A model generated the notes under the pieces. That model saw only the letters and a program-made list of their open reading frames with translations, made no database searches and had not been told where the DNA came from. Position numbers and translations under genes: made by a program. From NCBI GenBank assembly GCA_010015585.1, contig ML975149.1: a stretch of 64,000 bases of DNA; one strand, 5' to 3'. Below, piece after piece: positions 1-64,000 of this stretch. Position 1 is the stretch's first letter. Each line of letters starts with the position of its first letter. The DNA is from Eremomyces bilateralis CBS 781.70 (taxonomy: Eukaryota).

Positions 1-427
1 GTTGCCGGCTGGCAACATAGCATTGAGGGGGCGTATGGGGATTTGTATTGGAGTTTCAGGCCATGTAAGACCGAGAAGGGTTCCTCTGTTCGGTTGAGAG
101 GGCAATGCCGTAGCGCGGTGGTCAAGAGGGCTACAGGGTCTAAGTCGGAATGACCAACACCGTCTATATAATAGTAGCCTAGGTGGCATTGTCCTCCCGG
201 TGTCTGGACAAACAGGATCGCTCGAGGTAGTACGGTAATCTAATAGCATTTACCGAATTATTGTACAAGAACTTCGAAGCCCAAAATCCACAGCATTAAG
301 CCCTCGCCACGTGCAACATTCCAAAAGAAAAGCCCATCAACACTCTAGACTGGGTATTTAGACAACTACTAGATTTTACTTGATCTGACTTTATCAACAA
401 GATCGAAAGCGTTCCTCGATGGACTCT

Positions 428-1431
428 TTACAACGCGGCAAACGCCAACACGGCAGCGGCAAACGCCGCAACCCCCCCCACGGCATTCTTCACCGCCTCA
501 CCGGTGAACGCCGGCGGCTTCTGGCCAGTCGGCACCGGAGGACTCGCGGTCGGTTTGCTGGTCTTATTGCCGCCTACGCCCGAGGACGGCGACGACGGGG
601 CCGCGGACGAGCTGGTTGGGGGCTTCGAGCCCGATGGGGTTGGCTTGGGAGGTCCACCGTGTCCAGCCGGGTGTTCGGGATTCGGCTTGGGAGGTCCCTC
701 ATGCCCGGCCGGGTGCTCGGGATTCGGCTTGGGAGCTTCACCATGGCCGGCCGGGTGTTCGGGTTCGGGATTCGGCTTGGGGGCTCCGCCATGTCCGGCG
801 TGCTCGGGCTCTGGGGATGCAGGCGCCGGGGAGGAAGGCGCTGCGGCTGCGGGCGCTGCGGATGCGGGAGCCGGGTTGGCAGCGGCGGGGGGTGCAGCGG
901 CAGCCGGGCCGCTGGCGGGATCAAAAGTCACGGACCCCGTGGCGCCCCCCAGTTCGCCGTGATCCATTCCCTCGTGTGAGGCGTCAGTAGAACCGGTCGA
1001 GCCGGTCGAACCGACGGTGAGAGGGACGCCGAGGCTCGAACATAAGTCTTCCAGGGCCGTCTGGACAACTAGAAGACGTTAGCATGGCGATGCGTGTACC
1101 TTGGAGAGGTGAAGAGGGGCGCGGGAAGAGCGGAGGATTGGGGAGCGGGAGAGCAGAAAAAAACGTACGCGATTGCTCGGGAACAGAGCACTCAAGCTGG
1201 ATACACGGTTCGAGGGATTCGAGTATAGCGTCCTGCGACCTGCAATGGCATGCGAAATCTTCCGCACAGGCACTATTGGCCGAGAGGGCTGTTCCGATAC
1301 AACTTGCCTTGATCGCGTCAGTCGTGGAAGCTTGAAGGCAGAGAACTGTCACCTACAGCGCAATCCGGAACCTCCGGAGCCTGGGCATAGACGATAGATG
1401 CCAAGACGGCAACGGCTACGACGGTCTTCAT
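428..1431 (-). CDS. GPI-anchored CFEM-domain cell-surface protein with His/Pro-rich repeats (3 exons)
   Basis: ATG at 1431 gives signal peptide MKTVVAVAVLASIVYAQ. Introns GTAGGT..AAG (1356-1308) and GTACGT..GCTAAC..CTAG join an 8-Cys CFEM pattern (PDCA-SC-SACAEDFACHC-PC-EC-LC) in frame to ORF 428..967. Hydrophobic C-terminus (GGVAAFAAAVLAFAAL) typical of a GPI signal. Confidence 0.88.
640..812 (-). repeat. Coding tandem repeat, about 4 units of 42-48 nt (EHPAGHxxPPKPNP)
   Basis: GGCTTGGG recurs at 642, 684, 726 and 774 on the + strand. Confidence 0.9.
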
Positions 1432-2826
1432 GATGAATGATGGACGTCGAGAACAATAGCTAAGCGAGTGACAGATAGAAGCGTGAAGATTAGTTGAAGA
1501 TGGAATGGATAATGCAAAGAAACTCGCTTGCTCGTGACCGCTTGAGACTCAGCTGCTGACAGAAAAGAAGTGGGAAAGGGAGGGAAAGCCTATATAGCGA
1601 GGGCAGCAAGAATAATATTAATGTCATACGGGAGTCATTGCAATCTACAACGTAAAATCAAATTGGAGGCGAAGTAGCACACTCTCGCCGGAAATTACAC
1701 CCATCAGCATAGATGAGTTGTCTCCTTTGGCGTCCAAATAAACGGGCAGGACGATCAACCGCGACAGGGTACGCTGGACAATGATGGGGAGAAGATATTG
1801 ATTGTTCAAGGGGCGCGAGGCCAGCTCACGGCACAGGTCATGGTCATCGATGTCAGCCAAGCGGTCTCCTGGGATTTTCCGCTGCCATTGGGAGGATGGA
1901 GCCTTCCACACTTCCCGCTACGGTTCAGAAGCGACAACATTGTTGGAACGAAGGGCTCGATCGCTCCCACGGACTAGGAGACACGGGTTCAGAGATTGGA
2001 TTGTAATATATGGTGCCAAGATTTCATATGAACAAGACACGAGATGGGGGGGAGTTTATTGATTCTCCTAGGATCCCATGTGCTCAACTTATTTAATGAG
2101 CGATGGCTGTATGCCAATGAGATTTGTTGTGAAGACAGTCCTGACGCCGTCAACTGTGTGCTGCAAATATGAGATGGGAGTGTAGGTTATGTTCCTGTCT
2201 AGAAGATTGTAGAGATGAGAGATGAGGTGTCGTTGATCTGCCGGGTTCCCCGAAGGTCATGATAGGAAAAAGGTCACGTGCCAGAATCTCAACGACTAAT
2301 TTCCGACTACTTCATGTTGACCTTCATGAATTTACTGAATGCGTCAACTTGGAAGTTGAACACTAACAAAAGTTGATTGTACCGCCTTGACAACATTCTC
2401 TCAATTCACTTAACATGATCATCCGTACCGCATGCTTCTTGCGATTTGACGATGCTTATGTGTACATCAAGCGTGTCAAGGGAGTCGTGGCTTCGATTTC
2501 GTCCGGGTCGGAATCACATCTACATCACAGAATGCGGATTCATATGAAATCTAATGTTCGAAGATAGTAGTACAAGTGTTCCAATAGTCAACTACATGCT
2601 GGGGATTCAAACCGTGTCTAGCAAGCCGTGCCTTCCTGCGCTAGGTAGGCGATACGGCAGCCGGAGAGAACTCACCCTCTTATCCAACTCCAAGCCCAAT
2701 GAAACACGCTCTAAGCAATATACATTATCCAGTAAAGATTAGGAATATGCGTCATGGTAAGGCATTAGCATCCTCGATGATCGATCGAACGCGGGGAGGA
2801 TCGCGCCATGGTGTGGATGTGGTGTC

Positions 2827-5800
2827 TCAACTCATCAACGCCTGCACTTTCTCCCTCTCAGCCACGATCTGGCTCTGCAGCCTTCGGGTCTGCCGCATTG
2901 CTTCGTCCCTATGGTAACTGTCAGTTGGTTCACGCACGTCAAGGAGCCACAGGAACAATGACTGGAATGAACTCACCTCTCCGACTGCAACTCCGCCACC
3001 TCAATCTGCGCCATGTTCATCCTCCCCACCACATCCCCCATCTCCCGTTCCGCCTCCCTCAACGCCCGCTCCAGATCCTCCACCCGCCTCTCCAACGCCT
3101 CCGTCTTCCCCGCCTCCGCCATGCTGATCCCCGGCCCACTGCTCGTCTTGTCCAGCCGCGGGCTCCGCAGCGCGAACAGCGGGTTCGGCGACTGGCTGCC
3201 ACTGCCCTGCGCGCTCGCGCGGCTCATCATCGATGTCCGCCGCGACCCCGCCGCGATGCTCGACTTCACCCGCAACAACTGCGCGCTCTGCGACTCCCGC
3301 AGCCATCGCACCTCATCCTCGTGCTCTGCGACGATCGTCTCGCTGTGCGACTGCGCCGCCATGACGTGGTCTTCCAGCTGGCGCAGCTTCCCCTGCATCT
3401 CGACGATCTTCGCCGCGCTGGCGCGCTGCTCGCGCTCGCCGCGGTTGATCGCTTCGGCAAGCCGGTGTCGCAGCTCCGAGTTGCTCTGAATCTGGGACTG
3501 CACTTGCGACGCGAGCTCGTCCATGCGCTGCGCGGACGCGTACAGGTCGGCGGCCATGGTCTGCTCTTTCGCGAGGTGAGAGATCTCGGAGGCTTGGAGG
3601 GCTCGTGCCGCCTTGCGGTATTCTTCGGCCTCGCGCATCGCGGTGTCGCGTTCGGTTTCGGCGGAGGAGATGCTGGCTTTCAGGAGGGCCATGGTGCGTT
3701 CGGCTTCGGCGGTGGTAGCTTGGTGGCCGGTAGTGGCGTCGGATTCCATTTCTTTGACGCGGGCGATCGAGAGGGCGTGGGTGGTGCGGAGTTCATTGTA
3801 GGCCTTGTGTAGGGACGCGGATTCAGCGGCGCCGAAGGATTCAGGGATGGAAATGTCGTTTTCTTGAAGGAGAGCACGGAGGGAGGCGGTTTCTAGTTGT
3901 GCGCGGTCGAGATCCATTTTCAGCCCGCTCAAGCCTTTCTCGCAATTCAACTTCTGGTCCAGCGCGTCATATGCTCGACGACGGAGGTGCGTTACCTCGC
4001 CTTTAAGATCCGTCACTTCTCGATGGAATGCAGTTCTTCGAGGCGTCAGGTTAATAGCAGCATTCAAGGCCTCATCCCTCTCTTGCTCCAAAGCCCGAAT
4101 CCGTTTCGTATGCTCCTTGGCCTGGAAAGCTTGACGATCCAACAAACTCTTCAAAGCTTGATGAAGTGCATCACGCTGCTCTTCGATATCTTTGACTCGA
4201 TCCGAGTAAGTCTGCTGATCGCGTTCCTTGACCGAGTTCGACCGTGATAGCGTGCCGCGTCTGCCCGAAATGGTTGAATTTCGAGCCAGGGAATTTGAGT
4301 GTGCTAGCCCCATAATCGAGGTCCTGACTCCAGGCGCGCTCCTTTCTTCGGCGATCATATTGAATCGGCTCGCCTGCTGTTGCATTTCCATCTGGAGCTT
4401 TCGAGCCGTGATAAGCGTCTGGTTCTCTTTTCGGAGCTGGTCCACCTCCTGCTGCATCCTGCTGTTCTCATACGATAGCGTCTGAGCTTCCGCCGCCGCT
4501 GCCTCTAAACCCTCGACCCTTGCCCTCAAGTGAGGTACAACCTCATCCCTAAGATTGTCCCGCTCGCTTCGGAGTTGTTCTAGATCCTGTCGGAGCGCGG
4601 TATAAAGGTCCTCAAAGTTCTCTCTCTGCTGCCGCTCCACCGCGAGTCGCCGTCGAGTGTCTTCAAGGGTCCCTTCGAGCTCCCGCAAACGTTGATTATC
4701 TGCGGCACCGACAGCTTGTATTTGCAACTGTTCTTCGACTTCGCGACGCAATTGAGTTTCTTCTTGCAATCGTTGATTCATGTCGACCTTTAATCGAGCC
4801 TTTTCTTGTTCCGCTTGTCTCCGCAAGCGCTCCAACTGCTCTATTTTGACATCGGAGTCGCCCGTCGGGTATCGCACAGAGCTTGCCCCTGAATCTGAAT
4901 AGTAATCGCTTGTCCTTCGGTTGTCCGTGGAAAACGCGTCTCTCTCAGATTTCCACCTCTCGACTTCATCTTCCAGTTCCATCTCACGTTTGATGGACCC
5001 GGCTAGTTCCTCGGTGACTTCCTTCAGTTCGCGCTCAAGCGCGTCGATTTTGGCAGCCATTTCGGGGTCATGTGGTGCCACTGGTCCGCCTTGGCTTGCA
5101 ATGGACCCATTTCGAGTAGCGCCATTGGACGTGGGTCCGTCAAGGACCGCATAGCCCAGACGCGATTGGGTGTAATGGTGCATCGGAGGTCTCGAAAAGT
5201 GAGGAGATGCAGGCGATGCAGGCGAACTGCCGGAGAAGGTGGTGGTCGGGGAATCCTGGCCAACCGTTTGAGATGTTGGCTTCCAGCTAAAGAACTCGGA
5301 TATCTTCTGTCCAGGCGACTTGAGTGGTTGCCCAACATTAGGAGAAATGGGGGACGGTAGAGTCTCTTCGGTATAGGTTCGGGTTGGATGATCGAGTCTC
5401 AAGCTCAGGCCATGACCCTTTTGACCATATGATCCCATCGTGGAGGATCGGCCTGACTCTGGGGGTTGGCTGGCTCCAGTAGTAGAGCTGGCTTCATCTG
5501 GTATTGAGGGTTGCGATTGGGAGTGGCCGTGATTATTAGCGCTCTCTGAAGAAGATGCCTGTCGCGATATTATTTGAATATTTGGGATCGATTTAGGAGG
5601 GTCGGGGAGTCTTGAGCTAGGAGGAGGCCCTGTAGGTAGAAAACCATGAGGAAACCTTTGAATACCATTTAGCAAAGCAATACATCAGCGGAGAGATAAA
5701 CTCACTGGTCCAGGTCTCGAGGTGCGAAAGAAGTCTCCGTCCCGCTAGGAAGAGGAGGGAGAACGGTTATAGGTGGTGGAAGAGCATCTGCCGACGGACT

Positions 5801-6214
5801 ATCAACCGAGAGCGACCGTTGACTAGTTTTCCTGATGACAACTTTCGACGATGATATGTATTCTCCGGACGAGTACCGAGCCGCAATGATAGGTGAAGCG
5901 TTCGGAGGGAGAGGTTTACGGCGTATCGGAGATTGGTTGCCAGTGGTGATGGGTAGGTTCGCAGTCTGCGCTCTGAAGGAAGAAAAGGAAGGAATCTGGA
6001 CGCTTGGAAGCGAACTCTTTCGGGGTGGAAGGGCATTCGTTGCATTCGGAGGAGGTTGAGTATTCGAACGAATAGGAAAGGGAGCAACCGGCCGGGCGCT
6101 CGCACCAGGCGGAGGAGGGCGGTGGGAGTACATTGGATATCCAGACTATCGGGACTATCGCAACGAAAGGATCCGCGCAGACATAAACATTACGGGCATC
6201 GCTTCTGAAGCCAT
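2827..6214 (-). CDS. Large fungal coiled-coil protein with Ser/Pro-rich disordered N-terminus (about 4 exons), function unknown
   Basis: ORFs 5702..6133 and 2973..5675 are joined by a GTGAGT..AAG intron. The last intron GTGAGT..CTGAC..TAG gives terminal RDEAMRQTRRLQSQIVAEREKVQALMS*. A short first exon from ATG 6214 is probable but the start is uncertain. Long heptad-rich E/Q/R/L segments. Confidence 0.75.
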
Positions 6215-7725
6215 TCGAGAGGACGTGAGGAAGTTGGGGAAGATTACGGTGGTGAAGGCCCCGAACAAAGTTTGAAGGTGTTGAAGGCGTCTAGGGGGCT
6301 GGCAGGCGCCGGACAATCACGGACAAGCGCGAACCCCCGGTTCAGGGACAGGACGGCCGTGCTGACAGCATCAAATCATCATGGAGAATGAAGGATAGGT
6401 TGAATTGAACGCATCGACACTAAGAGCGAAGGAAGTTAAAACACTACCTTAGCGACAAGCAGTTATCCACCTGAGCCGGCATGCAGAGTGTTTTCGGCAA
6501 TGGAAGAACATGAAGAAGGCCAGAATTGACGACGGAACCATAACATCCTGGTTCATGAGTGGACTAATGCGAATGTCTCTTAGCATGAAGTCAGGGGTGA
6601 ACTTGATACTATTGGATCCGATGCGGCGCTTTGGTCGCTAAGGGGTAGCCATGGATTTTCGTGAATGGCTGCCCCTCGAACAATTGGGCAATTTGAGGGT
6701 TCGGATCGCGTACGAGGGTGGATGAGGCCCGATGACTGGTCGGTCCGAATGCAGGAACCGCCGAATGCGCAGCAGTGCAACACACATCAAATCGCTCTCT
6801 GGGGTAAGGTGAAAAGGGGGCTGTCTTGGTATGACTGCCAATGCAAGCCACGCCGTGTCATCGATTGGGATCATTGGATAATTAATAGAATACTCACATC
6901 GACCTTCTTCTAAGCGGCCAACACTTTTTGGTGTTTGTTGGGATTTCGAGGCCTAGGATTTGTATGAAGCCCATGTCGCTCGGCTCATGACTTTGGACGG
7001 ATGAATATTAATGACATGATAGCAGATAGAGACAGGTCATGGCGGCTCCGATAACTGGGATATGGTGGTCGTGCCTATCCTGTATTATCGTCGTCCCTTG
7101 CATAACTGCATGGATATCGTCTTTGGCTTACTCCGTAGAGGACCGACAATAAGGAATATATGGCCTTGAAGATGCTGTAGGACAAACCGCCACCAGGACG
7201 TATTATCGCTATTGAGAAAATGAGAGTAGATGAATTAGTCTACCCCGCTCATATCAGGATGCCATTTCAACTATAATTTCCTGGCAGCTGAAGGTCCCAA
7301 GGTAGACATCATGGCTGGACATAACGAAGGACCTTTCTCAACGCGCTGGAGCCTCGGAGAAGGGGATTACCCAAGGCTACGAATCACAGATAGGTAAATC
7401 GTCCAACAAATAGGAATATGGCATGTTGGTATCAGAAAACTCAAGGAACAGAACTTCTTTTTTATTTGGAAGAGAACCCAAGAACACATCATCTCATTTC
7501 CAAGCAGATTCACTTAACTGTCACAACAGTTCAGTGATCACCCTGCATTTGTGGTGCCTAAAGTTCACCGGGCACATCGATAGCTTTCGTAGCTTCATGT
7601 TCTCAGATGTCGAACCTGGCCTTCTCTACACGGCCGCATTCATGACATGGTAATAACACAACCTACAGCTGATTTTCGACTTTGATACCCTCAGTTCCCG
7701 AGCTTGGGGTTCCTAATACTTCGCC

Positions 7726-8529
7726 ATGTCTACACCACGAAGTCCCCTCCAATCCACCTTCCAGTCGACCACCTACAACCCCTCCACTCCACCTCCACCA
7801 CCACCAAAGCCCTCAACGCAGTCCAACACCCCCCTCTCCGGACCACCTCGTCCTCCTCCGCCGGCCAGCAGCCAGGAAGAATGGCTCTGGGACAACAGCC
7901 GCCAACAGTACCACCGCAATGACCCCCAAACCGGCGCCCCTCTCTACACCTCCAACCCACCTACCCGTCCCCCGCCGTCCTCCCACCACCAACAACCGAT
8001 CGACCCCCCCTCACCCGGCTGGCTCCCCCCCAATGTCCGTGACAAAACCACCCCCGACCTCCACGTCCTCCTCTCCAACCCCCCGCTCCTCTCCTCCCTC
8101 GCGCACACCCACCCCTCCATCCCTGCCTCCACCGCCCCTCTCACCTCCCTCCTCTCCACCAACACCACCCTCGCCCACCGTCTCCTCGCCCTTGAAACCT
8201 CCCTCGCCACCCACCGCGCCGCCACCCAATCGCGGCTCCTCGCCCTGCGCGCCCTCGAGCAGCAGTGGCGCGGGAAGCAGAGCGCCCAGGACGCGGGGTT
8301 GCAGGAGTTCGCGCCGTCGGGGCTGTATCGGAGGTTGAATCAGGCGGTGGCGGAGCAGGAGATGGTGTGTCGCGGGGTGGAGGAGAGCTTTTTGGAGGGG
8401 GAGGGGAGGGCGGAGGAGAGGGAGGTGGGGGAATGGATGAAGCGGGTGAGGGAGGGGAGGAGGGTGGCGTTTATGCGGAGGGAAGGGAGGGAGAGGTGGG
8501 ATGAGGGGAGGGTTGGGGGGTGGAGATGA
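7726..8529 (+). CDS. vps37: ESCRT-I subunit Vps37-like (Mod(r) C-terminal domain)
   Basis: Pro-rich N-terminus, coiled coil, then LYRRLNQAVAEQEMVCRGVEESFLEG...WMKRVREGRRVAFMRRE..WDEGRVGGWR, as in fungal Vps37/Mod_r proteins. Confidence 0.75.
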   Translation: MSTPRSPLQSTFQSTTYNPSTPPPPPPKPSTQSNTPLSGPPRPPPPASSQEEWLWDNSRQQYHRNDPQTGAPLYTSNPPTRPPPSSHHQQPIDPPSPGWLPPNVRDKTTPDLHVLLSNPPLLSSLAHTHPSIPASTAPLTSLLSTNTTLAHRLLALETSLATHRAATQSRLLALRALEQQWRGKQSAQDAGLQEFAPSGLYRRLNQAVAEQEMVCRGVEESFLEGEGRAEEREVGEWMKRVREGRRVAFMRREGRERWDEGRVGGWR

Positions 8530-8739
8530 GGGAGAGAATTAGATAGACTTGGAGTACGATGTTATGAAGCGTGTTGGATCTACTTAAGAGCATACGATAT
8601 CCAGTTTGGTCCGAATTGCTATCAGGACTCAGAGCATAGTATGGCGCACTGGGTTGGTCACGTTAAGGCACACAATTTGAACAAGGGCAGTAAGGGATGC
8701 AATTATATTCATTGCATTCATGATAAGCTATCTAAATTC

Positions 8740-10230
8740 ACGAAATTGTGTTTGATGGCACTGTACTTTGCAATACTAAAGATCCTGTTACTGAGCAGCT
8801 GTCAGCATGACATGCTCTGATACACATCCAATAAAATAAATAAAGAAGGTTGCCAAAATCAGTTCTCCAAGGTGATGGTATTTGTTTCTTCAAAGTAAAA
8901 CTCGGTAAGAACACAGCGAATAGTTTTTTCATCATATAATGCACAACATCGGGCGAAATGATAATCGAGCGTACCTTGCGAATGTTTCTCAACATCAATG
9001 ATAAGAGTTCGATCCTGTAGGACATTCGACACAGTCAGCAATGGTCTTGAAGCTGAACATTGAAAGTAGTGTAAAGCAAGTCTATCAGTCTACGATCCGA
9101 ATTAGCGATTTTGCATGGCGATGTGTGAAGCCAAAACATACCTCATTAAATCAGAATTTTCAGTGATACGATCATCACATCGATGCAAGATCGATCAAAT
9201 AGTGTGAATAGTAGTGATCATCATATTAAAGTATGGTTGTGGAGAAAAATGTGCGAAAAATGTTTCATACCTGCAACAGTCAGTCAGGTCAGCGAGGCTC
9301 GATTTCAGTTGCATGATATGGTTGAAAGGGTAGGAGGATAATCAGGTGACGAATTCTCAACAAATATCCCCTCCACCAACATCCACAAGTTTTGTACGAC
9401 TTGCTGATCGGATGAGGTAGGAGAGGTATGTTCTGTCCGCCCGTTCGTTCAAAGATTCTTCATGTGGGTGGATTGGGATGGGAGTGAAAAATGATCAAGT
9501 CATACCTGGACAATCGATGTTAGCGAGTGTCGTGAGTGGATGTAGCAAAGCAGAATAAAGGTGATTTCCAGATCAGACAAGGCTGAAACTAAAAGCGACA
9601 GAATCGACATAAAAATTCAGATTGAGGAATGCCTTTCCATGAGTCTTGATGTCATCATTGGAAGAGAAGGGAAGCTGATGAGTGAAAAGGTCGTGCTTAC
9701 CTTACTACTGGAAAGAACTAAGTCTTTTAGCATAACCGAGAGCATGCTTTAAATGCAATGCTCGTCAAAGTTTTAGCCTTCCGAACTATATTCATTGAAG
9801 ACCAGAACAGAGATCATCCGAGGACGACGATATTTGGAAACTAGAAGTAGGCACAGTTAGCATAAATGCCACAAAGCACCGTCTCGACCGCAAGGCATGA
9901 AATAGCAAATCTCAGAGATGTATAAAGGATCCTTCATGGTTGGTAGGATTTGGATTGTTCATAATAAGAGAAATCATCATAGAAACCGAACAGAAAGATC
10001 TGATAGCTGGTACATACCTTGATATTGAACATATCGACCATCAAGCCTACAGCTGGGTCATATCGAAGCGCAAAACATCATACTTCGAGCGATGGAGCTC
10101 ACTGTTCAGGAGATGAAGTTGGAGGAAAAGGTGATGAAGTTTTGGAGTTTTGTAGAAAGTTTCAGTGGAGGTGGAGCTCTAGCTTCGAATATGATGACAT
10201 AAGCGAATCTCGGCGGACGACATAACCTCA
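8740..10230 (-). pseudogene. AT-rich decayed multi-intron gene relic (RIP-like damage)
   Basis: Markedly lower GC than the neighbouring genes. The minus strand retains several splice donors (GTATGT, GTAAGC) and branch/acceptor sets (GCTAAC..CTAG, GCTAAC..CCAG, CTGAC..GCAG). Exon frames are interrupted by TAA/TGA stops. Confidence 0.5.
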
Positions 10231-11089
10231 TAATGCTTCCTTTGTGCCTTATAGCCTTATCTCCATGCCTGTGCCAACAGAATGAGAGTACAACAGAAAG
10301 TGTACATACAAATCTAGCTGACGCTTGAGCAATTTCACCGATGGTGGGTGAATTACAGATGGAATTTATATACTCAGTTTAAACAGACTAATTAGCGGAA
10401 ATAATCTAGCTACGTGGCGTTGTGGTTATAGTCACTCATTTCACAGTCTACCAGTTGAAAGAAAGTATTACGTCGGAAAAACCCTAGGGGTGTTACCATA
10501 CCTAGGGCCTCGAGGCTTACTATAGTTTTGCTCTTTTGATAGACATCACCATGCCTACCTCGTTCTCTTTTTGCACTTCGGTACTCTTTGACGCCTTTCA
10601 AGCGACGATAGGCCCTGGAAGGAAGTCACAAAGGCATTCAGTTCTTATTGTGGTGCAAGTTCGACTCCCAGCAACTCCAATGCAAAAATCTACAGGATCG
10701 ATGATTGCTAAGGAAATGTAAAGTTTGGCTATTGGTCCTTAAAGTATCTATATGATATATCAGACCATGGGACGAAATTTGCTACCACTGCTGAAATTCG
10801 TAGAGTAAGTATCCCCTTACCTTGACATCATACTACTGTGTCTCCAGCGATGGTCAGGAATCCTTAGGCTCGGATGAGCTTAACTCATAAACAGATCAAG
10901 ACCAACCCTTAGTACTACTCCAAAATCACTCCAACTATGATCTCGGCGTCCTCCACAAGGCTAATTCAAAGTCTACGAGTTCCCAATGGCCAATGATACC
11001 TCGTCTCAGCATCTGCGCATTCAATCACTCTCTATCCCAACAATGGCGCCTCAATACGAATCTTAGGATACGGCGCATGGTAAGTCCCA

Positions 11090-11626
11090 GATGCCCAAGA
11101 GCTAGAGGTAACCGTCGCCCGAAAGCTGGATACCGACATGTCGATGCAGGCCAAGTGTATGCCAGTCCTTTCGCTTTAGACTCCATAATTTTGTGGCTAG
11201 GACTGACATTTTTCCCAGCTACTGCACGGAAAGGGCCATTGCGAATGCCATAATACCTCCGAGCTCCCCGTTCTCCCATCCACGCCCCACACCACAGTCC
11301 CTTGGGCAACGAGACCCGTTATTACGGCACGGGGAGTCCATGAGACTGAGAGAAGACTTATACATGTTGATATCGGCGAGATGTGTAAAAAATGGAGTGC
11401 AGGTCATTCTATCGTATCCAGGCACCTGATAAAATGATACAGTCGATGATCGAGTCAATGGCCGAGTCGAAGTTGGAAGGAGATTTTCAGTGGGAGCGGG
11501 CCGATATGGCCGTATGGGGGAGATCTGGAGAAGATCGAGGAGTCGGGCAAGATATTCAGGTTTAATGATCCACACAGGGTTGAGGTTTGGTGATCCACCA
11601 GAGCGTGGGTTTGACTGGGACATCAT
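11090..11626 (-). pseudogene. Possible hypothetical gene or pseudogene with in-frame TAG
   Basis: TATAAAA about 90 nt upstream of the ATG. Protein-like ORF (VWIIKPEYLARLLDLL; GWENGELGGIMAFAMALS) whose frame continues plausibly past the TAG at 11219 (LGKMSVLATKLWSLKRKDW). Confidence 0.3.
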
Positions 11627-12054
11627 TTATGGGCCCCCGAATGGTAAAAGTTGTACTCATGCAGTTTACGATGAGAATTACCAAAGTTCTTCGGCTGTAT
11701 AGGGCTGGTTTTATATTTACTTGAGGTATATGTTGATGTCGAAGCAATTTGTCTGAGTATGTCAAGAGCCGCTTGGCGGGGAACGCGTACGGTGGTCCGC
11801 GGAGTTTCGATTTCAGAGAAATAGAATTGGCCAAACTCCAGGAACTATGTCCAATGGCAGTGTACGCGCCGTCAAGGGGTCTGTCATCCCTCCACGCGTT
11901 CCAATGCTGAAATTATATGGCGAAGCGCCAATGCCCCAAACCAACTTTTGCCAAATTATCGGCGTATGAAGGCCCTTCCCAAGTCATCATTACGTGTCAA
12001 ATATTATTCCCCAGATGAATCGCGAAATTTGCGGGTGGTCCGTCAACACGGCGT

Positions 12055-12655
12055 TTATAGTGCCAAAACACCAAGCAGGCCGAGGGCGGCGGCAGCACCG
12101 ACACCAACGACACCGGTCGGGATAGCAGCACCGCCAGTCGACTCAGGGGCGGTAGTAGGAACAGGGGTGGAGCGAGACGAAGGGCGCGAAGTGCGAGAGG
12201 TGGTGCCGTTAGAGGCGCCGCTGCCATCGCCCGTCGTTGGCGGAACCTTGGTGGTCTGGATGCTCAGGACGCCGTCGCCGGAGATCGATGGGATAGGGCC
12301 GGTGGCGATGGAAGAAGAGGCTTCGGCATCGGGACCAAGGAGGTAGGTCTGGACGTCGGTGGGAAGGGCGGCGAACCAGCTGGGTGTGCTGCCGGCGGCG
12401 AACTCGGAGGCGATGATCGAGGAGACGGCAGCGGTGTCGGTCGCGGCGACGGCGAGGAGGGATGCTGGGAGGGCGGTGACGAGGACGCTGAGGATTGATC
12501 TGGAAGTGGATGGTTAGATTGAAGCTCAGCATGCGATCAGGCTGACTTTTAACGTACGAGTCGAGCGAAGAAGTGGCATCTTGACGCTTCTTAACTTCCG
12601 GATTGGCCATGGCACCAGCGGCCAGCGACAGGAGAGCGATGTTCTTAAACTGCAT
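12055..12655 (-). CDS. Small secreted Ser/Thr-rich GPI-anchored cell wall protein (2 exons)
   Basis: Signal peptide MQFKNIALLSLAAGAMA, Kex2-like KR site, intron GTACGT..CCAG, motif TPSWFAALPTDVQTYLL, Ser/Thr stalk, hydrophobic tail GVVGVGAAAALGLLGVLAL*. Confidence 0.85.
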
Positions 12656-15624
12656 TTTGACGATGAGGATGAGAAATAGCTAGATGAGGAATCCGTAGAC
12701 TAGGAAGGTTGATGATGACTTGGCTCAAGATAATCGAATTGTTCAAGAAAGAATGCGCAGAAAGTTAGGATCCGATACTTTTGAAAAGAGAGGAGCTTGC
12801 ATGGTAAACGGGAACAAGGAGCTAAATAACGACCGTGTGTTCGACAAAAGGAAGTGAGGACCACGCGATTCCGCTTAAGGTGGCCAGGTCTCTATTTCCA
12901 CATCAGCGCGACCTGCTGTCCGGGCCACTAGCCGAAATGGGCATGAGTTGGACAGGCCGCTGTGCAATTATGCAATAATATCCCAGGATTGGAGAGATGA
13001 GAAATTGGCTGAAACACCGCATTCAATTCGACGATGACCCAGTTAGCGTCAGGCCACTCTCCGTCGGCCGCTTCTCCACACGGAAGGCCACGACGATCAC
13101 AGCAGAATGCGTTGATGCGAGTGAAGACAAGGCTGCTGCTGACGTTGCGACGCAGGACCAACAACACGCCTCAGCTCATCTATTCAGGCATGCCAGGTTG
13201 ACTTAAAAGATTCTTCTGGACAGGTTCTAGTGGAAAACTTTGTGATTGACACTCAGGATACCTGGTTCGTTTGCTGCAGAGGCTGGCCATTTCATGCTGT
13301 GTTGCGCGGCCAGACCAGAAATTTCGCGTTGGACTGGGTTGCTTTGAAGTGGGCCCGTTCGATAGCACCCGCATCCAGAACAATTGAAGCGAAGGATTTA
13401 GTAGTTTGGTGGAATACCGGCAAGTTAAGGTACTATGTATAGTGGACGCCTCGACGGCGGATGATTAGTGGACGGGCTGTGAGATTCTCTGGTGCTGTTT
13501 TGGAATACGATTCGCATCTATTCAGATTTCGGGGTTATGGGGTATGACACTTTTTAGTGTTTACACAGCAGTAGTAAAACTTGCCTTTCGAATATCGATA
13601 GCAAGCGAGCGAGACGATCATAATTGGGCCAGCCTTCGAATCTGGAGAAGTGGTATTGTGGACAGGAAGTGGAAATTACCATGATACAGCAGTGTCCCAA
13701 CTCTCAAGCCATTTCACAGAATCTCGGGTCCTGGTCACGTGGAACCCTTAGCGGCTCGCGCCGTTTCGCCATCTGCCTTGCTGCCTCATCCACTCGAGCT
13801 GGAGGGGAGGAGGCATCATACCCTCTAACATCCCAGCTTCATGTTGATTCCCGCTCTTCAATTCGTAGCATTTTTGCATCCGACGTGTGACTTATGGCGA
13901 ATGGATCGTCATGTGCTCACTGAAGTATTGTGAATCGATCTCGATTTAGTATTCTTCGCGTTCATGCTCCTTTCGGTCTAAGAGCTGTGGCGAAGCAGCC
14001 AACGTCACCTGCAGCCATGATGAAATTGCTGACAACTTCCTCGCGTTGCACCTATCCGATATCAACCTATGGTATACCGTACAGACGCTCATAATCCTTG
14101 GAACTATGCCGAATGATAAGACGGGTTCCGGTGAGTGGTGCAGGTCAACAATGAGGGGATGAAGATGTTCTTTGTTTGCTGCGTCTGGACTTTCTGGTGG
14201 ACCAATTGCATTACTTACCATTTCGAGCAGGTATCATAAAAATCTCCCTCCGGGCGGTGGGGTTGTAACGATGACGGACTTCTATGTGTAGCCCAGCTCG
14301 CTGCAAGTGTAAGGATCTGAAACAGTTCAGGCCTCCTTTGAGAAGGTAGCATACGTCAAGTGGTTCCGATGATGTAAGTATACTGTGAATATCGCGATCA
14401 TGGGGTCCCCTAATACTTGTTTCCTTACCTTTTGTTGGACTGGTATCGCTATAAATGCGGCCGATCGCCGTTGTTCATGGATGTCGTACTGAGTTGATCT
14501 CTTCCATTACCTGTTTCTCCGAGGTAATGGATAAGAGAAGACGACGAAACCTATCTCTTCTTTGGCCTGATTCAGTCGGGAACTCGAATGCTATGATTGT
14601 CATGTGCATTTCGCATCGCTCTGGCTTTGGAGTCTGAACCCTCAACAAGCCAGCGATTGGGTCACGAAACGGACAGTCGCGTATCAGAAACTGGTTGAAT
14701 ACATTGTCGGTGTATATCGCCCCGAAGACGCGATCAGCACTGCGATCTCAGGGACCATAATCGCCCTCGCGAGGAAACAACGTCTTTGTCAATGTGCTGT
14801 TTTCGAACCTAAAATGGCCAGTGTGATGTATCGCCGGCTGTTTGCCCCAACACTGAACCCGGAGCGGGAATTAGCCTATCAAACGCTAAAGGACGACTGA
14901 CCTGACGGCCCCTAATCATGTTGCAATTGCTACAGATCATGGTATGAGTGGTTAGTAACATAACTCTCCAAGGTATTCCGCTATCACTGGACAACAACGG
15001 CAACTATCCATTTTGCAGATTCGTCTCAACTCTACAGTTCGGTAAACACCGGCCGCCAGGACTTCTGACGACTGCCAGATTCCTTGAAGACAATGATAAT
15101 ATACCATGATGCAAATATAAGTCGGTGGAGAGTATTTATATATTAGAAAATCATTAAGAAAAGTCGAGTTTAGCTTGGGATTAAGAAACGCCAGTACGGA
15201 GTAGTTACTTACCTTACTCCTTGACTGATCATCAGCTGGAATGAAGTTTTCCTCGTCATGCTGGGTGAATGCGGCACAGCCAGTGTGTACACAATTTCCA
15301 CAACAACCTGTCCTTAGAAATCCAAAGTGAATTTGATCTCTACGATACTCTAATAATACATAAATCCACGGCTGGAACGGCAAATCGCACAGAGGCAGAA
15401 ATTTCCACCCAATATGGGAAGTCAAAGATGCATAGCGCTGATTGGTTGAAATCGAATGTCGTGGCGATTTCACGAGTTTCCAACACTGCCAACCCTGAGG
15501 CGCGTGTAACTGAACTGAACCTACACACTTCAATCTCATTGCTTAATATCCCTGATCTTCGAATCAAACACTACTGTCGTTGACTAACAAGGCCATGCTT
15601 TTGTTCCTCGAATAGAAAAACAAC

Positions 15625-17558
15625 ATGGCAGACTCGATCACAGGCACTGTCAGCCTGGAGCACCGAGATCCGAACTTGGCCCGTCCCAATATGTCCAGTC
15701 TAAGGGTCGCCACAGGGGTTGAGGTATCGGAGTCTGACAAACCCATTGGCAGTGGCACCTCTTCAGTGAAGTATAAAGAATCCACCGTCGCGACGACTGA
15801 TGGAGCCAACGATGGGGACGATGACGATGACGATAGTCAATCCGATATTTCCTATCTCGAGGATGTCCTCGAAGGAACAATCGCCTACAAACACGATGAA
15901 CGTGGTATGCCGAAACATTTGATTCTGTCTTGCGAAACCGTCCTCACACCATCCTAGATCCCGATGTATGCACTGCCGAAGAAGCTCGCTACTATCGTGA
16001 GCGCATTCGCGAGGTCGAAGTCAGTGAATTCGTGCGCGAGTCCATTGAATCCAATGTGATCAGTGCCAAAAAGCTTCTCACGGCTTTCCGGGTCAAGATT
16101 GACTTTGGCCCGACTGAACCGGACACGGCCTACTACAAGGCTTTGGGCGTCGCCATCGCTCATGAGTTGGGCAAACGCCAGAGACTCTCTCAGTATTCTA
16201 CGATTGGCGACGCAGCTTCCCTTCTCCAAAAAGCTTCCAACGTCATGGTCATTACTGGCGCAGGAGTAAGTTTGTCCCATTCACATTTATATGACTCTGT
16301 CACATTTGTCTAGAGCAACGCACTGTTATTGGGTTTTTCGTCATTTCGTAATTTCAGTCAGACATCTTCAAACATATTCCGGCCTATAAGGTGGTCATAC
16401 TTTCCAGTGTTTAGCTCAACTGATAGAACGTTAATCATCTTCTGCGAAAGCCGACTCTAACTGGTTTTCTAGATCTCGACCAGCCTCGGAATCCCGGACT
16501 TTCGTTCCAAGACGTCAGGATTCTACTCCAAACTCCGCGCACGAGGATTTGACCAACCTGAACAGGTTTTCGATCTGTCGGAGTTTGATTATGACCCTTC
16601 GTGAGTTGACACATTTCTGTTGGCTCCACAGGCATTACTCACATTCGGTAGCATCTTCTATTCTCTTGCGGGCGAGCTTCTACCGGACCTAACGCGCTAT
16701 TCGCCAACTCATCAATTCATCCGTCTCCTCCAAGACAAAGGCAAGCTTCGGCGCAACTACACGCAGAACATTGACAATATCGAAGCAAATGCTGGAATCG
16801 TGTCGGACAAGCTCATCCAATGCCATGGCTCCTGGGCAACTGCTACGTGCCGAAAGTGCGGCAATCGAGTCCCAGGCCGTGACATTTTCCCTTACATTAT
16901 GGCCAAGAAAGTTGCGCAATGCCAGAAGTGCAGGGCGGCGCTCGATGTTCAGCCTCAGATGAAGCGGAAGAGAAGCGGAAACCTTGCCTTCAAGAAGTCG
17001 AAGAGGCGATGGGGGAGTGGAGAAGATGATGACAGCGATGATGAAGGGCAATACGATATCCCCGAGCCTGGAGTCATGAAGGTATATAGTGTCCACGATG
17101 CTACGCTGGCTTCTAGCTGACATGATATTAGCCGGACATTACATTCTTCGGCGAACAATTGCCGAAGCAGTTCTTCGATGTCATCAAGTATCAGGACTAC
17201 AACGTCGTGGATCTTGTCATCGTCATAGGGACGAGCATGAAGGTCAAGCCCGTGTCGGAGATTCCAAATTTCCTTCCGAAGGGTGTGCCGCATATCTACA
17301 TTTCTCGTGATGTATGTGACCTTGCTTTATGTTGCTAGTCCCCATGCTAACATTCAACAGCCCTGCCACCACATAAACTTCGACATTTCTCTCCTAGGAG
17401 ACTGCGACCTCGTTGTCGCCGAACTCTGTCGCCGTGCTGGGTGGGAACTGAAACATGACATGGTCCCCAAGGGTCAGACCGTGTCCGCTACGCCCTATCG
17501 AGAATGGGAGCCCGAATGTACGTGGTCTATCACGCCACAGAAAGACGAGACTGCCTGA
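15625..17558 (+). CDS. sir2: NAD-dependent protein/histone deacetylase, Sir2/Hst1 class (multi-exon)
   Basis: Spliced motifs [43 protein letters not shown] (Zn ribbon), [35 protein letters not shown]. Confidence 0.93.
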
Positions 17559-17855
17559 GCATCGAGTATCGTTGAGCATTTGTTAGAGGAGCATCGTTAG
17601 GGCGTTTTGTGAAGTAGCATATCAAGTTTTCCGGATTTGTTCAGATAGATTTCCTGTTCAGCATCACTATTTGGTGGTGGGAGTCCTACAGCGGTGTTTT
17701 ATGTTCTGTGGGAGTCCGACTGATTTCGAGTTGCACCAGACGTTGATACTATTGTTCATAGCGTATGGTACCGATGGAATAGAAGCCACTGGTTTATCCC
17801 CTGGCACCTTTATTTAGTCTCTATCTTACCAAATTCTTGCTACCAGAGTCTAAGT

Positions 17856-19010
17856 CTAATATGATGCGGGGTAGACACTGAGCCTGCCTCCATCAATAAC
17901 TTCTACCGCGCCGTTCTTATATCCGCCGCTCTGTCCCACCAAATGGAGTATGAGGCCGGCCATTTCCTCAAACACGCCCTGACGATTAGCCGGAATTTCA
18001 TTGAACGACCACCTCAACTTCGCGCCTTCTGTCATTTCTGACGGGAACACTAAGCAGTCATTAGTCGGCACTCCCATTTCAACTCGGTATGATAACTCAC
18101 CCCCCGGCGCAATCACATTACTCCTAATTCCCCACGGCGCCAACATGCTCGCCAATATCTTCCCCAGATGAATCGCCCCCGCCTTACTCGCGCAATACGC
18201 CAGTCCATGCGCCACGTTCCTCATCAACCCCGCGATGCTCGCCACCGTGAGGATCTGACTGAGTCTCAAATCCCCCTCCTCAAACCCATTCCGTCTCGCC
18301 ACCTCCACATCCCGCTCCCTCCCTTTCCCACCCGCCTCCAACTTCCCACTCTTCCATCCCCGCCGCTCGTTCCCCTTCTCCAACAGCGGCAGAAACGCCG
18401 CGCTCACCCCCACCACGCTCGCCGTATTCGTCGCGAACGTCCCCTCCCACTTCTCCCAGCTGCCGCTGAGGATCTCGGATACCTGCTTGATGTCCGTCGC
18501 GGCGTACGCTGACCGATGCTCGGGCCCCGAGATGCCCGCGTTGTTGATGAGCACGTCGACGAAGCCGACCTCCCGCTCGATCTGAGCGGCCGCGGCGGCG
18601 ACGGAGGCTTGGTCAGTCACGGAGCATTGGATGGCGGTGACGACGGCAGCGCTGGGGTCGATGAAGGCGGCAGACGCTTGGAGCACGCTGAGGCGGCGGC
18701 CGAGGATGTAGACTTTCTTGGCTTGGGCGTTGAGGAGGGATTTGGCGAAAGCTAGACCGATGCCTGGAAACGGTGAGGAGGGGTACGGGTGTGCTCGTCC
18801 ATAAAGATCGGAACAGCGGTACGAAAGACTACGAGTATGGATAGATGTTGACAAAAACTCTAGATTGGGAACATGCAATGCACCTCACTGCGAGTTTAGG
18901 AGGATTGATCAATTGACAGTAAACGTACCAGTACCCCCTCCTGTGATGACGATCACAAGTCCCTTCGCTGAAAAGAGAGCGTCCGAACCCGTTGACCTAG
19001 CGAGATCCAT
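17856..19010 (-). CDS. Short-chain dehydrogenase/reductase (3 exons)
   Basis: Exon 1 MDLARSTGSDALFSAKGLVIVITGGGT joins GIGLAFA (TGxxxGIG). Also INNAG, catalytic YCASK and VIDGG. Confidence 0.92.
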
Positions 19011-20144
19011 CTCTTCTAATTTAAAATAATGATACTGGGTTTACTTCCAAATCTCAATGTTCCCAAGCTCTTTCTATTCGACTCTGGTGCTGAATGGCGA
19101 GAGTTGTCCTGAATCTAACCGATATCGGAACCGATCTAAGAAACAATGAGGGGTTTACGGAAACAGCAAATACTATGGTTACCACACCACTTCCTTCGAA
19201 GAACTTAACAGGATATTAGTGACTTAGATCGGCATCAAATCGCGTGACGATCTTTCGAACTGACGTCAAGCATTGAGCCGAGTTTAGCCCCGAACTCCTC
19301 AGTTTTTATCCGATATCCCGCACTACGATTCCTGGTGCCGCGGTGCGTGGGATGCATGGGGAACTGGAAATCAGCTCCATCTGAACGAGATACGTCAATG
19401 GAGAAGATTCCAAGCATACCATCAGACGGCGGAACGGGAAAGGTGTATTATCATACACTATCGCCCAGTCGTTACCTGATTGCCCATTTGCAATCCGGTG
19501 TTAGTTCTAAGTGAACTCCTGCGTATGCTCTTGAAGCTTATCACGATTGCACATTGACCCCAGTGGCGAATATCCCGAATTTCCACACGGCGAGACTGAC
19601 TAAGTTATATAATTTGGTGTAACGACACTATAATAATGGTTTAACGGTATGGATATCAACTCACACCTCGGAACTGAGTGTTGCCTCTGATACCGTTTCA
19701 GACGTAACACATCATGTAGAGAGAAAAAGAAAATGAACAAAACGAGCGCGGTGCCGAGTTGGGCGGTGGTATGGGCCTCTGTACAGTGAAGAGGACGCCA
19801 ATGTACGGGAAGGAGTACATGTATGTAGACGAAGCGAAACGGAAAGAGAAAATACAGGGAATCGAATGAGAACGGTCTCGGTAGGTGGTGGATACAGCGG
19901 ATACAGGTACATAGGGGAAAGGGTAAGGAAAGGGGGTATGAAGCGAAATCATCGAAACGAAAAAAAGATCTTGTAGACGGAAGTGAAAAGGACGAACGAA
20001 ATCGAAGTCCCAACAACTCAAAACACACGTCGTTCCCTCAAACCCGACTCCAGGACGCCATCAATCCCAAAAATTCTCCCCGAGATCCATACTACAGTCT
20101 CATGAAGTCATGCCCGATTCCAATTTTCCACCCCCTCCTCTCCT

Positions 20145-23100
20145 TTAGAAGCAATTCAACCCGCTCTTCTTCTTCCCCTTCTTATTCATCGCTGCCAACT
20201 GCGCCATCCGCGCCTCCAGGTTAGCCTTCTCCGCCTCGATCCGCATGCGCGCGCTCCGCTGCTCCTCCTCCAGCTGCTGCACGCTCAGCCGGCTGGCGTT
20301 GCGCTCCTTGCGCATCGCCGTGAGCTCCTCTTCCAGGCTAATGCACTTGCGGCGCCAGCCGTCCATCTCGGACTTCAGCTTCGTGGAGGACGTCTCCAGG
20401 TCCGTCAGCGCTTCCTCCAGCGTCGCGGTGAGTTGCTTCTCCGCGAACAGGTGCTTCTCGATCGTGCGGATCCGCGCTTCTTGGTCTTCGGCCAGTTGCG
20501 CCGCGGCGATGTCTTTGGATTGGTGGCGGGAGGTGGGCGGCGATGGGGCGGAATTGGCGGGGGGGTTGCCAGGGAGGGGGGGCAGAGGGATTGCGGGCGG
20601 TGGGGAGGGGAGAGAGGTGTGCGAGGTGGATTTGCGAAGGTTGGTGCTGGTGGATGTATTGGAATTGGATCGTTGGAGGTCGTTGGCTTCGCCCGGTTGA
20701 AGGGAAGCGCGCTGTGAGTGACGGCGACCGTCGAGTTGAGACTAGATATATTGTTAGCGATTGTCGTGACGTAGAAAAAGGCAGTGTATTACCTCCAGAC
20801 CAGTAATCCTTGAACGTGCTTCTTCGAGCTCCCTCTCCAAGTCAGCCTTCGCGGTCATTGTCTGCGTTAGCTGCATCTGCCTTTCAGTCTGCATCGCAGA
20901 CAGTCGGTTATTCGCAGCCTGATGCGAGTCAAAGTTCGAGTTCAATTGCTCCTCAAGCTCCTCCACGAGCCTGGAGCTCTTCCTCTCCTTTTCGCTGACG
21001 AGCTCGAGCTCCTTGAGCGTCTCGTCGTTGATCATCTTCAGTTCACTGACATTGGACTCCAGCCCGCCGATCTTCTGCTTGACGGATTCCAGCTCGTCGG
21101 TCGCCTCTTTATGCTGCGACGCGGCTTTCTCGTGCTTCTCCAGCAGGGCTTTCCGCTCGTCGGCGAGAGCGCGGACGTGCTCGTGGACGTTGTCGACCGT
21201 GGCGTCCTTGTTCAACGAGTCTGAGATGCTGGCGACGACCATCAACAGCTGCGTTTGAGAGTTGCTCAACTCCGACTTGAGGACCTCCGTTGCCGAACGA
21301 TGCTCCTCTTGAGTCGTTGCTAGCTGCTCCTGCAAAACAGCCTGGGCTTGCTTCAGCTCTTCCAACTGACCTAGCAACTTCTGGCTCGCTTCAGTCTGAG
21401 CTGCCAATGCACTGGCATTGAGCTCCTCGACTTCCTTCGAATGTGACTCCCGAAGTGATTCCAACCCTTCTTGATGCAGCTTGATGGTCGACATATGCTC
21501 CTCGATCTGCCCTTCTAAGTTCCGGACGAGACCGCGGTGCGTCTGAAGTTCTTTCTCAGTGAGCTCCCGAGCCTGGGTATCCTCTTCGACGCTGCTCAGG
21601 ATCTTGGCGTGGGAGTCCTCCAGTTGGGCGAGTCTGGCAGCATTGGCTGCCGCGACGCTCCTGTGCTCGTCGATCTCCTTGCGTAAAGCGGAGATCAGGT
21701 CAGTCTGGTCAGCGTGGTTGGGTAGTGATCCGTTGGAGCCCGCTGAGGTTTCCCGCGAATGTGTCGCCTCGGCTTTCTGGAGCGACGCCTCGAGTTCGTT
21801 GATTGTAGCAAGCAACTTCGCCTCGGTCTGCTTCATCGACTCCACGCTGGCGTCATGTTTCGACTTCCACTCCACGACCTCAGTTTGCAGCGCTACGACT
21901 TTCACCTGCGTTGCGTTGTCATCGTCTCCACGCACGCCATCCCCGTCTGACTCCCCAGACACACCGTTCGACTGGGCACCCCCGACCTCCGCTCGCAACT
22001 TCGCAATCTCCCCCATTAGCTCCTTCTCCCGCCTCCCCTGGCCTTCCTGCAGCGCTCGCATCTGCCGCTCACTCTCAATCAGCTGATCGCGCAACTGCGC
22101 GACGACCGAGATATCCAGCGGCGACGACTTGAGCGAGCTGCGCTCGCGCGTGAGCCCAGAGATGATGGCCATCTTTGCCTCCATCTCCTTGCGCACGGCG
22201 GCCAGCTCGGTCTCTAGCGCGCTCACCCGCTCCGAGCGCATGTGCAGCTCCGTCATCACGGCGTTGATGTTCAGCTCGAAGTTCTGCAGGGCGTCCGGGT
22301 CGGTTTCGAGGTTCTCGAGCGCGATGTTGCGGAGCGAAGCGAACGAGCGGGTGGCGCGGTCGGTGGATAGAACGGTTTGGCTGGATTTGCGGCGGATGAC
22401 GGGCGATGGGGAAGAGGGGCGCACGAGCTGCGCTTTTTGGACTTCCGCCTTGAGTTCCTCGACGTAATCGAGCATATCTTGGTGTTGCTCTTGGAGCTCC
22501 GCGTGGCTTTCTCTGAGTTCCGCGACGGTCTTTTCCTTCTCCTCGGCGAGTTTGCGGAGGTTGTCCATTTCCTGGGCGAGAAGGCCGCCTTCCTTCTCCG
22601 GCACCTTTTCTTTTTCGGCGACCTCCTCGCCGGCATCGGTGACCGTTGCAGCGGCCGATGTTTGCGCCGTCTCGGCTTCGGAGGGATCGATGGAGTCCTG
22701 GGATTCACCAACCGACCATAACTCGGAGGAAAGCGTGCGCGATGTGGATGGCTGTCCGTCTTCGGCGATGCCGTTCGCCTCGCTCCCTTGTACGACGGAG
22801 GTTGGGCGCGTCGAGTTCGCGGACAGCGGGTCACGACCGTTGCGTGCTTCGTCGACCGCATCCTGCAGCTCGGCGAGGGTACGGAGCGCCAGCTTATATT
22901 TGCGAGTCAACTCGTCGTAGTCGTTAAGAGTCACCTCATGCTCCATGCGCAGATCAATAAGCTCGTGAGTGACCGTATCGAGCTTGTCGGCGACAAACCG
23001 AGACTGTGAAGGACCTTCGGACGACTTGGGTTCCTTGACAGGTTCAGCCTCCCCAGCCTCTGAATAGACGCTGGATTGGTCGTCGTCGCTTTGTGTCGTA

Positions 23101-25672
23101 TCCATCTTCAAGGTCTCGGGTTTGTCCTGAGAGTTTACCTCAGGGTCCAACTCCGGAGCTTCAAGGTTTCCGTCGTCACTGTGCTCGGCGTCGCCATTGA
23201 GTTGCTCGTCATCCTCGTGCTCGGCGATCGAGTGGATTCCCTCGCTCTGCTTGCGATCGTGCCCATTCACGCCAACTTGTTCCGCCTTCGAGTCGCCTTG
23301 ACGGATAGTATCTAGCTCGTAAAGGAGAGTGTCAAGCTTCCCAATGCTGCGTTGACGTTCCACCACGTGTTCCAGTCGTTCGATCTCGCGCTGCATCATC
23401 TCGTGGTCCTGCTCCGATTCCGCGAGCCTCTCTTCTAGAGTCGAGATGTACTCCTCACAACTCGCTTCATTGTCCCGAGCACGCGTGAGTTCCTTCTTAA
23501 GGCTCTGGACAATGGCAGAACTCTTCTCTTCGCCGCTCGTGGCGCCGGAGAGGCGGGATTCGATGTCGCGGAGGTAGGTCTCGTCGTTGGCCTCGCGGTC
23601 CATGGCTTTCTGGATGCGTGCTTGGAGTTGCTGGGTGACGGTGTCCATGTATGCGATCTTGGTTTCCTTTTCCAACAGGGTGCTTTCGCTGCTCGCCAAG
23701 GATGCTCGCGTGGTGGCCAGAGATGATTCCAGGCTCTGGATGGTCTTTTCGTACTCGAGAACAACTTGCTCCACGGCTTCGCCGAAGGACGTCGATCGCT
23801 TCAACCTGTCCACCGCGCTTTCGCCAATCGTATCCTTCAACAATGGAGTGTCTTCCATATCTCCCGAATCCCGAGCTTTGGTGATCTCGGAAATCAGCCT
23901 CGCGTGTCGCTGACTCAACGTGCCGTAGTTCTCCTGGATATCAAGCAATTGGTTCTGCAGCTCCACCTCCCGGGTATTGGACCGCTCTGCCCGCTCTTGC
24001 GGAGCCGATGAGCGTCCACCCGTTCGCTCCGACAGACGGATTTGGTCCCGCAGAAACGAGATCTCTGCACGAAGCCGTTCGATGACGGCATGTCTGTCGC
24101 TGTCGTCCGCGACCTGCTGGATCTGAGGCTTGCTCTGGATCGCCCGGGCACGCTGCGCATATTGCACGGTGTTCAGCGTTTCGCTAAGATGGAACTCGGC
24201 GGGATTTATACATGCAACCATGTAGGTAATTGCATTTCCACCAAGAGAGTCCTGTAGCAGGCGGGTCAATCTGGAGTCTCGATAAGAGACATGCGATCCT
24301 GGTTGTCGAGAGGATAGCTGAGAAATGACTTTGCCCAAGCTTGCGAGACCGGCATTGATCGAGATACCCTCCTTGGCACGATCACCATGGGCGCCGGTAT
24401 TTTTCAAACGTTCGCTACCGGCCAAATCGACGAAATGAAGCTTGCTGTCCACGGTCACCCAGTTTTCCGAGGCCGACATGGATTCGATAGGCATCGAACG
24501 GCGCTTCTCTGCCTTTGGAGTGTTACTTCGCTTTTGAATGAGATTCAAGCTGAAGACCGCGTGAGATCGGGATGACTTCGCGTTGACCGCAGTGGCGTCC
24601 GTTTGACGGATGGAAGACCCGAAATTCAGCGCATCGAGAAGATCGCTGATGGAATTGATACTGACTTGCTTCAAGCCGTTCAGGAAAATGCGGCCTTTCG
24701 GGTCCTCACGGACCAGGACTTGTGGTCGTTCATTCATCGGGACCGTCTCGTCGAGTAAGAGATCGCGCAATTGCTCGTTATATATCTAATATGTTTTAGC
24801 ATGAATTTGGGGTGGATGTTCGCATTGCATACTTCGACGTAGGTGGCCTTCATTTGCCAATTCTTATCTGCTGATTTCGACACGGCATTCTGAAGAGCCT
24901 GAAGTCCGTGTGTGGAGTATCGTTGCGGCTTCTTGATGCCCGATGTGGTGTTTCGATCCCCGGAGGAGCCTGTCAACCTCTCGAACAGCGCCGCAGCTGC
25001 TCGTGGAACAACGCCTACAGGGCCATTAGCGATGTAACAACACATTCTTCACTATACATACCCATCAGGGTTGCATCATTCTGCTCCTGCGGGCCCGTCG
25101 TCCCCATGGTATACGACTTCCCCGCGCCTGACTGTCCATAGGCCAATATCGAGACATTGTAGCCTTGCACAAAGTGATTGACGCTCTCGCTGAGGTACTC
25201 CCAAACTCCTTCTTGATTGATATCCTCACCAAACACGCGATCAAAGACGAACAACTTCTTCCCCTGCGCGGATTCGACCGTCAGGCTGGTTTGGCTGGTT
25301 ACTTGGGCGGTTGAACCACGGAACCGCTGTGGGATCAATTCAAATCCAGGGTCTCCGGGGCGGATCGGTGGGCGGACACGAACGGCTGCGGGAGAAAGTA
25401 TGGGTTAGCCCTAGGAAGTCCATGATATCCTTCTCCATATCGGGGAATGCCTTTCTCTCTGCCAAAAAGATGCAGCAAATTCGGAGCGGGTTCTTTGTTC
25501 ACCTACCAACTTTCACGGACGTCTTCGAATCTTCATCCGATGCTCGACTCCCGCCTTGCCGACTGCTCGTGCTCATTCGGCTCGCACTGCGATTCGGCCT
25601 CACCATGACGCTCATCGGCCGCGGCGCCTTCTCCGGTGGAGATCCAGGTGGTGATGCTGCGATACCTGCCAT
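20145..25672 (-). CDS. Kinesin-4 family (KIF4/KIF21-like) motor with long coiled-coil tail (multi-exon)
   Basis: SVKV|AVRVRPP, FVFDRVF, P-loop AYGQSGAGKSYTM, NAKSSRSHAVF, FVDLAGSER, HVSYRDSRLTRLLQDSLGG, ETLNTVQYAQRA. Ends KKGKKKSGLNCF*. Confidence 0.93.
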
Positions 25673-27818
25673 CGTCTACGGGAAAGAGCGAACCGGGACG
25701 ACGCGTGCGTGGCAAGCGCAGCTCTTCAACCTCCGATGTTGGATAGATCCCTCCTCCCACCAGGTTTCGGTTCAACTGGTCGGTTCAAATGGTCTGAAAT
25801 GCTCTAGCAGGGTCGCGTTCGAATGTTCGAGGGGAGGCGGATGGAAAACGCGTTTCGAAGTATGGGGTGACGGAGTGGAAAATTCTATTGAGTCGAGAAA
25901 GCTTCTGGTGCAGGCGTCGTCTGGTCGTGCTGGGACGATATGGCCTTCATGAGGCTCATGCGCGTAGTTTCTAACAGCGACCGCAACGACGGCGGAGGAG
26001 TTCTCGCTTGGCTAGGACGTGGTCGGTAGGCGGATAAGCACCAAGACACGTCGCTTCACTTGTCGGGACGATAAGCAGCCAAATTCGACGTCGATCGACT
26101 TGCGATTCCACAGCGCCAAAAGGATATCTGCCAGTCTGGGGTCTAAAGAGGGAAAACGGCGAATGGCCAAGGGGACACGAAAATGCGAATAAAGTTGGGA
26201 CAGGGAGTAGGTGGGAGCGTTGGTTGCCGCGGCGGATCAGTGGAGACTTTGATGACAAGTTCAAGGGGGGAGAGAGACACGAAAAGTCGAAAGCGGCTTA
26301 GGTAAGGTAAGGATGGTAAGTATCAACGGTTTTTACAATAGAGATGATAGATAATTGTAGGCAAGTATTGAAATCTCCTTCGTCTGCGCTGGTACTGGTC
26401 TTGGAGAGCTGTGTATGACATATACGTTGTTGCGTGTCGTGGGCACAGTGCAGGCGACGAGGTGAATTTGCGCATTCACTGAGCGCTCTCCAAGACGCTC
26501 ACAATCTGTCACAGACTCCAAATAAACAGTAATCCAGCCAGATACCGGGGGAATTGCACCGGCGCATACGCTATGGTAAGGTGGTTTAAACTCGCCGTAA
26601 CCGGGTGTGGCCCAGTCGATGGGAACGCGGTGGTGATTGGATCGGCCCATTGGCGGAAATGCCCCCTTTCGGGAGTTCTCTCCCAAAACTGCACTGGCCC
26701 TGACGCTCCCAACGTGAATGCAAGGGGGACAGCCCGGGCAGGGGCTTTCCCGGTTGACTTGCGCCGCACGGGAAAGGGGGATTTCTGGTTTCTAGTTAGC
26801 GCCTTAGCGGGAGAGGTGTGCCCATTCAGTGAACTGCACGTGTGACGAGACTGATGTACAAGACAGCAAGTCTGCAACGCATTTCTCTCACGCTGGCTGG
26901 TTGCTGCGATATGGATTTTATCATTTTACACCGTACTGGATACATGGACCATAATTAGCCGATATGCATAACGGCCATTTCTTCATTCGCGAGATCACAT
27001 ATTGGTGGGAACTGGGAAGAGTTTGACGGGGGAGAGCATGAAGTCATTTCCCCCCTACCCAAGCATAAGTGTCTCATCTCCCCCAATATCAAAAGAGTGA
27101 AAAAGCATTAAGAGCCTGTAATATTAAGCTATCAAACCTTCCCGGCCACCTACAGTCTGCACTTCTGCAAGATGCTGGCGACCTGGAAGACACCCAACCC
27201 ATGTTCTCGTCGATCAACCGCTCCTACTACGTATGACGCCGTGCCCTCCCTTTCCGTCCAAGGCTCCAAGCCCTCCCAGTTTTTGATATTAGACAAACCA
27301 CCTCCTCGACCAGGGACGCCCGCCAAATCCAAATCTTTTCCCGCCGGGCTTCCTCGTAAGTGTTCGCGCTTCGGACGCAGTCACCTCACCTAGCCACATA
27401 CGCAACGGATGCACCCAATGCAGTCGTCGCATCATGGTGACACCCTGAAAATGTCACCCGCAGGCCGCGAGACCACCAAGCGCTTTGTCCCTCCAGACTC
27501 CAGAGTCTGGCTACGTACCTAGGTCTACGAGATGACCACCCAGTCATGCAGGTTTTGGCTTCGGAACGATGACAGACTCACTCCCAATGGAGTTTGGCAT
27601 GTGAAGTGTAAGCCGAAGAAGCTTTCAAATGATATCCACAGCCCAATCAAAATATGACGCAAGGTCGACCTTCGAGAACATTGAGGGAAGGATTTTATCA
27701 AGCGGACGTTTCAAGTTTTAGCCATCCCAGCCACCCCGCACCGCTTCCTGTAATCCTGTCAGATCTGTAAAGAAGACCACCCCCACTTCCACGGTCGTAT
27801 ATTCACTATCATGATCAC

Positions 27819-27848
27819 TTGCATATTGCATATTGCATATTGCATATT
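27819..27848. repeat. Microsatellite (TTGCATA) x about 4.3
   Basis: Directly visible perfect 7-nt tandem repeat. Confidence 0.95.
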
Positions 27849-30224
27849 ACCAAGTACCAACGCATCAGGTACAAGAGAAACCTGCTTCTGGTTTGCTTAG
27901 AAGGATTCCCTGTATGTACTGTACATGCGTGCAACTACGGCTCTCCCAAAAGATCCAACTCGAGAAATAGGTAGTCGGTTTCCCGGAACCGATAAGTTCC
28001 AGTACTGAGGGTAGAAACCAACTTAACGGTCTCCCATGTGGCAAAGAGAGATCGATTCTATTCTTATCTGTTTGATCTGAAGGGCGGAAGTCGAGTTTGG
28101 TACGGGATGGGTCTTGGTCTCAGTCTCCCAGACTTGGACGACGTCCTCAGTCGATGATCATCAGATCTACGGATATCCAGAGAATGACGGCGTATGAACT
28201 GGATCGTACAGATATGAAGTGGGTAAACTAAGCAAATACCACGGCTGAACACCCGAAGATCTGCACAACCTACGAATCCGCCAAGGTCCCACTATCTGTC
28301 ATCGGTCATGTGTGTGCACGATCATTGATCAACGACCTAACTGATCACTGAACCGACTGACCCTCATCGCCCACGAAGGATAAATCTCCGATCTTGGGAA
28401 CCCCACAACCATCTCTCATGCATGTCTTATTCCATCTAGATAACTTCAATACTACGTCCGGTGCCACTAGAACGGCAACTAAACTTGTGGCGATCTCGTA
28501 CCACGACACATCGCCATTCCCCATTCCCCTTCAATGGCAATCCTACACCGACGATAGCCGCTGGTCTTCCGCACTCGAACCGGAGATTTATATCGCCCTA
28601 GGTAGTAGGAAGATCGCAAAGCTGTTCCCGAGTCACTGGGCCGATCGGCGTCTATGAAGAAGGCGTAGTTAACTATATATTAAGTGGATGGCCGATGCCT
28701 CGGTATGGGAGATCTCGAACTTGGATGGATTGGCTCGAATTGCCGTATCGACGGACGGCATGAGATCATTGTCTATGGGTATGGTATCTCGAGATTACTG
28801 GTGTATTGAGCATGCTTCTACGGGTAGGTAGAGCGTGTGTCGTTGTCAGCACTTCTGATCGCGGATTGTGGGATGGTTGTCCAATAATGTACGTCATGCA
28901 TGGAATGCTTTGGAGTTTCACAACCTCCGCCTCCCGTCCTCCACAAGGGACGATGTTTCAAAGACTGCAGTGCGTGCATCCATCATGCTTCTATGCATCC
29001 ATCGGGAATCTATGCAAATTCTCTGGTCGTCACTACTGACCTATCGCTTCCCGCTGCTCTTGTCTCTGCAACTTTGCTCAACGCCTCAGCCACTTACCTG
29101 CGTAATACCATTCTCGGAATTCTCACCGCCCTCCACGCAGCTCCCCATCACGATGAACCTCTCTGCACTTGATCGCCACAGATCTAAGATATTGCGGTCG
29201 GCTGTCTGGTGCCCGGCCTGGCCGGCGCGCAATGCCGATACGAGGCTGATCGCTGCGCTGCCGAAAGATGATCCGGATACAAATTCCAATCATGGATTGG
29301 CTGGGTGACAGCTGTTTCTGAAGCCGGCTCTGCACTACTGTAGCTACCCGTCCGCTTCCTGGTGGGTGGTATCATCCGATGTGCTTGAAATCACTCAAAT
29401 CCAGTGCGCTCGCGGCACCGCATGGCGGCTCGGCTGGAAACGTCGCGCAAAAGCACTCCCTGGACCTGTGTAAGCATCGTCGGCTGACTGCAGTGCGTGA
29501 CATTCGGTTTTCCCCTCATCTAGATTTCCATCCTCTGGATCGAATTCAAGAAACCGGGATTCCCCTCCATCTGCACAATAGGTATTTCTCTCATCATCCT
29601 CGTTGTCGTACCCCAACGCGTCGCGTCCGCAATGCATGCAGGTCGCGTAAATTTACCCCCGGACGCGTCCAACATCGGTCATCCTGGCCGTCCTGAAAAA
29701 ACCAGGTACTTATCCCGGGATAACTTGGGAAGTTGTGTCAGTTGTAAAGTGTAATATCGGAAAATTAGTTTATGACGGGAGTTATGAATTGGGATTTGCG
29801 ACGCGGGGAGAGTTCTTCCGGGTTGCTGTGGGCTGTGGGATTTCACGATTGGTTTCTTGATGTGAGACGACATGGACTATGTCTTTGATATGTGAGCGGT
29901 GAGAAATCTGGGCGCATCTCTGTTGGATTGTAGTGTTGATGCAAGAAACGGGGTATCATTGCTGGTCCTTAGACGTTCAGACTACAAGTGTGCGGCTATG
30001 TCCATGTTTGTCGATAAAGGTGACATGATATCCCTGACTGATCAGATCGTTTCCTTGCACAATCCGCCACTCGTCAGCTCGCGAGCGAATCCTCGTTCTC
30101 AATGCTCGCTGTAACCCATCCAAGTCCTCGTTCCTCAAACATCATATCCGCTCAACGCCTCTATTCCTGCAAAACCCCTCCAAAGTCGGTGGCCCATGGT
30201 ACCTATATGCCTCCAATAATTCGC

Positions 30225-32133
30225 TCACCACCCGCCGCCAATGGTGCTGGCCAGCCCGGCAACCCGCTGGGTATCGGTGATGTCTTTTCCTACATCGCTC
30301 TCCACCTTCCGGTAGGTCGTGAATGCCAGTTTCTCGATCGGCACGCCGGTTAGGGACGTCCAGTGGTCCAGAACGCTCAGGATGTACGTCCTCGAGATGC
30401 CGTCGACGACGTCCGCATCGACATCGCTCGCATCGACTGGTGCCTGGCCGTTCAGCGCATGCCCATTGCTGGTCATCCGCTCCGTCGGTGGATCGATCTC
30501 CATCGCATCACCGTTGGCCGTCGTTCCTCGCTGCTCTTCGGAATCTGACTCGGCCGAAAAGTATGCCTCATCCACCTTCGCTAACCACTCCCTCTGCTCC
30601 TTCGGTCCCGCCACGGTCCGCCCCTCCGCATCCCCCTCCCTCAACCCCAGCTCCTGCAACTCGGTCACGCGGATCTGCCCCCCGCCATTCGTGCAACCCC
30701 CAGGACACGCCATCACCTCCACATACGCATACTCGCTCCCAGGTGCCGCATCCCCCTCGCGCTTCCGCACCGGCGCCTTCCGCGCACCCAGCAACCGGTT
30801 CGTCTTCGGCTTCATCTTCCGTACGAGGTTTTGAATGTTGCGGAACCCGTAGCACCGCATACCTTTCCACGCGGTGCGGCCGTCGCGGTCCTCGACGACG
30901 ATATCGAGCACGTCGGCGTTGCGGCCGCGGTCGACGCGGATGCGGCTGCCGGGGGTGGAGGCGGCGACGCGTTTAGCGATGTGGGAGAGGAAGCCGCCAG
31001 AGGTGCCGGTGGGGTCGGCGGGGGCGCCGCGGTTGGAGTGGGAGGGTGGGAAGAGGAAGGCGGAGAGGGTGGGGTCGGGGAAGCGGGGACGAGTGACGGG
31101 TTGGGGAGGGAGGGTGGCGAAGTTGAGGTTGCGGAGGGAGGCGACCTGGAGGAGTTCGCGGGGGGTGATGACACAGTCGACGTCGCGGACGGGATCGGAT
31201 GGGGGAGCGGAGTCGGGTGCCCAGGCGTCGGAGGTGAGCTCGCCGCGGGAGGCCTCGAGTTTCTTGTCGAAGCATGGCATTACTGCGAGATGCCAGATTT
31301 GGGACGGCGGGATGCCGTATGCCCTGGAGAGCACGGATTTCAGCAACGCGCCAGAGAGAGACTGCGGGGATTTGACGGCTGAGAGATTCGGAAGGAGTTG
31401 CGGATGGGTCTTCTCGGCGTAGCAGATCCAGCCTGGACAGGCCGAGGCGAGGACGGGTCGTTTCGGGGAGGAAGTGGAAGTAGCGGAATTGGCTTCCTCG
31501 TAGGCCAATACAAGGGATGCGGAGCGGAGCGCGTTGGTGTCAATCACCCAGGCGAAACTGCTGTGGTGCTTCCCTCCCGTCTTCACGCCATTGGGCCCGG
31601 AGAGAAGTTGTTCGATTAGGTGTCCGGCATCGGAGAAGGAGATGCCATGGGCAGCGGCGATGCTGGCTTTGGCCTGCGGGCTGACGCTCGCGACGAACAG
31701 CTTTCCTTCAGATACACCATTGGAAACTCCATTTGCCCCATTTTGTGTGTGGTCATGATATTCGGCTGTCCTGGAGCCAGAAACGAGATCGGAGGGGTCG
31801 AGGGAGGGGTTAGCATCCAGTGTGTCCAGCACTTCTTGGTGTGACTGCAGTGATACGAGAATGGCCTCCGCAGATGTGACACAGCCAGAGCATGCGAGGC
31901 AATCGGTCAAGGATATCTGTGCCGGAGTGGGGTTTGCGGCCGCGACTTTGTCTTCCGTCGTGACTTCATACGGATTCTATATTGCTCGTCAGTCTGAATC
32001 GCAAGTGTCATAGGGACTGGCATACCGGCTCGCCATTCTGCTTCTCAGCAGGAATGGATTCTATGGGTTTAATACATGCAACGCCCGGTGAAATGAAGTC
32101 ATTCAAGTCATCCGCGGAGAGAATGGCGCTCAT
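30225..32133 (-). CDS. nar1: Cytosolic Fe-S cluster assembly factor Nar1 (Fe-only hydrogenase-like), 2 exons
   Basis: [81 protein letters not shown]-terminal Trp. Confidence 0.97.
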
Positions 32134-32550
32134 CGCCTAAACAATAACCGGAAAAGCGCTCTGCGGGGGGCAAAGAGAGGAAGTTGTTGCCAGTTGATTT
32201 GTATTCTGGAGTATTGGAGGAGGCAGAACTGGGTCTCACAGACAAAGAACTAGGTAAGTGCGAGTTTAGACGAGAATTTGAGTAGTGTATGGCAGACAAT
32301 GGTGAAATGACAATAGGAGGACTCATGGTCTGCTTGATAATGCAATTCATCGGAGGCGACTCGGAGACACCGGCCCCCACTTTAATTTTCATCCCACGCT
32401 TTCGAATCCATCCATCATCACTACACTCATAATTAACTCATTCCACCATCGCACTTCCAATCAGACAGTATCAGACCATCTCCGAGGAACCCTCCAAAGC
32501 CCCTGCACACGCCCTACCACCTCCTGATACCACTATCATCGCCTTTCAAC

Positions 32551-32799
32551 ATGTCCTCCCAACAACAAACCGGCGGCACCGCCCTCCAAACACCGGCCGC
32601 CGACCGCGGTTTATACTACCTCTGCGAGCGCTGCGACAACCGCGTCGAGCTCCGGAAAGGAGAGCTGATCCGTTGCAAGGCCTGTGGCAGCCGCGTCTTG
32701 TATAAGGAGAGGACGAAGAGGTAAGCAGCTCGCTTGGAGAGGCGATGATGGACGCCGTCGTTAACATGGAGTAGGATGGTGCAGTTCGAGGCTCGATGA
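32551..32799 (+). CDS. rpb12: RNA polymerases I/II/III shared subunit RPABC4 (Rpb12/Rpc10), 2 exons; absent from the ORF track
   Basis: MSSQQQTGG...YYLCERCDNRVELRKGELIRCKACGSRVLYKERTKR, intron GTAAGC..TTAAC..TAG, then MVQFEAR*. Zn-ribbon CxxC..CxxC and the diagnostic FEAR end. Confidence 0.95.
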
Positions 32800-33086
32800 G
32801 CGAACCGGGACGCGGTCGATTCTTTCCACCGTACGGGGAGAGAACCTCTTTATGTTCAAGCACGGCGTCTGGCTTTTGCGATTTCGGGGATGGGACTCCG
32901 GCTGGTTATGGGCTATATCGCCTCGGGTTTTTATAAAGCATTCGCATCGACAGTTAACCGCGCCTTAGCTGCACAATAGGGATATGGAAAAGAGTATGAA
33001 TGACAATTTCCTTGGCATTGGAGGCCTTTCTATATGGACGACTAGTCTTTCTATGGTGTCTTGTGGTATTATGTGCGAGATTTCCG

Positions 33087-34848
33087 TCAGACCTTGGTCC
33101 AGGTAAATATTAACCCTAAGAAGCTGTCGCGGCGCTTCGTCTTGCGTTCCCGCACCGATTCCCTTTTTGAATCCGCTCGACCGTCTCCCATATTTCCATC
33201 CACTCCAATCTCCTTGTCAAGCCCCGTGGTATATCCTTCCTTGCTCTTGGAGTCCATGTCGACCACACTGATCTGGTCCACGGGAACATCCTTTTCCCTG
33301 GCCAGTCTCCTTACCTCCTTGATTTTCCAAGCCCGTAAGAACACCATACATAGCGCAGCGCCTAGATACATGAAACCCGAGAATAGCTGTGCTCCCCGGT
33401 ATCTCCCCCCGTTAGATTTGACCAACTCCAAACCGATCACTTCACTCGCAATGCATGGGGGTCCGATGACCAGCCACAAGATACTAAGTGCAGCAGGCAA
33501 CTCCTGGAGGCCGACGACCTCCGCCGTAACCGGCGCGATCGTCGCCCAAAAAGTCCCCGCGACCGACCCTCCGAAGAGGGCGAAGGCAACCAATGCCCCA
33601 AAAGAGGTGGCCGGAATCCACCAGACCAGCACGAACACCCCGCACGTCGCCGTCATGGCGGCGCACATATTGATCCTCCCGACGGTATCGCTGAAGTACC
33701 CTACCGGCGGCCTCCCGAGCATCTGCCCCAAGTTCATAATCGCCGCGAGGATGCTCCCCTGCGCCGAAGTGTACCCCAATGACGCCGCATGAGATGGCAA
33801 GCTGAACAGCAACACCACGTACCCCAGCATGCTAAACACGCCGAACGTCGTCAACAGCAGGTACTCGTACCGCGCGAAGAACCGCCACTCGAACGGCGTC
33901 ATCACGCTCTTCACCGCCGCGTGGCGATCGCGTACCAACAGGCTGCAGACCAAGTTGACTACCGTCGTGAGGATCCCGAGGATGCGGAAACACCACGCCA
34001 GCCCTACCTGGCGGATCAACGCCTGCGACGCAAACGAATACACCAATCCCCCCAGCCCGCTCCCTGCGGTGGCGATGCCGTTCGCGAGGCTCCGCCGGCG
34101 CTGGAACCACTGCGGGACGATGCCGACGGAGCCGACGAACAGCATGCCGAGGCCGCAGCCGAAGCAGAGGCCCTGGGAGAGGAAGAGGGGCCATAGCTGG
34201 CCCGGGCGGACGAAGGAGGAGGCGAGGAAGGAGAGGAGGAGGAAGGACGTGCCGAGGAGGAGGGTTGGGCGGGTGCCGAAGGTGTGGAGGAGGTAGGTGG
34301 AGAGGGGGGAGATGAGGAGGGAGACACCGATGGAGAGGCCGCCGATGAGGGCGAAGTCGAGGGGGGAGGCGGAGGGGAAGGTGTTGGTGTTGAGGTAGTG
34401 GGCGAGGAAGACAGCGTACGACTGCGTTTGTTAGCTGGTTTTCGGGGACAATGGCGGTTGGCAGGTTACACACGCTATTCATACCCCATGTGTGGGCATT
34501 GATTCCTGCAACGCAGAGCACACACACCCATCCGTAGCCTCCCTCAGGAGGACCATCTCTTGCCAATGCCACTGTATCTGCTCCCGTCTCAACATCCACC
34601 GCCACCTGCCCCGCGGAACTATTTCCGTCTTCGCTGGTTGCATCGGGGCTCGTGCTCCGTTCGATCGCATCTTCGTCTTTTGCTCTCGAGACCTCCGACG
34701 TGCGATTGCTCGAGATGCGTGACACGGGGGGTTCCAACGCCGTGGCGGATTGCTCAATTGTTAGGTTCGTTGGGTTGTCGGGCCGATCCTGATTTGCATG
34801 GTTGTTGGTATTCAAGGAAGCCGACGCCTCCCGCTTCGCAAACGTCAT
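33087..34848 (-). CDS. MFS monocarboxylate-porter (MCT/Mch-like) transporter, 2 exons
   Basis: PPEGGYGWVCV..INAHTWGMNS, intron, then hydrophobic helices with PQWFQRRRSLANGIATAGSGLGG and GYFSDTVGRIN. Confidence 0.9.
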
Positions 34849-35652
34849 CGGTACATGTACAGGTGCATCAATCCGATCGAATAATGGCAAGATAACGGGA
34901 GAAATACAGCGACGCGGCAAAATATATATATCTAAATTCCCCTCGGGCGAAACGATGACTGGAATTTCCACTCGATCAATTGTGGGTACAGAGCAGAAAA
35001 TCCGTTCCTGATAGCGGCCGCTATTCCTTAGTTTGCTGTGTGGACCCGACTGGAATCCGTTCAGTCAGACTCCGCACATCTCGTACGTAACAACACCAAG
35101 CTCGTCACGAGCGGATACGGATCGCGGTAGGAAGTCGGCCATTTTCCCCTCATCGCGCCCTTCTACCTGCTGCGGCTTACACAGGATGAGTTGCTCTGAC
35201 TTCCAACATCAAGGTACTTTCTGTACGGGAGGTTATTGGACCCTGAAGGCACCTGGTTTTCGGGTAAAACGGCAGCGAGTTGGATGGATGCGATAGGTAC
35301 TCTAGAGTGTAATATCCCTGGGGGTAAAATATGCGTGTTTGGGTACATACTTGCCGCAGCAACACTACGGTAGGATGATACATTGCGGTACTTAGATACC
35401 GGAGTCTAATTCTCTTGTTCCGGATGACAGAATTTCGACATATTCGTGTAGACAAAGTCCGATGCCGGACGGAAAACTCCGGTGCCTCGTAAGCTGTTGA
35501 TTACTGGTTCTATCAGACCATTTGTAAAGAAGCCGGAATATATATACCCGTGGTACGGGTTTGTTCTATCCGTGTGGCATGTCTGGGCTGGAGGTTGAAT
35601 GATGTATCAGGGCAAACGACCAGGTACATCTACTCTTACGAAGATAGATCCA

Positions 35653-37078
35653 TCAAATCCACCCAACCCGATGCCCAAGATAGCTAAACCCTCCAAAGAA
35701 GGCCGTCACTCCAGTAAATGCAATCAACCCTCCATACCCATTGTCATACGCGAACTTCGATCTCCCTCCCCACCCCGTTCCAGCCTTCAACAACACCTCA
35801 CTAAGGGGACCCGAGACCACATTCCCTAAACCCTTCCCGACCGCCAGCAGCGCAAAAATCAACCCCGTATCCGCAGCGTTGTTCACCTTCTGCACATCAC
35901 GCACGATGCCCGACCACGTCGTCGAATAACTCCCGGCGAAAAGCCCGTAGATCATGCTGAACAGGTACAGCAGCGTAAGGTTCGACGCCAGCCCCCAGAA
36001 GAGAAACACCGCGACGCACGTTCCCACCGTCGACAACATGATACACGTCGTGATATGGAACCGATCCACCGCGATTCCCATGAACACGCACCCTACTACG
36101 CTCATCAAGTTCAGCAGCGTCAACGTCAGCGACGACTTGAACCCCGACGCTCCCAGCGCTGTCGCGTGCATCGGCAGGTAGATCGACGGCAGAAAGAACC
36201 CCAGCGACTCGACCACGCTGCCGATCTGCAGCATGCCGAAGACCCGGGTCGTGGCGAACCGGAAATCGAGGCGCCGCGCGTGCATCGCCGGAGAGACCGG
36301 TAGCCGTGGTTTGAGGTAGTAGAGCAGCGGGGCGGTCAGGATGCACACGGCCAGCGCCCAGATGCGCAGGGTGGTACGGAAGCCGTAGGAGTCGAGGAGC
36401 CATTGCATGAGGAAGGGGAGGACGACACCGGCAAGCCCAGTGCCAGCCCACATGATGCCGAAGGCGAGGCCTTTGCGGCGGATGAACCACTCGTTTAAGA
36501 AGAGAATGGTGGGGGAATAGGCGATGGAGCCGCCGATGCCGTAGAGGAGGCCTTGGGTGGCGATGAGGTGGGTGACGGTCTGGGAAAAAGAACTGAGGCC
36601 GAGGGCGAGGCAGAGGATGACCAGGCCGATGACGGCGAAGGGGCGGCGGAGTTTGGGGAAGGCTTTCATGGCACCGAAGACGATAAGGGAGTCGAGGTAC
36701 ATGATTCCGGAGGATACGGTGCCGATTAGGGCGATGTTGCTGGATCCGGCGAACGGTTCATGAGTGCTGTAATATTGCTGGAAGACACCATATGAAAATG
36801 GAAACCCTATATCTTGCTCAGTGTCTCATCGATATAGGTATTAGAACGAAGGAATTACCCCAAACTAAGGACTCGACCATAAACGCCGCGGCCAGGAATA
36901 GCCATGCGTCTTTCCCTCCATCTGCTGGCGGGAGAGAAAACTCCTGAACCCCATCCTGCAATGAAGGCTCTCGATGGTTTCCCTGTGAATCCAGCTCTTG
37001 AGGATTTCCGACACCGGAGTCATCTCCTCTCAACCGAGCAGTCGCAATTGGGCGAAGTTCTACATCCAGGGACTCCAT
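35653..37078 (-). CDS. MFS monocarboxylate-porter (MCT/Mch-like) transporter, 2 exons
   Basis: SLPPADGGKDAWLFLAAAFMVESLVWG|FPFSYGVFQQYY, NEWFIRRKGLAFGIMWAGTGLAG, VDRF. About 12 hydrophobic segments. Confidence 0.92.
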
Positions 37079-37875
37079 TTAGACCTAGAGAAGCGAGGTC
37101 AAACCCTATATACTCGAATTCTCGGAACCAAATCAATTGTCAAGGGAAGGAAAACAGTCAGCTTGGACACAGGATTCATTTTCAACCGTTCACACAGTCG
37201 GACTCATCGAAGGTATCTTGGGCTGTCATCACCGATCGGCCATGACTGCATCTTCGGATTTCGGAGTAATAGAGCCATGTAGTGGGGGCAGTACGTAGTA
37301 GTATATGGTAGCGTGCAGATACCAGTGGGTCACTGGGTCGACACTTTACACTATGGAAGGTTGTCAATATTGATGATCATATTGTTGAGGTATTTTTGAA
37401 TCAATTCACAATATCTGGCAGTCCGAAGATCTGGTACCTTTCCTATGGACGTATAATATATGAAGAGTTAAGAAGTGTGGAGTGCATCCCCCTGATCCTT
37501 TGATCCTCCAACCCCAAATGCGCATCATATCAAATTGCTTGAGGCACAGCAATCAACATGTGGCGTTCAGCCCCTGGAATTTTCATCAGGCGGTGATCCC
37601 TGCCACTTGTTGCCATCATCGTTCGTTTCGAGTTTCGACATTCAACTCCCGGTTCCATTCTTTGCTCCATCCGAACTTTGTGAATGGCTCAAATCTTATG
37701 AATGGGTCAAAAAGGGTGTTTGCCCTTCCAGTTTTCAGCCGTCGACATTCATCAGAAATCATGACCATCTTGTCTCTGTGAACCAGCTATTCTTCTCCCT
37801 TGTCTCGTTCGGTCTCCTTTCGGGGTTTGAGTCAACTCTATAGTCGACTTTATAAGAGTCAAAACTTTATACATC

Positions 37876-39444
37876 ATGTTGCTTCCGCAACGATACGCTA
37901 AAAGCGTGGCCGCCATCGTGGTCGTCGCCCTCTTTCTCCTGTTTTTAGTCGCTTTCCGCCTACAGTATTCCTGGTCCGATCCCAAGCTCACGCCGCTTCG
38001 ACCTCCAGTCAATTATTACGACACCTCCCGGATCCCGCAGACCATCGACAAGGCCTACGCCGCTCCGATCCCCGCCAACGAATGCTGGCCGGAGCTCGAA
38101 TACCTTCGACAGAAGGATTTGGATTTGGGCACCAACGTGACATGGTCGAGACGATGCATTCAGCCGATGTTTGGAAAATCGGACCGAGACGAGGTCAAGA
38201 AGCTGCCCGGATCGTTGATCACGCAGCAGTCGGTCCTCGACCTCGGGTCGTGTGCACATGAAGATATCCCTCCGTGCGAAGTGCTCCCGCTGAACGTCCC
38301 ACATACCTATCCCGAGAAGCAATATGCACATATCATCTTCGGCGTGGCGTCCAAGTACGAACGGATCCGGGATTCCTTGCCCGCGACAGCGCATTGGTTG
38401 GCTCTTTCCGGGGCGGAGTTGATCGGCGTTGTTGTCGACGTCGACGCGAGCGAGACGGGCAAGTTGCGGGCGCTGGAAAAAGAATACGCGGACTGGGACA
38501 TCAAGGCGAAGTTCACGGCGCCGACTCTGACCGAGTACATTCCCAACAACAACGATGAAGACCGGAGCACCGACCGCGACATCCCCATCGAGCACCATCA
38601 CTTCATGATGATCCGCGATATGATGAAATACACGACCTCTCGAACCCAGTGGCTGGGCATTCTCGACGACGACACCTTCTTCCCCTCTCTCTACCCTATC
38701 GGCGAAGAACTCTCCAAGTACGACCACACCAAACCCTTCTGGCTCGGCGGCCTCTCCGAAGACTTCTTCCACGTGAAGGTCTGGGGTCTCATGGCCTTCG
38801 GCGGCGCCGGCGTCTTCATCTCCATGCCGCTCGCCCGCAAGCTCGACCCCGTCCTCGAAACCTGCATCGCCGACGCCTCCGTCGACACCGGCGACGGCAT
38901 CCTCCGCGACTGCATCTACACCAAGACTAGCACCAAGCTGACCATCATCACCCGCCTCTACCAGCACGACATGCTAGGCGACCTCTCCGGCTTCTTCGAA
39001 AGCGGCATCCAACCCCTCAGCATCCACCACTGGAAATCCTGGTATGACGAACCCGTCATGGCCCAGGCCGCTGTGGCCGGCGTCTGCGGCGACTGCTATC
39101 TGCAGCGCTGGCAGTTTGGCGAGAACACGCTCTTCGCCAACGGGTACAGCATCACCCTCTACCCCGAGGGATTGGAGAACATCGACCTGACCCATTGCGA
39201 GGGCACCTGGGCGTACCCCGCGCACGGGATCAGCGGGCATGAGTACGATTTCAGCTTCGGGCCGCTGCGGCCGAAGTTAGAGGCGGACCAGAAGAAGAGC
39301 TATCGGCTGAAGGACGCGGTGCGCATGGCGAACGGGGTGTTGCGGCAGATTTACGTGTATAAGGGCGATGTGGAGCGGGGGGAGATGGATGAGGTGGTGG
39401 AGCTGTTGTGGGAGCCGGGGAGGGAGGGGACGGCGTCGGGTTGA
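37876..39444 (+). CDS. Glycosyltransferase family 31 (fringe-like/DUF604), type II membrane protein
   Basis: N-terminal TM anchor, IIFGVAS, WLGILDDDTFFPS (DxD), MAFGGAGVFIS, GDGILRDC, PLSIHHWKSW. Confidence 0.88.
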   Translation: MLLPQRYAKSVAAIVVVALFLLFLVAFRLQYSWSDPKLTPLRPPVNYYDTSRIPQTIDKAYAAPIPANECWPELEYLRQKDLDLGTNVTWSRRCIQPMFGKSDRDEVKKLPGSLITQQSVLDLGSCAHEDIPPCEVLPLNVPHTYPEKQYAHIIFGVASKYERIRDSLPATAHWLALSGAELIGVVVDVDASETGKLRALEKEYADWDIKAKFTAPTLTEYIPNNNDEDRSTDRDIPIEHHHFMMIRDMMKYTTSRTQWLGILDDDTFFPSLYPIGEELSKYDHTKPFWLGGLSEDFFHVKVWGLMAFGGAGVFISMPLARKLDPVLETCIADASVDTGDGILRDCIYTKTSTKLTIITRLYQHDMLGDLSGFFESGIQPLSIHHWKSWYDEPVMAQAAVAGVCGDCYLQRWQFGENTLFANGYSITLYPEGLENIDLTHCEGTWAYPAHGISGHEYDFSFGPLRPKLEADQKKSYRLKDAVRMANGVLRQIYVYKGDVERGEMDEVVELLWEPGREGTASG

Positions 39445-40034
39445 GTACCATTACACGATGATGACCGAAGTGCTCCGGCGTCGTTGGAGGTGCCGGTACC
39501 GCCGAGCGAGGCAACGGGCAGTGGATTACGAGTCATGAGGTGCTATGGTACCTCATGATATGTGTGCTGCAGAAAGCAGACCGCGAGAATGACATGAGAC
39601 CAAACGAAAGGAATGCGGTCCTCATCGCACAGCGCCACAAGGAAGTCCCTCATGCGGTGCTCGAACGTGTACTTCGGATGATTCAAAGCGACCCAATATG
39701 ATCCGTTGTGGGTGATGTGCCCTGGAAAATATGAGCGGTGTTTGGGATGAATGTTGGCTCATGGACGGATCATATACACTTACGGGTAGCAAATACACTA
39801 GTGGTCGGGTCAGGAGTTAGGGGTCACGAGGTGGTGTTCCAATGTCGGTGGTTCGGCTGGGATACCACTAAAATGAATAGGTATAATGTCCTCTGGTTTG
39901 ATGCATCGTGTATTACTAGTTGTATCCTAGAATATCAAACCAAAAGTGGCCGAATGAAGCAAAGTTAGTCTATCAAAATGTAAGCCCAAAGGCTTGACTT
40001 TTACCTAGGGACAAGAATCAAATAGGTATATACA

Positions 40035-42218
40035 TCAAATCCTCGAAGCCAACTTCCCCTTCATCCTCTCATATTTCTGAATATCCACCACACTCGTCCG
40101 CACCGTCTCGCATGCATGCTCGAAATCCTGCAACTCCACCACCTCCGCCCCCCTCCGCAGCGCACTCTGCCCAGCACGTCTTAACAAGCTCCCCAGATCC
40201 GCGCCGCTGAAATTCCCGCACCGCCGTCCAATCTCTGCGAACTCCTCGTGGATCGGCGTCTTCTGAATCAGCGCCTTCAGAATATCCACCCGCTCTTGCT
40301 CGCCCGGCAGCCCGACGAACAGCAACGTCTCCAGCCGGCCCGGACGCAGCATCGCCGGATCGATGATATCCGGACGGTTAGTGGCGGCGATGACGTAGAT
40401 GCCCTGGCGGGCGCTGAGGCCGTCGAGCTCGGTGAGGAGGGTGTTGACAACGCGGGCGGAGGAGTCGGAGAGGGCGTCCTCGCGCTTGGGGGAGAGGGCG
40501 TCGAGCTCGTCGAAGAAGATGACGCAGGGGATGGAGGAGCGGGCGCGCTGGAACACCTGGCGCACGGCGCGCTCGGACTCGCCAACGTACTTGTTGAGGA
40601 GCTCGGGGCCCTTGACGCTGATGAAGTTGGCTTTGGACTCGTTGGCGACAGCTTTGGCGAGGAGGGTCTTGCCGCACCCAGGGGGGCCCCAGAGGAGGAT
40701 GCCAGTGGGGGCGAGGATGCCGACTTTGCGGAAGCGTTCGGGGTTTTTGATGGGCTCGACGATGGCGGTTTGGAGCTCGGCGCGGACTTCTTCCAGGGCG
40801 CCGATGTCTTGCCAGGTCGTGTCGGGGATGGTTGCAAATCCTTCTCGTTTCGATGAGGGCTGGATGCCAGGGAGGACCTCCAAGAACGCCCTCATAGAGA
40901 TAGCCGTATCTTCGAATCCAATCGGGCGGGGTTGGTCTTTGTTCTTGACCCGTTCAATCAGTCGCGTGATCGACTTGTCCATGCCAGAGTAGTCTTTCGC
41001 CTGATCAATGTCCATATCCACTTCCGTTTCGGTAGCTTGCCGCTCCAACGCTTCCCGATATTGATCCATCGACCATGTCCCCGCCTTGCCAACCAGGTCT
41101 CGAAGATCCGCGCCAACGAACCCAGGAGTCTTCTTCGCTAAGATAGCAAAATCGACATCCACAGCGACATGGATGTCTCTCGTCTGCGCACGGAGGATGG
41201 ACTCCCGCATAGGCTCGTTCGGAACGCCCATGTTGATCTCCGTATCGAACCTACCCCCACGACGCAGCGCCGGATCCAAACTGTCCGGACGATTCGTTGC
41301 CGCCAGCACGATCACCGGCTTCCCGTCATTCGCCTCCATCGCGAGACTGTCCATGCAAATGAGAATCTGAGCGACGATCCGCTTCTCCATCTGACTCTGC
41401 GCGGTATCGCGCTTGGGAGCGATGACGTCGATCTCATCGATGAATATCAGGCAGGGCGCAAGCCGTCGTGCTTCCTCGAAGTGCTCCCTGATCTGCTTTT
41501 CCGATTCACCGGACATGCCAGAGACCACCGAAGGACCCAGGATTTCGATGAACGGCACGCCGAGTTTTGCAGCAAATGCTCTCGAGATGACGGTCTTTCC
41601 GCACCCCGGTGGACCGTGAAGGAGGATGCCTCTCGGGATCGGAATTTTTCGTTTGGCGTATTCTTCAGGGCAAAGTAGAGGCAGTACCAGGTGGTCTTTT
41701 AACTCTTTCTTGATCGCGTCTACGCCACCGACATCTTCGAGACGTATATGTGTCGGAGGACTGCGATCCACGGGTTCGGGTGCGGGCTTCCGTCGCTTCT
41801 TTACTGGTTGTTCGCCGTCCGCCAATTTGCCTTCCCTCTTCTTGGTGGGTTTCTCTCCGCTGACGCCTGGGGCGGGAGATCCAGTGGTAGGAGGGGTCCA
41901 TGATTGCACGATGGTCTTGTTCATAAGGTTCGACGCCGGCGGGGGCGCTGGGTCTTCTAGATCGCCGTCGAACGAGTCGATATCGTCGTCGCCATTCTCT
42001 TCCGCGAGCACCGCGAGGACTCGCTCGATGCTATCCTCCAAGATGGGTTTGGGCCTCCGTCGTAGGCTCGAGTTGGAGTGTTTGATCCAGTCGTAGACTG
42101 AATAGGATGTGAGTAGCTCGCCTTCGCGTTCATCTTGTAATTTGCGGACTACTTGATAGACCTCGCGGTCGAGTCCTTGCCGGAGGGACGGTCTCGACTT
42201 TGTGTGCTTGCTCGGCAT
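40035..42218 (-). CDS. rix7: Ribosome-biogenesis AAA ATPase Rix7/NVL
   Basis: Two AAA domains (GPPGCGKT twice; IFIDEID and IFFDELD), SVVSGMSGESEKQIR, QMEKRIVAQ, IQPSSKREGFATIPD. Confidence 0.93.
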   Translation of the reverse strand: MPSKHTKSRPSLRQGLDREVYQVVRKLQDEREGELLTSYSVYDWIKHSNSSLRRRPKPILEDSIERVLAVLAEENGDDDIDSFDGDLEDPAPPPASNLMNKTIVQSWTPPTTGSPAPGVSGEKPTKKREGKLADGEQPVKKRRKPAPEPVDRSPPTHIRLEDVGGVDAIKKELKDHLVLPLLCPEEYAKRKIPIPRGILLHGPPGCGKTVISRAFAAKLGVPFIEILGPSVVSGMSGESEKQIREHFEEARRLAPCLIFIDEIDVIAPKRDTAQSQMEKRIVAQILICMDSLAMEANDGKPVIVLAATNRPDSLDPALRRGGRFDTEINMGVPNEPMRESILRAQTRDIHVAVDVDFAILAKKTPGFVGADLRDLVGKAGTWSMDQYREALERQATETEVDMDIDQAKDYSGMDKSITRLIERVKNKDQPRPIGFEDTAISMRAFLEVLPGIQPSSKREGFATIPDTTWQDIGALEEVRAELQTAIVEPIKNPERFRKVGILAPTGILLWGPPGCGKTLLAKAVANESKANFISVKGPELLNKYVGESERAVRQVFQRARSSIPCVIFFDELDALSPKREDALSDSSARVVNTLLTELDGLSARQGIYVIAATNRPDIIDPAMLRPGRLETLLFVGLPGEQERVDILKALIQKTPIHEEFAEIGRRCGNFSGADLGSLLRRAGQSALRRGAEVVELQDFEHACETVRTSVVDIQKYERMKGKLASRI

Positions 42219-42675
42219 TTTCACACGATCCGAACTACAGGTATCGGGGATGCAAAAGAGAGATTAAAGAGAGTTAGGACTCATGTCCTACAGTACCACT
42301 GGTACTTCAACACGATGCGGTGGTCTTCGACTTTGGCGGGAAGTCCTTCACTGTTGAATGTTGAATGTCCAAATCTAAAATTTATCGTCCCCTGCCAGTT
42401 TGGATCGACGCCGGAAACGGAGGGTGGAGGTGCTGGCTTATCGATAAGGGACGTCACAGCACGACACCAGGCCCTCTAGTCAACAGCCGCAAATGCAGGC
42501 TATTAATACATCCCACTTCATTCGAAAATGCAAATACAGTATTGAAAGCTTCGGCTTACTCTGCGGTGAAGTTGCAATTGTTCCCGTACCCGTTGAGCAT
42601 TTACGCCACACAATTCTCGGAGTCCGGCAGTCAACTGGAGTTGAAGCTCATGGAAGGCATCCGCAATCGATCAAT

Positions 42676-43421
42676 ATGGGCAACTCCAGTAGCTCTAATA
42701 AGATATCGGCCCAGGATAAGTGAGCATGTCTGAACCGAGCTCGCCGCAACTCTCTAACGGCGGTGCAGGGCTATTCTTGATATGAAAATCCAGCGCGACA
42801 AGCTACAACAGTACCAAAAGCGGATCGCCGTCATCACCGAGCGCGAACGAGAAATCGCGAAGGAGTGTCTACAGAAGGGTGAGAAAAAACGAGCGCTACT
42901 AGCGCTACGGCGGAAGAAATACCAAGAGTCCTTGTTAGCCAAGACGGACGATCAATTGGCGCAGTTGGAGATCCTCACGAACGACATCGAGTTTGCGCGG
43001 GTTCAGAAAGATGTCTTGTTCGGACTCCAACAGGGCACGGTGGTTTTGAAGGAGATACATAGGGAGATGGGAGGCATACAGCGGGTGGAGAAGCTGTTAG
43101 AAGACACGACGGAGGCTCAGGCAGCTCAAAGAGTTTGTCTCCTTGCAACCTTTTCGCTATTGCCCCGTACGCTAACCCCTTCAATAGGAGATAAGCGAAA
43201 TGCTAGGTGGCAGAATGTCGAACCAGGACGAAGATGAGGTGGAAGATGAGCTAGAAGCCCTCCAGGCGGAAGTGAATGCTCACCAGTTCCCGGATGCGCC
43301 GCGGAAGAATGTGGAGGGGGAGCCAACTCGGAAGGTGCGCGAGACTCCACGAGAAAGAGCACAACGGAGGCGACAGGAGGCAGAAGCAGAGGAGGAGGAG
43401 AGAGAAGCAGTTCCAGCATAA
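42676..43421 (+). CDS. vps20: ESCRT-III subunit Vps20 (CHMP6), 3 exons
   Basis: MGNSSSSNKISAQDK (Gly2 myristoylation) joined to AILDMKIQRDKLQQYQKRI..KKRALLALRRKKYQESLL, then EDEVEDELEAL. Snf7 family. Confidence 0.93.
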
Positions 43422-43851
43422 GACCGTCTGCATTGTTCTTGATTTCAAGCTAAGGAGTAACGTCGGGGGAGTGAGTGTTTTGCATTTCCGAGCGTTTTGG
43501 ATATCTGGTTTTGCGCCTCTTCTATTCCTCACCGACCGGCGGAACCAGTGGCATATGATTATTTGATAATCCGACTATCTAGCTGTATGAGTTATTGGTA
43601 TTAAATCAATGCTTCCTAGGAATAAGTGCCTATCGATGCTCGTAGCAAATGATCCTCCTAACGCACGTGCTTTATATCTCCCCCACCCACGTCATTGGTT
43701 TGCCCCCCTTAGAACTTCGCCAATTCCATCCCCCCAATATAATAGACACAAAGCACGTAACCTCAATCCATGCCTGGATTTCAAAATAGCAGGTCACGAT
43801 TCAAGCCCTCAGCTGTCCCGTCGCATTCAAGAACCTTGAATATCCACTACA

Positions 43852-44567
43852 ATGTCGCATTGCCACGATGAGCACGATCATCACCACCATGACCACGACG
43901 GCCATGATCATTCGGACGACATCACACCAGCACTACAGAACTTACTTCATGGGCAGATAGACTTCAGCGCCGTAAGCACTCTCAACGAGACCGATCCGCG
44001 GTCTGGCGCCGCCATCTTGCAGAAAACATGGGCACAGCGGCTAGAAGACCAGCCGGAGCTTAGAAGCGACGCTGACGAGCAGATTCTAATGCTGGTCCCG
44101 TAGGTTTGGGCGCCGCTTATGCTATAAGATAGTATTAATAGGATCACAGGTTCACCGGGCAAGTCCGATTACATAGCATCATCCTCCGCACCTCCGCATC
44201 CGACTCTGCCCCTCGCACCCTCAAAGTCTTCATCAACCGCGACGACCTCGACTTCTCTACCGCCACTGACCTCCAGCCCACGCAGACCTTCGAGCTCGCG
44301 CAGACCTCGGACATCCAAGAGCATCCCGTGAAGCGGGTGCTCTTTAACTCCACGCGGCAGCTCGGGTTATTTTTCGAAGATAACTTCTCCGGCGGCGACG
44401 AGGATGAGACGGTGATCACCTACCTGGCGTTTAAGGGGGATTTCATGAAGCTGAATAAGGAGCCGGTGAGCTTCCTATACGAGGCGGCGGCGAATCCGTC
44501 GGATCATACGCCGATTGTAGGGACGAAGCAAGGGATGGGGAGTGACATTGGTCGTGGAGGCGCGTAG
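43852..44567 (+). CDS. PITH-domain protein (PITHD1-like), 2 exons
   Basis: His-rich N-terminus, QIDFSAVSTLNE, LRSDADEQILMLVP|FTGQVRLHSI, APRTLKVFINRDDLDF, YEAAANPSDH. Confidence 0.9.
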
Positions 44568-45070
44568 ATGGTGGTCAGCGGGCGGGTTTACGCGTTGGAG
44601 AAGCAAAGCGAGCAAATGATACCCACGCGAAAGCAGATGACGTCTGTCGAGAAGAGCGTTGCATATGACCGGTGTCTGTCTATTTGGATTGGTTGTGTAA
44701 AATAAAGGCTAAGGCTCGGGATAGTGCAGTTCAACGTACCTTACTCCTGAAGAAGCATTTCGCTCTTGTATCGCTCTAGGGCTTAGGAGGCTTCGTCATG
44801 TAAGCTACAATTGCAAGAGTCATAAACTCAAATAGTCACACTAGCCAAGCTGTGCCCGGAGTGATAATCCAAGCATATGAATTAAATTAAATACCCCGCG
44901 TCGAGCTTGACTTTCGGCTTCGATTATCGGGGACGTATTCAACGCATCTAATGATCTAATGTCTATGCTAAAACATTCGGTCCACTTCAAGACTTAGAGA
45001 CATATATCAACCCGATCCCCTCAACTTCGAATTCTTAAGCAGACAGCCGTATCCCCTACGACAATAGAAG

Positions 45071-45835
45071 ATGTTTTACGAACCAGGGAAGACCAGCCAT
45101 GGGCTGAAGCGCGATCCATTCAAGGTTCTCTTGTGATTTGATAAAGATAGAATTGTACTAACTTCCGTAAAAGGCATGCGTTGTCCCTCGCCCGATCGGA
45201 TGGATATCCACGATAAACAACGCCGGACAAGCCAACCTGGCGCCGTACAGCCAGTTCAACAACCTGACCTTCGACCCTCCATATGTCATGTTCTCCGCCA
45301 ACCAGAACCCCGACGGGGTACGCAAGGACTCCGTCGTGAACGTCGAGCAGTCGGGGAGGTTTTGCTGGAACCTGGCGACCTGGGATCTGCGAGAGCAAGT
45401 CAACATCACCGCGGAGCAAGTCCCCTATGGCGTCGACGAGTTCGAGCGCGCGAACCTGACGAAAGAGTGGAGTCGGGTGATCGAGAAGGTGCCAATGGTC
45501 AAAGAAAGCCCGGTCCGGTTCGAATGCACGTATTATTCGACGTTGAAGCTTCCGGGGAACGCGCCGGTGGGGTCGGTGGACGTGGTCATTGGCAAGGTTG
45601 TCGCCATTCATATTGACGATAGCGTGCTCACGGATGGGATTTTGGACATTCGGAAAACGCAGCCGATCGCTCGATGTGGTAAGTGGAGTGGATCGTTCGG
45701 CTTCAAATGTCCATGCTCACTATCGAAGGGTATTATCAATACGCCGTGATCCGGGAGACGTTCGACATGATTATCCCGGGAGACAATTCTCAACTCCTTA
45801 ACGGGTTGGAAGGAAAGTCGTCAAACCAGACTTAG
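45071..45835 (+). CDS. Flavin reductase-like FMN-binding split-barrel protein (DIM6/NtaB family), 3 exons
   Basis: MFYEPGKTSHGLKRDPFK|ACVVPRPIGWIST..ANLAPYSQFN..KDSVVNVEQSGRF..VKESPVRFEC..PIARCG|YYQYAVIRETFDMIIP. Confidence 0.88.
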
Positions 45836-46087
45836 GTTCGATGATCTGCGTCGAAGTGTATGGAGTGTGGATTGTTTGCCGTCACTCGAGCTTGCCAGCG
45901 TGCGAGCAATAGCAATCGAATTTCGTGCTGCGTATGCTTGACTATCTTGATCTCGTCAGAGAGACATGTTCATAGATATCGATTTCGTAGAGGATTTACC
46001 AGGATGGGTAGAATGGCGCCAATCTTATACAGGTCGTTGCGATGCAATCGGATCTTGAACCAATCTCTCTCGCCTATCACTTGGCGC

Positions 46088-46906
46088 TCATTCTCCATCA
46101 GGTTGGGATTGTGACTGGGTCGAGGAGGTCACTTTGTCTAACACCGACATCGACTTCTTCATCCGCTCCACAATATCGCTCATGCTCGCCATCATGTCTC
46201 CATTACACCGTGACTTCGCCTCGTCCCAAATGGTCTCGGTCGGGTCTCTTGTCCCCGCCTCGACTGTTGACTCGCCCAGCCCCGTTCCTTGTATCCGCAG
46301 CATCAGGGCAGTTCCTTGACCCAACGACGATTCCTCTTCCTCAAACGTGGGTGCGTTGGTGATGGATGTCGCTGTCACGGCCCAGTCCGGGCTGAGGCTT
46401 TGTACTTCGTCGATGGTCTGTCCGTCGGGCCCTACATCGACCAAAACATACCGCTCTTTGACACCCGGACGAGGGCGCGGTAATGCTGGTACCCGCGATC
46501 GTACCCGCGCCTTGCCTTTCGAATCGGCTTCCGTATCTGAGGGCGGATAGGGCGGTGGTTCGGTGCCTAGCGATCGCATGGCGGCCGCCACAAGGACATC
46601 GTGGTCGTCGTCCGCGAAGATGTAATGAACGGACGGGTGATGGTACTCGCCGCTAGATTCATCTTCGATGAGAGAAAAGAAAGGGTTGAAGTTGGGGGGA
46701 GGAAGCAGTTGGTCGTCGCTTGGTTCGATGTAGTCGTGCGGCGCGGTGGCGTCCTCGACTTCTGGTTCTTCTGGTTCTTCTGGTTCAGCGTGTGGTTCAT
46801 CATGAGTCTCCTCATTCTCTTCCGCAGGTCGCCCTTCTTGCATCTTGGCTGATCGAGCTTTCGGTGATGAGGCCACCGCGTCGGCGGTGTTCTGCCGTGA
46901 GGCCAT
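46088..46906 (-). CDS. Acidic fungal hypothetical protein; candidate divergent Atg31 homolog
   Basis: Intact 272-aa ORF with blocks FFSLIED..YHHPSVHYIFADDD, ERYVLVDVGPDGQTIDEVQSLSPDWAV, LMLRIQG and a C-terminal amphipathic helix. Confidence 0.75.
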   Translation of the reverse strand: MASRQNTADAVASSPKARSAKMQEGRPAEENEETHDEPHAEPEEPEEPEVEDATAPHDYIEPSDDQLLPPPNFNPFFSLIEDESSGEYHHPSVHYIFADDDHDVLVAAAMRSLGTEPPPYPPSDTEADSKGKARVRSRVPALPRPRPGVKERYVLVDVGPDGQTIDEVQSLSPDWAVTATSITNAPTFEEEESSLGQGTALMLRIQGTGLGESTVEAGTRDPTETIWDEAKSRCNGDMMASMSDIVERMKKSMSVLDKVTSSTQSQSQPDGE

Positions 46907-47795
46907 AGTTCTACATATAGGAATTCGAGGACAGCTCCAGGTCTATGATGGGTTCATATTCTATCGAAGATCTGCCTGCGGCCCACAGGTCAAATGACGC
47001 CGAGGTATTCCACACTACCGTAATGAAATGAAATGAAACAACGAACATGCGATGGAGGATCGAGTTTAAATGGGAGTTATAGAGCTGGAAGGCAACGGAA
47101 AATGTCACCGGTCATCAAGCTCCATGAAGCTCACTTGAACCCATGACTCGCGCAGGACCCTTGTGATTCAAATGTGGTGTGATGTTCGATGGAGTACCAG
47201 GAATTATTTCATACATTTGGCACCAACTTCAGGTTGAACCAAATGTCCAGCACAATGAGTGTATGGATTCTATCTTGTATTGTCAGGGACATGGAATTAA
47301 CAGCGATCATTGAGGTCGAAGCCACAATAGCTGCTTTTCTGTGGGCTCTGATCATCCTAATCAACAGACAAAACCGCAACTCAGGCGTCTGTATTAATAT
47401 TGCCGGGACCAGCCACAAGATTCAGTGTCTGGATATCGCTCTCAAATTGTACCCTAACTGTCTCGCCATTCCTCGTGGAAATCAGGGGAAACCCCTGGTT
47501 CGTAGTCGAGATAACAAGCAATAGACCCCAGAACCCCCCATGGTTGTATGCCAACTGCCCAACCTGTCATGACTTTGTCTCTTGTAGGCGATATGCCAAT
47601 TCATGACCAGGATATCCTGCGAAGCAAGGCTGTCATGATGTGCGGCCAGGTTGACGCGTAGGAAGGCCCGTTAAACAGCCTCGCTGGACACGAGGATCGC
47701 GGAACGGTCCCCTTAGTGACACGTCTCGAGTCCGGCAAGCTGATGAAGCCCCAAATTATGATATACTCTTGTGGTCCATTGATAGCACGCTTCTT

Positions 47796-48221
47796 TCACC
47801 CTTCTTTCGCTTTCCAGACTATAATATTTGTGGTCAGACCCGCACGGCGTAAAGCTGATATGATAGATCACATACCTTGACGACACATAGGACAACGCTC
47901 TTGGGAGGCTTCTTGTTGAACCCAGGCATATATGCAGTGCTTTATAGATAATCAGTCTCAGAGTCTCCTTAAAACAAGGAATCTGATAATGGCCTCACCA
48001 TATGGAAAGAGTGATTACAGTCGCCCATCACTAGATTGACGGTCAGCAGGCACCAAGCATAAAGGTACCGTAGACTCACAAAGAGGACACTGATCTCCGG
48101 GATATTTACACTTAGAGCAGGTGCTATCATAAGGATTCCTGCATATCCCACAGACATCATCTTCAGGCATATCCCATCTCCATGCCGCCACGGCGTTCCA
48201 CCGCTTGATGGTGACCTTCAT
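47796..48221 (-). CDS. apc11: Anaphase-promoting complex RING-H2 subunit Apc11, 4 exons
   Basis: MKVTIKRWNAVAAWRWDMPEDDVCGICRNPYDSTCSKCKYPGDQCPL|LMGDCNHSFHM|HCIYAWVQQEASQERCPMCRQ|VWKAKEG* with canonical GT-AG introns. Confidence 0.95.
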
Positions 48222-48514
48222 AATGAAACAAACGCGTTGATACAAATGTTTTTAATCTTTCGTACGCTTGGAAAACCGGGAATAGGATGGGAAATTGGAG
48301 GAGAAAAAAAGGTTGGCTGTTGATGTTGATGTTGATACCCAAACTTTATCACCACCATCAAAGACATGAGACGACTTGAACGTCAATAAAAACCACCCCT
48401 GTCACATTGTTAGTAAACATCGAATTCCCTCACACTTCATGAAGTTCTTTCTTTCCTTCCATGATAGTATCATGAATTGCAAAATTATTGTTCATTTAAT
48501 CGAATCCTATCCTA

Positions 48515-49621
48515 TCACGCGTAACTAGGAACCTCAACGTTCTTCACAACCACCTTATTATCCTTATTGTTTGCATAATTCGCATCAATACTCCCAAACC
48601 GTATCCTCACCCACTCCCCTGCAGTCACCCCCACCGGCGGCAGCGCTCGATTATTATCCCCTTCAATCTGCCCCCTCTCCAAAAGGGGACTCTTCACTGC
48701 CTGCAAGAGCGTGCTATCGTCCGGCCCAGCGAAGTAGATAACCCCGTACCTTGGAATGTCCCTCTGATCCTCCGGCGGCAGGACCACCCGATGGATGGAG
48801 CTCTCGAGATAGCCTCCGGTGAGGAATGACAAGGTGTCGGCGACGTTGACGGTGATGCTTTCTTTGAGCGGCTTTACCCACTTCCACTTCTTCTCCCCGT
48901 ATGGCCGAACCTGCAGCGCTGCGACCGGCTGTCGCATCAGGAGTGTGAAGGTGCCGAAGTCCGTGTGTCCATATACGTTTTGCTCGATGTTATGCTGCTT
49001 CATGATCTCCAGCTCGTCCGGGGTTCGGGGATGATACAGCATGTATCTGAGATGACACTGGGATTGCGACTCGTAATCATGCAGCTTCCACAGCGCTTCT
49101 TCATCGTCGAGTTCCATGATGATCGCGGACAAGATCAGCAGTCGTCGAAGGACGTATGACGCCAAATGTCTCTGGAACTTCTCCGTCTTTTCCGCGTCAT
49201 CGACAAGCGGCTGTGGTCTCAGCCTCTCTTTGTAGAAGTCGTTCCATTTCGGATCATCGTACAGCTCTAGGCTATCGACTAGACCATGCTGCTGCTTGCG
49301 GCTTCCGCGTGGCTTCCACCCAAAGAACCCCTGCTTTGTGGGGTCGACCCGGTATTTCTGTTTCGCCTCACCAGGTAGATCAAAGATATCTTTGGCGCGA
49401 GCGAATTGGTCGTCGACCTCTTCCTCGGATAGGCCGAAGTTGATCACGTAGAAGAAGCCGACGGTGGAGATGGCATGCTTTAGTTGGGATGCGAGCTTCT
49501 TCTTTCCGCCGGGTTCGTCGAATTGAGAAAGGTCAATGGTCACTAGGTCGGCCCACTCGAGATCCGCAGTAGTCTCTGGTATATCTTGATATCGAGTGTA
49601 CTCAGTGGCAGTCATCGTCAT
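48515..49621 (-). CDS. 2-oxoglutarate/Fe(II)-dependent oxygenase (IPNS/DIOX_N type)
   Basis: LVTIDLS, VGFFYVINFG, HxD (GHTDFGTFTLL), distal His (SSIHRVV), 2OG-binding Arg (RYGVIYF). Confidence 0.92.
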   Translation of the reverse strand: MTMTATEYTRYQDIPETTADLEWADLVTIDLSQFDEPGGKKKLASQLKHAISTVGFFYVINFGLSEEEVDDQFARAKDIFDLPGEAKQKYRVDPTKQGFFGWKPRGSRKQQHGLVDSLELYDDPKWNDFYKERLRPQPLVDDAEKTEKFQRHLASYVLRRLLILSAIIMELDDEEALWKLHDYESQSQCHLRYMLYHPRTPDELEIMKQHNIEQNVYGHTDFGTFTLLMRQPVAALQVRPYGEKKWKWVKPLKESITVNVADTLSFLTGGYLESSIHRVVLPPEDQRDIPRYGVIYFAGPDDSTLLQAVKSPLLERGQIEGDNNRALPPVGVTAGEWVRIRFGSIDANYANNKDNKVVVKNVEVPSYA

Positions 49622-50606
49622 GTTGACTGATTTTTAGTTTGATACCCTCCTGTCCTTGTATGGCCGGATGAGGATCACAGAAACCAATGAACTTGGATAT
49701 ATGAACATTGCCTATCTTGTAGCAGTACTAATAAATTTTGACTCCAGAACCATTCCCATTATTCCCTTATATAAACTTGACCTAAGTTTGTCATTGCGCT
49801 TTGTGGTTAGCAAAACGCGGGGATTTATAGAACCCCACCACGGCCATTAGCCGGTTAGCCCCTATTGCTGAAGGAAGCCTCAAGTCCTCGCAACATCTAC
49901 TTCTTACTTCTAGAGGTTAAGATATATCTATCTAGCTGATGCCTTCTGGTACACGGAATATGCTCTGGTATTACGAAGTGCTTCATCAACGTCATAGCCA
50001 CACACGGCGTCACTTGAAAGTCACGCCCTTCTCCTCTTCCTTTCTTGGCGCAGTTTCTGCCAGTGCCCAAGGGACTGGCTGTGGGGGAAAGGCTGGGGTT
50101 GTGGGAATGCGATGTGTCGGGCGGGTTTTGGTTTGTAGAGCCGTTTGGATGTTGAGTTTGGATCCTGGGAGACCGAGATGGGTTTGCTACTATTACTGTG
50201 CTAGGATAGTAGTGACCAGACCTTGGCGTGAACCCCTGGTAGCGGAACCGCGAGACACTGTAACTGGTGGGTACCCGGATATTAAGAATCCGTTATTCGA
50301 GGGAATCAAGAAAGCACTGGTATGGTCGGAAGTGTAAGGTAGACCGGGGGTCAGTCCCCCTCAGTCCGCATAACACAGAAAAGGGGTGTCGCGGTGCATG
50401 TAACCAATGAATGAGGTCATGAATTGTATCGCTAAAATTGTACAATACCAATCTGAACCCTACAGCGGACATGCCGAAATAGTCCGGCTCAGAGACAACT
50501 CCTTCCCATCATGACAGACATCCAAGTCTGTGCTGAGGATCATGATAAATCCGCAATGAAATCCCAACGCCCCACAATCCGACCGTCCGGTCGAACATCC
50601 GTCAAA

Positions 50607-51607
50607 CTATAACCTTGAGACATTGGCGTCCTCGGCGTTGGGGTTCACCACCGGGGCAAGCGTGACGTTGTACTCCAATTCTAGCGTCGCCTTCTCGTCG
50701 CCCTCTAGGGGCACGAAGTCGACGACCAGATCGTCCTTGACGGCGAACACGGAGTCGTCCTCGAGATGGGGGTCTTCTTTGGGGAAGATCTGGGTGGTGA
50801 CAGGCTTGTATCCAGCGTGTGTGACCTATTCCAACGTTAATTCTGGCGTGGAGCACTCATTCGGATCGCAACATACCATGAGATGGATATGCGCCGGCCG
50901 CCACGGCGACCTATCCATAGCTGACAGCAGCTTAAACGCCGGCCCCTCCGTCGGCAGCGAATACGCCGTCGGCTTCAACGCGTAGAAATGATACTCCCCG
51001 TTCTCGTTCGTGCGGAACTTCCCCCTTAGGTTGTTCGGCGACTGATTTTCGGGGTCCTGGAAATCGTACTTCCCGTTCGACGACGCCTGCCAGATGTCGA
51101 ACACGGCGCCGGCAATCGGCTTCTTGGTCTCCAGGTCCAGCACCCGCCCGTGCATCAGCGTCACCTGCCCGTCGTGCGGGTCCTGCATGATGCTGTCGCC
51201 GGGGTTGCGGAAGGGGGCGTGCGGGCTCCAGAAGGGGCCGAGGATGGAGGAGGAGGTGGGGATTTCACCGGATTCGGAGACGTGTCTATGGGCGATTTCG
51301 TCGACGAGGCTGGGGAGGGTTAATTTTCGGATTTGGGCGCATTGAGGCTGTGTGGTGCTTACGATTCAAGTCCGATGACGTCTGATATCCGGTGGGCTTC
51401 ATTTCGCTGTGCGGTGCTGATTTGGCCGATTGTGTTCATGAAATTCACGCCGATCATCCACTCGTCGATCGTGAGCTCCACCTCCCGAGCGAAGTCGTGG
51501 ATGTGTGACATGAGCGATCCGAGGACTTCTCTGGTTCGCGGGTCGGTTTTCGGGCCCATGGCCTCCACCACCATCTTGGTGAAGTTCGGATCGAAACGTT
51601 CAGCCAT
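50607..51607 (-). CDS. Intradiol ring-cleavage dioxygenase, probably protocatechuate 3,4-dioxygenase (PrcA-like), 3 exons
   Basis: [77 protein letters not shown] (Tyr/Tyr/His/His Fe ligands), [14 protein letters not shown]. Substrate is inferred from gene neighbours. Confidence 0.9.
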
Positions 51608-52568
51608 TGTGAAATAGGGTATCAGTAGATCGGATTTACCGAAAAACGCTTAAGTGGAATGGGGATAGGGTTTGGCACTGGGATGTTATGTGCAAAAGAC
51701 TTTTGATTGCTCGGAGAGTGGATGGAGGAGAGATATCTTGATATCCGACAGAAACTCGGTCTGGCTTCCGGTATTAATATATAAATAAAAGCTCCATTAC
51801 GATACGGTCCCGACAACCAGAGCCTGGAGAAATAGGAGCTAATACCTAGCCTCATCCCCACAATGGGCCAGGGCGTCCGACTACAATTGACGGCAGATCA
51901 ATCGGCTGTTCTCTTATCCGTCCCAATCCGTCCACTAAAACCGTCGATGGTGCTTGGAGGGAGATCCGATTTTGCATGCCGATGAAATAGATCGCATCAT
52001 GGTCAGGCGTTTCCTAGAGCTTTTCTAGATCTGATCCTCCGGAGAAATTTATCGTCGTGCAGTTTCAGGGCGTCGAAGGATACTGGTTGAGAGCTCTCGA
52101 TGCGATCCGATTGGGAATGGGGAGTCGCAAGACGCAAACTCGCAATGGTCGGGAAACGTGGAGAAGGAAATTCGCCACCTTGTGCTCGGAGTGCATCATC
52201 CAAGATTACCGACTACGGGTGCCGCTGTGGTGGGGCATTTCTGCCCCGCGCCGTTCTGGTGATATAGGTACTGACTAGAATGACAGCACGCGACGCGATT
52301 GTGGGGGGGCAATTTCGGTGATGAGCAATGTGCGGAAGTTTGCCGTTTTTAACATCCATGATCCATCCAGGATTTCAGGCGCATCGTGAACACGGCGAAA
52401 TCTCGGGATTGTGGGGTTCTCGGGACCGTGGGGTTGGTAATTGAGCAATTCATTCGGCTGGCGGATCGTAGCAAAGCTTCCATTCTTCCAGAAACTCCGT
52501 GGAAGCGTGCCAATTGCAGGATATTGAGTCCCGTATATCCGCATTCCGTCTCCTAGGACATAGACATC
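51608..52568. promoter_or_regulatory. Divergent promoter region between the dioxygenase and the carboxymuconate cyclase
   Basis: Head-to-head gene arrangement, AT-rich TATA-like stretch around 51773-51790, recurrent ATCCG/CGGAT words. Confidence 0.5.
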
Positions 52569-53817
52569 ATGCTGCACCATCTGATGATAGGGACTTGGAC
52601 CCCTCCAGGGGCCATATTCACAGTCGAATTCGATGATGAGAAATTGACTTTGAAGCTGGTCAAGCGGACTGCTATACCGCAAGATGAGCCCATCTCATGG
52701 ATGACCTTTGACGTGAGTTACACCTCCCTGGAGGATGACGCGCAAGACTAACTAACACAGAAGTATAGCACTCGAAGAAAAATATATACGGCGCATCAAT
52801 GAAGAAATGGTCGAGCTACACCGTGAAGAGTCCGACTGAAATCGAACATTATGCCTCGCATGAGATTGGAGGCCACCGTATGAACCCTTAAATCGCTTGA
52901 TAAGTAGCCCGGATTGACTCCGAAATAGCATCAGCAACGAGCGCAGAGTCCAACACACGAGCGATCTTCCTTCTAGCAGCGCAAAAGCCCCCCTATAATG
53001 TCTACTGCAATCCATTCTACAAGTTCGCTGGCTACGGCAACATCTTTTCCGTCCACAAGTCTGGGGCACTGAAGGAGAACATCCAAGATTACGAGTATTG
53101 CCCCGAGTCCGCGATCCACGGCATGGTTTTCGACAGCTCTGAGAAATACCTATACTCTGCAGATATGTGGGCGAACAAGATTTGGACGCATAAGAAGGAC
53201 CTGGAGACTGGAACCTTGACGACTGTTGGGAGCGTCGATGCCCCTGATCCGGGAGATCACCCGCGGTGGGTGGAGTTACATCCAGACGGGCACTACCTTT
53301 ATGCCTTGATGGAGGGAGGCAATAGGCTGGGAGTGTATCTGATAGACGAGAAGACACACTTGCCCGTGTTCACTCAGATCACATATCCCCTCATTCCACC
53401 AGGTAAACGACCAGACACCATAATCACTCTTCCACCAACCCACTAATGTCCACAGGAATGGGCACCTCCTTCCCCAAAATGTACCGCTCCGACGTCGTTT
53501 TCCTCTCCCACTCCAAAACCTACCTCTTCGCGACCGCCCGCTCCAACTCGCCCTCTCTAACCGGATACATCTCCGTCTTCAAGATCGGACCGACCGGCAA
53601 TATTGAGCGGCAAATCTGCATGAATCCGACGCCGACCAGCGGCGGTCATTCAAATGCCGTGAGCCCCTGCGACTGGAGCGACGAGTGGCTGGCGCTCACG
53701 GATGATGAGAAAGGGTTTGTGGAGATATATCGGTGGAGAGATGAGTTCTTGGGACGGGTGGCGCATTTGGATATTCCGGAGCCGGGGTTCGGGATGAATG
53801 CGATTTGGTACGATTAA
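52569..53817 (+). CDS. cmcA: 3-carboxy-cis,cis-muconate cyclase (CMLE, beta-propeller), 4 exons
   Basis: MLHHLMIGTWTPPGAIFTVEFDDEKLTLKLVKRTAIPQDEPISWMTFD|HSKKNIYGASMKKWSS is near-identical to Neurospora CMLE as recalled. Also IHGMVFD, DHPRWV, MYRSDV, PTSGGHSNAV, FGMNAIWYD*. Confidence 0.95.
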
Positions 53818-54389
53818 CAGAGCGATAATTGATATCCACTGGCATGTGTCAATCAAGCTGTACTATAACTATAATCATAGACCTGTGTGAATTCTTTGGA
53901 ATATTTATTCCTCGATACATGAATTCCGCCCAAGACGTTTCCCCGATAAATGCCTTCGTTGCTCAAATGGAGCTAGTCCTAACACAGGATAGGGTGTCTC
54001 ACCTTAGCGGCTTAGCTCCAGTCGACATCATCGGTTCAGATTCAGTTGCCGATTTACAACTCCGCCGTGTTTTCCCACGTTTCTTGCCCTCCGACAGATC
54101 CACCTCGATGAGGGCTTGGACCGCTAGAGCTCAAGAGATGCATTTGAATTATCCTTCGGGAGTAATATCGGACATTGCTCCAGCCACGTCACACGTGTTA
54201 ATATTTCCATAATCCACCACTAATTGCAATATGTTGACCTTGCGCTGACAAAGTCTCTATTCGCTTGAACTCAGCCTAGGCGAATATTCCATAATTCTAT
54301 TCTACAATATACCTCTATCCATTGCGTTTAATGTTCTCTAGATACTCATCGGGTGGTTTTATTCGCATCAGACACAATCGGTATTCATC

Positions 54390-56093
54390 ATGTCTTCCAA
54401 ACCAGGGCTCCTCTATGTAACCATGCAACCTAGCCCCTCTCTTCCCATCGAGCGCTTCCACGACTGGTACAACAACGAACACGGTCCGCTCCGTCTGCGC
54501 CTCCCATTTTTCCGCAACGGATTGCGGTACCGCGCGTCGGATCTGAGTTCCGACCAGCTGGCATCGGCAAAGCGCCCGGAATGGCTGGCGATCTACGATG
54601 TGACAGATACGGAGGAGCTGGGGAAGCCGGTGTATACACGGCTGCGAGACGCGGACGTGAAGACGTCGAGGGAGAAGGAGACGATGAAGCAGATCAAAGT
54701 CGACAGGGAGATCTTAGACTTAGCCGGCGAATGGAAGAGTGAGAGCTTCGAAGAGGTGGAGACGCTCCGTGGCGATGTAGAGACGGAGGGCAACGTTCTC
54801 ATGGTCGTGAGCGTGAAACTCCAGCTTAGCAAAGCGGCCGAGGAACAGGTATTGAACTGGTTCCCCTCAGAACATATTCCGCTCGTCTCCAAGTCTCCCG
54901 GCTGGCGCCGCACCCGTCACTTCGTCACTTCGAGTCTCGACGATCAGCACGTACGAACATTCCTTACACTCCATGAATGGGCGCCATCTAATAGCATTGG
55001 CGGGTCGGAGTTTCGGCAAGCCTCGACCATTGAATGGGTGCAACGGCTCAACAAGGAGACGGCCGCAGATATCAGTATCCGGACGTATAACCTGCATCTC
55101 ATCTTCGGATCCGCACCGAGACACCTTGGTGACATCGCCGAATGGTCCTACAGCAACGACATGACCCGCACATTCCCCCCCACCGACCCAACTAGCCCCT
55201 TCGGCAGCGCCATCGAATCCTACATCACCACCCCCGACGGCGCCGCCCTTCCCTTCCGCCTCGAAGGCTCCCCCTCCCCATCCGCCCCCCTCATCGTCTG
55301 CATCAACTCCATCCTCACCACCTATCCCATCTGGGACTCCTTCGTCTCCTCCTTCTTCGCCCACCCGCCCAACCGCCGCTACCGCATCCTCCGTTACAAC
55401 CCCCGCGGCCGCTCCCAACACACCGGCACCGCTCCCGTTTCCATCGACCTCCTCGCCGCCGATGCCATCACCCTCCTCGACGCCCTGCGCGTGCCCAAGG
55501 CCGCGTGCGTCATCGGCGTGTCGCTGGGCGGGATCACGGCGCTGAACACGGCGCTGAAGCACGCGGGGCGGGTGGAGGCGTTCGTGTCGTGCGATACGAA
55601 TGCGCGGGCGCCGCCGAGCAATGCGGCGGCGTGGGACGAGCGGATCGCGGTCGCGGAGAAGGAGGGGTTGACGGCGGATGGGAAGGCGGTGGTGGGAGAG
55701 CGGCTGGCGGAGATGACGGTGCGGCGGTGGTTTGTGGGGGAGAGTTACGATGGGGGGGCGATGGAGCGGGAGGCGGAGCGGGTGAAGGAGATGGTACGGA
55801 CGAATAGTTTGGAGGGGTTCCGGAGGGGGGTGAGGGCGTTGTATGCGTATGATGTTGGGGGTGAGATGGCAGAGGGGAAGGTGAGGGGGTTGTTTGTGGT
55901 GGGGAAGGGGGATGGGGTGTTACCGGATACGATGAAGAAGATGGCGGACGCGTATCGGTGGAGAGGGGCGGATGGGAAAGAGGGAGGGGTGGAGTTGAAG
56001 GTGGTGGATGGGGCGGGACATTTGCCGATGGTGGAACAGGGCGGTGCGGTGGCCAAACTGGTACAGGAGTTCTTGGCTGAAGTACCGGTATAG
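54390..56093 (+). CDS. Fusion of EthD-like dimeric alpha/beta barrel(s) and a PcaD-like alpha/beta-hydrolase; probable 3-carboxymuconolactone hydrolase/decarboxylase (ChdA-like)
   Basis: N-terminal FHDWYNNEHGPLRLRLP..WLAIYD and a second repeat NWFPSEHIPLVSKSPGWRRTR. C-terminal hydrolase with YNPRGRS, nucleophile GVSLGG, VGKGDG and GAGHLPMVE. Confidence 0.8.
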   Translation: MSSKPGLLYVTMQPSPSLPIERFHDWYNNEHGPLRLRLPFFRNGLRYRASDLSSDQLASAKRPEWLAIYDVTDTEELGKPVYTRLRDADVKTSREKETMKQIKVDREILDLAGEWKSESFEEVETLRGDVETEGNVLMVVSVKLQLSKAAEEQVLNWFPSEHIPLVSKSPGWRRTRHFVTSSLDDQHVRTFLTLHEWAPSNSIGGSEFRQASTIEWVQRLNKETAADISIRTYNLHLIFGSAPRHLGDIAEWSYSNDMTRTFPPTDPTSPFGSAIESYITTPDGAALPFRLEGSPSPSAPLIVCINSILTTYPIWDSFVSSFFAHPPNRRYRILRYNPRGRSQHTGTAPVSIDLLAADAITLLDALRVPKAACVIGVSLGGITALNTALKHAGRVEAFVSCDTNARAPPSNAAAWDERIAVAEKEGLTADGKAVVGERLAEMTVRRWFVGESYDGGAMEREAERVKEMVRTNSLEGFRRGVRALYAYDVGGEMAEGKVRGLFVVGKGDGVLPDTMKKMADAYRWRGADGKEGGVELKVVDGAGHLPMVEQGGAVAKLVQEFLAEVPV

Positions 56094-57458
56094 ATAATAG
56101 CACCTGGAATAAAATAGGCCAGTGGTGCATAAAGGCAACCTTTCTGCCCCAAATCATAACGAACGTAGCTAGCACGTGATCTCTGCCTTCCTAGAATATA
56201 GAATCACACCCTGTAGGATATTTAATCAAGTATTCTTAATCATCATGGGAGGAATAGTTAATCGCTCAAAAACAGCATCTTCGCGATCAGTGCATACTTC
56301 CTAATTAGGAATTCAAACGATACCCTTTTCTCATCTGATCGTCTGATCGTATAGTGATGTTTTGATCCTGATCTCGCGCCACATAACCACCTTGTTTATA
56401 GCACTCACTCTCCGTCTTCCGGAAGTCCTCCGCATCCACGCCACTAAGCTATGAACTCCGTCCCTACTGTGCCGCCTGTGAAGGAAGCGGAATCGAGGAT
56501 GACTATCCGACAGCCCGTCGGATATCCTATACTATGTTAACACCGCGCGATTGATTTAAACGATACGATGTAAACAAACCTCTGCCGTGATATACTGGTT
56601 CTCCCTCCTGAGCGTATCCTGCTTCCGGGACTTCATCGTCTCGCTCTCCGTACGAGGGTTCAAATCCTGCAAATTGAATGTGTTATGGGCATGGCCCATG
56701 GTTGGCATAGGCTGAGAGCCTAAGCCTAATCAAGCCTAGTAGCGTCGAGATGGAACCTCATCAAGATTCCTCTGTCACAGATACCTTTACTCTTTATCTC
56801 AATCTAGAATATCTTTGGCTATGTGTATGTTGTGTGCATCCAGCTACCGTGCCGTAACAGACGCGGAGAGACTATAGGCTACGACGCCCATAGGCGCGGC
56901 ACGATGAACCGGGTTCGGTAATCCATGCCGTGACGCCGTCTCCTGGAGATGCGAGGAGATCAGCTAAATAACAAAAGACTTCCCTGTACCCGCCTCGCCA
57001 TCAACGCTAAGTTGGTAGCGGCTGGACATGACCGTGTAGACGAGTAGCGGCGCGATAAGCCCGTGACATAGCGCTATAATCTCTGCGAGCAGCGGCTCTA
57101 TCCTCATCGTGCTGACTATATATCCCGGCACGGTGGAATAGGGAAGCCTCCCGCCTCCAAGACATATCGTCCTCAGTGTCGGTTGGTTACGAGGACGAGG
57201 TGTCTCTTGTAGACGTAGCGGTGGGTCGAAGATGGGGGATCTAATGATGTCAGCCTTAACGTATTCGAATCATTCACTCTACCTATAGCGTCACCACGAT
57301 CGTGACCGTAACGACATCGCTAGCACTTCTTGACCAGTAGTCGGCGACGCTTTAAAGTAAACTCACTATCAACCCTCCAGGACCTGCAGTTCGAGCATAC
57401 TCTACCACCGGGGTCTCCAGAAGATGACATGGAGGAGGTAATAGTGGTAGGTCAGGAA

Positions 57459-57572
57459 TGATTCGACCACTTAAGTAACTCGCTACGCTCGTGTAACCCC
57501 TGTCTAGCCAATTAGAGGGCAAAGAAGAATTGATTCGACCATTTATGATTTAAGTAACTCGCTACGCTCGTG
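57459..57572. repeat. Imperfect direct repeat, two copies
   Basis: TGATTCGACCA at 57459 and 57531. Identical 23-mer TTAAGTAACTCGCTACGCTCGTG at 57471-57493 and 57550-57572. Confidence 0.9.
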
Positions 57573-58755
57573 ATAAATCAGATCGGCACTGGACCACATC
57601 ATCGAAAGGTGGCTCTAGGGCATCTGATGATCCAGCTTGGGATAGGCGGATAGGTACACTGGATTACTGAGGCCCAAGACACGGACCCAACCACGGTGGG
57701 GCTGTTTTAGATGCAAACCTAAATTTCCACATGGAGAAGATGAATCCAATGAGCAGACTTATTTACAAACCGCTATGTTGGGGACATCTCATGCAAGTAA
57801 ACATTCAACATGGGGGCGGAATCTGATCTTATAGTGTGGAGCCCATCACCATTCTAATTTCTACATGCACTCATGCAGTCAGCAATTCGGTATGAACCGA
57901 ATTCAGGCTCCTGACTTACTGATAGATAGCCATATTTCCTGGTGTATACAGAGTACATGATTCATGTTGCGTTGTTTTGCTGTTTTATTGTATAACGCAA
58001 CCAGCTTCCACCAGTCCACAACTCCCAGCGATCGAAGGCAAACCCACCAAAGGAACCAAATGGTGTCCCTGCGAAATGAGGCTCTGCATCCCGGTGTGCG
58101 TAATCCTTCCTCCATATGGAAAATGTTCTGCCCCCAAGTGCGGTGATCTCGCCGCTAGTCACGTCAAACAAATGGCGGAGTGGAGGACACAGCCACGCTT
58201 CAACAGCGCGGCTTCAAAGACATCCGTTCCAACACGCACGCCTGGGCACGCTAGTCACCCATCGGCCATCAGGCTGTGATTCCCTGCAGGATCGCAATCT
58301 CGCACGCACCTTGGAGCGGGCTTGGGACGAGGACTGTTCCGCCTAACAAGCCACTCGTCAGCGCTTCAGGTGGCCACCCTTGCGAGTTTGCGTCAGGGCG
58401 TCTTTTGCGAGTGGTTTCGGGGGATAGCGCAGCTCTTCGGCTCAGCCTTCTGCTTCCAAAATTAACCGGCCGCATGCTGCTTTGCTTGGGGCCTCATTGA
58501 CCTTGTTATGCTTATTTTCTGAAGACTTCACTGCTTCAAATACTGAGAATCACCTCTTTCTAGCTGGTTCATTGTTTTGCAGAGTATTATCGTTGACAGG
58601 AGTGGTTTGTGTTGACTCCCTTTCACGTCTCTTCGCCATAAGACGATATTCCAGCCTACGTCACCCCTGATTCCCCTCCAGAACATAATATTGAAGACCT
58701 TCAACCACTGTCAATAGAATTTCACTAAGCAGAGATAATCTGAGAAATTGTCAAG

Positions 58756-59866
58756 ATGGGGAAAGGCGGTCGCTTTGCGTGTATCTTCCTGCCCATGGTA
58801 GCGACCATTGCGGCGCTCATATGCATCATCCTGATCTTCTTGGGACAACAAAACAAGAACGACAGCAACCTCTCCAACATATACTACTTCAAAGTTAGTA
58901 TCTAATGTCGTACCTAGTTTGTTCTCGCGACTAACCCATTCGCAGGCGGACACAAGAAACTTCACCGGAAATCCATTGAATCTCGATGACCCCAACCTAC
59001 CCTCTATCCCTGGTGTCGACATCGACGACAAGTTCCTCAAACTCCTCAACGCCGCCGCCACCACCAACAAGCTCGAAGACATCTACACCGTCGGCATCTG
59101 GTCCTACTGCAGCGGCCCTGCCCCAGCTGACGGCAAAGCCTACAAGCCCACCTTCTGCTCCAAGCGCTCCAGCAATTTTGCCTTCGACCCCATCGAAGTC
59201 TGGGGCCTCAACGGCACCAACATCCAAAACGCCTTCCCCGATAAACTCGAAGACGGCCTGAAGATCTACCGATCCATCTCCCGCTGGCTGTTCATCGCCC
59301 ACGCCGTCGCTTTCTTCGTCACCCTCGCCGAGCTCATCGTCGGCCTCTTCGCCATCTTCTCCCGCTGGGGTAGCTGCGCCACCTCCATCGTCGCCTCCGC
59401 CGCCTCCCTCTTCACCGTCGCCGGCGCCATCACCGCCTCCGCCCTGTATGGCACCCTCGCCGGCACCTTCAACACCGTCCTCCGGCCCTATGGCTTCGAC
59501 GCCTCCCTCGGCAAGAACGGCCTCGTCGTTGAGTGGCTCGCCGCCGCCTTCTCCCTCGCCGCCGGCATCCTGTGGGTCATCAGCATGTGCTGCTGCAGCG
59601 GCCAGAGCAATCGCCGCGAGAAAGACTATAATCAGACCCGCAACAAGGGGCGCACCGGCACGGGGCTGGGCGGGTTCTTGAACCGCGGTGTCTCTCGCGG
59701 AACGACTGCCGAGAAGACCCCCTATACATATGAGCCAGTGTCGTATCAGCCCGCTGGACAGGGGTCGAATTGGCAGCCGGGACAGCCGGTGCCGTTGCAG
59801 GATATGGAGACGGGGAGGGTGGGTGGACAGGCGAGCGGGGCGTATGAGCCGTATCGGCATTCGTGA
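58756..59866 (+). CDS. SUR7/PalI-family tetraspan membrane protein, 2 exons
   Basis: MGKGGRFACIFLPMVATIAALICIILIFLG..IYYFK|ADT, claudin-like YTVGIWSYC..C motif, three further TM helices, SMCCCSG palmitoylation-like cluster. Confidence 0.88.
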
Positions 59867-60409
59867 GGGATGAAAACGGGTGGGATTTGGTGAGAATGGC
59901 GTTTCATCGAGTTATGAGGGATGCTAGATTACGGTCTCGATCGGCTGCGAGACTGACGATTCTGCTGCATGTCATGGCGTTTGGGATATGGGATTCGGGT
60001 TTTATTTGGCGGGCTTCACTGTAGATATAGATCTAACTTCTAGCGGAGGATTCCAATACTATTCAACGGCCGATTTCAAGACCCTCTACCTACTTAACGT
60101 GATACCATTATAGGGCCTCTCTACAGTAGCCTACCTCGTTGCACCTTGGATATTGTTATCTACTATTGTTTGAACGAAGGTTCAGGCAGCAAGTTCTGGG
60201 ATATCTAGTTTGAATGCGCGGGGCCATTTTACAGATTTCAAGGCCCTTTTCCTCCCCTCCAGTTTTTGTATCGAGAGCCACAGCATGAAAGTTGAGCCAT
60301 GTTTAGATCACTGAATCCTGTAGGTTTATTATCTGACTCGTAACTCAATAGGTACCAACATCAAACTTCAAAGGTTAGGACTTCATGTCACTCCAGGCTA
60401 ATACATTGT

Positions 60410-62125
60410 TCATTTGGTGGAATCTTGAACTTTGTACAATATCCTAATGACGACAGGTCTGATTTTGAGAGGGGGAGAATTGACTGTAAATTGAAAGCGC
60501 TTCTCCAGAATCTGTACAGTCCCTTTAGCGCCTTTGAAACGCTCATCTGGTTTGCTGCGATTTACAGCGTTATTATCGTCAAGGACATTGAATCGTCCAG
60601 AATCAAGATCCTTTTTGGTAATCCCATATGTCCATCCATCTCCGAGGTACGTTTGACAATCGGCATCAGGGACTGGGAAACTGATACGAAGCGTCGTTCC
60701 ATCCTTGAGAGGTAAGTTAAATGATGCGTCCTCGCGTCCTACAGGTAACGTCGCTTCGTCTTTGTAAAAAGATACGTTAAGCCATGCGTTTTGTTTAGGT
60801 GTGGTGACTGGCGGTATGGGGACTAATCCATACGTGTATTTGTATTCCCAGACGTCAGGGGCTCCTCCTTGTTTTCCAGGCAGGAGTGTATCATGTGATA
60901 TATCGCCACACAGAATGGGTAGGATGGCGTCGGTGTAGGGGATACCATCTAGCTCGAAGCGCTCTCGGGCATCAGGCGCAGGAGGTTTCCAAGGCTTCCG
61001 TCGAACGTCGAACGTCGAACCTTGGATGCATATATCTTCTGCCGACCCTCCGACCTCGGATGGAAGGAGTACGGCTGCTGGAGGGAAAGAAATTCGACGA
61101 TAAAAAGACTTCCCCAGGCGCGATCGATTGGAGTTAAGAGGTATGCATGCTCGGCCGTGCTCTTGTCCAGACCGCGAGGATGCCTCCAACATGGCATAAC
61201 AGCCGCTCAGTGTTGTCACCAACGGTAGGGTTATTCTCAAGCCCACGCTTGTAATGTGAAAGGTGGAGGTGGGAGCGTGGTGAGTTGTTACTAGATTAGT
61301 TGCCACAAATTGCCCGCAGTTTTTGAATACGGCTGGGGAAGGGGCCAGGAAACTTCTCCAGAAAATAGGAACGGCGGGGGTCCAACTCCAGCAAAACATC
61401 GTGTGGTCATTGGAGACTTTGATTATCTCTTCTTGGAGCCTCAAGAAAGCCTTGCTTCCTTCACCGTATAGAAGCGGCATGTTGATGTTAAACAGACCAA
61501 GCATACAGTAAGCCATGTCCTCTGGCCGGGTCGTCGATCGTGATGCTAGCCAGGACATCCTCTCCGCCACGCTGCACCAAAAGAAATCTGGATCCTCTTG
61601 GAGATATTGCCCACGGATCCCGGTGATTTGGGATATAAGAGAACCCATGGACAACTTCGTTCCGAACTCGGCCCATCGCTTGTCGAAAAAGACGAGGTTC
61701 CCAGGAGCAATTAGCTCTTGGAGGGTCCAGCCTCTAGTAAACCATCGGGAAGAAGATAGACTCACCAACGGGTCTTGTCCGTCTTCCGGGGCCCATTCGA
61801 AGTCCTCTAGAAAGGTGAAGCACACGTGTGAGTCTCGATACCACATATACATCGAGTTGATGGCCTCCGAGAGCTCCGCGGAGCTTGACTTGTCGATACA
61901 GTTGGTGTCGACCCATATGTACTCTAGGTCCCAAGTGAGTGTTTGCTTGCAAGCATTTCTGATCTTCTCGGCCCCTTTCGTGGATGCCGTGCGTTTCTCG
62001 GGGTCCTGCCAGTCCTGAAGACTGACTTCTTCGTCGCACCAGGTATGAGAGAGAATGGCATAGGGAGGAAACTCTGGGCCGAAAAAGTCCTCCAAGTGGA
62101 GGGTTCGGGCATTGATTAAACGCAT
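60410..62125 (-). CDS. HET-domain (heterokaryon incompatibility) protein
   Basis: MRLINARTLHLEDF..PPYAILSHTW, YIWVDTNCIDKSSSAELSEAINSMYMWY, SRWFTRGWTLQELIAP, TTRPEDMAYCMLGLFNINMPLLYGEG..AFLRLQEEI. Confidence 0.93.
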   Translation of the reverse strand: MRLINARTLHLEDFFGPEFPPYAILSHTWCDEEVSLQDWQDPEKRTASTKGAEKIRNACKQTLTWDLEYIWVDTNCIDKSSSAELSEAINSMYMWYRDSHVCFTFLEDFEWAPEDGQDPLVSLSSSRWFTRGWTLQELIAPGNLVFFDKRWAEFGTKLSMGSLISQITGIRGQYLQEDPDFFWCSVAERMSWLASRSTTRPEDMAYCMLGLFNINMPLLYGEGSKAFLRLQEEIIKVSNDHTMFCWSWTPAVPIFWRSFLAPSPAVFKNCGQFVATNLVTTHHAPTSTFHITSVGLRITLPLVTTLSGCYAMLEASSRSGQEHGRACIPLNSNRSRLGKSFYRRISFPPAAVLLPSEVGGSAEDICIQGSTFDVRRKPWKPPAPDARERFELDGIPYTDAILPILCGDISHDTLLPGKQGGAPDVWEYKYTYGLVPIPPVTTPKQNAWLNVSFYKDEATLPVGREDASFNLPLKDGTTLRISFPVPDADCQTYLGDGWTYGITKKDLDSGRFNVLDDNNAVNRSKPDERFKGAKGTVQILEKRFQFTVNSPPLKIRPVVIRILYKVQDSTK

Positions 62126-62785
62126 CCGTGGAATAAATTCAATGATCGCCGGCTCTTCAATGTCTGCTGGACAAACTGGAAACACGGAAGGAATAGTTTG
62201 AAAGGTGAGCACGCAAGTTGACAACCCGACTTTGATGAAGACTAGGCTGAAGTTTATAGGCCATTTTTCGAGGATCGGCACTGCTCCAAATGCACCAGGC
62301 TTTCTGAATTTCCCAGCCTGACATCTGGCAATTCGAATAGACTTGGGATTAGGGTGTGTTACATACAACTAAAACCTTGAAGTTGATGGGCTAGGATGCG
62401 GACACAGGGCGTGGCAGTGCTCGCCAATCCGTCCAAACCAACTATCACCATCAAGCTTTCCTCTATCAAAGTCATCTACTCTCGAATCAGAGAACCACAA
62501 GTAGTTTGATATCCCTTGGCTAGAGCTTAACGGCCTTAGGTTGGTAAACTCAATCCACTATAGAAGAGCAATGTGATGCATGACTATGGAATCATCGTGT
62601 GTTTAAAGGAAAGAGGTTCGCATTACGTGGTGGTTTTGAGGGTTTACTGGGCTTCTGTGATGTGCGACGCCGCAAATATAACAGGTATATCTCGATGTAA
62701 TTGTGCGTTGCGGTTCCAAGGCATAGGAAGTCTCGCCAGGGATACACTGGGTTCCCTTACAGCCGGTTGCCTCTTTTCATTAATA

Positions 62786-63265
62786 CAGTCACTAGCTAGC
62801 GAAATTGGCTTCCGCCTTTTGCAGGTCTAAGGATTCTCAGCGCACAGCCACCTGCAGATCTTGGCGTAAACAACGCAATACGATTCTTAGTGACCAATAG
62901 CTAGTCCACAGTATTGTTTCGGCGCTAAAATGTTTGTGAAGTTGAGGCCTCACAAGGAGCGGGAGGCGTTAATTAGGAAGGCACAGCGGGACTGGCAGCG
63001 GGAAAATCAACAGGAAAAACAGCAGAAACCATCTCCTATACTCGATCAACCTACTAGTACGGAGGATCTCGGTTTTTATATCGATTTACATCCCGAGTTC
63101 TGATATATAGATGATGGTAGTCAAATTGAGGTTTTGGCCTTTTGGGGCGGTCATGGGGCACGGATATTGAAAACGTTTCGCGGCTAAAATATATTTATGC
63201 CAAGAGTTACAGAGAATAAAGTTTAGGGCCGCCGTTTAGGCGGAAGCCAATTTCGCTAGTCACTG
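62786..63265. mobile_element. Non-autonomous Tc1/mariner-superfamily element (MITE-like, 480 bp) with TIRs and TA target duplication
   Basis: Left end TA|CAGTCACTAGCTAGCGAAATTGGCTTCCGCC. Right end GGCGGAAGCCAATTTCGCTAGTCACTG|TA, whose reverse complement is CAGTGACTAGCGAAATTGGCTTCCGCC. The two differ by one mismatch and a 4-nt CTAG duplication. Confidence 0.88.
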
Positions 63266-63644
63266 TATGATCATCTGTGTGGTTTAGAAACTAGAGGCTA
63301 TGATCCACAAGAGGACGATCACTGACCACAAGTGCCACAAGCAGTGAGTGACGAGCTGTGTTGGCTCCAATCTTTGGCATGGCTGGAGGCGCACGACATG
63401 ATCCCAGCCCTCATGACTGATTGGCCGGGCCAATCTCATGCTGAGATTCGATGCAAGAGATTCTGCTACTTGAATCCAGAAGGACAACAAGTGAGCAAGA
63501 CCAGATCAGATGTGTTCTGACGATGAGCCATATCGAAGGTGGGACGGGAGGAGGTAGTCCGCGTGGCGTCCCATTTAACCTTTTAGCCCGCTTGTTGAGC
63601 TCAAAGGATGCAGTAACTGGTATAAGGCTTGGAAGCACCTATCC

Positions 63645-64000
63645 TCATCCCACCACCCTAAATCCTAGGGGGCTCTCGCACGAGTATGCCAACACGTAGC
63701 TCCTAGGATGCCAGGCGACGCACTGATTGCCACCTTGCGTGTCGAAGCTATGCACATACTCGCCAGTCTCAGTGTGAGCAATGTCGATGGTGTTGCCTTC
63801 GTCACTTCCACCCACGATGTATGATCCATCGAAGGAGAAAGACACACTTTTCACAGGGCCCACGCAGCTGGGCAACGTCCGCTTGCAGATCATATCGGTG
63901 GTGTCCCACAGAGAAATAAGAGCATCGGAGCCGCCAATCGCGAGGTATGTGCCTGGAGGAGATAGCTCGATCGAGAAGATCGAGGAAGTGTGGGCGTTTA
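63645..64000 (-). CDS. tex1: WD40 protein, THO/TREX subunit Tex1/THOC3 (3' part only)
   Basis: NAHTSSIFSIELSPPGTYLAIGGSDALISLWDTTDMICKRTL..VKSVSFSFDGSYIVGGSDEG..IDIAHTETGEYVH..VAWHP. Confidence 0.82.
   Translation of the reverse strand, partial: NAHTSSIFSIELSPPGTYLAIGGSDALISLWDTTDMICKRTLPSCVGPVKSVSFSFDGSYIVGGSDEGNTIDIAHTETGEYVHSFDTQGGNQCVAWHPRSYVLAYSCESPLGFRVVG

Follow-up and report, generated by a model that had tools for sequence, protein, structure and literature searches.

In Aspergillus niger, the enzymes PrcA, CmcA and ChdA suffice in vitro for the protocatechuate pathway, with PrcA acting on protocatechuate and having no activity on catechol, and ChdA converting 3-carboxymuconolactone to 3-oxoadipate; a further gene, NRRL3_00837, is essential for growth but has no effect on the ChdA reaction in vitro, and its function is unknown (PMC10406623). 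As for control of the pathway, the regulator is stated in print to be one that “has not been identified” (PMC12610400). These genes are dispersed in A. nidulans and Scedosporium (PMC8283699), and published material shows parts of the cluster together in A. fumigatus, A. oryzae, A. niger, Cladophialophora, Ceratocystidaceae and Rhodotorula. In the 64,000-nucleotide stretch of Eremomyces bilateralis CBS 781.70 DNA analysed here (the window), prcA, cmcA and chdA adjoin at 50607–56093, and with a probability of roughly nine in ten this locus is the vertically inherited three-gene form of a protocatechuate cluster found widely in Pezizomycotina. Its genes would serve the breakdown of protocatechuate, an aromatic acid of plant origin. 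Real though it is, the cluster is an ordinary one, for many distantly related moulds share the arrangement.

The three genes are intact, and their coordinates and orientation are those of the original prediction, which described three adjacent genes, a dioxygenase divergent from a cyclase and then a hydrolase fusion. The prcA gene (50607..51607, minus strand, 298 aa; exons 51607–51363, 51309–50877 and 50825–50607) diverges from cmcA (52569..53817, plus strand, 362 aa, four exons), which is followed by chdA (54390..56093, plus strand, 567 aa, one exon), as in the Pezizomycotina cluster. The divergent intergenic region common to prcA and cmcA is 961 bp long (51608..52568), the corresponding spacer in 21 related loci being 563–1129 bp between matched ends, and cmcA and chdA are separated by 572 bp. 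All five introns of prcA and cmcA are skipped in the contigs of run X1, a run taken by guess to be of RNA type and kept as contigs, from which expression cannot be ranked; cmcA intron 2 (52878–52928) was set from these contigs, which results in the CmcA of 362 aa. One X1 contig also crosses the prcA–cmcA divergent region, which does not demonstrate a single transcript. The 26.9-Mb genome has one copy each of the CmcA-type cyclase and the ChdA-type hydrolase, and the other two intradiol dioxygenases, on other contigs, show no more than 37–41% identity, so the trio is not a chance assembly. Gene structure, splicing, copy number, orthology markers and synteny are established by the present analysis.

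Since full-length alignment with the characterised A. niger proteins was not possible, orthology is judged from short motifs together with synteny and copy number. For CmcA, exon 3 by itself matches the N. crassa cyclase 1JOF with an E value of 3.9e-70, the next match being at 7.8e-08, and in the alignment His148, Arg196 and Glu212 of 1JOF, which we take to be its catalytic residues, are kept. The C-terminus, GFGMNAIWYD, agrees by eye with the reading of the A. niger cmcA primer. CmcA is a seven-bladed propeller of the lactonase type close to 1JOF, and no second gene of its kind was found in the genome. The hydrolase likewise shows the HGPLRLR motif of the A. niger chdA oligo (read by eye), and it is the single full-length copy of a protein of about 60 kDa with an N-terminal dimeric alpha-beta barrel and a PcaD-like C-terminal hydrolase. 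Its alpha/beta-hydrolase domain (55218..56090, plus strand) carries an intact triad of Ser378, Asp508 and His544, invariant in all 24 aligned sequences, and the top PDB sequence match (residues 282–564) is the 3-oxoadipate enol-lactonase 2XUA, also the structural match reported for A. niger ChdA (PMC10406623). The motif matches, together with the 1JOF and 2XUA hits, bear out the assignment of the three genes to PrcA, CmcA and ChdA.

The N-terminal half of ChdA (54390..55121, plus strand) gave a weak EthD/DUF4286 match; its own EthD score was 16.6 bits (E 0.018), against a curated PF07110 cut-off of 22 bits, and an EthD match at E ≤ 0.1 was found in 25 of 26 aligned members, the best at 5.9e-07. 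This domain has the fold of a tandem ferredoxin-like alpha+beta barrel (EthD/ABM type), the fold of the EthD superfamily, in agreement with the EthD-like/alpha-beta-hydrolase anatomy that had been proposed. Muconolactone isomerase and methylmuconolactone isomerase are members of the same barrel superfamily; neither was among the listed fold and Pfam matches of the ChdA N-terminal domain, to which they may still be related.

The dioxygenase is identical, letter for letter, to the database protein P0121 (compared by eye), and is a single subunit with the Pfam domains Dioxygenase_N and Dioxygenase_C. Its predicted iron ligands, Tyr163, Tyr198, His222 and His224, align with those of solved intradiol enzymes in a 2-Tyr/2-His site; one subunit, both domains and such an iron site define fungal PrcA (PMC12420386). 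Whether the genes might instead serve the catechol or hydroxyquinol branch has to be considered, since homologues bear the database labels “catechol 1,2-dioxygenase”, “muconate cycloisomerase” and “3-oxoadipate enol-lactonase”, such gene pairs have been put in the catechol branch (PMC8896014, PMC5595782), and the top PDB matches of the dioxygenase are PnpC and hydroxyquinol-type enzymes, none of the 19 PDB matches being labelled as a fungal PrcA. However, A. niger PrcA itself bears the label “catechol 1,2-dioxygenase” in a supplement table, although its substrate is protocatechuate, and a short peptide of the window dioxygenase, read by eye, matches the A. niger prcA oligo. The clade-typical Arg73 is present in all 109 motif-bearing homologues among the 120 examined, whereas Leu occupies the equivalent position in both paralogues of the genome and in five PDB matches, hydroxyquinol dioxygenases having Leu there. 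Identity is 59–76% to 119 homologues versus 37–44% to the two paralogues, of which one is hydroxyquinol-like and the other, apparently broken, is probably of catechol type, so that the genome has separate candidates for both branches. A catechol or hydroxyquinol role is thus very improbable, and by its sequence the window dioxygenase appears to belong to the PrcA clade, apart from the catechol and hydroxyquinol dioxygenases. The PrcA–CMD–acyl-CoA dehydrogenase “fusions” of 860–950 aa found among the homologues look like merged gene models, because the parts are separate stretches approximately 300–1500 bp apart in loci L014, L038, L042, L066 and L067.

If the three reactions are carried over from A. 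niger, PrcA would use Fe(III) and O2 to open the ring of protocatechuate between the hydroxyls, yielding 3-carboxy-cis,cis-muconate, which CmcA would cyclise to 3-carboxymuconolactone; these activities are presumed for E. bilateralis by analogy. In ChdA, the N-terminal barrel would then act as decarboxylase or isomerase and remove CO2, and the C-terminal Ser-Asp-His domain would hydrolyse the lactone to 3-oxoadipate, a division of labour suggested by the domain structure. The genes prcA and cmcA have a divergent promoter in common and would probably be induced together through CGGCA-N8-CGG sites.

The original prediction held that this cluster might be lineage-specific and little described, and here it fails. 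Independent metagenome chdA loci with 5 kb or more of upstream sequence numbered 21, and 13 of them had the same three-gene layout, with identical order and orientation in all 13; these loci are spread over deep branches of a ChdA tree; in the other eight the full trio was not within the fetched flank, and the cluster is common rather than universal. Adjacent locus tags, as far as they are visible in protein names, reveal linkage in five classes of fungi, and are seen in Coniosporium, Trypethelium, Neodothiora, Agyrium, Hypocenomyce, Chaenotheca, Malbranchea, Emmonsiellopsis and Mollisiaceae. Because of this shared layout and linkage, and with partial clusters already in print, the claim of novelty cannot be upheld.

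There is equally little to recommend the view that the cluster is a lineage-specific unit, newly assembled or horizontally acquired. None of its flanking genes (2OG-Fe oxygenase, SUR7, flavin reductase-like and one unknown ORF) is matched in 66 related loci, ChdA forms a long branch that one quick tree of 41 rows joined to a Rutstroemia protein at 96%, and a short insert is common to these two ChdA proteins alone among 120 homologues. Yet the support for the Rutstroemia grouping falls to 0.02 with 120 sequences, PrcA falls among Dothideomycetes proteins with support of 0.80 (120 sequences), and no supported foreign placement was found in the three gene trees with 120 sequences per gene; horizontal transfer, suggested by the one quick tree, was thus not supported, and the constant order and orientation of the trio and its linkage in five classes also speak for a vertically inherited cluster. 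The loci sampled already point to a trio in the common ancestor of the Pezizomycotina classes.

A fourth member of the cluster, a CMD/AhpD gene, had been overlooked. It is usual elsewhere, being added in 11 of the 13 trio loci (common, not universal), which gives genomic support to its place in the pathway; no CMD/AhpD match was found within the 64-kb window, and the window locus is a reduced copy of the usual four-gene cluster. The gene on contig C4 of the genome (G000:C4) is 41–56% identical to 18 cluster copies versus 24–36% for the other family member, a short peptide matches the A. niger oligo (read by eye), and on this similarity it is taken as the orthologue of NRRL3_00837/AN5232. A mitochondrial-type leader is predicted on its protein.

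Two copies of the candidate cis-element CGGCA-N8-CGG, possibly of Zn2Cys6 type, lie in the divergent region on the minus strand (51966..51981 and 52209..52224). The element was found in 12 of 19 divergent promoters, approximately 20-fold over flanking DNA, and its strict form is absent from the window chdA promoter. Other enriched promoter words, TGCCCCGC, TGGCGAAT, GCGTCGCG and TGACCATG, were set aside, since their matches came mostly from a few closely related loci, TGACCATG being mainly coding sequence at the cmcA start. PrcA ends in the tripeptide SRL (50610..50618, minus strand), a putative PTS1-like peroxisomal signal, and the strict PTS1 pattern occurs in 40 of 102 unmerged PrcA homologues versus 1 of 120 for ChdA and 0 of 120 for CmcA; the passages located in the main text of a paper on Histoplasma peroxisomes name no intradiol dioxygenase. 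A tentative scheme, to which we lean less than to its converse, is that CGGCA-N8-CGG is the site of the protocatechuate regulator and marks a wider aromatic regulon in the genome, and that PrcA is peroxisomal, where beta-oxidation of hydroxycinnamates releases protocatechuate, with CmcA and ChdA cytosolic and the CMD/AhpD protein at least partly mitochondrial. Such a split, if true, would account for the growth requirement for NRRL3_00837 despite its lack of effect on the ChdA reaction in vitro. The localisation predictions for PrcA and the CMD protein are testable by GFP fusions, and the element is a concrete one to mutate or to use as bait for the regulator.

These side leads (the promoter element, the PTS1-like end of PrcA and the CMD leader) are worth more than the cluster finding; the cluster itself adds a further example of a common arrangement with characterised enzymes, and its use is comparative, bearing on two questions in print, the regulator (PMC12610400) and the function of NRRL3_00837 (PMC10406623). 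The entry of the basidiomycete clusters in FAMeDB reportedly derives from Martins et al. 2019. In these clusters (Rhodotorula RHTO_05019–05022 and Pleurotus), dioxygenase, cyclase and hydrolase are clustered as in the window, but the dioxygenase is basidiomycete-specific and the hydrolase is fused to AhpD, in contrast to the EthD-like–hydrolase fusion seen here. The earlier statement that the genes are dispersed in model Aspergilli is partly right, holding for A. nidulans, whereas three other species keep some of the genes close together. In A. fumigatus, AFUA_6G11570/11580/11590 are chdA, cmcA and the CMD gene, so that chdA and cmcA are neighbours as in the window, whereas the CMD gene stands beside cmcA and not, as here, outside a cluster that includes prcA; in A. 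oryzae, cmcA and chdA (AO090023000419/421) are again neighbours by locus tag, with prcA elsewhere (AO090038000040) instead of inside the cluster. A. niger has the same three protein types, PrcA (NRRL3_01405), CmcA (NRRL3_02586) and ChdA (NRRL3_01409) (PMC10406623), its ChdA having the same size and two-domain build, with matching short motifs; there, prcA and chdA lie four tags from each other, separated by three unrelated genes, and cmcA is elsewhere, whereas all three are adjacent in the window. The four-gene CMD–prcA–cmcA–chdA clusters of other Pezizomycotina (loci L014, L036, L038, L042, L056, L057, L060, L066, L067 and others) arrange the trio in the order and orientation seen in the window, with similar spacing and, in many of them, with the promoter motif, and differ in holding the CMD/AhpD gene that E. 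bilateralis has on contig C4; the three-gene form of the window occurs also at loci L022 and L044.

The three adjacent genes that the original prediction had recognized were confirmed at 50607-56093, with prcA on the minus strand and cmcA and chdA on the plus strand. The dioxygenase gene prcA has three exons (298 aa), the oppositely oriented cyclase gene cmcA has four (362 aa) and chdA, the hydrolase fusion lying 3′ of cmcA, has one (567 aa), with a divergent prcA–cmcA spacer of 961 bp and a cmcA–chdA spacer of 572 bp. All five introns are skipped, at canonical ends, in contigs of run X1, a presumed RNA run, which points to spliced transcripts; these contigs bear on splicing, not on expression level or co-induction. 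One spliced X1 contig (window 51363-53715) spans prcA exon 1, the entire divergent region and cmcA, which could be explained by overlapping 5′ ends or by DNA in the run. The source genome is fungal and 26.9 Mb in size, holds single copies of the cyclase and of the hydrolase fusion, and encodes a dioxygenase identical to the database protein P0121, with Eremomyces bilateralis (Dothideomycete) as source name.

In A. niger, three purified enzymes take protocatechuate stepwise to 3-oxoadipate (PMC10406623). Orthology to the A. niger proteins was judged by short peptides translated by eye from the oligos of supplement 1 of that paper, by dioxygenase residue 73, and by PDB and fold matches. The prcA peptide HRICDVIGL reads HRISDVIGL in the window, and the cmcA C-terminal end GFGMNAIWYD and the chdA peptide HGPLRLR are the same in both. 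Arg73 of the dioxygenase is replaced by Leu in five solved enzymes and in both dioxygenase paralogues of the genome, and is found in 109/109 motif-matching homologues (the pattern was unmatched in 11/120). This position presumably lines the substrate pocket, and we infer that Arg73 binds the carboxylate of the substrate. The cyclase matched 1JOF (E 3.9e-70), and 2XUA, given as the best structural match of A. niger ChdA (PMC10406623), was the first match of the hydrolase fusion by sequence and the second by fold. These peptide and structure matches bear out the predicted assignment to PrcA, CmcA and ChdA, and the A. niger three-step route would transfer to the trio by orthology with a probability of roughly 0.9.

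Within ChdA, Ser378, Asp508 and His544 are invariant in 24/24 aligned proteins, and the N-terminal 244 residues are predicted to fold as a tandem ferredoxin-like barrel (pLDDT 83), the model resembling 6QPA (Z 16.7, rmsd 3.3, 221 aligned) and 5F9P (Z 15.1, rmsd 3.6, 211 aligned). FAMeDB gives ChdA IPR011008, dimeric alpha-beta barrel (PMC13094099), so the fold was already known, and the likeness gives no function by itself. The N-domain would decarboxylate and the C-domain hydrolyse, as the authors of PMC10406623 also reasoned. A short insert near the ChdA C-terminus (window 55951-55995) is common only to the window and Rutstroemia (P0007) among 120 homologues; the trees support no special relation between the two.

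The suggestion that the cluster was lineage-specific and little described fails, as the same layout is widespread and partly published. Scanning metagenome contigs with a ChdA alignment gave 205 relatives, the best 80 of which were kept as 66 loci; these formed 51 groups at 95% nucleotide identity, and 21 remained once 30 with less than 5 kb upstream of chdA were left out. Among these 21 groups, drawn from the best 80 of 205, cmcA adjoins chdA in 18, and 13 have prcA (-), cmcA (+) and chdA (+) exactly as in the window, the CMD/AhpD gene, the usual fourth member, also being present in 11 of those 13. The CMD gene, cmcA and chdA occur without prcA in three groups, cmcA is the only partner in two, and no cluster partner of chdA was seen within the flank in the other three. 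With short loci counted, the trio is present in 18/51 groups from the best 80 of 205. Locus tags, which give positives only (the majority of matches are without one), are consecutive for prcA and cmcA in Agyrium, Neodothiora, Chaenotheca, Malbranchea and Emmonsiellopsis and for cmcA and chdA in Coniosporium, Hypocenomyce and Mollisiaceae; in Coniosporium and Trypethelium the prcA and chdA tags differ by two. These taxa span five classes, Dothideomycetes, Lecanoromycetes, Coniocybomycetes, Eurotiomycetes and Leotiomycetes. In a quick ChdA tree, clustered loci appear on several deep branches, and the gene trees gave no supported sign of horizontal transfer. The most economical interpretation is that the cluster is old and was broken up in some lineages.

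An isovaleryl-CoA dehydrogenase-like gene recurs near the cluster at seven related loci (L014, L038, L040, L042, L057, L066, L067), adjoining the CMD gene in six. Many Pleosporales database models join prcA, the CMD gene and an acyl-CoA dehydrogenase in one protein of 570-950 aa (P0134, P0158, P0163, P0165, P0166 and others), probably annotation errors, and probably because of tight gene spacing. In the window, the genes flanking the trio are unrelated by Pfam, with a 2OG-Fe(II) oxygenase to the left and SUR7 and HET to the right. The oxygenase gene (DIOX_N; 48515-49633, minus strand), ~1 kb downstream of prcA, had no match among the 66 related loci and is therefore probably not a cluster member. 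The HET-domain protein gene (PF06985) lies at 60410-62368 and two adjoining MFS_1 transporter genes at 33087-36825, ~14 kb from the cluster, all on the minus strand.

The CMD/AhpD gene is absent from the 64-kb window. Its orthologue was found on another contig of the genome, C4 (L085:4891-5343, minus strand), with a transketolase-like gene on one side and a transposase-like ORF on the other; its 5′ part is unreadable, and the gene shares 41-56% identity with 18 cluster copies, versus 24-36% for the sole other family member found. The cluster gene matches the oligo peptide FLGAIRTQT of A. niger NRRL3_00837, which is essential for growth on protocatechuate and has no known function (PMC10406623). 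The start could be read in 16 cluster CMD genes, 11 of which (L038, L040, L042, L045, L046, L054, L056, L060, L066, L067, L068; some loci are near duplicates) possess an upstream Met in frame, lengthening the protein by 25-46 basic, acid-poor residues; the other five lack it. As judged from sequence, this leader looks like a mitochondrial presequence, and dual starts are possible; “mitochond”, “peroxisom” and “localiz” occur nowhere in the main text of PMC10406623. PrcA itself ends in a PTS1-like SRL (window 50610-50618, minus strand). The strict PTS1 pattern ends 40/102 unmerged PrcA homologues (18 merged or long models were left out; 62 are without it), 1/120 ChdA and 0/120 CmcA, pointing to peroxisomes as the site of ring cleavage in many species. 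In A. niger, caffeate is converted to protocatechuate by predicted peroxisomal beta-oxidation (PMC8140964).

The divergent prcA–cmcA region holds two copies of CGGCA-N8-CGG (window 51966-51981 and 52209-52224); the strict form is absent before chdA in the window. Of the divergent promoters 12/19 contain the element, at 1.18 per kb, and of the chdA promoters 9/19, at 0.84 per kb; its density in 301 kb of flanking DNA is 0.056 per kb, and shuffling predicts ~0.5 sequences with the element. It was chosen on the same promoter set as counted, and many carriers are close relatives. Among the 19 divergent promoters, spacers of 5, 9, 10 and 11 occur in none, 6 in four and 7 in six. In held-out sequences it was present in 5/14 other chdA upstream regions, from about two lineages, and in 0/18 CMD upstream regions. 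Three of five other aromatic-catabolism-type genes of the genome have a site within ~700 bp upstream, namely a PF07976 monooxygenase (L092:3968), a hydroxyquinol-like dioxygenase (L086:4296) and a catechol-like dioxygenase (L087:3673); the CoA-transferase and second monooxygenase have none. Zn2Cys6 sites typically contain CGG repeats, and the element is a candidate site of a protocatechuate-gene regulator.

A second dioxygenase of the genome (contig C2, L087:4319-5270), probably of the catechol type, contains a stop codon in frame and what looks like a frameshift. No second cyclase paralogue was found in the genome, and Eremomyces bilateralis may thus be losing the catechol branch, an assembly error being a possible alternative source of the stop and frameshift.

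In a literature search, mostly without full text, no paper was found to describe the four-gene arrangement as a feature of Pezizomycotina at large or to mention the promoter motif or either localisation signal. The interest of the cluster lies mostly in the promoter element, the PrcA end and the CMD leader. Among published arrangements, A. nidulans and Scedosporium have the genes scattered (PMC8283699), cmcA and chdA are two tags apart in A. oryzae (PMC12335040), and a dioxygenase adjoins the cyclase throughout Ceratocystidaceae (PMC8896014). CLAIMM_03466/03467 and “clusters” of catechol and protocatechuate genes are described in Cladophialophora (PMC5595782), and supplement rows list A. fumigatus AFUA_6G11570/80/90 and Rhodotorula RHTO_05019-05022 (PMC13094099) and A. 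niger NRRL3_01404-01409 (PMC10406623). NRRL3_01404, an annotated acetate transporter adjoining prcA, is 69-fold induced on protocatechuate (PMC10406623, supplement 2) and is a candidate pathway transporter. Gluck-Thaler and Slot (10.1101/184242) presented aromatic ring dioxygenase cluster models, with gene content in supplements. Martins et al. 2019, credited with AN10520 in PMC13094099 and, per citing papers, a gene-cluster survey of these pathways, probably describes the protocatechuate cluster. The window cluster is a three-gene member of a common, partly published cluster.
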